A DNA stretch of 64,000 bases from Polyangiales bacterium (GCA_964202905.1 CAXNJO010000004.1:288001-352000); one strand, 5' to 3'. Shown: positions 1-64,000, counted from the first letter of the stretch. Notes: generated by a model not told the origin, from the sequence alone. Translations and numbers: made by a program.

Positions 1-2492
1 TCGCGCTCCGCCGCACCTTCGTGCTGCTCGTCGCGCTGATCCAGCTGCTCATCGCGGCGGCGACCTTCGTGAACTACCTCTGGGCCGACGAGATCCCCCT
101 CACCTTCGCGAGTCTCGTCGCCCCGCTCGGCGAGCACCTCGCCGACAACGTCGGCCTCGTCCGCTTCTTCATGTTCCTGACCGCCGGGCTCTGCACGCTC
201 CCCGCGACGTTCGGGATGGGCGCGATGTTCCCGCTCACGCTGCGCATCTGGTCGAGCGGCGGGCGCAGCGTCGGCGCAGACGTCGCGGTCGTCTACACGT
301 CCAACACGATCGGCTCGATCCTCGGCGCGTGGCTCCCCGGCTTCGTGCTCTTCGCCCTCATCGGGGCCGAGAGCACGCTCCACCTCGGCGTCGCGCTGAA
401 CCTCGTGCTCGCGCTGATGATGCTGCTCGCGACCGCCGCGGACGTCCCCGAGACCTCCGCGAAGGCCGCGGCTGCAGGCGACGCGGGCGCTGACGACGCA
501 GCCCCCGCCACCGCGACGGGCACAGGCGCGAAGAAGGGCCGCGACCTCCCCGCCTGGCAGGCGGGCGTCGTGTACGTCCTCGCCCCGCTCATCCCCGCGC
601 TGCTCGCCCTCGGCTGGCTCGTCACCGCGAACCCGTCGTCGCGCTGGTCGATCCGCTGGGACCAGTCGAAGATGACGCTCGGCGTCTTCCGCGTCTCGCT
701 CGCGGCCGACGTGCTCGACCCGGAGCGCTGGGGTCAGCCGGACATCGTCTACTTCCGTGACGGCCTCTCGACGACCGTCACCGTCGAGCGCTGGGGCCGC
801 CACCTCGCGATGAAGAACAACGGCAAGGTCGACGCCAGCAACGGCGACGACATGCCGACGCAGATCATGGTCGGCGCGTACCCGCTGCTGATGCACGCGA
901 AGGGCCCACGCGACCTCGACGTCGCCGTCATCGGCTTCGGATCCGGCGTCACCGTGGGTTCGGCGCTTCGCTTCCCGGTGAAGAGCGTCGACGTCGTCGA
1001 GCTCGAGCGCTCGATCCCTGAGGCCTCGAAGTGGTTCGCCGACGTCAACCACCTCGAATATCCGCTCTCGGAGTTTCCGTACGTACAGATGGACCGCCTG
1101 CGCGTCGTCAACGACGACGGTCGCAACTACCTCGCGAGCACCGCGCGGAGGTACGACGTGATCATGTCCGAGCCCTCGAACCCCTGGATCACGGGCGTCT
1201 CGGACCTCTTCACCACCGACCACTTCCGCATCGCGAAGCGCGCGCTCAAGCCCGACGGCATCTACTGCCAATGGGTGCAGCTCTACGAGCTCAGCCCCGA
1301 GAACATCAAGACCATCTACCGGACCTTCGCCTCGCAGTTCCGCTACGTCGTGGTGTTCGCCGCGGAGAACCTCTCGAGCGACACGGTCGTGCTCGGCTCG
1401 GACTCGCCGCTGCCGCTCGACCTCACGCGGGTGCGCCGCGCGTACGACCTGCCCGGCGCGGCCGCCATGCTCGAGGAGGCGCGCATCTCGTCGCCCTACG
1501 ACATCTTCTCGCGCGTCATCCTCGCCTCGCGCGACGAGGTGATGCGCTACACGCGCATCCGGCAGCAGCGCGAGGGCGCGGCGTGGGTCTCGGACGTGAT
1601 GACCTCGAACGGCCCCGACGAGGTGTGTGCCGAGCCCGATTGCCGCCTCGTCCCTGCCGTTCTCAACACCGACGACAACGCCCGCATCGAGTTCGCGGCG
1701 CCGGACGATCTCATCGGCTTCCAGCGCTACGAGGGCTACCTCGGCAACATCTACTCGGAGCAATGGCCGTACGGTCACCTCGTCGATGCCGTGCGCGGCT
1801 TCGGTCGCGGCGACCAGGCCGCGCGGCACTACGCAGAGCAAGCGATGTCGCTCGTGATGAGCGGCCGCAAGGCCGAGGCCGCCCTCTTCATCGACCGCTC
1901 GCAGCGCGCGGGCCGCGTCCGGGAGACCGCGGTCGCACTCGAGACGCTCGCGCTGCTCATGAGCGACGAGCGCGAGCCGCGCGTGCAGATCGAGCCGCCG
2001 GTCCCCGGACCTCAGATGGACCGACGCACCGCCGAGCGCCTCACGACGGGCTTCGACGCGGTGAAATCGTCGGTCGATCGCAGCGCCTGGGCCGCCGCGC
2101 TCGCGGCGATGGAGGAGATCCCCGCGCCGCTGCGCCTGCACAGCGGACCGGGCATGCGCTTCCTCTACGGATACCTGCTCTACAAGGGCGCCGCGGGCGT
2201 CGCAGCGCAGCACCGCGCCGCCATCGACGTGCTCGAAGAGCTCGTCCGCGAGGACGAGGACTACGTCGCCGCGCACCCAGAGATCTACTACTTCCTCGCG
2301 CGCGCCCACGACGGCGAGCTCAACTACGCGCAAGGCCTCCGCAACATGCGGCTCTTCGTCGAGGCGCGCGTGGTTCCGTCGGTCGCGCCCGCGGCGGCGC
2401 CCACCACGCCCGCGTCCCCCGAAGCCACACCGTCCGCGCCTGCGGTACCCGCGCCCGCGACGCCGTCGCCGGCAGCCCAGCGCTCCCGCTGA
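1..2492 (+). CDS. Fused membrane/spermidine-synthase-like (polyamine aminopropyltransferase-like) protein, 5' end outside the window
   Basis: Frame is open from base 3. Multiple TM segments are followed by a SAM-binding domain (NNGKVDAS, VIGFGSGVT, VVELE, DGRNYL, YDVIMSEPSNPW), a helical TPR-like C-terminus and a Pro/Ala tail. Confidence 0.85.
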   Translation, partial: ALRRTFVLLVALIQLLIAAATFVNYLWADEIPLTFASLVAPLGEHLADNVGLVRFFMFLTAGLCTLPATFGMGAMFPLTLRIWSSGGRSVGADVAVVYTSNTIGSILGAWLPGFVLFALIGAESTLHLGVALNLVLALMMLLATAADVPETSAKAAAAGDAGADDAAPATATGTGAKKGRDLPAWQAGVVYVLAPLIPALLALGWLVTANPSSRWSIRWDQSKMTLGVFRVSLAADVLDPERWGQPDIVYFRDGLSTTVTVERWGRHLAMKNNGKVDASNGDDMPTQIMVGAYPLLMHAKGPRDLDVAVIGFGSGVTVGSALRFPVKSVDVVELERSIPEASKWFADVNHLEYPLSEFPYVQMDRLRVVNDDGRNYLASTARRYDVIMSEPSNPWITGVSDLFTTDHFRIAKRALKPDGIYCQWVQLYELSPENIKTIYRTFASQFRYVVVFAAENLSSDTVVLGSDSPLPLDLTRVRRAYDLPGAAAMLEEARISSPYDIFSRVILASRDEVMRYTRIRQQREGAAWVSDVMTSNGPDEVCAEPDCRLVPAVLNTDDNARIEFAAPDDLIGFQRYEGYLGNIYSEQWPYGHLVDAVRGFGRGDQAARHYAEQAMSLVMSGRKAEAALFIDRSQRAGRVRETAVALETLALLMSDEREPRVQIEPPVPGPQMDRRTAERLTTGFDAVKSSVDRSAWAAALAAMEEIPAPLRLHSGPGMRFLYGYLLYKGAAGVAAQHRAAIDVLEELVREDEDYVAAHPEIYYFLARAHDGELNYAQGLRNMRLFVEARVVPSVAPAAAPTTPASPEATPSAPAVPAPATPSPAAQRSR

Positions 2493-2512
2493 GCGGCCTC
2501 CCTGCATAGCCG

Positions 2513-2558
2513 CCTACGCACCCCGCGCGGTTCTGGGTGCGTAGGAGGGTACGCACCC
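2513..2558. repeat. Three alternating copies of TACGCACCC forming overlapping inverted repeats; candidate enhancer-binding sites or hairpin
   Basis: CCTACGCACCC (2513-2523), GGGTGCGTAGG (2535-2545), TACGCACCC (2550-2558). Confidence 0.75.
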
Positions 2559-2598
2559 ACGCCGCGGCGCCCGTCAGATTTCTGAAAAAACTGTTTTA

Positions 2599-2611
2599 TT
2601 TCAGGCTCTTG
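2599..2611 (+). promoter_or_regulatory. Candidate IHF site in an AT-rich patch
   Basis: TTTCAGGCTCTTG has one mismatch to WATCARNNNNTTR and follows the A/T tract at 2578-2600. Confidence 0.45.
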
Positions 2612-2640
2612 CAAGCACGTTGCCTGGTGGCTGCGGCGAC

Positions 2641-2656
2641 TGGCACGCGAGGTGCT
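2641..2656 (+). promoter_or_regulatory. sigma54 (-24/-12) promoter
   Basis: TGGCACG-CGAG-GTGCT, with GG (2642-2643) N10 GC (2654-2655) at exact spacing. Confidence 0.75.
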
Positions 2657-2669
2657 CCTGCGGAACATC

Positions 2670-2855
2670 ATGACGACCCCGAGCTCCGCTCAGCAGCGCG
2701 CCCTCAAGATCCTCGCGAAGTCGGTGTACCGGGAGCTCAAGTCGAGCGGCTACGCCCGCACGGACATGGTCGCGTTCACGACCGAGCTGCTCGATCTCGT
2801 CACCAGCGAGATGAAGCAGGACTCGGCGGGCGCATCGACCGCCGTCAACCCCTGA
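2670..2855 (+). CDS. Small (61 aa) helical protein of unknown function
   Basis: ATG at 2670, host-like codon usage, amphipathic sequence (ALKILAKSVYRELKSSGY...TELLDLV), flanked by a promoter and a hairpin. Confidence 0.8.
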   Translation: MTTPSSAQQRALKILAKSVYRELKSSGYARTDMVAFTTELLDLVTSEMKQDSAGASTAVNP

Positions 2856-2890
2856 CCCCGTCTCCGGGACCGCAGTCCGCGCGGCCCCAT

Positions 2891-2932
2891 GACGGGCCAC
2901 GTCGCGCGGAGCCGTGCGGGCCCGTCTTGCTT
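2891..2932 (+). terminator. Possible intrinsic terminator
   Basis: GACGGGCC (2891-2898) / GGCCCGTC (2919-2926) followed by TTGCTT. Confidence 0.45.
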
Positions 2933-2977
2933 GCGCCGCACAGGCCGGATCCCCCGACGAAACAAGGGTTTCCATGC

Positions 2978-3006
2978 TTGACCGCTCCGGGCGGCGTCGG
3001 TAGAGT
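2978..3006 (+). promoter_or_regulatory. sigma70-type promoter of the gap operon
   Basis: TTGACC-N17-TAGAGT. Confidence 0.7.
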
Positions 3007-3072
3007 GCGCCGCCCTCGCGCCCGGGTCGGCGCTCGTGCGGGCACCTCTCACACGACCCTTTCGGAGCCGGG

Positions 3073-4086
3073 ATGACCACGAAGATCGCGATCAACGGGT
3101 TCGGCCGCATCGGCCGCTGCGTCGCCCGTATCCTCTTCTCGCAGACGAACCACGACCTCGAGCTCGTCGCCATCAACGACCTGACGAGCCCGGACGTCCT
3201 CGCACATCTGCTCCAGTTCGACTCGGTGCACCGGACGTTCGGGCACGAGGTGGCCTCCGACGAGCACGGCCTGCGCATCGGCGGCCGCAGCGTCCCGGTC
3301 TTCGCCAAGAAGGACCCGGCGGAGCTCCCGTGGAAGGCGCTCGGCGTCGACATCGTCCTCGAGTGCACGGGCCTCTTCCGCGACCGCGCGGGCGCAGGCA
3401 AACACCTCGCGGCCGGCGCGAAGCGCGTGATCATCAGCGCGCCCGGCGAGAAGGACATCGACGGCACGTTCTGCGTCGGGATCAACACCGACACCTACGA
3501 TCCGACGAAGCACTTCATCGTCTCGAACGCGTCGTGCACGACGAACTGCCTCGCGCCCGTCGCCAAGGTCATCCACGAGCGTTTCGGCCTCCTGAAGGGC
3601 CACATGGTCACGGTGCACTCGTACACGAACGACCAGCGCATCCTCGATCTGCCTCACAAGGACCTGCGCCGCGCGCGCGCCGCAGCGCTCTCGATGATCC
3701 CCTCGACGACCGGCGCCGCGAAGGCCATTGGCCTCGTGCTTCCCGAGCTGAAGGGCAAGCTCGACGGCACCTCGATCCGCGTGCCGACGCCGGATGTCTC
3801 GCTCACCTGCCTTACCGCGCACGTCGCGAGGGCGACGACCCGCGACGAGGTGAACGCAGCGCTCGCCGAGTACGCCGCCGGACCGCTCGCGGGCATCCTC
3901 GGGTTCGAGACACGCGAGCTCGTCTCCTCGGACTTCATCGGCGACGGCCGCTCGTCGATCGTCGATGCGGCGCAAACGTCCGTCATCGGCGGCGATCTCG
4001 TCGAGGTGCAGGCTTGGTACGACAACGAGTGGGGCTTCTCCCGCCGGATGGTCGACCTCTCCTCCCTTCTTGCATCGAAGGGCTGA
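3073..4086 (+). CDS. gap: Type I glyceraldehyde-3-phosphate dehydrogenase
   Basis: INGFGRIGR, SNASCTTNCL, RVPT and WYDNEWG motifs. Confidence 0.98.
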   Translation: MTTKIAINGFGRIGRCVARILFSQTNHDLELVAINDLTSPDVLAHLLQFDSVHRTFGHEVASDEHGLRIGGRSVPVFAKKDPAELPWKALGVDIVLECTGLFRDRAGAGKHLAAGAKRVIISAPGEKDIDGTFCVGINTDTYDPTKHFIVSNASCTTNCLAPVAKVIHERFGLLKGHMVTVHSYTNDQRILDLPHKDLRRARAAALSMIPSTTGAAKAIGLVLPELKGKLDGTSIRVPTPDVSLTCLTAHVARATTRDEVNAALAEYAAGPLAGILGFETRELVSSDFIGDGRSSIVDAAQTSVIGGDLVEVQAWYDNEWGFSRRMVDLSSLLASKG

Positions 4087-4092
4087 CGCGTC

Positions 4093-5283
4093 ATGGCGCT
4101 CGCCGACGGGATCCGCTCCATCCGTGACCTCGAGCTCGCCGGTCGACGCGTGTTCATCCGCGTCGACTTCAATGTCCCGCTGAGCGGTCGGACGGTCACC
4201 GACGACACGCGGATCCGGGCCGCGCTCCCGACCATCCAGTACGCGCTCGATCAGGGCGCGCGCGTCGTGCTCGCGTCGCACCTCGGGCGTCCGAAGAGCG
4301 GCCGCGACGCAAAACTCTCGCTCGAACCCGCGGGCAGCGCGCTCGCGGGGCTCCTCGGCCTCGACGTCGTCCTCGCTGACGACTGCATCGGCGACGGCCC
4401 GCGCAAGGTCGTCCAGGACCTCCGCGACGGTCAGGTCGCGATGCTCGAGAACCTTCGCTTTCACGCCGAAGAGGAGGCCGACGACGAGGCCTTCGCGCGT
4501 GAACTCGCGAAGCTCTGCGACGTCTACGTGAACGACGCGTTCGGGGCCGCGCACCGCGCGCACGCCTCGGTCCACGCGCTGCCGCGCCTCGTCACCGAGC
4601 GCGGCGCGGGCCTGCTCATGGAGCGCGAGGTCGCGTCGCTCGGTCAGCTCCTCGGCGACGTCGAGAAGCCCTACGTGCTCGTGCTCGGCGGGGCGAAAGT
4701 CTCGGACAAGATGGGCGTCTTCGAGCAGATGCTCGGCAAGGTCTCCGCGATCCTCGTCGGCGGCGCGATGGCCAACACCTTCCTCGCGGCGCAGGGCCTT
4801 GGCGTCGGGCGCAGCAAGATCGAGGAAGACAAACTCCCGCTCGCGCGTTCCGTGGTGCTGAAGGCCCGTGAACGCGGGGTCGCGCTGCTGTTGCCGGAGG
4901 ACGTCGTCGTCGCGGGATCGCTCGACGCGGCGAGCGGCAGCGTCGTCGGCAGCGACGCGATCCCTGCGGACACGATGGCGCTCGACATCGGGCCGCGCAC
5001 CGTGGCGGCCTTCCGAGAGAAGCTCAAGCGCGCGCAAACGGTGCTCTGGAACGGGCCGATGGGCCTCTTCGAGAAGGCCCCCTTCGCGTCGGGGACGCGC
5101 GGGGTCGCGCAGGCCATCGTCGACTCCGGCGCGTTCAGCGTGGTCGGGGGCGGCGACAGCGTGGCGGCGGTCCAAGCGGCCGGCCTCGCCGACCGCTTCG
5201 GCCACGTGTCGACGGGGGGCGGCGCATCCCTCGAACTCCTCGAGGGGCGCAAGCTCCCGGGCGTGGAAGCACTGCGCGCATGA
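4093..5283 (+). CDS. pgk: Phosphoglycerate kinase
   Basis: [38 protein letters not shown] and STGGGASL motifs. Confidence 0.98.
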
Positions 5284-6089
5284 GCGCGGGCGCAGCGGCT
5301 GGACAGACCGAGCTCGGCGCCGTCGGCCACGGCGGGCGGCGTCCGCTCGTCATCGGCAATTGGAAGATGCACAAGACGGTCGCGGAGTCCGTCGCGTTCG
5401 CGCACGCGCTGCGCGAAGCCGGCGCCAGAGACCACGCGGCAGAGGTCGTCATCGCTCCCTCCTTCCTCGCGCTGCATGCCACGCACGGGGTCACGTACGA
5501 CGCCGGGATCGGGCTCGCCGCGCAGGACGTGCACTGGGAGACCCACGGTGCGTACACGGGTGAGGTGAGCGCGGCGCAGCTGCATCACGTGGGCTGCGCG
5601 TATTGCATCGTCGGGCACTCGGAGCGGCGACACCTCTTCGGCGAGCGTGACGAGGACGTCCGCAAGAAGGTCGCATCCCTGATCGCGCATGGGGTCCGCC
5701 CGATCGTCTGCGTCGGCGAGACGCTGCTCGAGCGCGACCGCGGGGAGACGATCTCCGTGGTCCTGCGCGAGGTGCGCGAGGCGTTTCTCGGACTCGACCC
5801 GGGCGTCCTCGAGCGCGGCGTGATCGCGTACGAGCCGCTCTGGGCAATCGGCACCGGACGCACCGCGACGCCGGCAGACGCGCAACACGTGCACGCGGCG
5901 GTCCGCGCGTTGCTCGTCGAACTCGCGGGCGCCGAGGGCGCGTCGCGCATCCGCATCCTCTACGGCGGCAGCGTCAAGCCCGACAACGCGGCCGCGCTGC
6001 TCGCCGAACCCGACGTCGACGGCGCGCTCGTCGGAGGCGCCGCGCTCGAAGTGAAGTCGTTCGTGGCGATCGTCGCCGCCGCGCGGTAG
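5280..6089 (+). CDS. tpiA: Triose-phosphate isomerase
   Basis: [20 protein letters not shown] and LYGGSV motifs; ATGA overlap with pgk. Confidence 0.97.
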
Positions 6090-6127
6090 ACTGCCCCCCC
6101 CAAGCCCCCGCCTTCAGCAGGTCCCTC

Positions 6128-6613
6128 ATGTTCGCCTTCGTCTCCGTCATCTACGTCATCGTCTGCGTGTTCCTCATCCTCGTCGTGCTGCTGCAGGCGG
6201 GCAAGGGAGGCGGCATGGGCGCAGCCTTCGGCGGCAGCGGCGGCAGCCAGACGGTCTTCGGCGGCGCGGGCGCGGGCAACTTCCTCACCCGGCTGACCTG
6301 GGTGAGCGCGGTGCTGTTCATGCTCCTCTCGGGCGTCCTCGCGTTCATGTCGTCATCGAGCGACAAGAGCCTCGAGGAGGCCGCCCGGGTCGCGCGCGAG
6401 CGCGAGGCCGCCCGCGACGTCAGCAACGCCCCGACGAAGGCGCCCGCGGCTGCCGGGATGTCGACGGAGAACGCGGACGCCGGCGCCGCTGCTCCGCCGG
6501 CCGCGCCCGCAGCACCGGCCGAGGCGCCGGCCGAGCCCGAGGCGCCGGCCGAGCCCGAGGCGCCCGAGGCCGATGCGCCGGCCGCAGCCGACGTGCCTGC
6601 CGCCGCGGAGTGA
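6128..6613 (+). CDS. secG: Preprotein translocase subunit SecG with an extended Ala/Pro/Glu tail
   Basis: [17 protein letters not shown]...NFLTRLT, two TM segments, conserved position after tpiA. Confidence 0.95.
6521..6564 (+). repeat. 18-bp in-frame tandem repeat (EAPAEP) in the secG tail
   Basis: GAGGCGCCGGCCGAGCCC x2 plus a partial third copy. Confidence 0.8.
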
Positions 6614-6841
6614 GCGCCTTCGCCGCTCGCGGCGTCCGGCTCGCAGCCGCGTCGATGCGCTGACGCGTCGGAGCCTTCGTCGGCATAGCCGCCATGTCGC
6701 GGTTGCGTATCGTCGCGACGCCCCGCACTCGCCTCACGGGGTCGCGGCGCCGCAGCCTGCAACTGTTGGTGCGCGCGTGCGGCCCCTCGCGCGGTCGCCC
6801 GTCCGCCGCACACCCGACGTCGCGCGGTGCTGCCGCGACAC

Positions 6842-10835
<3,994 letters not shown>

Positions 10836-10985
10836 CGCGGGAAACTCGATCGGGGGAAACACGCGTCGACTGCCGCGCGCCGCCCCCTGCAGCGCACCGG
10901 TGGGACACGCATCCAACCGCAAGCGCCTCCCCTAGCACGCGCGTCGGAGCGAGGCCACGCGCGCGTCGACGCCGGGCCGCGCGCG

Positions 10986-13900
10986 TCAGAAGCAGACGTT
11001 CTCGCGGTCGACGCGTAGCGGGATGACTCCCGAAATGGCGCTCGTTCCGAGCGCAGTGGTGACGCGAACGAATGCATTGCTCCCGCCCGTCGCCGCCGTG
11101 ACACCAAGCTCGAACGGATAGCCGGGCTCCAGATGCCTCCCAAACGCAGCGGGTGTTGCACACGTCCCGACGCAGCGCGTGCTCGTGGTGGCGCCCCCGA
11201 GCGACGTGGGCATCTCGTACGCCACGACAGGACTCGGGTCCGTGGTGTTGAAGCGCAACTCGAAGCGGTCGTCTCGGTAGAGCGTTCGCGGGTCGTCGGG
11301 GGTGTAGGTGATGATCAGCGTCTGATTGATGCTGCCCGACGTGGTCGAGTTCAGATGGACCGCGGTTGGAGGCACAACCGTCCCTAGCGTCGTGCGAGCA
11401 CCACTCGCGTCCGTGACGACCACCGACACCTGATCCGCCTCGGTCGCGAGAGCACCGGTGAAGAAACGCCACTCGACGGAGAGTGAATTGGGGCGGGACC
11501 GTGGCGTGCCGACGCTGCCCGTGTAGCCGGTGTCACGGTCGCCCGTTCCCGTCCGCGCCAGCACGACGGACCAGCCATCTGCGGGATACGTCGTGGTGCC
11601 GCGTGCAACCTGAGCCTGCACGAGGAACGTCAACGGTCCCCAACCGACGTAGGGCCGCGACTGCGTCAGCGTGGCGCTCCGGGTCCAGAGCGCACGCCGA
11701 CCGGCTGAACAACGGTGCGACCGTCGTGCCGGCGCTCACCAGCCGAACCCCAATGTCACTGACTGGAGTACCGAAGTTTCCGCACGTCGGGCCCCCGGAG
11801 ACCGGGCCCCCGGAGACCGGGCCCCCGGAGACCGTGAGTTCGTTGCAGGCGAACGAGTCACTCACGATGGCGGTCGCGATACTCGCGTCCGTCGTCGTCA
11901 CCGGATCTCCGTCGTCCTCGCAGTAGTTGCAGACTTCGGACGCCGTCCAGCAGGAGGAATCGAGATACGCGCAGTTGGTGTCGCAGCGGCGGCGACCGTT
12001 GGTCACCGTTCCACAAACGATGGGATAGGTGTTCGAGACGACCGGCGCAGTCGCGGTGAGCGAACACGCGGTGATGCTGTTCTGCGCGCACGCGAAGCCC
12101 TCGTCGACGAGGCCGTCGCCGTCGTCGTCGGCGGCGTTGCACGTCGGAGGATTTGCGGGCCCCTCGTCGGCCGTGCGGCAGGTGTCCCAACCACGGCAAT
12201 CGCCGCGACAGACCTGAGTCGCGCCTGCGACGCCGGAGGGCGTCGTGCACGAACGCGTCTGCCCCTGAAAACACGGGTCCATCCCGTCCGCGTCGAAGCC
12301 CTCGTCGAGCGATCCGTCGCGGTCGTCGTCGCAGCCATTGCACGTCTCGACGGCCGCGGCGCACGTGGTCGACGACGACGGCACTCCGCACGCGGCCGTG
12401 CAGGCGTACGTGCCGGGTGTGCCGCAGGCCGTGACGCAGGCGTTGCCGGTGCTGCTCCGCACGCAAGCGTAGCCATCATCCAAGATGCCATCGCAGTCGT
12501 CGTCGGCGCCGTTGCACGTCTCCGTCGGCAGGCTCGGCGAGAACGTCTCGCTGGTGCAGGTCGGGCCGCAGACGTACGTGCCGGAGACGCTGCCCGCCGT
12601 CGTGCACGCTCCGAAGGTGCCCATGCCCGCGCGCGCGGTGCCGAAGACGCACAGAAAGCCATCGTCGGCGATGCCATCGCAGTCGTCGTCGAGGCCGTTG
12701 CACAGCTCGGCGCGCATCGGCGTCCGCGACGAGTCCGAGTCGTTGCAGTCACCGGCGACGTTCGCGTAGCCGCTCGGGCAGAAACCGGCGGCCATGCGCG
12801 ATGCGTCGCGACAGATCGTCGTGATCGCCGTGCCGCTGCCAAATCCATCGCTGTCGGCGTCGAGGTAGCAGCTCGCGGCGAGCAGCGTCTCGTCGGTCAT
12901 CCCGTCGCAGTCGTCGTCGAGGCCGTTGCACGTCTCGGTGAGCGTGCCCGGATCGATGTTGCCGCTGCACGAAGCCCACGCGCCCGCGATGCAGAGCTGC
13001 GTGCCCGCGCGGCAGACGCCGCGGATCGGCGAGCCGCCGCCGCACGCGCGCGACGATCCGTCGATGCAGGCGCAGCCTTCGTTCGCCGTGCTGTCGCAGT
13101 CCTCGTCGCGCATCGTCGCGTCGCAGACCTCGACGCCGACGGGCGAGCTGCTCGCGCGCGCGTCGTCGCAATCGCCACTGGCCGCCACGAAGCCCGTGGG
13201 CGCCGTGCAGCCCGTCGCCGTCGTCGCGAGCGCGCCGAAGCCGTCGCCGTCGGCGTCACGGTAGTAGGTACGCGTGACGCCCTCGTCGATCGTCCCGTCA
13301 CAGTCGTCGTCGACGCCGTTGCACGTCTCCGTGCCGCCCGGGCGCACCACGCCGTTCGCGTCGTTGCAATCGGTGTTCGCCGCGGTGCCGCCCGCATTCG
13401 TGTAGCCGCTCGGGCAGCTCCCGACGGCCGAGCGCGAAGGGTCCGCGCAGAGCGTCGTGATCACGGCGCCGCTGCCGAATCCATCGCTGTCGGCGTCGAG
13501 GTAGCAGCTCGCGGCGAGGAGCGTCTCGTCAGTCATCCCGTCGCAGTCGTCGTCGAGGCCGTTGCAGGTCTCGGTGAGCGTGCCCGGATCGATGTTGCCG
13601 CTGCACCCGGCCCACGCGCCCGCGATGCAGCGCTGCACGCCTGCGCGGCACGCCCCGCGGACCGGCGCACCGCCGCCGCAGGCCCGCGTCGCCCCATCCG
13701 TGCACGCGCAGCCCTCGTTCGCCGCGCCGTCGCAGTCCTCGTCGAGCGGCATCGCCGCCGCGTCGCACGCCTCGGTACCGACCGGCGAGACGAACGGGCG
13801 CGTGTCGTCGCAGTCACCCGCGGCCGCGACGTAGCCGGCCGGCGCTCCGCAGACGCTCAGCTGCATCGTCATCACGCCGAAGCCGTCGCCGTCCGCGTCG

Positions 13901-14961
13901 CGGTAGTAGGTCACCGGCGGCGCGCCCTCGTCGTCCGTGCCGTCGCAGTCGTCGTCGATGAGGTTGCAGATGTCCGCGGCGCCGGGGAAACGCGCGGGGT
14001 TCGTGTCGTCGCAGTCGTTCGCGCCGGCCGCGAAGCCCGGCGGCGGGCTGCACTGATCGTCGACGAAGACGGCCGTCTGACCGAAGCTGTCGCCGTCGTC
14101 GTCGCGGTAGAAACGCGGGAGCACACCATCGTCGACGATGCCATCGCAGTCGTCGTCGCGAACGTTGCAGAACTCGTCCGCGGGCAGGACGTCCTCGAGG
14201 CACTCCGAGCCGAGCACGCCACCCGCGCAGATCGAGATTCCGTCCGCACAAATGCCGATGCCGCGCGTGCCCGCGGGGCCGCCGTAGCAGGGGCGACGCT
14301 CACCGTCGCTGCACGGGCAGCCGACGTCCGGTACGCCGTCGCAGTCGTCGTCGGCGCCGTTGCAGTTCATCGCGGGGCCGTCCGCGACGCCGGGGCGCAC
14401 GAGCGCGTTCGCGTCGTCGCAGTCGGTCCCGCAGGTCGTGCCGTTGCAGCACGCGGCCGACCCGGCGCCGTCCATGTCCGCGTCGACGAAGCCGAAGGTC
14501 GCGTCGTTGCAGTCTTCATCGTTGCCGTCGCAGACTTCCGTCGCGCCCGGGTAGCGCGTCGCGTCGGTGTCGTCGCAATCGTCGCCGCCGCACGCGACCG
14601 AGTCGACGCCGTCGCCGTCGAGGTCCTCGCAGATCGTACGGCAGTCGTTCGCCGACTCGTCGCAGGTCTCGGTCGCTGCGCACGGCGCGTCGCCCGGCAC
14701 GCAGCCGCGCACGTCGGCCATCGCCGACGCGGGCGCGCACATCTCACGACCGTTGCAGAACAAACCATCGTTGCAGTCGACGTCGCCCGTGCAGGTCACG
14801 CGTGCGTCGACGTCGCCGAGATCGATGGTCGCGCCGTCGAACGACGCGTCGAGGCCGGGGGTCACGGCGCCGTCGCCACAGGCGACGAGCAGGGCCACGC
14901 CCGCGGCGACGACGAAGCGCGCGAGCGGGGCGCGGCGGGCCGAACCGAAACGGATAGCCAT
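10986..14961 (-). CDS. Large lipoprotein with Cys/Asp-rich repeats (putative metal-binding/MopE-type) and a C-terminal L-type-lectin-like domain, frameshift near 11695
   Basis: Lipobox LLVAC. Many DCDD...P...E.C.G.DDDCDG and YRDADGDGFG repeats. The distal frame carries ADGWSVVL, GYTG, SLSVEW and GVTAATGG, resembling legume-lectin motifs. Confidence 0.8.
11789..11833. repeat. Perfect 15-bp tandem repeat x3 (encodes VSGGP x3)
   Basis: GGGCCCCCGGAGACC at 11789, 11804 and 11819. Confidence 0.95.
12832..13630. repeat. Near-identical intragenic duplication of about 160 bp, offset 636 bp
   Basis: 12832-12994 and 13468-13630 both encode CIAGAWA.CSGNIDPGTLTETCNGLDDDCDGMTDETLLAASCYLDADSDGFGSG. Confidence 0.9.
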
Positions 14962-15085
14962 GTGTCCCCTCAATCGGTGCAGGTCGCGGCCCCTACCCAG
15001 GCCGCACACCCGCGAAAGGGCGCAGCGTATCGCCGTGGTCGCCGTCCCGTCAACGCTCCCTTGACCGGGGCCGCAGCGGGCGTGT

Positions 15086-16977
15086 TCAGCCGTCCGCGGC
15101 CGCAAATTGGAGGCTGTGCAGGCGCGCGTAGACACCGCCCATCGCGAGCAGCGCGTCGTGGGTGCCCTGCTCGACGATCTCCCCGCGGTGAAAGACCAGG
15201 ATCCGATCAGCCTTGCGGATGGTCGAGAGGCGGTGCGCGATGACGATGGCGGTCCGCCCCGCGAGGACTTCGTCGACGGCCGCTTGGAGACGCGCCTCCG
15301 TCTCGCTGTCGACGTTGGCGGTCGCCTCGTCGAGCACGAGCAGCTCCGCGTCGCGGTAGAGCGCCCGCGCGAACGCGAGGAGTTGCCGCTCTCCGGCGCT
15401 GAAGTTCGAGCCGCGCTCCTGGCAGCGCGACGTCAGGCCGCCCTCGCGCGCCTCGACCAGCGCGGCGGCGCCGACCCGCTCGAGCGCGCGGCGGGCGCGC
15501 GCGGCGTCGGGGTGCGGGTCCCCGAGCGCGATGTTCTCGAGGATGGTGCCCGCGAAGAGGAAGACATCCTGCGGGACGACGGCGAAGCGCTCGCGCAGGG
15601 CCGTCCGCTCGAGGGTCCGCACGTCCTCGCCGCCGACGATCACCGCGCCGCCGCTCACCTCGTAGAGCCGCAGGATCAGCCCGGTGACGGTGGTCTTGCC
15701 GGCGCCGGTCGCGCCGACGATCGCGATCTTCTCGCCGCGCACGACGTCGAAGCTCACGCCGCGGAGCACGGGCGCGCCCGGGCGATACGCGAAGTGCACG
15801 TCGTCGAAACGCACGAGCACGTCGTCCGGCACGGGCGCCCGCAGCGGCGGGACCTGCTCGTCGCGCGGGGCGTCGGGTTCGTCGACGTCGAGCAGCGCGA
15901 AGATGCGCTCGGCCGAGGCGAGCGATTGCTGCACCACGGTGTACTTCGTCGAGAGATCCCGGATCGGCACGAAGAAGCGCTGGATGTAGTCGTAGAAGGC
16001 GACCACCGTGCCGACGTACGCGAGCGACGCCGCGCCGTCTGCGAGCGCACCAGCGCGGACCCCGGCGTACCAGAGCACCAGCGCGACGCACGCGGCCGCG
16101 ACCGACTCGACCGTGGAGTAGAGCAGCGCGTCGAACTTGATCGAGCGGCGGTTCGCGTCCCGGTAGGCGCGGTTGATGACGTCGTAGTCCGCCGCGCAGG
16201 ACGCCTCGCGGCCGAAGGCCTGCACGATGGCAATCCCCTGCACCTGCTCGCTGAGATAGGCGTTCAGCTGGGCGGTGCGCGCGCGGATGGCGCGGAACGC
16301 GGCGCGCGCGTAGCGGCGGAAGATCTCGACCGCGACCGCGAGCGGCGGCAGCGCTGCGAAGGCGACGAGCGAGAGCCGCCAGTCGAGCGCGAGCATGAAT
16401 CCCACGATGCCGAGCAACATCAGCACGTCGCCGACCGCGGTGACGGCGCCCGACGCGAAGAGCTCGGTCATCGTGTCGATGTCGTTGGTGACGCGCGTGA
16501 CGATCCGGCCGATCGGCGTGCGGTCGAAGTAGCCCACGCGCAGCCCCTGCACGTGCGCGAACACCGCGCGGCGCAAGCCGGCCATCGCGCGCTGCCCCGC
16601 GAGTTGCATCGCGTAGACCTGCCCGAAACGCGCGACGAACTCGACCGCGACGGCCACGAGAAACAGGCTGCTGATCTGCGCGAGCACGGTGCTCGGCTCT
16701 TGCGCGACGGCGGCGTCGATCGCGCGCTTGACCAACAACGGGAGAAAGAGCGACGCGACCGCCGCGACCGGCATCAGCGCGAGCGCCGTGACGAAGAGCG
16801 CCGCGTGCGGACGCGCGAAGGGGATCAACCGCGAGAGCAGCTCCCGATCGAGTTTCGGCGCGGGCTGCGTCTCCTCGTGGAAGGCCGCGAGCAGCCGGGC
16901 CGCGCGCGCGCCGGGGGCATCGGCCTCGGGCTTGGGAGGGCGCGCGGTCTCTGCGCCCGTCGGCGGCGCGGGCTCAC
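15086..16977 (-). CDS. ABC exporter, fused permease/ATPase (MdlB-like subunit); start uncertain
   Basis: TM domain, GATGAGKT, FSAGERQ, LLVLDEAT and IAHRLST. The frame stays protein-like (AFHEE) upstream of 16828. The GTGA overlap at 16974-16977 is out of frame, suggesting an indel near the start. Confidence 0.9.
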
Positions 16978-18788
16978 AGGCCGAGCTCCCGCTCGAGGCG
17001 CTGCCGCGCCGCGAGCTTCGCGTAGAGGCCGTCGCGCGCGACGAGTTCGTCGTGTGTGCCGCGCTCGGTGATGCGCCCCCCGTCGAGCACGACGATGTGA
17101 TCGGCGCGCGACGAGGCTGCGACGCGGTGCGTCACGAGCACGAGTGTCCGCCCCTCCCCCGCGCGATCGAGCGCCTGGAGGATTTGTGCCTCGGTGCGCG
17201 CGTCGACGGCGCTCAGCGGATCGTCGAGCACCAGGACCGCGGGCTCGGCGAGCAGCGCGCGCGCGAGGGCGATGCGCTGCTTCTGCCCGCCGGAGAGCTG
17301 CACGCCGCGCTCGCCGACGACGGTGTCGAAGGCATCGGGCATCGCCTCGATCTCCTCGAGGATCGCGGCCTCGCGCGCCGCCTCGCGGATCCGCCCGCGC
17401 GCGTCGGGGGCGTCCGGGTCCGCGAGCGAGAAGCCGATGTTGCGCGCGATCGTGGTCGAGAAGAGGAAGGGCTCCTGCTGTGCATAGCCGACCGCCTGGC
17501 GCAACGTGCGCGCGCGCAGCTGCGTGACATCGTCCCCATCGAGAAACACGCTGCCCGGAGGCGTCGGCAGGAGGCGCGGGAGCAACGCCGCGAGCGTGCT
17601 CTTGCCGCTCCCCGTCGGACCGACGACCGCGAGCGAGCCGCCCGCGGGCACGGCGAGCGAGACGTCGTCGAGGACCGGCGGCGCGCCCTCGCGGAAGGCG
17701 TAGCTGAGGTGCTCGACGCGGAGCGCGCCTTCGGTCTGCGCGGGCCGCGCGTCCGGCGCATCGACGACGTCCGGCGTGGCGTCGAGCAGCTCGCGCACGC
17801 GGGCGTAGGACGCGCGGCCGCGCTGCACGACCGAGAGGATGTAGCCGAAGGCCAGCGTGGGCCACACCAGCTGGGCGAGGTACGCGCTGAACTTCGCGAA
17901 CTCGCCGACGGTGAGCTCGCCCGTGAAGAGCATCTCCCCGCCGACCTGAATGACGATCAGCGTCCCGGCGGAGCTGACGAGCATGAGCACCGGCCACATC
18001 ACGCCCCGCAGCACGACGAGGGCCATGTTCTTCGCGAGGGCGGCCTCGTTCGCTTCGTCGAAGCGCCGCCGCTCGTACGACTCGACGGCGAAGGCGCGCA
18101 CCACGCGCACGCCCGCGAGCTGCTCCTGCACGCGCTCGGAGAGCTTCCCCGCGGCCGACTGCGCCTCGGTCGAGCGCTTGTACATCGCGCGGGAGAACCA
18201 GCGTGCGAGCACGACGAAGAGCGGGTACGGCAGCAGCGCGAGCAGCGTGAGACGCGGCGAGGTCGCGAGCATCAGGGCGATCGCGCTCACCCACGCGATT
18301 ACGCTGTTGACCACGTTGAGCACGCCGAAGCCGAGCAGCAGCCGCACCTGGCCGAGGTCGTTGATCGCGCGCGAGAGGATGTCGCCCGTTGGCATCCGCC
18401 GGAAGAACGAGGGGCCGAGCGCGTGCAGGCGGTCGAGGAGCTCGCCGCGCAGCGTGTATTCGGCGTCGCGGGCGGCGTCGAAGACCTCGATGCGCGAGAG
18501 CGTGCGGACGACGCCCATGATCACGGCCGCGGCGACGACCGCGAGCGCGAAGTCGCGGACGACGGTCCATCGCCCCGCGCGCAGGCCGTCGATCGCGTGC
18601 TGCAAGAGCCACGGGATCGCCTTGTCGAGCGCGTTGGTGACGAGCACCCAGAAGAGGCCCACGAACACCGCGCGGCGGTGCGGGCGCAGGTAGCTCCACA
18701 TGCTGCGCGGCGGCGACGCGGGGCGCGCGGCGTCGGATGCGGGCGCCGCGAGGCCGGGGCGAGGAGCGCTCGGGTTCGGTCGGGTCAC
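16974..18788 (-). CDS. ABC exporter, fused permease/ATPase (MdlA-like subunit); start 18788 (GTG) or 18701 (ATG)
   Basis: TM domain, GPTGSGKS, LSGGQKQR, degenerate Walker B VLVLDDP, VTHR. Confidence 0.92.
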   Translation of the reverse strand: MTRPNPSAPRPGLAAPASDAARPASPPRSMWSYLRPHRRAVFVGLFWVLVTNALDKAIPWLLQHAIDGLRAGRWTVVRDFALAVVAAAVIMGVVRTLSRIEVFDAARDAEYTLRGELLDRLHALGPSFFRRMPTGDILSRAINDLGQVRLLLGFGVLNVVNSVIAWVSAIALMLATSPRLTLLALLPYPLFVVLARWFSRAMYKRSTEAQSAAGKLSERVQEQLAGVRVVRAFAVESYERRRFDEANEAALAKNMALVVLRGVMWPVLMLVSSAGTLIVIQVGGEMLFTGELTVGEFAKFSAYLAQLVWPTLAFGYILSVVQRGRASYARVRELLDATPDVVDAPDARPAQTEGALRVEHLSYAFREGAPPVLDDVSLAVPAGGSLAVVGPTGSGKSTLAALLPRLLPTPPGSVFLDGDDVTQLRARTLRQAVGYAQQEPFLFSTTIARNIGFSLADPDAPDARGRIREAAREAAILEEIEAMPDAFDTVVGERGVQLSGGQKQRIALARALLAEPAVLVLDDPLSAVDARTEAQILQALDRAGEGRTLVLVTHRVAASSRADHIVVLDGGRITERGTHDELVARDGLYAKLAARQRLERELGL

Positions 18789-18926
18789 GCGATGCCGCGC
18801 AGTCTGGGTCGGACGCCGGCGGGGGCAACCCCACAGAACGAGGACGCGCCCGCGCCCCGCCACGAGGGCGGAGCGGGGCGCGCGAGGGTCACGGCAGACA
18901 CGCCGCGGGGGGCGACGACGGCAGGT

Positions 18927-20759
18927 TCAGCGGCGCGCGCGGGCGCGGCGACGGGCGCCGACACCGAGCGCGCAGAGCGCGAGCAGCGCGGCCCAGCCGC
19001 CCCGCGTCGTGTCGCCGCCGGGCACCGCACATCCGCATCCGTCGTCGTTGCGGAGGCCGGCGCGCGGCGCCGCGGGGCTACAGATCCGCGTCGCGCCGTC
19101 GGCCGTCGTCGTGCACGAGAAGCCCGTCGGGCACGGCACACCGTCGGTGCAGAGGCGGGTGCAGTACGCCGAGTCGCCGTCGCGCGCGCAGATGTCGCTC
19201 AGGCAGTCGGTGTTGGACGCGCAATCCTCGCCGAGGCCGCCGGCGTCACCCACGCACACCGAGACGGCGCCCGCCGAGGTGCACGTGTAGCGCGCGGGGC
19301 ACGGGTTGGCCGTGTCGCAGATGTCCGTGCAGAAGCGGCGGTCGCCGAGCGTCGCGCAGATGCCGGAGGTGCAGTCGTCGTTCGACTCGCAGAGGTCACC
19401 GAGCGCCCCGCTCGTCTTGCACGCGCCGCAGGTGGGCGTGGCGCCGACCTGACAGGCGTAGCCCGCGGGGCACGTCGCCGCGCCGCCCGGTACGCATGGC
19501 TGGGCGCAGACGCCCGCGCTGCAGAACAGCGAGGCGCACTGCGTGTCCTCGGAGCACGACGAGCCGAGCGCGCCGCCGCCGGCCGCGCCCGCGCGACACA
19601 CGCCGTCGTTGCACGTGCCGACGAAGTCACCGTCGCAGTAGAAGCCCGCGGGGCACGACGTGGTGTTGAGCCAGTCGCAGGTCTGCGAGCATGCGCCACC
19701 GACGCAGAGACCGGAGGCGCACTCGCCCGCGGCGGCACAAGGCGCACCGAGCGCAGCGCCTGCCGGACGCGGCTCGCACGCGCGGGTGGTCGTGTTGCAG
19801 CGCTCGGTCGCGGCGCAGTCGCTGTCACGCGCGCAGCCCGAGGGCGTGCTGCTGCCGGAGCAGTCCGGCTGGCCTCCGACGAGGCGGACGCACTGGCCCA
19901 CGCCGCCGAGATCGGCGCAGATGTCGCCCGCCGCCGCGTCGCAGTCCGCGCCCGAGCGGCAGTTGCGACCGCAGAAATAGCCCCCCGACGGGTAGCCGAG
20001 GCAGTACGAGCCCGAGCCCGCGCAGTCGCTGCCGCTGCTGCACGGCGAGCAGACGCTGCCATCACCCGTCATGGTCATGCACATCCCGGCCGTGCACACC
20101 TGGCCGGCGGGACAGCCCGTCGTGGTGCAGTCCGGCGGCGTCGCTCCGCCCGGGTAGAGCGCGCAGATGCCCGTCGCGTCGTCCCCGTTGAGCGTCGCGA
20201 CGCCCCCCGAGTACGCGTAGTACATCGTGGCGCTGGCGTCGCTCGAGTGGCCGAGGCCGAAGTAATGGCCCGCCTCGTGCGCGACGATCGAGTACGTGTT
20301 GACGTTCGAGCCGCGCCCCGCGCCCTCGATCCACGTGTAATTCTGGCCGTTCATCTCCATGTCGGCTTCGCCGATGCGCCGCGACCACTTCGGGCCGGTC
20401 ACGCCGATCGCGCCCGAGCCGTGACGCCAACCCGACTCGACCCAGCTGACGATGGACAGGCCGTCGGAGCCGCTCACGCTGGCGCGGGCCGAGGTCCGCC
20501 CGCCGTACGCCACCGTCAGCGAGGTGCCGCAAGCGACGCGCGTCCAGTCCTCGAAGCCGCGCTGGACGATGGGCTCGAGCGTTGCGATGGGGAGGTCGCC
20601 GCTGCCCGCGCTGTTGAGCGCGTACGGCACCGGCGGCGCCCACACGGGGCGGCTGCCGTCGATGGGCGTCCAGGCGCGTGCTGCGGGAACCACGACGCCG
20701 AGCGCGAGAACGAGCGCAGCGCCGAGCGCGAGAGAGCGCGTACGATCGGTGCGGCTCAT
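18927..20759 (-). CDS. Matrixin-family (M10-like) zinc metalloprotease with Cys-rich repeats and a MYXO-CTERM-type sorting tail
   Basis: Signal peptide, HEAGHYFGLGHS, Met-turn ATMY, Cys-rich repeats, and a GCGCAV...hydrophobic...RRRARARR C-terminus. Confidence 0.92.
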   Translation of the reverse strand: MSRTDRTRSLALGAALVLALGVVVPAARAWTPIDGSRPVWAPPVPYALNSAGSGDLPIATLEPIVQRGFEDWTRVACGTSLTVAYGGRTSARASVSGSDGLSIVSWVESGWRHGSGAIGVTGPKWSRRIGEADMEMNGQNYTWIEGAGRGSNVNTYSIVAHEAGHYFGLGHSSDASATMYYAYSGGVATLNGDDATGICALYPGGATPPDCTTTGCPAGQVCTAGMCMTMTGDGSVCSPCSSGSDCAGSGSYCLGYPSGGYFCGRNCRSGADCDAAAGDICADLGGVGQCVRLVGGQPDCSGSSTPSGCARDSDCAATERCNTTTRACEPRPAGAALGAPCAAAGECASGLCVGGACSQTCDWLNTTSCPAGFYCDGDFVGTCNDGVCRAGAAGGGALGSSCSEDTQCASLFCSAGVCAQPCVPGGAATCPAGYACQVGATPTCGACKTSGALGDLCESNDDCTSGICATLGDRRFCTDICDTANPCPARYTCTSAGAVSVCVGDAGGLGEDCASNTDCLSDICARDGDSAYCTRLCTDGVPCPTGFSCTTTADGATRICSPAAPRAGLRNDDGCGCAVPGGDTTRGGWAALLALCALGVGARRRARARR

Positions 20760-21361
20760 GGCGCCACCCCCGGGAAGGCGGCCATGCGACGCACGAGGGC
20801 TGCGAAGGCGCCGTATTCCATCGCGCGCTCACCTTCGACGTGACCGACCGTCATCTGACCGTCGGCCCAGCGCGCGAAGCTCACGCTCGACAGGTCGCGC
20901 GCGACCGTCGTCGGCATTCCCGGCACGCCGCGGCGCACCACGAACTTGCCCTGCACGAAGCCGAGCGTGCGCAGATGGCCCTCGACATCGCGCTTGAGGA
21001 TCACGACGACCTCCTCGTTCGGTCGGTAGCGGGGCGTCCCGTCGATCCAGGTTCCGCCGCCGTTCCACACGCCGCCGAGCTCCTCGACCTCGACGACGGT
21101 CGCCGTGGGCGCGCGGCTCGTGGACTTCAGCCACGCGCTCGCGCGGATGCGCGTGACCGTCCACGGCTCGAGCTCGCCAGTGCGGAGATCCATCCGCACC
21201 GCGCTGCGCTCGACGACACCGCGCACGATCGCGTCGGCGTCACGGACCATGTCCTCGAGCGCGAGCTCGACCATGACCGTGGCTCGAGCGGGGCGGGCGG
21301 TGGCGAGCAGCGCCACCAGCGCCGCGAGCGCCGCGAAGAACGGGAGATGCTTGCGTGACAT
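20756..21361 (-). CDS. Secreted protein (201 aa) translationally coupled to the matrixin
   Basis: Signal peptide ending ARA, then TVMVELALEDMVRDADAIVRGVV...GG...G.P...EEVVVIL; ATGA overlap with the matrixin start. Confidence 0.85.
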   Translation of the reverse strand: MSRKHLPFFAALAALVALLATARPARATVMVELALEDMVRDADAIVRGVVERSAVRMDLRTGELEPWTVTRIRASAWLKSTSRAPTATVVEVEELGGVWNGGGTWIDGTPRYRPNEEVVVILKRDVEGHLRTLGFVQGKFVVRRGVPGMPTTVARDLSSVSFARWADGQMTVGHVEGERAMEYGAFAALVRRMAAFPGVAP

Positions 21362-21543
21362 GCGAAGCCCTTTCGATGCAGACGATGCCCGGAAACCGTA
21401 CACGACCCGGCGCGCGGGCGTCACGCGGGTGACGTCGCACGCGGACGAACCGCCGGGAGGTGGGGCCGACGCGGGGGAAGACCATGCGTGGCAAATTGCC
21501 GCACATGACGCGATCATCGCGCGGCGCGACCGCCGGGTGCCCG

Positions 21544-22968
21544 TCACTGCACCGGGCTGCGCTGCGCTGAATCGCGCTTCATCCCGGTGCGCTCGAGGCC
21601 GCTCCACGCCTTGTGCGCCTTGCCCGCCGCGGCCGCGTCGCCGAGCGCCTCGTGCACGCCCGGCACCACGAGGAACACGCCTGGGTGCGCCTTCGCGCTC
21701 GCGTCGAGCGCGTCGCGGAGCGCGCGCAGATCGTCGGCCGCGGGCACGACGAGCTTGCCGGTGACGAGGCGGTGCTCGTCGGGCGGTTGGTGCTCGTGCC
21801 GCGTCAGCACCTCGCCGGCGGCGCAGCGGGGGCACACGTGCTCGATGCGCTCCTCCTGCACGACCATGACCACGCCCCCCGGGAGCGACGCGCCGAGGCG
21901 CTCGACCTCGCCCGCAGTCTGCTGCAGGCCGAGGAAACGGAAGCGGCGCTCGCTCCCGGCGCGGAGCTTCTCGAGCAATGGAAAACAGGCGACGCGCTGC
22001 CCGGAGGCGTCGCGGCGGACCGAGACGGGCGCGGCGTCCCAGAGGATGACGTCCCCGTAATCGACGGGCGCCTCGCGAAAAGTCGGCGTTTCGACGACCC
22101 CGTGACAGGGGCTCAGCGGCGCGACGCGGACGACCTCGAAGCCGAGCGCGCGGTCGGGGACCGCCCCTGCGCTGTGGCCGGAGCCGCGCGTCGGCACGCG
22201 CACCTCGACGGGCGGCAGGCCCTCGACCTGCGGGAGCCCACCACGCGAGACGGTCGCCGGGATCCCCAACGCCGTCAGCGCCTCGACCGCCAGAGCCCCC
22301 TCGCCCCGCGCCGTGGCGCAAATCGCGAGGTTGAACAGGATCGGGCGCGCCGTGCGCTCGGGTGAATCGGGCGCGAGGCGGGCACGCGCCTCCCGGGTCG
22401 CCACGAGCGCCTCGGCCCAACGACCGCGCCACTTGTGGCAAACGCCGAGGTCGAACCACCAGCCGGCGCGCGAGGGATCGAGCGCGAGCGCGGCTTCGAA
22501 AGCGGCCACGGCCTCGGCGTCGCGCTCCGGGCCGAGCAGCCGCAACGCACCGCCGAGATTGATCCACAGATAGCCCGCGCAGGCCGGGTCCCGGCGCGAC
22601 TCCGGCGGGAGCGCGTCGAGGCACGCCTGTGCGGCGCGGGCCGCGAGCGCGGCCGGTCCCTCCCGCAGCGGCGGCTCGTCGGGCGCGCGAAGCTCCGCCC
22701 GGGCGAGGAGGGCGGCGACCGCCGCGACCACGACTGCCGGGTCGTGCGCGTACCGCGCGAGGACGGCGGCGACGTCGGCCTCGAGCGCGGCGTGGGAGGG
22801 CGCCCGGCGCAGGGCCTCGAGCCAGAGCGCGGCGAGCGCGCGGTCCGCCGGGAGCACAGGACGCAGCGGGGCGAGGGCCACGAGCGCGGCCTCCGGATCC
22901 CCCGCGGCCAGGGACGACTGCGCGCGACCAATCGCTGCGGCCGCAGCGGCCTCGAGGGGGTCGTTCAT
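21544..22968 (-). CDS. TPR-repeat protein of unknown function
   Basis: LWINLGGAL, AFEAALALDP and WWFDLGVCHKW helical repeats; CPRC motif in the C-terminal region. Confidence 0.8.
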   Translation of the reverse strand: MNDPLEAAAAAAIGRAQSSLAAGDPEAALVALAPLRPVLPADRALAALWLEALRRAPSHAALEADVAAVLARYAHDPAVVVAAVAALLARAELRAPDEPPLREGPAALAARAAQACLDALPPESRRDPACAGYLWINLGGALRLLGPERDAEAVAAFEAALALDPSRAGWWFDLGVCHKWRGRWAEALVATREARARLAPDSPERTARPILFNLAICATARGEGALAVEALTALGIPATVSRGGLPQVEGLPPVEVRVPTRGSGHSAGAVPDRALGFEVVRVAPLSPCHGVVETPTFREAPVDYGDVILWDAAPVSVRRDASGQRVACFPLLEKLRAGSERRFRFLGLQQTAGEVERLGASLPGGVVMVVQEERIEHVCPRCAAGEVLTRHEHQPPDEHRLVTGKLVVPAADDLRALRDALDASAKAHPGVFLVVPGVHEALGDAAAAGKAHKAWSGLERTGMKRDSAQRSPVQ

Positions 22969-23028
22969 CGGCGCGACCCTAGCAGCACACCCGCGACCTG
23001 GCAGCGCGCGCGAGCGCCGCGCACGACC

Positions 23029-24204
23029 TCAGGGCCCGGTGCGCCGGCCGCGCACGCGGGGACGGACGCCCCCCGGCGCGGCGCGGTACTCGCGCGGGGT
23101 CGCGGCGAGCTTGACGACCGTCTCGCCGCTGAGGACGCCCGGCCCAACGGTCACGCTCACCACGGCGCGGGCGCCGGCGCTCCGCGTCCCGAGCGCAGCC
23201 GTCAGCTCGGCCATGCTGCGGATGGGCTGGCCGTCCATGCCGAGGATGACGTGCCCCGTCCACGGAATCCCGAGTTGTCTCACGTAGATCGGCGCAGGGT
23301 CAGCGGCACCGAGGATCCCGGCTGCCTGCGCAGGGCTGCCCGGGAGCACGCGTTGCACGCGCACGCCGGCGAAGCCCGCCGCCTGAAAGTCCTCACCGAC
23401 GATGCCCAGCCACACCGAATTGCGCAGCGTCGCGACGCCCGATTGCGCGCCCGCCGCCTCCTGCGGAGAGGCGCCTACGTTCCCGGCCCCGCGCGCGCCT
23501 CTCGCCCCGGCGCGCACGTTCGCGAGCAACTCCACGACGTACGAAACGGGCACGGCGAAGCCGATCCCCTGGCTCCCGCCGCTCCGCGAAAGGATCGCCG
23601 TGTTGACGCCGATCACCACGCCTTGCGCGTTGACGAGCGGACCGCCGGAGTTGCCCGGGTTGATGGTCGCGTCCGTCTGGATGAGGCCGCGCACCTGGCC
23701 GCCCATCGCGGGCAGATCGCGCCGCGCGCTGACGATTCCCTGCGTGAGCGTGCCGTCGAGCCCGAAGGGACTGCCGAACGCGAGCACGGTCTGGCCGACC
23801 TGCACGGCGTCCGAATCGCCGAGCTCGAGCGGTCGCGCGGAGACGCTCCCCTCGACCTGGAGCACCGCGAGATCGTGGGCGGGATCGAACGAGAGCACGC
23901 GGGCCTGCGACCGCGTCCCCGACGAAAACCGCACGACGAGGCCGCCGCCCCAGCGCCCGCCCTCGGCCACGTGCGCGTTGGTGAGGACCCAGCGCTCGGG
24001 GCCGACGACGAAACCAGAGCCCGTCGCGGAGCCCGCGGCGATGGAGACGGTCGACTCCTGCAGACGGCGCGCGACCTCGATGCGACGCGTCTCGTTCAAG
24101 TCCTGCGCGTGCGCGCGCGGGACTGCAGCGCCGGACGCGACGACGGCGAACGCGAGCAGGAGCGGGGCCACGAAGAGTTGCCGACTCGGAACGGGATGGT
24201 GCAT
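23029..24204 (-). CDS. HtrA/S1C trypsin-like serine protease with a PDZ domain
   Basis: Signal peptide, GSGF, LTNAHV, DLAVL, INPGNSGGPL, and PDZ motifs (WLGI, PGSPAQAAG). Confidence 0.93.
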   Translation of the reverse strand: MHHPVPSRQLFVAPLLLAFAVVASGAAVPRAHAQDLNETRRIEVARRLQESTVSIAAGSATGSGFVVGPERWVLTNAHVAEGGRWGGGLVVRFSSGTRSQARVLSFDPAHDLAVLQVEGSVSARPLELGDSDAVQVGQTVLAFGSPFGLDGTLTQGIVSARRDLPAMGGQVRGLIQTDATINPGNSGGPLVNAQGVVIGVNTAILSRSGGSQGIGFAVPVSYVVELLANVRAGARGARGAGNVGASPQEAAGAQSGVATLRNSVWLGIVGEDFQAAGFAGVRVQRVLPGSPAQAAGILGAADPAPIYVRQLGIPWTGHVILGMDGQPIRSMAELTAALGTRSAGARAVVSVTVGPGVLSGETVVKLAATPREYRAAPGGVRPRVRGRRTGP

Positions 24205-24370
24205 GGCTGGGCCTTAGAATGGTACCGACGCCCGGCGATTCAACGGCCGGGCGCGGCATTTGTTCCGCGCGAGGTCCATGCGAGTCGCGCGGGTGCGACC
24301 GCATGCTTGCGCAGAGGGAGGCCACGGCCTTAGAACACGCCCTCGTTCGGGTTCGGGGGAGGGGCCGCGG

Positions 24371-25132
24371 ATGCTTCGCAGGGTCAGCAGCGGATTGAGC
24401 GACATTGGTCGTCGGCGGATGGCGAACGAGGACGCGCTGTTCGCGGACGACACACTCGGCCTCTACGCCGTCGCCGACGGCATGGGCGGGCACAACGCGG
24501 GCGAGGTCGCGAGCCAGGAGGCGCTCGACACGCTGCACGGCATGGTCGCGCGCGGCGCCGCCGACATCCGCGCGCTCGAGGGCGACGCGCCCACGCCCGA
24601 GGACCTTCGCAAGGCGCAACGCCTGCTCGAGAGCGCGGTGCAGGCCGCGACGTACATGGTGTTCGGCATCGCGCAGCACGATCCGGAGCAGCACGGCATG
24701 GGCACGACGCTCTCCGCCCTGCTCGTGTCGGGCCGCGTCGCGGTCACCGCGCAGGTGGGCGACAGCCGCATCTACCTCGTCCGGGATGGCCGCGCGTCGC
24801 AGCTCACCGAAGATCACACCCTCGTCGGCTGGCAGGTCAAGCAGGGGATCCTCTCCCCGGAGGACGCCGCGCGCTCCCCACATCGCAACGTGATCACGCG
24901 CGCGATCGGCAGCCGCGAGTACGTGCAGGTCGACGTCCACACGCTCCAGGTCCTCGAGGGCGATGTGTTCGTGCTCTGCTCGGACGGCCTCCACACCTAC
25001 CTCAAGGACCTCCGCGAGCTGCCGCCCATCACCGATCTCGGCGCGACGGTCGCGGCACGACGCCTCATCGACCTCGCGAACGAGCGCGGCGGCAAGGACA
25101 ACGTCACCGCGATCGTGGTGGAGGTCTCGTAG
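24371..25132 (+). CDS. PP2C-family Ser/Thr phosphatase (Stp1/PrpC-like)
   Basis: GRRRMANED, VADGMGGH, MGTT, VGDSR, LCSDGL and GGKDNVT motifs. Confidence 0.95.
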   Translation: MLRRVSSGLSDIGRRRMANEDALFADDTLGLYAVADGMGGHNAGEVASQEALDTLHGMVARGAADIRALEGDAPTPEDLRKAQRLLESAVQAATYMVFGIAQHDPEQHGMGTTLSALLVSGRVAVTAQVGDSRIYLVRDGRASQLTEDHTLVGWQVKQGILSPEDAARSPHRNVITRAIGSREYVQVDVHTLQVLEGDVFVLCSDGLHTYLKDLRELPPITDLGATVAARRLIDLANERGGKDNVTAIVVEVS

Positions 25133-25236
25133 CGACGCGGAGCCCGCACGCCGACATCGTGGCGGGAGCACGGCGGCTGCGCGGGGTCGCGTGCCTGCTA
25201 GCCTCGCCGGACACTTCGCTTTTCACGGAGGCTCCG

Positions 25237-27066
25237 ATGATCGCTCACCGCCCCGCGCCTTCTGCGGCCCCCGCGTTTCGCCTCGCGCTGACCGGCGCGC
25301 TTCTCGTGTTGCTCACCGCGGCGCCCGGTTGCGGATCGAAGTCGGACGTCTCCGGTCGCGTTCCACGCGCGCCCCGCAGCGACGCCGGACCGCTCGACCT
25401 CGGCGCCGACGCCGACGCCCCCGACCTCGGCCCCGGCTACCTCGATGTCGACTGCGGACGACGCGAGCGCTTCACCTCCCCGCGACGCCCGCTCGCGCTT
25501 ACGGCGGTCGTCGACGCCTCGGCGCCGATCGCGGCGCGCGGCTGGTCCCTCCTCGACGCGCCGCCCGGCAGCAGTCCGCGCGTGACCACGGCGGACGACT
25601 CCGTCGGCGTCGAGCCCGACGTCGAGGGCGATCTGACGCTCCGCTACGAGGTCCGCGACGTCGAGGGGCGCGAGGCGTCGTGCGAGGTCGTCGTCCGCGC
25701 GATCGTCGGACCGCCCGCCGCCATCTGCCCGGACGAGCCCGTCCGCACGGCGCCCGGCGTGCCCGTTGCCATCGTGGGAGATGGCTACGACGACGTGCGC
25801 GTCGTCTCCTACGCATGGGCGGTCGCCACCTCGCCGATGGGCGCAGCCGCGCGCCTCGATCCGCGCGACCGCCCGACCACGATCTTCGTCGCCGATCTCT
25901 CCGGCGACTACGACGTCGAGCTCACCGTCACCGACGCCGACGGCGGCACTGGGAGTTGCCTCGCGCGCGTGCGCGTGGGCGGCGGCCCCGTCGTCGTGTG
26001 CCCCTCCTCGCCCATCACCGCGCCGACGCGCCAGCCGCTCGCGCTCAGCGCGACGGCGACCGACGACGGCGGCGGCGCCGTCACCGGACGCTGGGAACTC
26101 GTGCGCCGGCCGGCCCCGAGCGCCGCAGTGAACGCGCCCACCACGGGTCTCACCACGAACCTCACGCCGGACAAGGTCGGCGCGTATCTGCTGCGATTCA
26201 CGGCGACCGACCTCGACGGGCTCGAGGCGAGTTGCGAGGTCACGGTGGACGCGACGCCGACGCCGCCCGATGCGCTCTGCCCGCCCGTGATCGAGACGAC
26301 ACCGCTCTCGACGGTCGCAATCGCCGGGAGCGGCATCGACGACGGTGCGGTCGTCTCGTACCGCTGGGCGACGCGCGCGCTCCCGGCCGGCTCGTCGTCG
26401 ACACCGCCCTCCCCCGCGGACGCCGCAGCGACGCGCTTCACCCCGGACGTCGCGGGCGACTACACGCTCCAGTTGACCGTCACCGACGACGACGGCGAGA
26501 CCGGCGTGTGCGAGACGATCGTGCGCGCGCTCGTCGCGGAGGGCCTGCGCGTCGAGCTCTATTGGAACCCGCCCGATCGCTCGTGCCACACGAGCCCCGG
26601 CACGGCCGGCTGCGACTCGAGCGACGTCGACTTCCACCTGCTGCACCCGATGGCGACGCGCTGGTTCGACGACAGCCTCGACTGCCACTACAGCAACTGC
26701 TCGGGCGCGGGGCTTGCCTGGTTCGAGGCAGGGCGCGACGACGATCCGCGCCTCGACCTCGATCAGACGGACGGCTTCGGCCCCGAGAACATCAACATCG
26801 ACGTCCCCGCCGCGGCGACGTACCGCGTGGGCGCCCACTTCTTCTCCGACGACGGGATGGGCCCCGCCGAGGTCTACGTGAACATCTATTGCGGCGTCGG
26901 CAGCGCCGCGCCGATCGCCTCGTTCGGCCCGGTGACGCTGCGGAACGACCAGTTCTGGAAGGTGGCGGACGTCGCGGTCGGCGGCGGCGGCTGCCGCGTC
27001 ACCGACCTCGCGACGCCTCGCGGCCCCAGCATCGTCACGCAGGAGCAGGCGCGCGCCGCCCGGTGA
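25237..27066 (+). CDS. Lipoprotein with four PKD/REJ-like Ig repeats and a C-terminal YfaP-like domain
   Basis: GGAGG RBS, lipobox APGC, repeated F.PD..G.Y...LTVTD..G units, then LRVELYWN...DVDFHL...LDLD..DGFGPENI. Confidence 0.85.
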   Translation: MIAHRPAPSAAPAFRLALTGALLVLLTAAPGCGSKSDVSGRVPRAPRSDAGPLDLGADADAPDLGPGYLDVDCGRRERFTSPRRPLALTAVVDASAPIAARGWSLLDAPPGSSPRVTTADDSVGVEPDVEGDLTLRYEVRDVEGREASCEVVVRAIVGPPAAICPDEPVRTAPGVPVAIVGDGYDDVRVVSYAWAVATSPMGAAARLDPRDRPTTIFVADLSGDYDVELTVTDADGGTGSCLARVRVGGGPVVVCPSSPITAPTRQPLALSATATDDGGGAVTGRWELVRRPAPSAAVNAPTTGLTTNLTPDKVGAYLLRFTATDLDGLEASCEVTVDATPTPPDALCPPVIETTPLSTVAIAGSGIDDGAVVSYRWATRALPAGSSSTPPSPADAAATRFTPDVAGDYTLQLTVTDDDGETGVCETIVRALVAEGLRVELYWNPPDRSCHTSPGTAGCDSSDVDFHLLHPMATRWFDDSLDCHYSNCSGAGLAWFEAGRDDDPRLDLDQTDGFGPENINIDVPAAATYRVGAHFFSDDGMGPAEVYVNIYCGVGSAAPIASFGPVTLRNDQFWKVADVAVGGGGCRVTDLATPRGPSIVTQEQARAAR

Positions 27067-27124
27067 GCGCGCTCACGGGGGCGTCACGATCGCACCGATA
27101 ACGTCGGCCACTCCGGAGGTTCCG

Positions 27125-28810
27125 ATGACGCCCAACCGTCGCTCGCTCGCCCTCGTGCTGCTCGCCTCATCCCTCACCGCGGGGGGCTGCTCGCGTGACG
27201 AGCGCACCGTGCCGCCCGGGGGCCGCGACATGGGCACCGATCCCGTCGCCTGCACGAACACCGCCGACGCCGACGGCGACGGGCTCTACGACGAGTTCGA
27301 GACGGGCGACACCGACGGCGACGGCACCCCCGACGCCTTCGACACGGACAGCGACGACGACGGCATCACCGACGCGGAAGAGTCCGGCGGCACGGGCGGC
27401 TGCCGCGCCCGCAACAGCGATGACGACGGTCTCGCGGACTTCCGCGACAATGACTCGGACAACGATGGGCTCGGCGACCGCGAGGAGCGCGAGCGCTACG
27501 GAACCAACCCCTACGATGCCGACGGCGACGGCGACGGGTTCACCGACGCCGCCGAGGTCGCGACCGGCCACGACCCGGCGGACCCGGCGGACGGCGTCCC
27601 CCCCGACGACTACTACGTCGTCCTCCCCTTTGGCGGCGCCGAGGAGATCCGCGACCTACGCTTCGGCACGAACCTCCGCAAGGCCGACGTCTTCTTCATG
27701 ATGGACCGGACCGGCTCGATGACCGGCGAGGTCGACGAACTGCGGCGCAGCCTCGGCGACGTGGTCGCGCGCATGACGGCGAGCGTCGCGGACATCGGCG
27801 TCGGCGTCGGCGGCTTCGCGGGTTTCGGCGGCCCCGCGGGCGGCCCGTGCATGACGTTCTTCGGGATCGAGTCCTGCCCGGACGGTCCATCGGGCGACGT
27901 GCCCTTCAACCTGTACGGTGTGATCACGACGGACGCTGCGCAGATGCAGCGCGACGTCGACATGCTCCGCGCCGATCAGGGCGGCGCGACGTGGGCATCG
28001 AGCACCGAGGCGCTCCATCAAGCAGCGACGGGCGCCGGCGTCGCGCCGTGGCTTGCGCCGCAGAGCTGCCCCTCGGTGCCCGACGAGGTCGGGAGTCGCT
28101 ACGGCTACCCGTGTTTCCGCCCCGGATCGCTGCCGATCATGGTCGTGCTGACGGACACCTCGTCGAAGAACGGACCGCTCACCTCGGGCAGCGGCACCTA
28201 CGATGCGCGCGGCTTCACGATGGGAACGCCCGCGACGTACGACGCGACCCTCGCGGCGCTCCGTGGCATCGGTGCCCGCGTGATCGGCGTGCTGAGCGGC
28301 TCGGAGGTCGACTCGCCCACGCCGCAGCAGCAGTTCGAGGCGTGGGCGCGCGAGACGGGCACGGTCGACGCGGGCGGGCGCCCGATCGTCTTCAACATCT
28401 CGGGCAGCGGGACGGGCCTCGGCACGAGCCTCGTCGACGCGGTCCGCACGCTCGCCGAGGAGACGCCGCAGGACATCTCGACGACCGTGCGCGACGGCGC
28501 CGACTTCCCCGAAGGGATCCCGCCCGTCGACGCCGGGAGCTTCATCAAGGCCATCACGCCCTTCGAGGCCTACGACGGCGCCGCGCTCGTCGGAAGCGAC
28601 GACATCCCTCGCGACGATGCCCAGTTCTACGGCGTCACGCCGGGCGTGCAGGTGGTGTTCAAGGTCCGCTTTCTGAACGACGTCGTGGCCCCGACGCGCA
28701 GCTCGCAGATCTTCCGCGCCACCATCCTGGTGATTGGCAATGGGATCGCGGAGCTCGACGCGCGCGAGGTCGTCATCGTCGTCCCGGCGGGCTCGGCCAT
28801 CCTCATCTGA
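27125..28810 (+). CDS. Lipoprotein with Asp-rich Ca-binding (TSP3-like) repeats and an integrin-beta-like vWA domain
   Basis: GGAGG RBS, lipobox AGGC, DxDxDG repeats, ADVFFMMDRTGSM (MIDAS-like), STEALHQ, FRPGSLPIMVVLTD. Confidence 0.85.
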   Translation: MTPNRRSLALVLLASSLTAGGCSRDERTVPPGGRDMGTDPVACTNTADADGDGLYDEFETGDTDGDGTPDAFDTDSDDDGITDAEESGGTGGCRARNSDDDGLADFRDNDSDNDGLGDREERERYGTNPYDADGDGDGFTDAAEVATGHDPADPADGVPPDDYYVVLPFGGAEEIRDLRFGTNLRKADVFFMMDRTGSMTGEVDELRRSLGDVVARMTASVADIGVGVGGFAGFGGPAGGPCMTFFGIESCPDGPSGDVPFNLYGVITTDAAQMQRDVDMLRADQGGATWASSTEALHQAATGAGVAPWLAPQSCPSVPDEVGSRYGYPCFRPGSLPIMVVLTDTSSKNGPLTSGSGTYDARGFTMGTPATYDATLAALRGIGARVIGVLSGSEVDSPTPQQQFEAWARETGTVDAGGRPIVFNISGSGTGLGTSLVDAVRTLAEETPQDISTTVRDGADFPEGIPPVDAGSFIKAITPFEAYDGAALVGSDDIPRDDAQFYGVTPGVQVVFKVRFLNDVVAPTRSSQIFRATILVIGNGIAELDAREVVIVVPAGSAILI

Positions 28811-28901
28811 CGCCTGCGCCGCCGGCGTGACGCAGGCCCGACCTCCACGCGCCCCGTCGAGGCGTGGCGTGGGTTGCCGTGCGCCGCGACGAAGCGGGGC
28901 G

Positions 28902-30260
28902 CTAGGACGCGCCCGGTGCCGCGCCCGACGACACGGCGGCGGGGGCATCGTCGCCGAGCGCCACGCCACGGAAGTGCAGGAAGAGGCTCTGCACGATGCT
29001 CAGCGCGGGCACCGCGAGCAGTGCGCCGAGGAAGCCGAACGTGTGCTCCCCGGCGAGGAGCGCGAAGATGACGAGCACGGGGTGGACCTTCGCGGCATCC
29101 CCCATGATCTTCGGGTTCAGGAGGTTCGCCTCGATCTGGTGGATGCCGACGATCCACGCGAGCACGAAGACGGCGACCCCCACGCCCTGCTGCAGCGCGA
29201 TGGCGACAGCCGGCACGGAGCTGAGGAAGGCCCCGAAGATCGGGATGATCGAGAGCACCGTCGCGATGAGCGCGAGCACCGGCCAGTAGGCGAGCCCCGC
29301 GATGTAGAAGCCCACACCCGAGAGCACGCCGTTCACGACGCAGATGAGCAGCTGGCCGCGCACCACGCCGCCGAGTCCGAGGTCGATCCGCGCGCGGAGC
29401 GCGTCGAAATGCCCGCGCCGCTCGGACCGCACGAGCCCACGAAAAAAGCCGACGATCGCGTCGCTCGTGATGAGCAGGTAGGCGGAGATCATCAGCGTCA
29501 TCGACGCGACGAAGATGCCGCGCGCCACGCCTCGTACGAGCGCCTGCGCCGTGGCGAACAGCGCACCGGCGTGCGCCCCGCCCTCGCTCACCGCGCGATC
29601 GAGGAGCGCGCGGAGCTGCGCCATCACATCCCCCGCAACCCCCTCCGCGAGCGCACCAGCGGGACGCACGCGGTAGGCGCCCTCGCCGCTCGGCTCGACG
29701 TCGATGCCGCTCGCCGGGAGAAACACCTCGTACCCGCCTCCGGCGACGGGCACGACGCGGATCGCCGCGCCCCGTTCTTCGCGGTCGGGCGCCTCAGGCG
29801 ACCGCGGCGCCGGCATGTAGGACGCCGTCGCGCTCCGGATCGTCGCCTCGAGACGCGGCAGGAGGTCGAGGCGTGCGCGCTCCGCGAGGCGAGGCGCCTC
29901 GTCGGCGAGTCGGGTCAGCTCGGTCGCGAGCCTCGGCGCGGCAATGGCGATCGTCCCTGCGAGGGCCCCAAGCAGGGCGAGGTAGACGAGCACCACCGCG
30001 ATCCAGCGCGGAACCGGGCGCCCGCGCACGCGTGTCCGCTCGACCCGCGCCACCACCGGCGCGAGGAGGTACGCGAGCAGCACCGCCAACACGAACGGCA
30101 CCAGCACAGCGTGGAAGAGCGCGACGAGAGTGACGAGACAGGCGACGCACACCGCGAGGAACACCATGCGGCGGCGGGGAGAGCCGGGCCCTTCAGCGGG
30201 AGCGGTGTCGGTGTTGCGCGCGGTGCCGTTCAAGAGTTCGCCCTCGGGAAGCCGTCGCAT
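28902..30260 (-). CDS. AI-2E (PerM-like) family transporter; start uncertain
   Basis: PFVLAVLLAYLLAPVV, VRGQ, IPIFG, QIEANLLNPKIMG and VHPVLVIFALL motifs. Confidence 0.9.
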   Translation of the reverse strand: MRRLPEGELLNGTARNTDTAPAEGPGSPRRRMVFLAVCVACLVTLVALFHAVLVPFVLAVLLAYLLAPVVARVERTRVRGRPVPRWIAVVLVYLALLGALAGTIAIAAPRLATELTRLADEAPRLAERARLDLLPRLEATIRSATASYMPAPRSPEAPDREERGAAIRVVPVAGGGYEVFLPASGIDVEPSGEGAYRVRPAGALAEGVAGDVMAQLRALLDRAVSEGGAHAGALFATAQALVRGVARGIFVASMTLMISAYLLITSDAIVGFFRGLVRSERRGHFDALRARIDLGLGGVVRGQLLICVVNGVLSGVGFYIAGLAYWPVLALIATVLSIIPIFGAFLSSVPAVAIALQQGVGVAVFVLAWIVGIHQIEANLLNPKIMGDAAKVHPVLVIFALLAGEHTFGFLGALLAVPALSIVQSLFLHFRGVALGDDAPAAVSSGAAPGAS

Positions 30261-30449
30261 CGCGCGGCGGCGCGTCGCCGGTCGCAGCGTGGCATGCGCC
30301 GCGGTGCGGCGCCGAGTATGCGGCGCGACGGACCGCACGCCATGCCGCGGGCGCATCCAGCTCCGCGGTCGTCACACCACGCCATGCGGTGGGGACATCC
30401 GAGCGCACGCGCCGTACGGCGCGCCACGCGGAACGCGCGTCCAAACGCG

Positions 30450-30482
30450 AAAAAGGCCGACCCCCTCGCGGGGATCGGCCTC
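30450..30482 (-). terminator. Intrinsic terminator of rpsA
   Basis: On the minus strand: AGGCCGATCCCC-GCGA-GGGGGTCGGCCT followed by a T run. Confidence 0.85.
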
Positions 30483-30516
30483 TCTCATGGGTCCCGGCGC
30501 GGGGCCGGGGTGCGGC

Positions 30517-32295
30517 TCACTCCTTGGGAATGTCCGCGATCTTGGTCGCGCCGAGCTTCTCCTTGAGCACGTCGCCCAGGGTGGCTCCGCCGCGCCCGGC
30601 CGCGCCCGAGGGCCCGACGGTGCGCGTCGTTTCCGCCTTCTTCTCGGCGACGAACTTAATCGCTTCGGCGGTCTCGAGCTTCTGGTCGATGTTCTTCAGG
30701 GAGAGCGCGATGCGGCGCTCCGACGGGTCGAGCGAGAGGATCTCCGCCTTGACGATGTCCCCCTCCTTGACCACCGCATTCGCGTCGTCGACGCGGTCGT
30801 GGGAGAGCTCGCTCAGGTGGATGAGCCCCTCGACGCCGCGCTCGAGCTCCACGAAGACGCCGAAATCGGCGATGGAGATGACGCGGACCTCGAGGACGGT
30901 GCCCGACGGGTACTGGTCGGGGATGCGGCTCCACGGATCCTCGTAGAGCTGCTTGATGCCGAGCGAGACCTTCTTCTCCTCGTGGTTGACCGAGAGGATG
31001 ATGGCCTCGACCTCGTCGCCCTTGTGGTAGACGTCGGCCGGGTTGTTGATGCGCTGCGTCCAGCTGAGGTCCGACTTGTGGACCATGCCGTCGACCCCGT
31101 CCTCGATGCCGATGAAGACACCGTAGTCGGTCACGCTGCGGACCTTGCCGCGGATGATGTCACCCGGGTTGTACTTCTGCGTGAAGGCCGTCCACGGATC
31201 CGCCTCGAGCTGCTTGAGGCCGAGCGAGATGCGCTTGGCCTTGGCGTCGACGTCGAGGACGACGCACTCGACCTCCTGGCCGACCTCGAGGATCTTGCTC
31301 GGGTGCTTGGGCTTCTTCCACGACATCTCGCTGACGTGGATGAGACCCTCGACGCCCTGCTCCATCTCGACGAACGCGCCGTAGTCGGTGATCGAGACCA
31401 CCTTGCCGCGGACCTTCTTGCCGGCGGGATACGACTCCTCGGCGTGGTTCCACGGGTCTTCCATGGTCTGCTTGAGACCCAGGGAAACGCGCTCGGTCTC
31501 GGGGTTGTACTTGAGGACCTTGACGGTGACCTCATCGCCGACGTTGAACACCTCCGACGGGTGGTTCACGCGGCCCCAGCTCATGTCGGTGATGTGAAGG
31601 AGGCCATCGATGCCGCCGAGATCCACGAACGCACCGTACTCGGTGATGTTCTTGATCACGCCGGTGACGACCTGGCCCTCCTCAAGCTTGCCGAGGGTGA
31701 GGGCCTTGAGCTCGTCGCGCTCCTTCTCGAGGAGCACGCGGCGCGAGAGCACGATGTTGCCGCGCTTCTTGTTGAACTTGATGACCTTGTACGCGAAGGT
31801 CTGCCCGATGAGTTTGTCGAGGTTGCGGATGGGCCTGAGGTCCACCTGCGAGCCCGGGAGGAAGGCCTTGACCCCGCCCTTGATGGTGACCGAGAGGCCA
31901 CCCTTTACGCGTGCGGTGATCGTCCCCTCGATCAACTCGTCGCGCTCACACGCGGCGCTGATCTCATCCCAGACCTTGAGCTTGTCGGCCTTCTCCTTCG
32001 AGAGGAGGACGAGACCATCGTCGTTCTCCTTGATCTCGACGAGGACGTCGACCTTGTCACCGACGGCGACGCGCACTTCGCCCGAGGGCGTCGCGAACTC
32101 GCTGACCGGGATGACTCCCTCGGACTTGTAGCCGATGTCGACGATGACGGTGTCTTTGCCGACCTTGATGACCGTACCGCTGACGATCTCGCCTTCCTTG
32201 AGGGAGTCTGCCTGCGCGGCGAAGGCTGCTTCGAACAAGGAAGCAAACGTTTCGCCTCCGGATGCCTTCGTCGTAGTCGTATCTTCTGCGCTCAT
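30517..32295 (-). CDS. rpsA: 30S ribosomal protein S1
   Basis: Six S1 repeats (DIGYKSEG, AFLPGSQVD, YGAFVDLGGIDGLLHITDMSW, etc.). Confidence 0.98.
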   Translation of the reverse strand: MSAEDTTTTKASGGETFASLFEAAFAAQADSLKEGEIVSGTVIKVGKDTVIVDIGYKSEGVIPVSEFATPSGEVRVAVGDKVDVLVEIKENDDGLVLLSKEKADKLKVWDEISAACERDELIEGTITARVKGGLSVTIKGGVKAFLPGSQVDLRPIRNLDKLIGQTFAYKVIKFNKKRGNIVLSRRVLLEKERDELKALTLGKLEEGQVVTGVIKNITEYGAFVDLGGIDGLLHITDMSWGRVNHPSEVFNVGDEVTVKVLKYNPETERVSLGLKQTMEDPWNHAEESYPAGKKVRGKVVSITDYGAFVEMEQGVEGLIHVSEMSWKKPKHPSKILEVGQEVECVVLDVDAKAKRISLGLKQLEADPWTAFTQKYNPGDIIRGKVRSVTDYGVFIGIEDGVDGMVHKSDLSWTQRINNPADVYHKGDEVEAIILSVNHEEKKVSLGIKQLYEDPWSRIPDQYPSGTVLEVRVISIADFGVFVELERGVEGLIHLSELSHDRVDDANAVVKEGDIVKAEILSLDPSERRIALSLKNIDQKLETAEAIKFVAEKKAETTRTVGPSGAAGRGGATLGDVLKEKLGATKIADIPKE

Positions 32296-32492
32296 CCGCT
32301 CGTACCCTTTTTCTCTCTGTCGAGAGTCCCTTCCGCGCCACGGGATCGGGCCCCGTCGACGCATCGCTTGCTCCCCCTTCGTCCCCCCGCGAGGGCGCTT
32401 CGTGTGGCGCCGGCGCGGAACGGAACGAGGCGCCGCAGTGCGCGTGGTGCTTCGGCACACACGTCGCCCCCGGTCGCCACGAGGGAGCCGAC

Positions 32493-32521
32493 GGGGTAGC
32501 AGGGCCGTCCGACAGTGTCAA
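32493..32521 (-). promoter_or_regulatory. sigma70-type promoter upstream of rpsA
   Basis: TTGACA-N17-TACCCC with an extended TG; gives a leader of about 190 nt. Confidence 0.6.
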
Positions 32522-32569
32522 CGACCTCAGGCCGTTTGTCGCACGCCGCGCGCCCCATCACGCCGTGGC

Positions 32570-33247
32570 TCAGCGCCCGTCCCGCACGCGGACCACGAGC
32601 CCGGCGACCACCGCCTCGAGCGGCAACGTGCTCGTGTCGACGAGCACTGCGTCGGGCGCCGGACGCAGCGGCGCGACCGCGCGGCTCGCGTCGACCGTGT
32701 CGCGCTCGGCGATCTCGCGCACGATCCGCGCGAGGTCGGGGGTCTCGCCGCGCGCGCACAGCTCCTCGAAGCGGCGCCGCCCGCGCACATCCACGCTCGC
32801 CGTGAGGAAGATCTTCACCTCGGCGTCGGGGAAGACGACCGTCCCGATGTCGCGCCCCTCGAGCACGACGCCGCCCTCCGCGCCGAGCCGCCGCTGCAGA
32901 CCGAGCAGGGCCTCGCGGACCTCCGGGTGCTGGCTCACGCGACTCGCGCCGCGCGCGATCTCCTGGGTGCGGATGTCGCCCGAACGGTCCACGCCGTCGA
33001 TGAGCAATCGCGGCGCACCGTCCGGGCCGGACTCGAAGCGCAGGTCGAGATCGCGCGTCAGCGCGCCGAGCCCCGGACCATCCGCCGGATCGACCCCGCG
33101 CTCGCGCGCGACGAGCGCGACGCCCCGGTAGAGCGCGCCCGTGTCGACCAGTACGAAGCCGAGCGCCTGCGCGAGCCGCAGCGCACAGCTGCTCTTGCCC
33201 GCGCCCGCCGGGCCATCGATGGCCACCACCGGCCGCGCGCGCGTCAT
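32570..33247 (-). CDS. cmk: Cytidylate kinase
   Basis: AIDGPAGAGKS, DTGALYR and EGRDIGTVVFP motifs. Confidence 0.96.
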   Translation of the reverse strand: MTRARPVVAIDGPAGAGKSSCALRLAQALGFVLVDTGALYRGVALVARERGVDPADGPGLGALTRDLDLRFESGPDGAPRLLIDGVDRSGDIRTQEIARGASRVSQHPEVREALLGLQRRLGAEGGVVLEGRDIGTVVFPDAEVKIFLTASVDVRGRRRFEELCARGETPDLARIVREIAERDTVDASRAVAPLRPAPDAVLVDTSTLPLEAVVAGLVVRVRDGR

Positions 33248-34641
33248 GGGCGTACCCCTCCCCCGCCGGAGACGCCCGAGGAGGGCAGATCGTCGCTCGT
33301 CTCCTCGACGAGGTCGCCACCGAGCGCGCGCAGGCGCGCCGCGAAACCGGGGAAGCTCGTGTCGACACACGCGACGTCGTCGATGATGGACTCGCCGTCG
33401 GCGCGGAGCGCGAGCACGGCCGCGGACATCGCGATGCGGTGATCGCCGCCGCTCGCGACGTGGGCGGCGCGGAGTGGGGCGCCGCCCTCGATGGTCAGGC
33501 CGTCGTCGAGCTCCGCGCAGGTCACGCCGAACGCCCGCAGCACCGTGACCATCGTCGCGATGCGGTCGCTCTCCTTGACGCGGAGTTCCTCGGCGTCGCG
33601 GATCTCCGTGCGCCCGCGCGCCGCGGCAGCGAGCGCGGCGAGCGCGGGCACCTCGTCGATCATGCGGGTCACGAGCTCACCGCCGACGCGCGCGCCGAAC
33701 ACGGGGCCGACGCGCTCGACCAGCACGTCGGCGATCGGCTCGTCGCCCGCACCCGCACCCTGCGGCTGAAGACGCGCGGCCGAGCCCATCGCGCGGAGCA
33801 CGTCGAAGAAGCCGGTGCGGGTCGGGTTCACGCAGACCCCGCGCACGACGAGCTCGCTGCGCGGCACGAGGTGCGCCGCCGCGACGAAGAACGCGGCGCT
33901 CGATGGGTCGCCGGGCACCTCCCATTCGAAGGGATCCCAGCCTCCGCGCCAATCGCTCGGGTCGAGCACGACCATCGGCCCGAGCCGCTCGATGGGCACG
34001 CCGAGCGCGCCGAGCATCCGCTCGGTGTGATCGCGTGAGAGCACCGGCTCGCGGATCGCGGTGAGGCCGCGCGCGTAGAGCCCGGAGAGCAGCAGCGCGC
34101 TCTTCACCTGCGCGCTCGCGACGCCCATCTCGTGCTCGAGTCCGACGAGGGATTCGTCCTCGAGCAGCGGCGCGACGGAGAGCGGCGGGTAGAGGTCCTG
34201 GCTCTCGAGGCGCATCGTCCCCGCGATGTGCGCGCCGCGGGCGCGGAGCGGTTCGACCAGGCGCTTCATCGGACGCCGCGAGAGGGACGCATCCCCCACG
34301 AGGCGGGTGCCGAAGCGCTGTGCGGCGAGGAGCCCCGCGAGCAGTCGCATCGTGGTTCCGCTGTTGCCGCAGTCGAGGTGGCCGCGCGGGATGCGCAGGC
34401 CGCGCAACCCGACGCCTTCGACGCGCGCGACGTCACCATCGCGTGTGATGGTGACGCCCATCTCGGCGAGGGCGGCGCTGGTGGCGCGGTTGTCGAGGCC
34501 GTCGGAGAGACCGCGCACGGTGCACGGCCCCTCCGCGAGCGCGGCGAAGATCAGCGCGCGATGCCCGATGGACTTGTCCCCGGGCACGCGCAGCTCCCCG
34601 CGCAGCGGCCGTGTCGCGGTGCGTACGCGCCAGCGCTTCAC
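33244..34641 (-). CDS. aroA: 3-phosphoshikimate 1-carboxyvinyltransferase (EPSP synthase)
   Basis: PGDKSIGHR, CGNSGTTMR, SAQVKSA, RDHTE, RVKESDR and DHRIAM motifs; GTG start overlaps the upstream stop. Confidence 0.96.
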   Translation of the reverse strand: MKRWRVRTATRPLRGELRVPGDKSIGHRALIFAALAEGPCTVRGLSDGLDNRATSAALAEMGVTITRDGDVARVEGVGLRGLRIPRGHLDCGNSGTTMRLLAGLLAAQRFGTRLVGDASLSRRPMKRLVEPLRARGAHIAGTMRLESQDLYPPLSVAPLLEDESLVGLEHEMGVASAQVKSALLLSGLYARGLTAIREPVLSRDHTERMLGALGVPIERLGPMVVLDPSDWRGGWDPFEWEVPGDPSSAAFFVAAAHLVPRSELVVRGVCVNPTRTGFFDVLRAMGSAARLQPQGAGAGDEPIADVLVERVGPVFGARVGGELVTRMIDEVPALAALAAAARGRTEIRDAEELRVKESDRIATMVTVLRAFGVTCAELDDGLTIEGGAPLRAAHVASGGDHRIAMSAAVLALRADGESIIDDVACVDTSFPGFAARLRALGGDLVEETSDDLPSSGVSGGGGVRP

Positions 34642-35714
34642 GGCGCCACCGCGACGTGCACGAGGGCACCGTGGCCGGTGGCCGGATCGCGCGCGACGAG
34701 CGCGGCGCCGACGAGCGGTCCGAAGCGCTCGAGGATCATGCGGGTCTCGTCGTCGGTCAGCGACGCCCGCGCCTCGACGCGCGTGGACGCCACGCGGACC
34801 TCGACGCGGCCCAAAATCTCGGCGAAGCCCATCATCGCGACCATCGGGTTGCTCGCGTAGCCGCTCACCACGCCGCTCAGCGTGTCGCTCGCGCGGGCCG
34901 CGACGTCCGGGTCCGCGAACTCGGCGCTGACATCCACGACGATGCCGCGCGACGGATCGACACGCAGGCTCATCCGCTCCGCGTCGAAGAGGGCCGAGAG
35001 CCCCGCCCTCCCCGCGCCCACTGAGCGGCGAAGACCCGGCGACACGCGCGCCACCACCGCGATGGGCGCGGCGGCCCAGCCGATGCGTGCTGCGAGCGCG
35101 TCGAGCCCGGCCCCCGCGAGGGGACCGGCGGACTCGGTGGCGCGGGCCCGCGCGAGGATGTCCTCGACCTCTCCGCCGAGCGCAGCGGCCCAGGTGTTCG
35201 CGTCGAAGCGCAGCGCGCGCAGCGTGTCGGGGCCGGACGTTGCCTCCCACGTGGTCACGCCATCACGCTCGATGGCGGGAGCCTGCCCGAGCCAGGCCGC
35301 GATGGATGCGCGCGCCGCGGACTCGAGATTCGCGCCGCGCGCCACGAACACGATCTGCTCAGCACGCGACCCGCGCTCCGGCTCGCGCAGCGCGATCCAG
35401 CCCTCGTCGAGCGCCGACGCGATCGCCACGAGACGCGCGCCGTCCGTGGGCGACACCTCGCGCGCGATCTGCACGACCGGCTCGAACCATGGCGACGCGC
35501 GCAGCTGCGCTCCGTCGACGTGCACGAGCACGATGGCGTCCTGCGGGAGGAGCGTCACGGGCGAGCGCTCCCACACCGGTCGGGCGGCCTCGGTTGCCAC
35601 CGGCTCCGGCGTGGTGTGCGCCACGGCCGCGCCACCGCAGCCCGCTGCCAACGCGAGGAGGCCTGCCCCGACCAGCGCGCCGCGCGTCGGGATGCGCGAA
35701 GAGACTCGCTGCAT
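34638..35714 (-). CDS. Hypothetical lipoprotein inside the aromatic amino acid operon
   Basis: Lipobox AAGC, host-like codon usage, GTGA coupling to aroA. Confidence 0.75.
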   Translation of the reverse strand: MQRVSSRIPTRGALVGAGLLALAAGCGGAAVAHTTPEPVATEAARPVWERSPVTLLPQDAIVLVHVDGAQLRASPWFEPVVQIAREVSPTDGARLVAIASALDEGWIALREPERGSRAEQIVFVARGANLESAARASIAAWLGQAPAIERDGVTTWEATSGPDTLRALRFDANTWAAALGGEVEDILARARATESAGPLAGAGLDALAARIGWAAAPIAVVARVSPGLRRSVGAGRAGLSALFDAERMSLRVDPSRGIVVDVSAEFADPDVAARASDTLSGVVSGYASNPMVAMMGFAEILGRVEVRVASTRVEARASLTDDETRMILERFGPLVGAALVARDPATGHGALVHVAVAP

Positions 35715-35723
35715 GGCGCGCCC

Positions 35724-36809
35724 CTAGCGAAGCTCGCCGACCGCGGCGAGAAGCCGATCGTTCTCGGCGGGGAGCCCGATCGTGATGCGGAGCCAGCTCG
35801 TGAGCGGCGCAGGCATCGGCCGCACGATCACCCCCTTGCGGAGGAGTTTCTCGTAGACCTCGCGCCCCGGCGCGCCGAAGTCGACGAGGAGGAAGTTCGC
35901 CTGGCTCGGCGCGACGTGCAGCCCAAGGGCCCCGAGCGCGTCCGCGACGCGCGCGCGCTCTGTGCGGTTGAGCGACACGTAACGCGCGACGTGGTCCGGG
36001 TCGGAGAGCGCGGCGCGGGCCGCGACCTGCCCGAGCGAGTTCGTGTTGAACGGCGCGCGCACGCGGTTGAGGAAGTCGATGAGCGCGGGCGTGCCGACGC
36101 CGTAGCCCACGCGCAGCGCCGCGAGCCCGTACGCCTTCGAGAAGGTCCGCAGCACCAGCAGCCGCTCGTGGAGTTCGCGCATCGTCAGCGCGCTCGCGAA
36201 GTCCGGCGCATCGGCGAACTCGACGTAGGCCTCGTCGAGGATCGCGACGACGCGCTCCGGCAACCCGCGGAGCAGCCGCGCGAGATCGGTCGCGGAGACG
36301 TGCGCTCCGGTGGGGTTGTTGGGGTTCGCCAGGAAGAGCAGGCGCGTCGCGGGCGTCACCGCCGCGAGCATGGCGTCGACGTCCCACGCGACGTGGCCGA
36401 CGAGGGGCACCTCGGTGAAGTCGACGTTGGCGGCGAGCAGCCCGAGCCGATAGCAGACAAACGACGGATTCCCGATGACCGCGTGATCGCCGGGCGCCGC
36501 GAAGGTCCGGCACGCGAGGTCGATGAGCTCGTTCGAGCCGTTGCCGACGACGATCTCGTCCATCGACACGCCGTGGTGCGCGGCGAGCGCTTCGCGCAGC
36601 GAGTGCGTGGCGGCGTCCGGGTAGCGACCGAACGCCGCGGCCGCTCCCACGAGCGCCTCGGCGACCCGCGGCGAGGCGCCGAGCGGGTTCTCGTTGGAGG
36701 CGAGCTTCACCGCGTTCTGGATGCCGAGCTCGCGCTCGAGCTCTTCGACGGGCTTCCCGGGGACGTAGGGGACGAGGCGTTCGATGTAGGCAGGGACGAG
36801 GCGATCCAT
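35724..36809 (-). CDS. hisC: Histidinol-phosphate/aromatic aminotransferase
   Basis: KLASNENPLG, GNGSNE, NPNNPTG, DEAY and RTFSKAYGLAALRVGY motifs. Confidence 0.95.
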   Translation of the reverse strand: MDRLVPAYIERLVPYVPGKPVEELERELGIQNAVKLASNENPLGASPRVAEALVGAAAAFGRYPDAATHSLREALAAHHGVSMDEIVVGNGSNELIDLACRTFAAPGDHAVIGNPSFVCYRLGLLAANVDFTEVPLVGHVAWDVDAMLAAVTPATRLLFLANPNNPTGAHVSATDLARLLRGLPERVVAILDEAYVEFADAPDFASALTMRELHERLLVLRTFSKAYGLAALRVGYGVGTPALIDFLNRVRAPFNTNSLGQVAARAALSDPDHVARYVSLNRTERARVADALGALGLHVAPSQANFLLVDFGAPGREVYEKLLRKGVIVRPMPAPLTSWLRITIGLPAENDRLLAAVGELR

Positions 36810-36823
36810 GGTTCTCCGGGGGC

Positions 36824-37897
36824 TCACGCGGGGCGCGGGAAGCTTCCGAGCATCTTCAGCCAGCGGCTCGCGCCGCGCAGTTCCTCGGTCGCCGAGAGGA
36901 CGGACCGATCGGACGCGTGTCCGTCGAGTTCGATGAAGAACACGTAGCGCCACGGCTCACCGAGCGCGGGGCGCGTATCGAGGCGCGTGAGGTTGACGCC
37001 GCGCTCGGCGTACGGCTTGAGCGCCTGGTAGAGCGCGCCGGGCGAGTCGTGCAACGCCACGGCCAGCAAGGTGCGGTCCGCACCGGTGCGCGCGGGCGGC
37101 TCGCCGCCGACGATCGCGAAGCGCACCTCGACGCCTCGCGTGTCCTCGATGTGCTCGCGGACGAACTGCAGCCCGCACGCCTCCGCGAGCATCGGGGTGG
37201 TGATGGCCGCGGCGCCGTGATCCTCCGAGGCGAACTGCGCCGCGACGAGCAGCGACGGCACGTCGATGATCGCCACGAGCGGGAAGCTCGCGTGCAGCCA
37301 GCGCTCGCACTGCCGATGCGCGATCGCCGTGCCGTAGATCTTGTCGAAATCCGCGGCGTTCCCCGTGCGCGACGCGAGGTGGAAGCTCACTGGCACCACG
37401 AGTTCGGCGGTCACGGACACGTCGGCGGCCGCGAGCGCGTCGAGCGTCGCGGACACGGCGCCATCGACGGACGTCTCGAGGGGCACGACGCCGAAGCGCG
37501 CCTCGCCGCGCGCGACGCGATCCACCGTCGCGGCCACGTCCTCGACCGCGACGAGCTCCGCCGCCGCGCCGAAATGGCGCCGCGCGGCCTCGTGCGCGAG
37601 CCCGCCCTCCGCGCCCGCGTAGCCGACGCGCAGGGGCCGCACGAGCGCGTCGCACGCGGAGAGCACCTCGCGCAGCACCGGCTCGACCGACGCGCTCGGA
37701 AACTCCCGCACGCGCTCACGCACGCGCCCGAAGACGTCCGGACCACGCGCGAGCGCATAGAAGCCCCCCGGGTCGCGCTCGCGGAGTTCGACGAACGACC
37801 GCACCGCCCGCGCACGCGCATCGAGCGCTGCGGCGAGGGCGTCGTCGGCGTGCTCGACCGCTGCGCGGATGCGCGCGAGCTCGTCGTGGTCGCTCAT
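36824..37897 (-). CDS. pheA: Divergent P-protein (chorismate mutase-like + prephenate dehydratase + ACT)
   Basis: Domain order and operon position fit. GVVPLETS, HIED...RF, DSPGALY, NLTRLDTRP, YVFFIE and LGSFP are recognisable, but several canonical residues are changed. Confidence 0.8.
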   Translation of the reverse strand: MSDHDELARIRAAVEHADDALAAALDARARAVRSFVELRERDPGGFYALARGPDVFGRVRERVREFPSASVEPVLREVLSACDALVRPLRVGYAGAEGGLAHEAARRHFGAAAELVAVEDVAATVDRVARGEARFGVVPLETSVDGAVSATLDALAAADVSVTAELVVPVSFHLASRTGNAADFDKIYGTAIAHRQCERWLHASFPLVAIIDVPSLLVAAQFASEDHGAAAITTPMLAEACGLQFVREHIEDTRGVEVRFAIVGGEPPARTGADRTLLAVALHDSPGALYQALKPYAERGVNLTRLDTRPALGEPWRYVFFIELDGHASDRSVLSATEELRGASRWLKMLGSFPRPA

Positions 37898-37964
37898 CGT
37901 GCGCGCGACTCTAACAGCTACGCCCGACGTGGGCACCCGTGATTCCGGGCGCCCGCGCCGCCTC

Positions 37965-40646
<2,682 letters not shown>

Positions 40647-40649
40647 GGG

Positions 40650-43037
40650 CTACTGGAAGAGGCGCTCGGTGACGACGTTCTCGACGGCGATCCGCGTCAA
40701 TGCCGCGCGGCCGGCATCGACCGCGTAGAGCTTGTTCTCGAAGGGCGAGAAGAAGACGTCGACGGGGATGCTGCCGGAGGTCGCACCGGGCGTCAGATCG
40801 ATGCCGAGCTTCTGCGGGACACCGACGATGCCGAAGCTGAGCGAGAGCGCCGGCGAAGCGGGGACGGCGGGATCTTCGGCGATCCGGAACGCGACGGTCC
40901 GCCCGACGAACGGCACGTCCGACCAGGCCCGGAATCCCAGCCCGGCGTTCTCCGGCGTCGATGCAGGCACGCGGCAGCGCCCCGCGTCCGTCGCCGTCGC
41001 GCGGACGAGGCCCGAGAGCGCCCCGCGCACGACCCAGCTCGCGCGCGTCCGGACCTCGAACGTGACCAACTCCGGGAAGCACGCGGCGACGCGCTCGAGC
41101 GGGACCTCCGAGCCGAGCGTGCGGGGCCCAATCGTCAGGGCCCCCATGTCGTCCGCGTCGACGATCTCGAACGCGAGGACCGCGCGCGCGCCAGTCCCCG
41201 GATCCGTGGCGACGAGGGCCTGGCAGTCCGGAACGCCTTGCGCCCCAGGCGGGAGCTCGCCCGTGATGACGAGCTGGTCTCCGACGGCCCCCGAGACTGG
41301 CAGCGCCGGCGCGCCCGCGGTGCCGAGGACGCCCGCGCGGCAGAAGTCCGTCTCGCCTGCGCGGAACGCGTCACCGTCGAAGCGCCCCGCGACGCCGCTC
41401 AACACCGCGCCCTCGTACGTCGCAGCCCAGACCTCTCGGACGCCCGCCCATGGGTCTCCGAGCGCGCAGACGAGCGGGCCGCCCGCGTCCACCGCAGGGA
41501 AGGCCTGCGCGAACGACGGGGAGGCGCAATCGACGGGGGCGAGCCCCGGAACGGCGCTCGACGCTGCGCGCCCCGTTTCGTCGACCGGAAACGACACGCC
41601 GCGGAGGTTGAAGGTCGGCGCTTGCAGCACGGCAATCTCGCTGGCGACGAGGCTCCCGATGCGCGGACGGTGACGGCGCACGTACACGATCGCGTCACTC
41701 GCCGTGGAGGTCGCCGTGCCCGCGCACGAACCCGCGCTGCCGCGGCACATCGCGTCGCGGTCGTAGAGATCGACGAAGCGCACGCTGCCGTCCGTGAGCG
41801 TGACGGCGAGGAACACGCCGTGGAGCCGCGCCGGGCCCGTCGCCCCGGGCGCCGTCCCGCCCTCGACGCAGAACGGCGCGGGCGCCGCCGCGTCGTAGTC
41901 GCGCGTCGCGACGACCGTGAGCGCGGTCGCGGGGGAGTCGAAGGAGATGCGGTCCTGCGCGCGGGTCGCCGCGATCTCGACGGCGATGGGTTGCCCGTAC
42001 GTCGCGCCGGACGGGTCGCTCAGGTCGAGGACGGCGACAGAGCCCGTGTCGTCGAGCGCGTAGAGGTAGCGGCGGTCACCCGGCGTCGTCTGCGTCGGCT
42101 CGGCCGGCACGAAGGGGGAGAGCGCGAGTTCGCGCACCGGCGTCCCCGTCGCGAAGGGCGCGAGCTCCGCGTCAAGCCCCGCCGTCGCGTCCAGCGAGAG
42201 GCGATGCACCACCGGGAGCGCGGCGTCGGCGACGAGCAGCTCTCCGGTCTCCTCGTCGAGGAGGAGCGCGACGGGGTACGGCTCGACCCCCGCGCTACGC
42301 GGCGCTCGAACGGGCGCGACGGACGGCGTGACGAGCGCGACGTCCGTGCACTCACGACGATAGAGGGGCAGCTCCGGGGCCGCTGCAGAGGGCTCGGGAG
42401 CCTCTGCCGCAAGCGCGAGCTCCCGGGCACCGGACGCGTCGAGCAGACCATCTCCGAGGATGGGGTATTGGCGCACACGACCGAGAGACGGGAGCGCGAC
42501 GACGAGGAAGCGCTCATCGGGCGTGAGCAGGACGGACGCGGGGGCTGCGCCGAGCGGGACGCGCTGCGTATCGACCGAGGCGGTCGTCGCAGGCGCGCGG
42601 AAGCCGCTCGACGGGTACACCCAGAGGTCTTCGCTGCCGGCGTTCGCGACGTAGGTGGTGATCGGCCGATCCGCGACGACGCCCCGCGTCGAGACGACGT
42701 CCACGGGCAGCGCGCCCGCCTCGATGAACGTGTACCCGGGGATGGTCGCGTTGGTGTCGAGGATCGCGTTGGTGCGCAGATCGACGACGGCGAGCTCTCC
42801 CCGGCGCGATTGCAACACGATCGCGTGCAGGTCGTGGCCGGAAGGGAGGGTCCCGGTGGACGGGTCCATGGGCGCGCAGCGCGCGAGCGGCACGGCCGTC
42901 GGAGGCGTGGTGCGGACGTCGAAGCACACCAGCGAGGCGCGTCCCGGGCGATCGAAGCTGCGCGGCGTCGTGAGGATCGGGGTCTGGCTGCACGCGCCGA
43001 GCAGCGCGACGCACGAGAGGGCGAACCCGGCACGCAT
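40650..43037 (-). CDS. Hypothetical lipoprotein, probable beta-propeller
   Basis: Lipobox LGAC; blade-like segments (YVAN, LTPDERFLVV, LLVAD, YLYALD, LYAVD). Confidence 0.75.
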   Translation of the reverse strand: MRAGFALSCVALLGACSQTPILTTPRSFDRPGRASLVCFDVRTTPPTAVPLARCAPMDPSTGTLPSGHDLHAIVLQSRRGELAVVDLRTNAILDTNATIPGYTFIEAGALPVDVVSTRGVVADRPITTYVANAGSEDLWVYPSSGFRAPATTASVDTQRVPLGAAPASVLLTPDERFLVVALPSLGRVRQYPILGDGLLDASGARELALAAEAPEPSAAAPELPLYRRECTDVALVTPSVAPVRAPRSAGVEPYPVALLLDEETGELLVADAALPVVHRLSLDATAGLDAELAPFATGTPVRELALSPFVPAEPTQTTPGDRRYLYALDDTGSVAVLDLSDPSGATYGQPIAVEIAATRAQDRISFDSPATALTVVATRDYDAAAPAPFCVEGGTAPGATGPARLHGVFLAVTLTDGSVRFVDLYDRDAMCRGSAGSCAGTATSTASDAIVYVRRHRPRIGSLVASEIAVLQAPTFNLRGVSFPVDETGRAASSAVPGLAPVDCASPSFAQAFPAVDAGGPLVCALGDPWAGVREVWAATYEGAVLSGVAGRFDGDAFRAGETDFCRAGVLGTAGAPALPVSGAVGDQLVITGELPPGAQGVPDCQALVATDPGTGARAVLAFEIVDADDMGALTIGPRTLGSEVPLERVAACFPELVTFEVRTRASWVVRGALSGLVRATATDAGRCRVPASTPENAGLGFRAWSDVPFVGRTVAFRIAEDPAVPASPALSLSFGIVGVPQKLGIDLTPGATSGSIPVDVFFSPFENKLYAVDAGRAALTRIAVENVVTERLFQ

Positions 43038-44386
43038 CAGTTGAGCTCCGAGGGCGCGCGGGGCACGCCGAGGGTGGCGACGATCCGCAGCGGCTCGTTC
43101 GTCCGCGCGGCGAGGGGCGCGAGGTCAACGATGCGCACCACGGAGCTGCGAAAGTCGGTGACGAACGCGCGCTCGCGGACCTCGTCGACGGCAATCTCGA
43201 AAGGACCGGAGAAGCCGCGCACGACGTCCTCGACGGCGCCCGTCTCCGCGTCGATCGCGAAGAGCGTGCGACCGTCGTAGCAGGTCACGAGCAGGTAACG
43301 CCGCCCGCCGAGTGTCGTCACCACGAGGCGGGACGCGCCGAAGTCCACGCCCACGACGCGCTCGATGGGCAGCTCGACCGAGGACTCCGCCGCGCGCGCG
43401 AGGTCGATGATCACGACGGCCTGCGGGCGCCGCGAGAGGACGTACAGCTTGTCGCCGTCGAAGACGAGGTCGCGCACGTCGAGGCCGTCGTCGAGGCCCG
43501 AAAGCCGCACGTCTCCGGCGCGGAACAGATACGACCGCTCGGCCGAGGCGCGCGCATCGATCGCGACGCCGAGCTTCGCGAGGCGTGCCGTCGGGCTCGT
43601 GTTCGCCGAGGACACCCACGCCGTGCCGGTGCCCTCGTCGTACGTGAGGCCCACGGCGCTCGCCGGGAGTCCGTCGACCACGTCGACGAGTTTCGGCGCC
43701 TCGTTCGCGCCGGCCCCGGCGCGGTCGAAGAAGAGGCTCGCCTGCCCGCTTCGGTCGAGCACGACGAGCAGGTCCCCCTCGTCCGGATTCGGCAGGGGAC
43801 GCAACAACAGGCGTGAGGGGTCGCCCGGCATCGACTCGCCACGCTGGCTCGCGATGGACTCGTCGCCGCGGCGATGGAAGTCGTCGCAACGCCCGCCCGT
43901 GGCGCCCCCCGCACGGCAGGAGAGCGCCCCCGCGTCCGGGTCGATGTCGATGAAGGTCAACGACCCGTCGCTGCGGAACGGCGCGTACAACCTCGTCCCA
44001 TCCGTCGAGAGCGCGGCCCCGCCCGGGAACGAACCGGTGACGACCTCGCCTCCCGGGGGAACGAACGCGCCCAGATCGTCGAGCACGCATGGCCCGCCTG
44101 CGCAGGCGTCGATCGCGGCCTCGACGCGCGCGAGGTCGAGGGCGAGCACCGTGCCTCCATTGTATCGAAGGTCGAAGTTCGAATTGAGCACGTAGACGAA
44201 CGCCGGCGCTTCCCCCGTCGCGCGCGGCGGCGCCATCACGATCGAAGTCGGGAAGTTCAGACCGCCGGCCACGGGATCGACCCCGGCCGTATCGAGAAAG
44301 CAACCCGAGAGCGCCACCGCGAGGACACAGGAGGCCGTCGACGCGAGCGCGGGGGAGTGCGCGGGGTTGCGCCGGGCCTTCGTCAT
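43037..44386 (-). CDS. Hypothetical lipoprotein, YncE-like beta-propeller
   Basis: Lipobox LSGC; YVLNSNFDLRY, LSTDGTRLY, LYVLSR, GPFEIAVD and AFVTDF; TGATG coupling to the next gene. Confidence 0.78.
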   Translation of the reverse strand: MTKARRNPAHSPALASTASCVLAVALSGCFLDTAGVDPVAGGLNFPTSIVMAPPRATGEAPAFVYVLNSNFDLRYNGGTVLALDLARVEAAIDACAGGPCVLDDLGAFVPPGGEVVTGSFPGGAALSTDGTRLYAPFRSDGSLTFIDIDPDAGALSCRAGGATGGRCDDFHRRGDESIASQRGESMPGDPSRLLLRPLPNPDEGDLLVVLDRSGQASLFFDRAGAGANEAPKLVDVVDGLPASAVGLTYDEGTGTAWVSSANTSPTARLAKLGVAIDARASAERSYLFRAGDVRLSGLDDGLDVRDLVFDGDKLYVLSRRPQAVVIIDLARAAESSVELPIERVVGVDFGASRLVVTTLGGRRYLLVTCYDGRTLFAIDAETGAVEDVVRGFSGPFEIAVDEVRERAFVTDFRSSVVRIVDLAPLAARTNEPLRIVATLGVPRAPSELN

Positions 44387-44462
44387 GGCGGCCGGACCGT
44401 AGTCGGGATGCCCGCCAGGGGCAACCGGCGTCGACGGTTTGGAGATTGCCGCAGAGGCGGCG

Positions 44463-46082
44463 TCAATCCCAGGGGTTGAGCACCTCGGAGCCGCCGCCGG
44501 CCGGACGCGTCGGCGTTGAGGCCGGGGTCGCTGCGGACTCTCCGCCCCCGCCCGGCGGGCGACGCGAACCACTGCTCGAACGCCGCGCACGCTCGAGCGG
44601 GATGCGCACGCTCGACTGGGTGAGCGCCGAGAGAGTCACCGACTGGTCGAGGTGCTCCGGGAGTCGGAGGGTCAACGAGATGGTCGCGTCGCCGATCGGG
44701 CGGTCCACCTCGAACGGCGTGTTGCCGAGGAGCGCGTCGTCCCGGTACACGGCGGCGCCCTCGGGCGTGCTCGCGATCGTGACGCGGACAGCAGCGGGCG
44801 CCGTCGGCGCGGTGCCGCCCGCGGCCGCTGGATTCTGGGGGGAATCGGGCGGAGCGGCGGCGGGGACCGTCGTCGGGACGGGCACGACCGCCGGCGGCGC
44901 GACGGGTGTCGGAACCGTCGGTCGGATGTCCCCCGTCGGAGCCTCGGCCCCCCCGCGGAACACCATCGCTGCGACACCACCGCCCGCGAGCACGAGCACG
45001 AGCGCGAGACCGAGCAGGAGCGGCACGGTCTTCGAGCGCTTCGGCGCCTCCTCCTCCTCCGTCCCGACGCCCATCCCCGTCGGGCCTGCGGTCCGCTGCG
45101 CGTAGGAGAACGCGTCCGTGCTCCTTGCGCCCGCGGCGGCGCGCGCGCCTGCGTCGGTCACGGCGGTCGGCGTGAGGCCCTGCTCGATGCGCTCGAGGTC
45201 CTCGCGCATCTCCTGCATCGACTGGTAGCGCTGCTCCCGATTCTTCTCGAGCGCCTTCATGATCACCGACTCGAGCGCCGGCGAGATGTCCGACGCCGGA
45301 AGCACGTCCCTCGGGGGAAGCGGCTTCTCGTAGAGGTGCTTCGTCAGGATCCCCATGAGGTTGTCCGCGTCGAACGGCACACGGCCCGAGGCCATCTCGT
45401 AGAGGATGATGCCGAGGGCGTAGATGTCCGTGCGCTGGTCGACTTCGGTTCCCGCGCATTGCTCGGGCGACATGTAGTGAGGCGTCCCGAACACCGCGCC
45501 GGCCCGCGTCAGTTTGCTCGTCGCGCCGCCCACCTTCGCGATGCCGAAGTCGAGCACCTTCACGAAGTCGTTGTCGCTGCTGCGCTTGACCAGGTAGATG
45601 TTGTCCGGCTTCAGGTCGCGGTGGACGATGCCATTCGCGTGCGCAGCGCCGAGCGCCGTGCAGATCTGCTTGGCGATCCGCACCGTCCGCGCGGCCGCGA
45701 TCGGTCGCTCGAGTTCGAGCGCCTTCGTGATGGCGATCCCGTCGAGGAACTCCATGACGAAATACGTCGATCCGTCCGGCAAAGCGCCGAAATCGGAGAT
45801 GTCGATGATGTGCTCGTTGCCGATCCCGCTCGCGCTCTGGGCTTCCTGGCGGAAGCGCGCCACGATCTCCTGGTCTTTGGAGACCTCCGCGCGCAGCACC
45901 TTGACCGCGAGCGGCTTCCCGAGCGCGGTGTGCTTGGCGCGGTACACGACGCCCATGCCGCCCTCGCCCAGCATCTTCTCGATGAGGTAGCGGCCATCGA
46001 GCGTGCGACCGATGAGGGGGTCGGGAGGCGGCGCCTCCGGGGCGAGGGGCTCGTCGACGAGGCGAAGGTTCGGAGTGTTCAT
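44463..46082 (-). CDS. Membrane Ser/Thr protein kinase with a C-terminal PEGA-like domain
   Basis: LGEGGMGVVY, AVK, HRDLKPDN, DFG and GTPHYMSPEQ, one TM, then STPEGAAVY...LGNTP. AGGA lies upstream of ATG 46082. Confidence 0.93.
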   Translation of the reverse strand: MNTPNLRLVDEPLAPEAPPPDPLIGRTLDGRYLIEKMLGEGGMGVVYRAKHTALGKPLAVKVLRAEVSKDQEIVARFRQEAQSASGIGNEHIIDISDFGALPDGSTYFVMEFLDGIAITKALELERPIAAARTVRIAKQICTALGAAHANGIVHRDLKPDNIYLVKRSSDNDFVKVLDFGIAKVGGATSKLTRAGAVFGTPHYMSPEQCAGTEVDQRTDIYALGIILYEMASGRVPFDADNLMGILTKHLYEKPLPPRDVLPASDISPALESVIMKALEKNREQRYQSMQEMREDLERIEQGLTPTAVTDAGARAAAGARSTDAFSYAQRTAGPTGMGVGTEEEEAPKRSKTVPLLLGLALVLVLAGGGVAAMVFRGGAEAPTGDIRPTVPTPVAPPAVVPVPTTVPAAAPPDSPQNPAAAGGTAPTAPAAVRVTIASTPEGAAVYRDDALLGNTPFEVDRPIGDATISLTLRLPEHLDQSVTLSALTQSSVRIPLERARRSSSGSRRPPGGGGESAATPASTPTRPAGGGSEVLNPWD

Positions 46083-46353
46083 CGGCGTCCTGGGGGCGGA
46101 GCGGTGTGTCCGGGTCGAGGGGGAGCCGTCGCGGGGGCGTCGGACACGGACACGCGCGAACGGCCCTTGCGTGAACGACGGCGTGCCCCCGGAGACGTTC
46201 AGACTTCCGCGTACGGTACGCCCGCCTCGACCCGCGCGCACCGCTCCACCTTGGGAAACCGCGGTGGGCCGGATGTTCATCCATGCTCCGCTGCGCGTCA
46301 ACCTCGGGGCATGCGACGTGAATCCAGCCCCGCGATGGGGCTCTTCAGCGCGC

Positions 46354-48429
46354 TCAGCCGGGCGTGACGAGCAGGTGGAAGTGCGCGACGCGGTTCACGG
46401 TGCGCGCGATGCCGCCGAGCAGCCGGAGGCGGTTCTGCTTGAGTTCTTCGCGCTCGACCATCACGAAGACCGTCTCGAAGAAGCTGTCGATCGGGCCGCG
46501 CAGCTCGCTGGCGACGAGCCCGAGGGCCTGCGCGTAGTGACCGGCTTCGATGGCGGCGTCGAGCGTGGGGCGCAGCCCAGCGAAGCGCTCCGCGAGTGCC
46601 CGCTCCGCCGGCTCTTCGAGGAGCGCGGCATCGACCGGCGCGTCGACCACGTCCTTCGCGATGTTCCAGGCGCGCTTGAACGCGACGGAGAGCGCGCCGA
46701 ACTGCGGGAGGAGCCGCACCTCGGCGACCGCCCGCATGCGCGCGTCGAGGTCGCGCACAGAGCCCCCGTCCCACGCGGCGAGGACGGCGGCGACGAGGTC
46801 CGGCGCGTGGCGCTCTCCGTAGAAAGCCTCGAGGCGGGCGCGGAAGAAGGCGTCGAGCTTCGCGAGCGTCTCCGCAGCGGGCGCGAGGCGCTTCTCCTGC
46901 CGCGCGTACCCCGCGGCGGCGTGCGCGAGGGCCGCGCGGAGATCGACGTCCATCGGCCCCTCGAGCGCGATGCGGACCACGCCGAGCGCGGCACGGCGAA
47001 GCGCGAAGGGATCGGCGCTGCCGCTCGGAACGAGCCCGATGCCGAAACACCCCACGAGCGTGTCGAGCCGATCCGCGACCGCGACGAGCGCCGCGACGTG
47101 CTCACCGGGCACCTCGTCCCCCGCGCCCTTCGGCAGATAATGGTCGCGGATCGCGTCCGCCACGACGGGGTCCACGCCCTCGGCCAGCGCGTAGTAGCGC
47201 CCCATCAACCCCTGCAATTCAGGGAATTCCCCGACGATCAACGAGACGAGGTCGGACTTCGCGAGCTGGGCGGCCAGCGCGACCGATGCGCGCGGGACGG
47301 ACGCGGGCGCGAGGGATTCGGCGAGCGCGCCGACGCGCTGGACCTTCTCCGCGACGGTGCCGAGCTTGTTCTGGAAGACGACGCCGGCGAGCCGCAGCGC
47401 CCGCTCGGAGAGGGCCGTCTTGCGGTCGTCGTCGACGAAAAAGCGCGCATCGGCGAGCCGGGCGCGGAGCACGCGGTCGTTGCCGCGCGCGATGCGGACG
47501 GGATCGTTCGCCGTGTTCGCGACCGTGAGGTAGCGGGGCAGGAGCGCCTTGGTTTGCGCGTCGCGCACGGCGAAGTAGCGCTGGTGACCGCGCATCACCG
47601 CGACGATGACCTCTTCGGGCAGCGTGAGGTACGCCTCCTCGAAGCGGCCCGCGACGACGTGCGGCTCCTCGACGAGCGAGAGGCATTCATCGAGCAGGAA
47701 GGTGTCCTCGATGAGCTCGCCGCCGGTCGCGCGGGCGCGCTCGAGCAGCGCCTCGTGCATGCGCGCGCGACGCTCGTCCGGGTCAGCGAGGACGTGCGCT
47801 GCACGCAGCACGTCGAGCCACGCGTCGGCCGACTCCACACGGAGGGGCGCGGGCGCGAGGAAGCGGTGTCCGAGCGTCTCCCGGCCCGAGGCGACGCCTG
47901 CGAACTCGAGCGGGATGAGCGTCTCCCCGTGCAACGCGACGATCCACTGCACCGGACGCCCGAAGGCGACCTCCCCCGCGCCCCAGCGCATGCTCTTCTG
48001 AAACGGCACCTGCGCGCAGAGCCGCGCGAGGACGTCGGGCAACACCTCGGCGGACGGGCGCCCCTTCTCGTCGCGGCGGACGGCGACGTACGGGCCCTTG
48101 GGCGGTCGACGATCTCGACGTCGCTCAGGCGCCTTGCCGAGCTTCTTCGCGAAGGCCTCACCCGCCTTCGTCAGGGCGCCCGCGGCGTCGAAGGCGACGC
48201 TCTTCGGCGGGCCCATGACGAGCTCGTCGACGTCGGCCTGCGCGTCGGCCACGTCCGCGACGTGAAGCGCGAGGCGCCGCGGCGTCCCGAGCGCCCGCAT
48301 CGGCCCGTGCGCGATGCGCGCGCCGGCGAGCCCCTTCGCGCAGAGTTCGGGCATCGCCTCGAGGGCGCGGGCGACGAAGGATGCCGGGAGTTCTTCGGTG
48401 CCGATCTCGAGGAGGAGGGTTCTTCCCAT
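46354..48429 (-). CDS. glyS: Glycine--tRNA ligase beta subunit
   Basis: LLEIGTEELP, TPRRL, KSMRWG, HQRYF, ARLADARFF, EFPELQG, DPFALRR and NRLRLL motifs. Confidence 0.97.
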   Translation of the reverse strand: MGRTLLLEIGTEELPASFVARALEAMPELCAKGLAGARIAHGPMRALGTPRRLALHVADVADAQADVDELVMGPPKSVAFDAAGALTKAGEAFAKKLGKAPERRRDRRPPKGPYVAVRRDEKGRPSAEVLPDVLARLCAQVPFQKSMRWGAGEVAFGRPVQWIVALHGETLIPLEFAGVASGRETLGHRFLAPAPLRVESADAWLDVLRAAHVLADPDERRARMHEALLERARATGGELIEDTFLLDECLSLVEEPHVVAGRFEEAYLTLPEEVIVAVMRGHQRYFAVRDAQTKALLPRYLTVANTANDPVRIARGNDRVLRARLADARFFVDDDRKTALSERALRLAGVVFQNKLGTVAEKVQRVGALAESLAPASVPRASVALAAQLAKSDLVSLIVGEFPELQGLMGRYYALAEGVDPVVADAIRDHYLPKGAGDEVPGEHVAALVAVADRLDTLVGCFGIGLVPSGSADPFALRRAALGVVRIALEGPMDVDLRAALAHAAAGYARQEKRLAPAAETLAKLDAFFRARLEAFYGERHAPDLVAAVLAAWDGGSVRDLDARMRAVAEVRLLPQFGALSVAFKRAWNIAKDVVDAPVDAALLEEPAERALAERFAGLRPTLDAAIEAGHYAQALGLVASELRGPIDSFFETVFVMVEREELKQNRLRLLGGIARTVNRVAHFHLLVTPG

Positions 48430-48507
48430 GGGGGCGCGGACTCTATCGACGCGCGTCCCCGCGCGCAACGAATGCGGCGTCGTCGACGTCCAGCGCCCCC
48501 GTCGTCG

Positions 48508-49467
48508 TCACTCCGCGGCCGCGGCCGGGCGCGCGAGCAGCGGGAAGCCGAGCGCCTCACGCTGCGCGAGGTACGACTCCGCACAGGCACGCGCGATGTG
48601 GCGCACGCGCCCGATGAAACGCTGGCGCTCGGTCACGCTGATCGCGCCGCGCGCGTCGAGCACGTTGAACGCGTGGCTGCTCTTGACGACGCAGTCGTAG
48701 GCCGGGAGCACGAGCCGCGCGAGCGGGTCCGCCTTCTCGAAGACGAGCGCCGTGCCGCCGCCCTTCCCCGCCGGCGCCTTCTCGTCGCTCAGACCGAGCA
48801 ACGCCTTGCACTGCGACTCCATCGCGTCGAACTGGTGGAAGTGCAGCGCGACGTCCGCGCGCTCGAAGTTGTAGGTGCTCCACTCGCGCTCGGCGCGCTG
48901 GAAGACGTCCCCGTACCGCACGCCCGCGCCGTACTCGACGTCGTAGACGGAGTCGACGTCCTGCAGGTAGGAGGCGATGCGCTCGAGGCCGTATGTCAGC
49001 TCGCCGCTGATGGGCTTGCAATCGACGCCACCGCACTGCTGGAAGTACGTGAACTGCGAGATCTCGAGGCCATCCAGCCAGACCTGCCAGCCGAGCCCCC
49101 AGGCGCCGAGCGTCGGGGATTCCCAGTCGTCCTCGATGAAGCGCAGGTCGTGCTGGCTCGGGTCGGTGCCGAGGGCGCGGAGGGAGTCGAGATACAACTC
49201 CTGGATGTCGCGCGGGGACGGCTTGAGGATGACTTGAAACTGATGGAACTGCTGGAGACGATTCGGATTTTCGCCGTAGCGCCCATCCGTCGGGCGACGC
49301 GAGGGCTCGACGTACGCGACGTTCCAGGGCTCCGGGCCGAGCGCGCGGAGGAACGAGTGCGGGTTGAAGGTCCCGGCGCCGACCTCGGAGTTGTAGGGCT
49401 GCACGATCAGGCACCCACGGTCGGCCCAGAACTTCTGAAGCGTGAGGATGATCTCCTGGAACGTCAT
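48508..49467 (-). CDS. glyQ: Glycine--tRNA ligase alpha subunit
   Basis: [45 protein letters not shown] and FNVLDAR motifs. Confidence 0.98.
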
Positions 49468-49475
49468 GGCGGAGC

Positions 49476-49505
49476 GCCTTACCGCGGACGACGGGGCCCG
49501 GTCAA
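49476..49505 (-). promoter_or_regulatory. Candidate sigma70 promoter immediately upstream of glyQ
   Basis: TTGACC-N18-TAAGGC, 8 nt before the ATG. Confidence 0.5.
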
Positions 49506-50882
49506 TCAAGCGTCGTCGTCGTCCTCATCCTCCTCGTCGTCCTCATCCTCATCCTCATCCTCATCGTCGTCGTCCTCATCGTCGTCGTCGCCTTCGTCGT
49601 CGTCCTCATCCTCGTCGTCGGTGGCGGCGTCGGGCGCGGCGTCGGGCTCCTCGCCGCCTTCATGCCCGGCGTCGCGGGGCGTGATGTCACCGTCTGCGGC
49701 CGCTTCGTCGCCGCCTTCCGCGCCGCCCACGTCGGGCGGGGCGTCGCCGCGCGCCGCGTCCACGTCGGTGGGCACGTCGTCCGCCTCGCCCTCACCGACG
49801 ACCTCGCCGTGCGGGTCGCGGTCGACCTCCGCGACGGCGTCCGAGGCCTCGCGATCCGCCGCCTCGCGGACGCCATGCGTCTCGCCGGCGATCTCCTCGC
49901 GCGACACGCCGATGTCGCCGAGCGGCTCGCCGCTGCGCCGCTCGAAGAGCGCCCTGCTCTCGTCGCTGAGCTCGCTGAACTCGCGCAGCGTCGGCAAGTC
50001 CCGCAGCGACGCGAGGCTGAAGAACTCGAGGAACTGCGCGGTCGTGCCGTAGATGAGCGGGCGGCCCGCCTCTTCCTTCTTGCCGAGGATCTTGAGCAGG
50101 CCGCGGTCGAGCAGCACCTTCAGCGCCGAGCCCGAGTCCACGCCGCGGATGTCGTCGATCTCGGGGCGCGTCACGGGTTGCCGGTACGCGACGATGGAGA
50201 GCGTCTCGACCTGTGCGCGGGAGAGGCGCACCGGCTTCGCGGCGACGTAATCGCGGACGAAGGGCGCCGCGACCGCGCTCGTGCGGAACTGGAAGCCGCC
50301 CGACACCTCGACGAGCTCGACGCCGCGGCCGCGGTACTCCTCGACCAGGTCGGAGATCAGCGGCTTCAACTCGGGGGCGCGGGCGTTTGCGGCACGGGCG
50401 AGCTCGCCGACCGTCACGGGCTTGTCGGACGCGAAGATGAGCGCCTCGACGACGGACTTCAGGTGCGAGGCACCGACGACGACGGGCGGCGCCTTCTCGA
50501 GGCCGGGGCCGAGGTCGTCGTCGTCGAGAGGGAGGCGTTCGCCGGCGGCTTCGCCGCTCGAGAGGATGTCCTCGGGCAGCACGACCGGGAGCGGAGGATC
50601 CGACGCGTCTTCCGTCACCGGCGCCTGAAGCTCGACGGCGGTGTGCCAGGGCGCATCGTCCTGCGGCGACGGCACGCCCTCCGCGCGCGCCACGTCGTCC
50701 GCCGCACTCGGCGAGTCACCGTCCGTCCCGGCCGAATGCGCGACCTCGTCGCCCGCGGATGGGGCGACCGGGTCGGGCGCGTCCGCGTCGCCGCGCGGTG
50801 GCTCGACCGACGCCGCCCCAGCGCCGTCGCCCGGTACGGCGGGATCGGCCGATGTCTTCGGCGGCTGGCGCTTGCGGGTCAT
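49506..50882 (-). CDS. scpB: SMC-Scp complex subunit ScpB with long disordered acidic extensions
   Basis: [48 protein letters not shown] and L.SLRDLP motifs. Confidence 0.95.
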
Positions 50883-51928
50883 GGCGTCTCGTCGTCCGTC
50901 GCGGGCGTCGAGGGATGCCCGCTCGCGTCGCCGAGATCAAGAATCTGGGGATCCACGGCTTCCTCGCGCTCCCCTTCGACACCGACGACGGGCGACGCCG
51001 GCGGTTCGGCTTCGGGCTCGAACACCGAGTCCGCCTCGAGCGAGCCCGGTGGTTCGGCTTCAGGCTCGAAGATCGGCTCCGACTCGAACGCAAGGCCCGG
51101 TTCGGGCTCCGGGCTGCGGTAGGCGAACGAGTCCTCGCCGTCGCTGCGCACTGCCCTCGCCTCGTCGTGCTCGCCGAGGATGGCGCTCTCGAGGTAGAGC
51201 GGCGAGTACGCGTCGGCTTGGTAGACGCGGACGAGGCGCATCTTCGCCATCTCGAGCAGCGCGAGGAACGTCACCACGAGCTCGTACGAGCTCCGGAAGG
51301 CGTCGAAGAGCTCGTCGAAGGACGCGCGCTCCACCCGCGAGAGCCGCTCGGTGATCTCGGCCATGCGCGCTTGAATCGTGATCTGCTCGGCGTCGATCTC
51401 GCGCGAGAGTTCGACCTTCGAGCGCTTCACGACGCGTTGGAAGGCATCGAGCAGTTTGTAGAGACCGACCTCGGCGAGCGGCGCGGGCCCCTGCGCCTCG
51501 ACGGCCGGCGTGCCGCGGAGGAAGACGTCGCGCCCCGCGATCCCGCGGGCGCTGAGCGCCTCGGCCGCGGCTTTGTACTTCTGGTACTCGAGGAGCCGAA
51601 GGATCAGCTCCGCCCGCGGGTCGGCGACCTCCTCGTCGCTGTCGGGCTCGTCGGCCTGCGCGTCGGGGTCGGGCGGAAGCAGCATCTTCGACTTGATGAA
51701 CGCGAGCGTCGCCGCCATCAGCAGGTACTCGGCGGCGATGTCGAGGTTCAGGTGCTCCAGCAGGCCGAGGTACGCGAGGTACTTGTCGGTCACGAACGCG
51801 ATCGGCAGGTCGAGGATCGGGAGTTCGTGCTGCTGGATGAGGTGCAGCAACAGGTCGAGCGGCCCCTGGAACGAGGGCAACTCGATGACGAAGTCCGGGT
51901 CGAGGGGGCGCTTGAGCCCGTCGCTCAC
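50879..51928 (-). CDS. scpA: Segregation/condensation protein ScpA with an acidic C-terminal tail
   Basis: FQGPLDLLLHLI, AAEYLLMAATL..IKSKMLLP, DPRAEL and VTFLALLEM; GTG start overlaps the upstream stop. Confidence 0.95.
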   Translation of the reverse strand: MSDGLKRPLDPDFVIELPSFQGPLDLLLHLIQQHELPILDLPIAFVTDKYLAYLGLLEHLNLDIAAEYLLMAATLAFIKSKMLLPPDPDAQADEPDSDEEVADPRAELILRLLEYQKYKAAAEALSARGIAGRDVFLRGTPAVEAQGPAPLAEVGLYKLLDAFQRVVKRSKVELSREIDAEQITIQARMAEITERLSRVERASFDELFDAFRSSYELVVTFLALLEMAKMRLVRVYQADAYSPLYLESAILGEHDEARAVRSDGEDSFAYRSPEPEPGLAFESEPIFEPEAEPPGSLEADSVFEPEAEPPASPVVGVEGEREEAVDPQILDLGDASGHPSTPATDDETP

Positions 51929-52602
51929 GCCACGCCCCCGAGCGCCATGAGCCAGCGCGTCGTGCCGTCGATGAGCGGTCCGATCACGAGCCAGCCGAGC
52001 GGCCGCGCCATCCCGGGGAGCCGCACGAAGAACACCGCGATGAACAGGAAGAACGCGTAGCGCTGGACGAATTCCTTCACGTCGGACCACGCGCGCGGCC
52101 AGAGGTGCGAGCCGTCGAGCGGCGGCACGGGCACGAGGTTGAAGAACGCGAGCATCACGTTCAGCGAGATCATCAGCTCGATCGCGTCCCAGAGCAGCGA
52201 ACGGCCGGCGAGCAGATGCGGCGCGAAGAGCACGGCGAGGCGCAGCGCGAGCGCGCTCAGCAAGGCGAGCAGGAGGTTGGAGCCGGGTCCGGCGAGCGCG
52301 CACAGCGCCGTGCCCTGCCAGAGGCTCACGCGTCGCGTGAAGTTCGCTGGGACGAACTCGACAGGCTTCGCCCAGCCGAAGAACGGCGCGGGGACCCCGA
52401 GCGCGTTCAGCACGAGCGCGATGCCCGGGAACACGACCGACCCGAAGGGGTCCAGGTGCGCGAGCGGCGAGAGCGTGAGCCGCCCCTGACGCCGCGGCGT
52501 CGCGTCGCCGAGGCGCGTCGCGACCCACGCGTGCGCGAGCTCGTGGAAGGAGAGCGAGAAGAGCAGCGCCGGAACGGCGAGGACGATCAGCTTCAGATCC
52601 AA
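51925..52602 (-). CDS. Site-2 protease family (M50) membrane metalloprotease
   Basis: HELAH, GRLTLSPLAHLDPFG, GWAKPV, AGP and FNLVPVPPLDG motifs. Confidence 0.94.
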   Translation of the reverse strand: MDLKLIVLAVPALLFSLSFHELAHAWVATRLGDATPRRQGRLTLSPLAHLDPFGSVVFPGIALVLNALGVPAPFFGWAKPVEFVPANFTRRVSLWQGTALCALAGPGSNLLLALLSALALRLAVLFAPHLLAGRSLLWDAIELMISLNVMLAFFNLVPVPPLDGSHLWPRAWSDVKEFVQRYAFFLFIAVFFVRLPGMARPLGWLVIGPLIDGTTRWLMALGGVA

Positions 52603-52647
52603 GGTCGCGCGCCTCCAGCCGGGCGGACGGGCTACACTCCCGCGGCC

Positions 52648-53220
52648 GTGCTGTCAACGCAGTGGCCCGACGCGTCCCCAGCCCGCAGACGCCCTCTGCG
52701 CCCCCGATCGGGCCCGGGCCGCGCGGCCCTGCGCGGTCTGGCGTGCGCGCTCGCGCTCGCCACGACGTCCTGCGCGCGGACCGCGCCCGTCCGCGATGCC
52801 GAGGCGGAGCGCGACGTCACGTGCGGCTCGGGCGGCGTGGAGGCGGGCGGGAGCGCTGGGCGTTTTCTTCCGCTGCCGCGGAGCGGGGGCGAGCTGCCCA
52901 TCGTGCGCGGCGCGCAAGGCGGCATCCACGTCCTCGTCGGGTTCCGCGTCCTCGCGGTGCCGCTCACGCTCACCGCGACATACCGGCTGCGCGACCCGGG
53001 CACGGGCGAGACGGTCGGCGCGCCGACCGTGCGTGCGCTCGGGCCAGGCCTCTATCGCGTCGACAGGGTGGGGACCGCGCGCGTCGACGACCTGCTCGTG
53101 CTCGATCCGGACACGCCGCGCGTCGAGGACTTCGCCGGCCGCGTGGTCGCGCTCGAGCTCGAGGTCGTGACCGCCGCGGGGGCGTGCGCGCGGGACACGC
53201 GGACCGTCACCCTGCAGTGA
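52648..53220 (+). CDS. Hypothetical exported protein or lipoprotein; start uncertain
   Basis: Hydrophobic signal ending TTSC, IVRGAQGGIHV motif, host-like codons. Confidence 0.65.
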   Translation: MLSTQWPDASPARRRPLRPRSGPGRAALRGLACALALATTSCARTAPVRDAEAERDVTCGSGGVEAGGSAGRFLPLPRSGGELPIVRGAQGGIHVLVGFRVLAVPLTLTATYRLRDPGTGETVGAPTVRALGPGLYRVDRVGTARVDDLLVLDPDTPRVEDFAGRVVALELEVVTAAGACARDTRTVTLQ

Positions 53221-53292
53221 CGCCGTGTCCCGACGCGCGCGGACACCATGGAAACGCGGGCAAGATCAACGAAGCTTGCTATCGTCGCGCCG

Positions 53293-53928
53293 ATGTCATC
53301 TGAGTATCCGAGGGGGGGAGGACGGGGAACCTCTGCCCCGCCGAGCGCCGCGCCGCGGCTCGACCGGTCGCGTCTGCGGTTTCTCGACCCCGGAGAGGCC
53401 GACATGTCCATCGCGTTCGAGACCTCGCTCCTGGGGTTCGCCGACACCAGCACGTCCATCGACCTCGACGAAGAGGCCGGCGCGTACCGGGCGCGCGGGC
53501 GCGTCGCGGAGATCACGCCGGGGCGGCTCGTGCTCGCGAACAACTACGGAGACCTGCTCCAGATCCGCGTCCGATTGCCGGCCGCACTCGACCTGTCGCC
53601 GCTGCTCGGCAGCACGGTCGGCGTCCAGCTCTCGCACAAGCCCGGACCGGACCGCACCACCATCGACGCGGTGATCCGTGACGCGCGCGGCGCGCTGATC
53701 CTGTGGGCCCGCGACGGTGCCTTCCCCGGCGGTCGCGGCGCGATGGGCGTCCACGTCCGGCTCGGGCGCGATGGCGGTCTCGCAGCGCTGCAGGTCGTTG
53801 GCAGCGGCGGCTCGCTGCTCCTGCGGCCGGGCCTCACCGGCGAGACCACCGTCGGCCGAGTGCCCCTCACGTTCGCGGCGCTCCGGGTCGGCGACGCGGA
53901 CGGCTCGTTCTTCGCCGTCCGGCTCTGA
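53293..53928 (+). CDS. Hypothetical protein
   Basis: Host-like codon usage; a TG-n-TATCGT box 7 nt upstream favours ATG 53293 over 53248. Confidence 0.7.
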   Translation: MSSEYPRGGGRGTSAPPSAAPRLDRSRLRFLDPGEADMSIAFETSLLGFADTSTSIDLDEEAGAYRARGRVAEITPGRLVLANNYGDLLQIRVRLPAALDLSPLLGSTVGVQLSHKPGPDRTTIDAVIRDARGALILWARDGAFPGGRGAMGVHVRLGRDGGLAALQVVGSGGSLLLRPGLTGETTVGRVPLTFAALRVGDADGSFFAVRL

Positions 53929-54038
53929 GCGCGTCGGGCTTCCGCGCGGCGTCGCCCGCGCCGGTCACCGCGCTGCCTCCAGACGTCGCGCCCCCACACT
54001 ACCGCGGGGCGCGCCTCGCACGGCGCACTCCGCGCCGC

Positions 54039-55067
54039 TCAGATCGCGGGCGTCATCGACGCATCGAGCTCCGCCGCGTCGGGCACGTCGGCATCGCCGA
54101 CCGGCGCGCCGCCGTCGACATCCATCACGCCGGCGTCCACGGCGGGCGTGCCACCATCCACGCGGGGCGAGCACATGCCGACGGTGCCGGGGAAGGCCTC
54201 CGGCCCGCAGCACACGCCGCCCCCGAAAAAGCTCGGCCCGCAGATGTCCTCGCCGGAACAGGTCACGCCGCACCCGCCGCAGTTGCTCGCGTCGGCCGCG
54301 ACGCAGGCGTCCGCGCAGCAGAGTTGCCCCGCGGCGCAGACCGCGCCGCCGCACGTCGCGACGCACATGCCGCCCGCGCAGGCGGTGTCGGCCGCGCAGG
54401 TGTTGCCGCAACGCCCGCAGTTGAAGGCGTCGAGGTCGGTGTTGATGCACATCGCCGCGTCGTCCGCGCCGCAGCACGTCGCGCCCGCGGGGCACGGCCC
54501 GCCGAGGAGGCCGCAGTTCGCCTGACACGTGAAGCCGCTGCCCGTGTTCCGGCAGATCTGCCCCGCGGCGCAGGCGCGGCCGAGCGTGCCGCACGTGCAC
54601 GCCGTGCCCGAGCACGCGCTGGCGGTCATCGGGTCACACGCGTTCCCGCACGACCCGCAGTTCATGAAGCTCCGGTCGGAGCGCCCGTCCGTGCCCGAGG
54701 CGACGCTGCGGTTCACGCACGACGTCCCGCAACAGCGTTGCGTCGAGGGGCACGAGGGCGAACACGCGCCAGGCGGGCCGAGGTCGACGCCCGGCACGGA
54801 GCCGTCATTCATCGGCATGCCGCTCACGCACGTCCCGACCCGGCAGAGCTGCCCTGCGGCGCAACGCACGCCGCAGCCGCCGCAGTTGTTCGCGTCCGTC
54901 GTGACGGGCACGCACACGCCGTCGCACGAGCGCTCGAACGACGACGCGCACGGAGGCGTCACCATCCGGTCATCGGTGCACCCCGCGAGGCCGAGCGCGG
55001 CGGACGCGAACACGAGGACGAAGGCGAGGAAGGACGCGGGGAGGCGGACGCTGGCGGGGCTGGTCAT
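54039..55067 (-). CDS. Cys-rich lipoprotein with Stig1-like D..NCG.CG..C repeats
   Basis: Lipobox LAGC; DANNCGGCG, FMNCGSCG, AFNCGRCG and ASNCGGCG repeats. Confidence 0.85.
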   Translation of the reverse strand: MTSPASVRLPASFLAFVLVFASAALGLAGCTDDRMVTPPCASSFERSCDGVCVPVTTDANNCGGCGVRCAAGQLCRVGTCVSGMPMNDGSVPGVDLGPPGACSPSCPSTQRCCGTSCVNRSVASGTDGRSDRSFMNCGSCGNACDPMTASACSGTACTCGTLGRACAAGQICRNTGSGFTCQANCGLLGGPCPAGATCCGADDAAMCINTDLDAFNCGRCGNTCAADTACAGGMCVATCGGAVCAAGQLCCADACVAADASNCGGCGVTCSGEDICGPSFFGGGVCCGPEAFPGTVGMCSPRVDGGTPAVDAGVMDVDGGAPVGDADVPDAAELDASMTPAI

Positions 55068-55120
55068 CGGGCGCGTGTCTCCGGAGCGCGCCGAGGGGGC
55101 GCGACAGGCAAGCGACGGAA

Positions 55121-55150
55121 ACGCTACAGGTCGGGCGCGCGCGGTGTCAA
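55121..55150 (-). promoter_or_regulatory. Candidate sigma70 promoter
   Basis: TTGACA-N18-TAGCGT upstream of the Cys-rich lipoprotein gene. Confidence 0.55.
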
Positions 55151-55173
55151 TCGCGCCCGCCCCTCCGCGCCGC

Positions 55174-55632
55174 TCAGGCGCCGAGGTCGGCGAGGACCTG
55201 CGCGGCGTGGCCGTCGGCCTTCACCTTCGGGTAGTGCTTGCGCACCTTGCCGTCCGGCCCGACCACGACGGTGCTCCGGAGGATGCCCATCGACTTCTTG
55301 CCGTAGAGCACCTTCTCGCCCCACGCGCCGTAGGCCTCGATCATCGCGCCCTCCGGATCGCTGAGCAGCGCGAATCCGAGCGCGTGCTTGTCGCGGAACT
55401 TGCAGTGCGAGGCGACCGAGTCCTTCGACACGCCGAGCACGAGGGCGCCGCGCTTCTCGAACTCGCCGCGCAGGTCGCGGAACTGCTGGGCCTCGAGCGT
55501 GCAGCCGGGGGTCGCGTCCTTCGGGTAGAAGTAGAGGACGACGGTGTGACCTTCGAGGCTTGCGAGCGAAATCTGCCCGCCTTCGGACGACTCGAGAGAG
55601 AACGCGGGAGCCTTCTTGCCGACGGTGATCAT
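55174..55632 (-). CDS. bcp: BCP/PrxQ-type peroxiredoxin
   Basis: LYFYPKDATPGCTLEA, GVSKD and RSTVVV motifs. Confidence 0.93.
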   Translation of the reverse strand: MITVGKKAPAFSLESSEGGQISLASLEGHTVVLYFYPKDATPGCTLEAQQFRDLRGEFEKRGALVLGVSKDSVASHCKFRDKHALGFALLSDPEGAMIEAYGAWGEKVLYGKKSMGILRSTVVVGPDGKVRKHYPKVKADGHAAQVLADLGA

Positions 55633-55666
55633 GGGCGCGGAGCCTACGCCCCGCGCGCGGACGGGA

Positions 55667-56038
55667 TCAACGCCCGTCGTCGATCACGAAGAGCGCGTCG
55701 CCGTCGTGTTCGAGCGGCACCGCGTCGAGGGATGCGCCCTTGCACGGGCCGTGGACGCAGAGGCCGTCCTCGCGGCGGAACCGCGCCCCGTGCGTGGCGC
55801 AGAGCAGCTCCGCGCCGTCCGGCGTGAGGTAGCGACGGCTCCCGGCGTCGAGGAGGATCGGCAGGTGCTTGCACACGTTGCGAAACGCGCGCGGCGTGCC
55901 CGCGGCGTCGCGCAGCACGAGCGCCTCGCGCCGCATCCCGCCCGCGCTCGGCGCAAAGCGGACCGCGCGCACCTCGCCGGGCGACGAGGGTGGCCAGCGA
56001 GCCCGCGGGGATGTCGGACGGGGGGCCCGCGCGCTCAC
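55667..56038 (-). CDS. Rieske (2Fe-2S) ferredoxin-like protein, with a compensating indel pair near the N-terminus
   Basis: NVCKH and CATHGARF motifs, CVHGPC; GTG at 56038 overlaps a TGA. Confidence 0.82.
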   Translation of the reverse strand: MSARAPRPTSPRARWPPSSPGEVRAVRFAPSAGGMRREALVLRDAAGTPRAFRNVCKHLPILLDAGSRRYLTPDGAELLCATHGARFRREDGLCVHGPCKGASLDAVPLEHDGDALFVIDDGR

Positions 56039-56722
56039 GCGCCCTCGGCGCGGCGCGATCTCGGTGTAGACGCGGCGCGCGCGCACGGAAACGAGCTTCC
56101 GCTCGGGCAGGATGGCGGCCGTCAGCTCGCGCCCGTAGACGCAGCCCGTGTCGAGGCCGAGCGCGAAGTCCGTGCGCTGCAGCCCGCGCACCGCGTCGTG
56201 GCCGAAGAGCACGAAGGGCGGCCCCTTCCACCGGCGCGCCCAGGGCACACCCTCGCCCGCGCGCGTCGAGAGCTTGCCGCCGGGCAGCACGCTGCGGAGG
56301 TTGAGCATCACGTCGGGATCCTGCTTGTCGAGCTTCACGCCGGGCGCGAGCCCCCCGTGCACGACGAGGGTGTCGGCTTCGAGCGCGAGCGTGTACGGCA
56401 GCGTCGCGAGCCACGCGAGGTGCGCGTCCGTCGAGCTGCGAGAGCGCCTGCTGCGCGCTGCGACCGAGGCGCGGCGGCTCCTTCTTGCGATCGACCGCCT
56501 GCTTCCAGCGGATGAGCGCCTCGTCGTGGTTGCCGCGCACCGCGAGCATGCCCGGCGTCGCGCGCGTACTCCACCACGAGGCGGCTCTCGGGCCCCTTGC
56601 GCGACGAGGTCGCCGACGAGCACGACGCGGTCGTCCTCGCCGGGCTTGCAAGCGCGCACGAGCGCCTCGAGCTCGGCGATGCAGCCGTGGACGTCGCCGA
56701 TCACGATGGTGCGCGGACCCAC
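56035..56722 (-). CDS. Metallophosphoesterase (ApaH/PrpE-like), broken by several indels
   Basis: GDVHGC and GDLV in one frame, VVEYAR in a second, VRGNHD in a third, then VHGG, FGH and LDTGCVYG back in the first. Confidence 0.85.
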
Positions 56723-56862
56723 GCGCGCAGTCGTGAAAGCAACGGGCGCCTCGCGTCAAGCCGCGTAGGCGCCCGTCACCGAGATTCCTTCGAGATTCAC
56801 GCCCGCGTCGCGCGAGCGATGCGCGCTCGGGGCCGCCGGGCGCGATCTGCGCGGACGCGAAC

Positions 56863-57443
56863 TCAGAAACAGGAGGTGTAGTCGTTCGAGCAGGTCGCCG
56901 TCGGGAGCACGCGATTCGCGCAGTCGCCGAAGGCCGTGCGCTGCGTCGAACAGAAGCTCGTTCCGCAGTTCATGTCCATGCTGGTGGCGCAGTTGGCCTG
57001 GAAGCAGCAGTCGAACGCGTTCCACTGCGCGAGGCAGCCGTTCGTCGTTGGCGCAGGCGATGACGTTGATGTTCGCGCAAGCCGAACAATCACCGCTCGG
57101 GTCGGCGTCGAGGCAGTCGCCGACGCACGTGCCCGTCGTGCAACCGTCGATGCACGACTGGGTCGCCGCGCCGCAGTAGGGCCCCGCCACGTAGTCGATC
57201 GGCTCGTTCACGCAGGCGCTGCCCATGTCGCGCCCACCGAGATCGACCATCGGCCCCGTGCCCATGTCGCGCACGCCGAGGTCGGTGCCGCCCCCTCCGC
57301 CGAGGTCGGTCGCCTCCTCCTCCGTCGACCATCACGACCGGGCCGCTGCCCCCGCGTCGTCGCCCGCCGTCGGAGCACGCGCTGGCCGCGACGAGAAGGG
57401 CGCCCATTCCACACATGAATACGAAGGTCTGTCGGTTCATCAC
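56863..57443 (-). CDS. Cys-rich lipoprotein, frameshifted across three frames
   Basis: Signal/lipobox ASAC (ORF 57090..57443), DMG repeats and Cys-rich middle (56756..57274), Cys-rich end (56863..57093). Confidence 0.7.
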
Positions 57444-57555
57444 GGTACGCTCCTGTGTCCGCGCCGATCCCGCGCGGCGAGGCGCCGACTCTGAAACAGG
57501 ACCTCCGGCGCGGCAAGCGACGGCCGGCGTCGCGGCTGCGTCAAGGCGCGGCTCG

Positions 57556-58419
57556 TCAGGTCGCGGCGGGCTCGGCGCGGCGCGCGGCGTGGGCGGCCGC
57601 CGTCGTGAGCGGGCCGATCGCGGACCAGGGCTTGTCCTCGCTGTGGCGCAGCACCCCGCGCCGCGAGGTCAGCACCTCGCAGCCGGTGCGCGTGACGAGC
57701 AGCGTGTGCTCGAACTGCGCGCTGAGGGAGCGGTCCTTGGTGACGACCGTCCACCCGTCCGCGAGCTCCTCGGTGTGCCAGTCGCCGAGGTTGATCATCG
57801 GCTCGATCGTGAAGACCCACCCGGCCTTCATCCGCTTGTTCTGCCGCGGATCGAAGAAGTGCGGGACCTGCGGCGCGGTGTGGAACTCGCGGCCGATGCC
57901 GTGACCGACGTAGTCGCGGACGACGGAACAGCCCTGTTTCTCGGCGAATTCCTGGATCGCGGCGCCGACGTCGCCGATGCGCGCGCCGTCCTTCACGACC
58001 GAGACGCCGAGCTCGAGCGCGTGGCGGGCGACCTCGGTGACCTTCTTCGCCGCCCCGCTCGGCTCACCGATGTAGAAGGTCGCGCTCGTGTCGCCGTGCC
58101 AGCCGTGCTTCGCAGGGAGGTACGAGGTGACGTCCACGTTGACGATGTCGCCATCCGCGAGGACCCGCTTGCTCGGGATGCCGTGGCAGACGACCTCGTT
58201 GGGGCTCGTGCACACGCTCTTCGGGAAGCCCTTGTAGTTGAGCGGCGAGGGATACGCGCCGTGCGCGAGCGTGTAGTCGTGGACGAGGACGTCGATGTCG
58301 TTCGTCGTCATGCCGGCGCGCAGATTCTCTCCCACCATCAGGAGCGTGTCCGCCGCGAGCTGGCAGGCGGCCCGCATCTTGTCGATCATCGCGGGCGTGA
58401 GGATCTCGGGGTTCGACAT
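57556..58419 (-). CDS. map: Type I methionine aminopeptidase
   Basis: CTSPNEVVCHGIP, NVDVT, GDTS, GHGIG..FH, FTIEPMIN and SAQFEHT motifs. Confidence 0.97.
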   Translation of the reverse strand: MSNPEILTPAMIDKMRAACQLAADTLLMVGENLRAGMTTNDIDVLVHDYTLAHGAYPSPLNYKGFPKSVCTSPNEVVCHGIPSKRVLADGDIVNVDVTSYLPAKHGWHGDTSATFYIGEPSGAAKKVTEVARHALELGVSVVKDGARIGDVGAAIQEFAEKQGCSVVRDYVGHGIGREFHTAPQVPHFFDPRQNKRMKAGWVFTIEPMINLGDWHTEELADGWTVVTKDRSLSAQFEHTLLVTRTGCEVLTSRRGVLRHSEDKPWSAIGPLTTAAAHAARRAEPAAT

Positions 58420-58452
58420 CGGCGGGCGCGCTCCTCCAGGATGGCCCGGCGT

Positions 58453-60000
58453 TCATGGGACGGGGCGGTCGCTCGCGCAAGATGCTGCGTCCCCCGCGGA
58501 CGGCGAGGCGGAGGCCGCGGGCGCCTCCCCGAGGAAGCGTCCGCGCAGGTAATACGCGGCATACGCGAGCGCCGAGACGACGTTGCCGAGGGCGATCGCG
58601 TTCCACAGCCACGGTCGCGCGAGGCCGAGAGGGCCCGTCACGAGCCACGCGAGCGGGATCGTCAGACCAAGCAACACGACGACGTCGAGCAGGAGGCTCG
58701 GCAGCGTCGCGCCCGCGCCCGACATCGCCTGCGAGAGCACGACCCCGACGCCGAGCACCGCGTACGTCACGCCGACGCGCCACAGGTACTCTTCGCCGGC
58801 GACGAGCACGGCCGGCGACGCATCGAAGAACGCCATGATCGGCCCGGAAAATGCGAGGTAGAGCGCGCTCAGCGCGACCATCGAAGGACGCGTTGAACAA
58901 CGCCGCCCAGAGCCCGGCGCGCCGCGCGCGTTCGCGCAGAGCCCGCGCCGAGGTTGACGCCGACGTAGGTGGAGGCCGCCGCGCCCCAGCCCATGCCGAC
59001 GAAGAGCGCCATCGTCTCGAGGCGCAGGCAGATGCTGTAGGCCGTGAGCGCCGAGGCATCCTCGCGCGCTCGTGTGGTGCGCGGTGAGCAGCGCGATGAA
59101 CACGAGGATCGACGAGACGCGGAGCACGAACTGCGCGCTCGAGGGCCAGCCGATGCGCACGAGCCGGCGCAGCTCGGCGCGATCGGGCACCAGCCGCGCG
59201 AGCCGGAACGGCGGCGCATCGCGATCCACGAGCAGCATCGCGGCCCCGACGAGCACCGGCGCCGTGCGCCCGGCCAGCGTCGCCCACGCCGCACCGAGCA
59301 CGCCGAGCCGCGGCGCCCCGATCGCCTCCGCGAGCGGCGCACAGAACGCGAGCGCGGCGGGGTACTCGCCGGAGCCGTAGATGAGGAAGGGGTTGAGCGC
59401 GACGTTGAGCACATTGCCCGCGACGAGGAGCGCCGCGGCCGCGGTGCCACGGCCGCGCGCCCGCAGAATCGCGGTGATTTGCAGGAGAAAGAAGATCGAG
59501 AAGCAGCCGCCGAGCAACACCTGCAGATACGACGAGGCGAGGTCCGCGACCTCGCCCTGCGCGCGCATGACGCCGCGCACGACGACATCGTGCCCGACGA
59601 GCCCGAGCACGCCGAACGCGAGCGAGAGCGCGCCGACGAGCAGCAGCGACTGCCAGGTCGCGCGCGCGACGCCCGCTGTGTCGCCCGCCCCGAGGCGCCG
59701 CGCGATGAGCGCGACGGTGGCCGTCGAGACGCCGTTGGAGAGGATGGTCGCGACCGCCGCGATCATGTCGCAGATGCCGAGCGCCGCGAGCCCGGCGCCG
59801 CCGTTCGGCAGCTGCCCGATCATGAACATGTCGACGAGGTTGAACGTGGTGTGCAGCGCCATCCCGACGACGAGCGGGAACCCGAAGCGCGCGACCCCCG
59901 CCGCCAGCGGACCGTTCACGATGCGCGCGAGCGCCGCGTCGCCGGCCGTGCAAGCGGGCGCGTCGTCGACGTCGTGGGACGCGGTTTGCGGTGCATTCAC
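58453..60000 (-). CDS. MATE family efflux transporter, with compensating indels at about 58870-59070
   Basis: NLVDMFMIG, ARRLGAGD, LRARG, N..LNP.LI.G, GAAWAT and IGWP motifs. The segment ALTAYSICLRLE...VGVNLGAG lies in another frame. Confidence 0.92.
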   Translation of the reverse strand: MNAPQTASHDVDDAPACTAGDAALARIVNGPLAAGVARFGFPLVVGMALHTTFNLVDMFMIGQLPNGGAGLAALGICDMIAAVATILSNGVSTATVALIARRLGAGDTAGVARATWQSLLLVGALSLAFGVLGLVGHDVVVRGVMRAQGEVADLASSYLQVLLGGCFSIFFLLQITAILRARGRGTAAAALLVAGNVLNVALNPFLIYGSGEYPAALAFCAPLAEAIGAPRLGVLGAAWATLAGRTAPVLVGAAMLLVDRDAPPFRLARLVPDRAELRRLVRIGWPSSAQFVLRVSSILVFIALLTAHHTSARGCLGAHGLQHLPAPRDDGALRRHGLGRGGLHLRRRQPRRGLCANARGAPGSGRRCSTRPSMVALSALYLAFSGPIMAFFDASPAVLVAGEEYLWRVGVTYAVLGVGVVLSQAMSGAGATLPSLLLDVVVLLGLTIPLAWLVTGPLGLARPWLWNAIALGNVVSALAYAAYYLRGRFLGEAPAASASPSAGDAASCASDRPVP

Positions 60001-60137
60001 GGCACTGTGATCACAACGCAGCACGCGGGGCTGCGCAAGGAATGCGCGGAGAGGGTCACGCCAAGCCGACCCGCCGAGCCGGACGAGACCATCGTGGAGC
60101 GCCTGGACGCTCGGACCACCTCCGTGTTACCCAGACC

Positions 60138-60149
60138 ATCTTGCAAGAT
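60138..60149. promoter_or_regulatory. Perfect 12-bp palindrome in an AT-richer divergent intergenic region; candidate operator
   Basis: ATCTTGCAAGAT. Confidence 0.4.
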
Positions 60150-60394
60150 CGTTTTACATCCTGGACCCACCATGACGTCGCCTCCGGCGCACTGAGCGGG
60201 ACGCCGCGGCCCGCGCGGAGCGATGCGCCGCCCCGACGCATCAGCTCCTCGCCGCCCGGAGGGTGCCTCGCAGAAGCGGTCGCCGACGAAGTCACCGCGC
60301 GCCATTCCGCACCCGCATCTCGGGTGCATCCGGAAGCAGGCCGAACGACCATCGCTCTCCACTCGCCGTCTCTGCATCAGGGGAATCCACGCGC

Positions 60395-62536
60395 ATGAGC
60401 AACTCGAATCAGTGGGCCGAACAGATGGCCGCCATGTTCGCGGCTGCCAACGTCGAGGCGGCCAAGAACGCGCTCCAGGCGCGGGCGACGACGACCGAAC
60501 TCGAAGAGGCGCGCGAAGAGCTCCGCGCCGCCGAGGCGAAACACGCAGCGAATCTCGAAGAGTACAAAGAGGTCATCGAACGTTTCGATACCCTGGCCGC
60601 GGCGGGATGGCCCGGGAGCGTCAAAGGGTGTTTCGGGGGCGCTGGGATTCTGGCTTTCGGCTTTTTCATTTCTCTCTGCGCAGGCGGCCATCCAGTCCTG
60701 ACGGTGTTGCTATTGTTGATCGGAGGCCTTCTTGGCCTCTTCGGATTTAGCGACCTCGAGAACTGGAAACGCCTCGCCGGCGCCCTTGCTCGCGAGCGTG
60801 ATGAAGTTCGCGCGCGCGTGAAACACAGCGCAGAAACGGGCATAGCGATCACGACTCGCGGTCAGCAAATCGCAACCACGCTCGCCAACCTGGACTTAAA
60901 ATCTCGGGTCATGACCTTGGGGCAAGTCTGGTTACCACTTCGAGTCGTCCAGGTTGGCGGCTATTCCGCGCTCGTCGACGAGTCTGGATGCGTCCCGGCG
61001 ACCACGATCGCGCTTCCCGAGTTGCAGGCGAGCGACGATGTCCTCGGAAACGTCGAACGAGCGGTGAAGGCTGCCGAGCGTCGTCCGGTGTTGCTATCGG
61101 CCTCGGTCGACAACGGTCGCCCAACAACCCCCGGAATCCTTCACGGCGAGGAGCTCCAACTCGCCGATGCGATGCGCGAGTTCAGCCGGATGGTCGACGG
61201 CGCACAGGTGCACCAATCGGAGGTTCGTCTCGTGGCGCGCGAGGATGCGGTCGCCACGATGGCGCGTAAGGTCGGCGCGACTGAGAACCGTAAGGGCCCG
61301 ATCCTCCGCGCCGGCGGTGACGCGAAATCCGCGGCCGCCAACATCTCGGCCGTCCTCGGTCGGTCTCGCGCAGCCGGCACCAACACCCGCGATCGGCTCG
61401 CGCGCGCGGCATCCGACCTTCAGCGCGCGACCAACTCGCTGGGTGCGCTCCGCACACGGGCGGTGCAATCCGTACACGCCGCGGTCGCGGCCGTCGTCGA
61501 GCGCTCTCACTACGTCCACACTGTCGTCTACTGTCCCAAATGCAATCAGGTTCCGGCCTACCTCTTCCACCGTGTCGGGCTCGAAGAATCCACCGTGCAT
61601 GAGCTCTCGCCCGTCGAGATTCTCGACCGCATCGACCGCGACCCCGAATCGAGCGCACGCGTCGAGCGCGAGCCGGAGCTCCTCGACGAACTCGCGCAGG
61701 TCATCCTCAAGCTTCAGGAATTGCGGGCCATCGCGACGTCGACCGAGAGAATCTTCGAGGAGAAGCGGCAATCAGGGACCGTCGTGATCACGGAACTGCG
61801 CGCCCTCGAGGCCACCCTCCGCGCGCAGCGTTCGGAATGCGACAAACACGCACTTCAACTTCGTGGTTGCGTTCGTCGGATCGTCACCGGATCGATTCGG
61901 CCGCTGACCGAACTCTCCCGGCAGGCGTCGCTCATGCTGAACCCCGACACCCATCACTGGTCATGCGCCTCGTGCGCAACGACCTTCGAAGACCCGGCCA
62001 TCGTACGGATGGGAGAGGTGCTTCGCATCCGCGACGAACTCATGAGTCCAATGTGGAACCATCTCTGGACGGAAAAGGCGGATTTCTGTCGCAGCGAGCT
62101 CTTCCGCTCGAATGAGCAAGTCGCGAACCTGATCGAGCGCGAGACGGGCGCGATGCGCGACGTCGCGGAGCAGTACCGCGCCGACATGCGCCCCGTCCGC
62201 GAAAACCTGATTCTCTCGGTGACGAATGCCCTCGCTGGTCGGGAGCGACTGCATGCCACGCAGCAGAGCCTCGTCGCGCTGGGCGTCAGCAGCCGTGAAG
62301 CCGTCGAGAAGAACATGGAGGCCGTCGACGAGATGTTCGGCGGCGACCTCAACGCCATGCGCGCCCGCGTGGAGGCCAAGGAGACCATCCTCGTCCAGCT
62401 TCCGGCGACGCTCATCGGAACACGCCCCACGCTGCGTGACCCGATCGAGCAGCACAAGGACGCTACGGAGATCTTCCATCGGCGGTTGACGGTCGAGACG
62501 CCGCGGCTCGCGAGCGACACGGCGGGAGAAGGCTGA
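60395..62536 (+). CDS. Hypothetical membrane-anchored coiled-coil protein (713 aa) with two separated CxxC motifs
   Basis: ATG after AGGGGA, N-terminal heptad-like helix, two adjacent hydrophobic segments, YCPKC and WSCASC, lower GC than the flanks. Confidence 0.85.
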   Translation: MSNSNQWAEQMAAMFAAANVEAAKNALQARATTTELEEAREELRAAEAKHAANLEEYKEVIERFDTLAAAGWPGSVKGCFGGAGILAFGFFISLCAGGHPVLTVLLLLIGGLLGLFGFSDLENWKRLAGALARERDEVRARVKHSAETGIAITTRGQQIATTLANLDLKSRVMTLGQVWLPLRVVQVGGYSALVDESGCVPATTIALPELQASDDVLGNVERAVKAAERRPVLLSASVDNGRPTTPGILHGEELQLADAMREFSRMVDGAQVHQSEVRLVAREDAVATMARKVGATENRKGPILRAGGDAKSAAANISAVLGRSRAAGTNTRDRLARAASDLQRATNSLGALRTRAVQSVHAAVAAVVERSHYVHTVVYCPKCNQVPAYLFHRVGLEESTVHELSPVEILDRIDRDPESSARVEREPELLDELAQVILKLQELRAIATSTERIFEEKRQSGTVVITELRALEATLRAQRSECDKHALQLRGCVRRIVTGSIRPLTELSRQASLMLNPDTHHWSCASCATTFEDPAIVRMGEVLRIRDELMSPMWNHLWTEKADFCRSELFRSNEQVANLIERETGAMRDVAEQYRADMRPVRENLILSVTNALAGRERLHATQQSLVALGVSSREAVEKNMEAVDEMFGGDLNAMRARVEAKETILVQLPATLIGTRPTLRDPIEQHKDATEIFHRRLTVETPRLASDTAGEG

Positions 62537-63678
62537 TGGCCGAGGGCGGAATCAGCGCGGGACAAGCGGAGAGCATCGCCCGCAGCGTCGCGCATCAGGT
62601 GGTTGCGCCGGTCCAGCGGGAAGTCAATGAACTGCAATCACGCATTCGCGAATTGGAGGCGGAGATGGCTCGTGTCGAGGGCGCGATCAGGGACATGCAT
62701 TCGAGCCTGAGGGATGGGTTGAGTGCTCTGAGGGAGACGAATTCCGACATCCTCAAAGCGCAGATCGCCACGACGGCCGCGACGACGGTTGGCCTCACGG
62801 CCGTGCAGCAGACGAACAGCAGTGGATTCTCCAAGGTCTCCACCGATCTGAATGTCGTCGATAGCAGCTTGAAGCAGATGAGTCAGGCGCTCGTGCAGAT
62901 GGAGGTCATCCGCCAGATGCATGAAGTGAAGACGCCCGCGGAGCAGGTGGAGCGCTTCCAAGAAGAGATTGAGCAGCGATTTTCGAAGGCCGTGGAAAAC
63001 GTCAACGAGGTGCGACGACAGTACGACGCGATGCAACTCCGCGTCGCCGACGATCTCGACAAGAAACTGCGTCATATCGGCTCTCACATATACCGCGTAT
63101 TCGAGGAAGATTTCGAGGAGTTTGCGGAAGGCCCGCTCTCCGCGCCGTTCGACGCGACTATCGCGCTCGCACTCGAAGTGGACCTCGACGCCATCGAGCG
63201 CCGCGCCGAGGCCCTCGAGTCGACCCTCGCAAGTTTCGACGAAGGCCGTTTGCAGCCCCTGCTCTCCGCGCAATCCGAGCTCGAACACCTGTTCGCGTCG
63301 AAATACACCGTCGAAGGCATCACGGAAGAGACCTGCTACGTTCCCGTTTCGATATGTGAGCTTCAAGAGGGCGACCGCCCCTTAGTCCGCGTCTTGATAG
63401 ACGAAACGCCGGTAGCGACCTCTGGCGAAGTTCTGACCATGTCTCTCAAGATGTCAGCCACCGGCCGCGCAATCGCCCAGCGGGTCGACCCGCTCGTCCG
63501 CGACCGCTTCAATCGGTTTCCCAAACGCCCGATTCGCCCCGATGAGCGAAGCAGGCTGAGCGCAGCACTATGGCGACTGGCCGAAGCAGGTCAGATTCCT
63601 GCGGAGTTGCTCGACGGCTACATTCTCGTGCTGGAGCAGGCCGAGCTACAACTCCTCGACGACGGAGAGGTGAAGTGA
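62536..63678 (+). CDS. Hypothetical coiled-coil protein (380 aa)
   Basis: TGATG coupling with GGAG upstream; long amphipathic heptad-like helices; small mixed C-terminal domain. Confidence 0.85.
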   Translation: MAEGGISAGQAESIARSVAHQVVAPVQREVNELQSRIRELEAEMARVEGAIRDMHSSLRDGLSALRETNSDILKAQIATTAATTVGLTAVQQTNSSGFSKVSTDLNVVDSSLKQMSQALVQMEVIRQMHEVKTPAEQVERFQEEIEQRFSKAVENVNEVRRQYDAMQLRVADDLDKKLRHIGSHIYRVFEEDFEEFAEGPLSAPFDATIALALEVDLDAIERRAEALESTLASFDEGRLQPLLSAQSELEHLFASKYTVEGITEETCYVPVSICELQEGDRPLVRVLIDETPVATSGEVLTMSLKMSATGRAIAQRVDPLVRDRFNRFPKRPIRPDERSRLSAALWRLAEAGQIPAELLDGYILVLEQAELQLLDDGEVK

Positions 63679-63679
63679 G

Positions 63680-64000
63680 ATGCCCGAGCGAATCGATGCG
63701 GACCGCGTCATCGTCACCGGTCGCAGCGCGGGCAATCAGTTCCCGCGAACGCAGGCGACCATCCAGTATCGCTTCGAGGCCGACGGAACCGGACCGGACG
63801 GCCCGTTCGACATCGATGGATCGGTCTACGGGCGCGACATCCGCTTTCGCGGGCCAGGGACCGTGGGAGGTCCGGTGCTCGGCCGTGGCGACATCACGCT
63901 GAGCAACGAAGAAACGAGTCCGCAACGGTTCTTCGGCGGGCTGCACGCGAATGGCAACCTCGGGTGCGACGGACCGCGACGCCCGCCGATAAATTCACCC
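63680..64000 (+). CDS. Bactofilin-like/beta-helix protein, runs off the window (not in the ORF track)
   Basis: ATG 1 nt after the upstream stop, open to 64000: MPERIDADRVIVTG...FDIDGSVYGRDIRFRGPGTVGGPVLGRGDITL...FFGGLHANGNL. Confidence 0.7.
   Translation, partial: MPERIDADRVIVTGRSAGNQFPRTQATIQYRFEADGTGPDGPFDIDGSVYGRDIRFRGPGTVGGPVLGRGDITLSNEETSPQRFFGGLHANGNLGCDGPRRPPINSP

Follow-up and report, generated by a model that had tools for sequence, protein, structure and literature searches.

A horizontally moved three-gene operon of bacteria and haloarchaea encoding a predicted membrane-anchored complex with a bactofilin-like beta-helix protein

Several described systems share parts with the operon analysed here. 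The B. subtilis pspA-ydjGHI (pspA-samGHI) operon likewise groups a soluble Band_7_1-type SPFH protein with membrane proteins, zinc ribbons and a long helical protein (PMC11237479, PMC13713150 and PMC8581546, each available in part), and YdjI was reported to link PspA to the membrane in the available portion of PMC10936438. According to the same portion, archaeal ESCRT loci resemble the loci studied here in having long helical membrane-linked proteins together with accessory Ser/Thr kinases, HEAT repeats, zinc ribbons and, within one clade, SPFH proteins. Bactofilins and halofilins (PF04519; HalA, HalB, BacEF) have in common with the product of gene C a right-handed beta-helix, glycine/hydrophobic repeats and a weak profile similarity, and like C they are present in both bacteria and haloarchaea. 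The bactofilin domain is described as having six turns and open ends (10.1101/617639, available in part), and a bactofilin subgroup with 13 windings exists (PMC11459167, available in part). ClyA-family toxins share with the product of gene A a segment made of a helix, a hydrophobic hairpin and a second helix. No description of the operon was found in the literature, and the supplements of PMC11237479, PMC10936438 and PMC11459167 could list such loci. New here are the recognition of a core of three genes, the archaeal branch of this core and the model of its interfaces.

The window, a 64,000-nucleotide stretch (G000:C4:288001-352000), ends within the operon, whose features are as follows.

60395-62536, plus strand: gene A, 713 aa
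60620-60760, plus strand: hydrophobic hairpin of A (residues 76-122), the sole predicted membrane anchor of the core
61532-61543, plus strand: first CxxC of A, C380-C383 (FYCPxC motif)
61964-61975, plus strand: second CxxC of A, C524-C527, completing a split zinc ribbon
62536-63678, plus strand: gene B, 380 aa, soluble
63680 to past the window end (64000), ending at G000:C4:353629, plus strand: gene C, 649 aa
G000:C4:353664-355025, outside the window, plus strand: gene D, 453 aa, with a YdjI-type SPFH domain and a GYF_2-like segment

An earlier note on this DNA had described three same-strand genes coupled by a TGATG overlap and a 1-nt gap, and the ORF coordinates and both junctions agree with this: the A/B junction is GGCTGATGGCC, with the TGATG overlap, and the B/C junction is GTGAGATG, with a gap of 1 nt. 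The operon was also expected to continue past the window, and the downstream DNA does contain the remainder of gene C (1.6 kb of its length) and, 34 nt further on, gene D, on whose 3' end a GMC oxidoreductase gene converges. The lower GC that the note had counted by hand was reproduced by computation. GC per kb was 0.63-0.66 at 60001-64000 versus 0.70-0.75 in the flank, and the low-GC tract spans approximately C4:348001-354000. The GC of A-C was 0.638, a value equally low in 0.5% of 5572 genome-wide 6-kb windows. GC3 was 0.77, 0.75 and 0.73 for A, B and C (3rd to 7th percentile), well apart from the host median of 0.926 (2345 long ORFs), while gene D (0.85) was nearer to the host value. Scans with Pfam, NCBIfam and PADLOC detected no enzymatic effector in the A-B-C core, and no second copy (paralogue) of the operon was found in the host genome.

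Of 401 genomes in the host phylum (Myxococcota), 5 were matched by the C profile. In the phylum to which the Holophagales carrier belongs, the figure was 1 of 401, and this was the already known locus. The operon was not found in a genome of the same genus (G401, 80% complete) or in two genomes of the same family (94% and 90% complete). G401 retains both flanks, MATE and GMC, which there enclose a zinc-ribbon/membrane gene of 400 aa that is unrelated. At the other loci with flanking sequence, the GC of the operon was below that of the flanks in 21 of 25. The proposal of horizontal acquisition is supported by the low GC and GC3, by the failure to find the operon in the closest relatives, and by the variable slot in G401. 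The listed repeats, comprising the 20 largest direct ones and the 25 longest inverted ones, included no terminal or target-site repeats flanking the operon, and relatives were found neither in viral contigs nor, with five queries, in PLSDB plasmids. The gene set is horizontally moved and sporadic in bacteria and salt-loving archaea.

A GTDB scan yielded 26 loci in Myxococcota, Burkholderiales, Sphingomonadales and Holophagales, and 41 more came from metagenomes scanned with a distant subgroup of A, giving a total of 67 that includes some near-duplicates. The carriers belong to Myxococcota, Pseudomonadota, Acidobacteriota and haloarchaea and fall into three deep clades; in the haloarchaeal clade, the C cluster includes Nmlp_1929 of Natronomonas moolapensis. 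In 56 of these 67 loci the sequence extends for 1.5 kb or more beyond A, and 55 of the 56 keep the order A-B-C, as anticipated for a conserved syntenic operon. The one exception, L081, has two helical genes after A, and their match to B was not significant. The set was not assigned to any described operon, in line with its earlier designation as an undescribed system.

SPFH partners were present in two architectures. Of the 26 GTDB loci, 21 have gene D after C and five end too early to show it. In the C tree, which has 48 rows after omission of one short row, the loci that carry D group in a single branch (100/100). The D protein matched PF13421 (Band_7_1, SPFH) with 61.1 bits against a cut-off of 24 and has no membrane helix (hydropathy maximum of 1.54, threshold of 1.6); GYF_2 matches in its relatives were below the cut-off. 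A D-type gene was present in none of the 41 distant loci, many of which are on short contigs. At L046, a different SPFH gene, encoding DZR-Band_7-ZnR, is placed before A. Gene E, encoding a protein with four TM segments, was detected in 16 loci; in 15 of them it is placed between C and D, or behind C where the contig stops, and in L018 it comes after D. Accessory genes, which were picked by hand, included Ser/Thr kinase genes (L021, L043, L046, L048, L076 and L081) and genes for zinc ribbon-linker-TM proteins with TPR, LprI or TonB_C ends, for membrane proteins with SPOR or YARHG (L101), and for HEAT-repeat membrane proteins in haloarchaea. Kinase or ZnR-TM-envelope-domain genes of this hand-picked set adjoin the core in several distant loci. 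The genes for SPFH, 4-TM, kinase and HEAT proteins are thus additions, specific to particular clades, to a three-gene core. Since the A-B-C order is near-universal and the accessory genes are clade-bound, the invariant unit is A-B-C.

Protein A belongs to no known family in Pfam, NCBIfam or PADLOC. Its relatives formed 149 clusters at 50% identity, 68 of which had E<=1e-30 in the profile search. The AF2 model (pLDDT 88.5, pTM 0.59, 117 sequences) starts with a long helical hairpin that carries a two-helix hydrophobic anchor at its tip, followed by an alpha/beta domain (residues ~170-280), long helices (329-375 and 544-628), a zinc ribbon whose CxxC halves are parted by a helical insert, and C-terminal helices. 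Residues 76-122 are the one hydrophobic stretch of A, and such a window was present in 46 of 49 A relatives versus 1 of 49 B relatives. In the model, the TM hairpin that had been placed between coiled-coil segments takes the form of a hairpin of helices flanked by long helices, and the CxxC ascribed to A is in fact a pair of motifs, at 380 and 524. C380 and P381 are near-invariant among the relatives. Most of the cysteines are gone from the proteobacterial relatives, namely the second Cys of the first CxxC and the whole second pair. Short relatives, with the two CxxC motifs 20-60 residues apart, are devoid of the long hairpin and the helical insert and retain the anchor, beta-domain and ribbon. 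Foldseek returned nothing for A at E<=0.001, and the fold-search list for A was filled by generic hairpins over residues 4-177. Residues 165-700 scored 0.84 to an unnamed ESM Atlas cluster, which is a lead only.

Protein B is composed of long helices and a small C-terminal domain. The previous description of B as almost all coiled coil is corrected for the last ~120 residues, which include a conserved VP-containing segment that touches the beta-domain of A in the complex model. No known family was recognized for B by Pfam, NCBIfam and PADLOC, with 62 B relatives also scanned, and its score of 0.77 to an unnamed ESM Atlas cluster is again a lead only. Assignments of B as a dynamin-helical, SMC, ZorA or LmuB protein were rejected as sub-threshold coiled-coil matches; the dynamin match was seen in 1 of 62 B relatives, namely the window's own B. 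Paralogy of A and B was also rejected as not significant (hhalign probability of at most 8% in any sub-region).

In the AF2 model of protein C (pLDDT 93.7, pTM 0.91), residues 1-190 form a right-handed beta-helix, after which come a long hairpin, three helices that reach to ~333 and a Pro-rich linker. The contact periodicity indicates about nine turns or more at a 16-residue spacing. The C terminus holds an MXAN_5187-C-like domain with 37-62% identity to the tails of three relatives, two of which (P0179 and P0187) matched the MXAN_5187 C-terminal model below the cut-off; other relatives bear GYF_2 or DUF6982 in the tail position. The best structural matches listed for C were beta-helices, mostly right-handed (for 4phb, Z of 12.5, rmsd of 2.8, 175 residues aligned). 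Bactofilins were absent among these listed matches, in which short targets score low, and this absence does not count against a relationship; Foldseek returned nothing at E<=0.001. The C protein of the window had no Pfam match. At the family level, PF04519 was matched at E<=0.01 by 22 of 51 C relatives (best E of 6e-8), upholding the claim that C is bactofilin-like; the scores of four C relatives were 16.8-23 bits, with a cut-off of 27.9. The top PDB sequence matches of C were the bactofilins 2n3d (E of 0.22) and 6ria (E of 0.24), both non-significant, and relatives of C are labelled in databases as CcmA or polymer-forming cytoskeletal protein. In place of a compact domain of six windings with only disordered tails, C has at least about nine turns and a folded hairpin and helices to 333. 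Length alone cannot exclude C from the bactofilin superfamily, because a subgroup with 13 windings exists. The most fitting description of C is that of a divergent member of the bactofilin superfamily or a bactofilin-like domain.

The A-B-C complex was predicted for a small trio of haloarchaeal type, L050 (A residues 86-490, C, and B as the partner), chosen so that all three chains fit, with row-matched alignments from 49 loci. The L050 proteins are 14-24% identical to those of the window, so that the model describes a distant trio. The ipSAE was 0.77 in all three runs and 0.00 in the best control; of 157 solved complexes 116 attained the mark applied, as did 2 of 215 mismatched pairs, and these counts are only roughly valid for three chains with custom alignments, a setting beyond the calibration of the tool. 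The runs shared at least 76% of contacts, with a partner pLDDT of at least 68. When A was replaced, the score fell to 0.00 and the pLDDT of B to 47, and for this reason B is taken to fold on A in the model. The long helix of B coils with two long helices of A, a segment of B pairs with the beta-domain of A just after the anchor, and one face of the beta-helix of C runs sideways along B. Mapped onto the window proteins, B 113-284 contacts A 169-208, 253-375 and 541-630, with B 269-271 paired with A 178-180. The C-B contacts map to C 67-69, 83-86, 121-125, 137-141, 153-157, 169-173 and 185-189, which are ~16 apart, and to the hairpin. Interface columns of B were more conserved than the rest (1.73 versus 1.34 bits), those of A barely so (1.79 versus 1.64), and those of C not at all (2.00 versus 2.03). 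No comparable complex was found among solved structures by sequence or fold search. The prediction supports binding of A, B and C to one another and is consistent with the membrane-linked multi-protein complex proposed earlier. Judged by its geometry, with B along A and C sideways on B, a heterotrimeric rod anchored in the membrane is more probable than a filament of the bactofilin kind.

The filament suggested by the earlier note would correspond to a cytoskeleton of the bactofilin type, in which C polymerises end to end and A-B tether the filament, shaping the cell or positioning machinery. The PF04519 matches, the two bactofilin structures and the database labels of the relatives speak for it. 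The missing Pfam match of the window's C and its turns, hairpin and three helices beyond a six-turn open-ended domain speak against it, as does the occurrence of the operon in unrelated hosts whose relatives mostly lack it. The domains after the beta-helix and the predicted lateral binding to B further weaken the filament, and we regard this cytoskeletal role as improbable. More improbable still is a ClyA/XaxAB-type system of several alpha-helical components that forms pores in other cells or delivers into them. The A profile at ~40-160 matched MakA, NheB, Hbl L1, YaxA, XaxA and SmhB (E of 4e-4 to 0.02), but the match is confined to the helix-hydrophobic-helix stretch, an unrelated designed protein scored higher, and the short A relatives lack the long hairpin. 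ClyA-type toxins were absent among the fold matches listed for the 713-residue model of A, which gave no clear match, and this absence does not count against them. Such systems have two or three homologous all-helical components, whereas A and B are not detectably homologous, C is a beta-helix, and the alpha/beta domain and zinc ribbon of A are foreign to that family. Secretion genes were not consistently linked.

A role against phages or predators, in which the A-B-C rod senses an invader protein or breach, oligomerises via the hairpin of A and depolarises the membrane (abortive infection), is unlikely but is retained as a rival because the spread is patchy. The reduced GC relative to the flanks, the variable slot, the variable adaptor tails and a weak likeness of the hairpin region of A to pore-former heads would fit it. 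The gene neighbourhood does not. Neighbours were surveyed with Pfam only, as 114 ORFs from the GTDB loci and L101 (of 127 candidates, 15 were dropped as near-duplicates or already scanned and 2 were added; flank ORFs were trimmed to at most 430 aa). They were mostly metabolic, with only six conflict- or mobility-like (DNA methylase, PIN, helicase, IS110 transposase, S24 repressor and T6SS sheath), so the module is not located in defence islands. With PADLOC 2.0, B gave matches of at most 25 bits of the coiled-coil type to many unrelated systems, A gave E>=0.0027, and C and D gave none; none of the proteins A-D matched a known anti-phage system specifically, and the matches are regarded as coiled-coil noise. 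The lack of relatives in viral contigs and, with five queries, in PLSDB plasmids also counts against it, and the anti-phage function put forward earlier is disfavoured.

We consider that A, B and C may assemble as obligate partners into a heterotrimeric rod at the cytoplasmic side of the membrane, where it would act as an envelope-stress scaffold, a reading to which we give about an even chance. The stress-scaffold function rests on analogy with the Psp and archaeal ESCRT loci and on the accessory domains. A would anchor an A:B coiled-coil rod in the membrane and C would brace this rod laterally; the zinc ribbon, soluble partners and kinases suggest a cytoplasmic location. In this branch D may cluster rods, as YdjI/SamI does for PspA. 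SPOR, SH3 and YARHG domains bind the cell wall. Accessory membrane sensors or Ser/Thr kinases might switch the rod, with outer domains (SPOR, SH3, YARHG, LprI, TPR) reading the wall, and host proteins might be recruited by C and D through their tails, which are variable (GYF_2, DUF6982, MXAN_5187-C). The output would likely be local stabilising or remodelling of damaged membrane. The synteny across deep clades, the complex prediction, the conserved interface columns of B, the two SPFH architectures, the kinase and envelope-domain genes beside the core in distant loci, and the absence of an enzymatic effector from the core count for the scaffold. Against it, the complex was modelled on a distant trio with little or no added interface conservation in A and C, the accessory genes were picked by hand, and kinases are common in Myxococcota. 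The rarity in the two sets of 401 genomes is more typical of conflict than of stress systems. Also counting against a stress scaffold, neither gene E nor a linked sensor gene was found at the locus of this genome, and the operon lacks PspA, which is the executive component in the SPFH stress modules known so far.

More tentatively, and as less likely than not, A-B-C might represent a new class of prokaryotic membrane machine in bacteria and archaea, with a nucleotide-independent A:B coiled-coil rod and a bactofilin-derived beta-helix brace, switched by kinases and caged by SPFH proteins, that remodels or seals membranes as PspA/ESCRT-III do with unrelated parts. If true, a bactofilin-type fold would serve as a lateral clamp rather than a filament. 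Although A and B fall outside all described families, the trio is retained in lineages ranging from myxobacteria to haloarchaea, and its confidently modelled interfaces can be tested. The cultured carriers Limnohabitans parvus II-B4, Novosphingobium sp. NPDC080210 and Natronomonas moolapensis 8.8.11 make this possible now.

The operon differs from each of the described systems. Unlike bactofilins and halofilins, C has a longer helix, additional C-terminal domains and a predicted sideways binding to its partner, and it is always encoded with A and B; it is not among the four clusters described in the available portion of PMC11459167. Compared to ClyA-family toxins, A-B-C have extra domains and non-homologous partners, with no fold-level match among those listed. 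In contrast to pspA-ydjGHI, the operon has no PspA or TPM protein: no PspA/IM30 or TPM Pfam matches were obtained in A-D, 60 of the 149 A relatives, 62 B relatives or 30 accessory proteins. In addition, D ends in GYF-like segments instead of a zinc ribbon, and the A-B-C core exists in other clades without a D-type SPFH gene. Unlike at archaeal ESCRT loci, no Vps4 AAA ATPase was found among the core genes, the accessory genes or the 114 neighbouring ORFs. An ESCRT-III match was not obtained either, with the fold search of A filled by generic hairpins. If the scaffold reading is right, another type of membrane scaffold would be added beside PspA/ESCRT-III and flotillins, and some proteins automatically labelled CcmA or bactofilin would be subunits of another assembly. 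The operon appears to work like an SPFH-assisted sub-membrane scaffold, and the tests described above set it apart from the Psp, ESCRT, ClyA and PADLOC systems.

In the same-genus genome, where the operon was not found and both of its flanks are retained, the slot between the MATE transporter and GMC oxidoreductase genes holds another gene.

L096:2883-4085 (G401:C33), 400-aa zinc-ribbon and transmembrane (TM) protein

The outer part of this protein is Cys-rich. The protein is unrelated to the operon, so the interval between MATE and GMC varies in content and favours zinc-ribbon-TM genes. Upstream of the operon in the window, the translations of two genes become implausible partway, which suggests frameshifts or assembly errors.

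Window 58453-60024, MATE transporter, apparent mid-gene frame change
Window 55667-56722, metallophosphoesterase, apparent mid-gene frame change

The host genome also carries a second Band_7_1 SPFH gene, with no relative of A, B, or C nearby. At locus L022, an accessory gene lies downstream of D.

L039 (G000:C3:569503-570030), second Band_7_1 SPFH gene
L022:15514-16848, accessory gene with a biotin/lipoyl-attachment domain located between the zinc ribbon and the TM-TPR part

One relative of A, P0076, is fused to two domains that resemble the C terminus of ribosomal L7/L12 (E, 3e-34 for PF00542). A distant C relative, P0195 (E, 1e-6), comes from Candidatus Micrarchaeota, a hint that the archaeal range is wider. 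A Thorarchaeota cluster was the ESM Atlas match for A (0.84, a lead only) at a low-GC (0.31) metagenome locus where gene order diverged.

L081:5329-13306, kinase-TPR-LRR gene followed by A and a pair of helical genes

The two helical genes are alike at the N terminus, and the locus is possibly a form with B duplicated.
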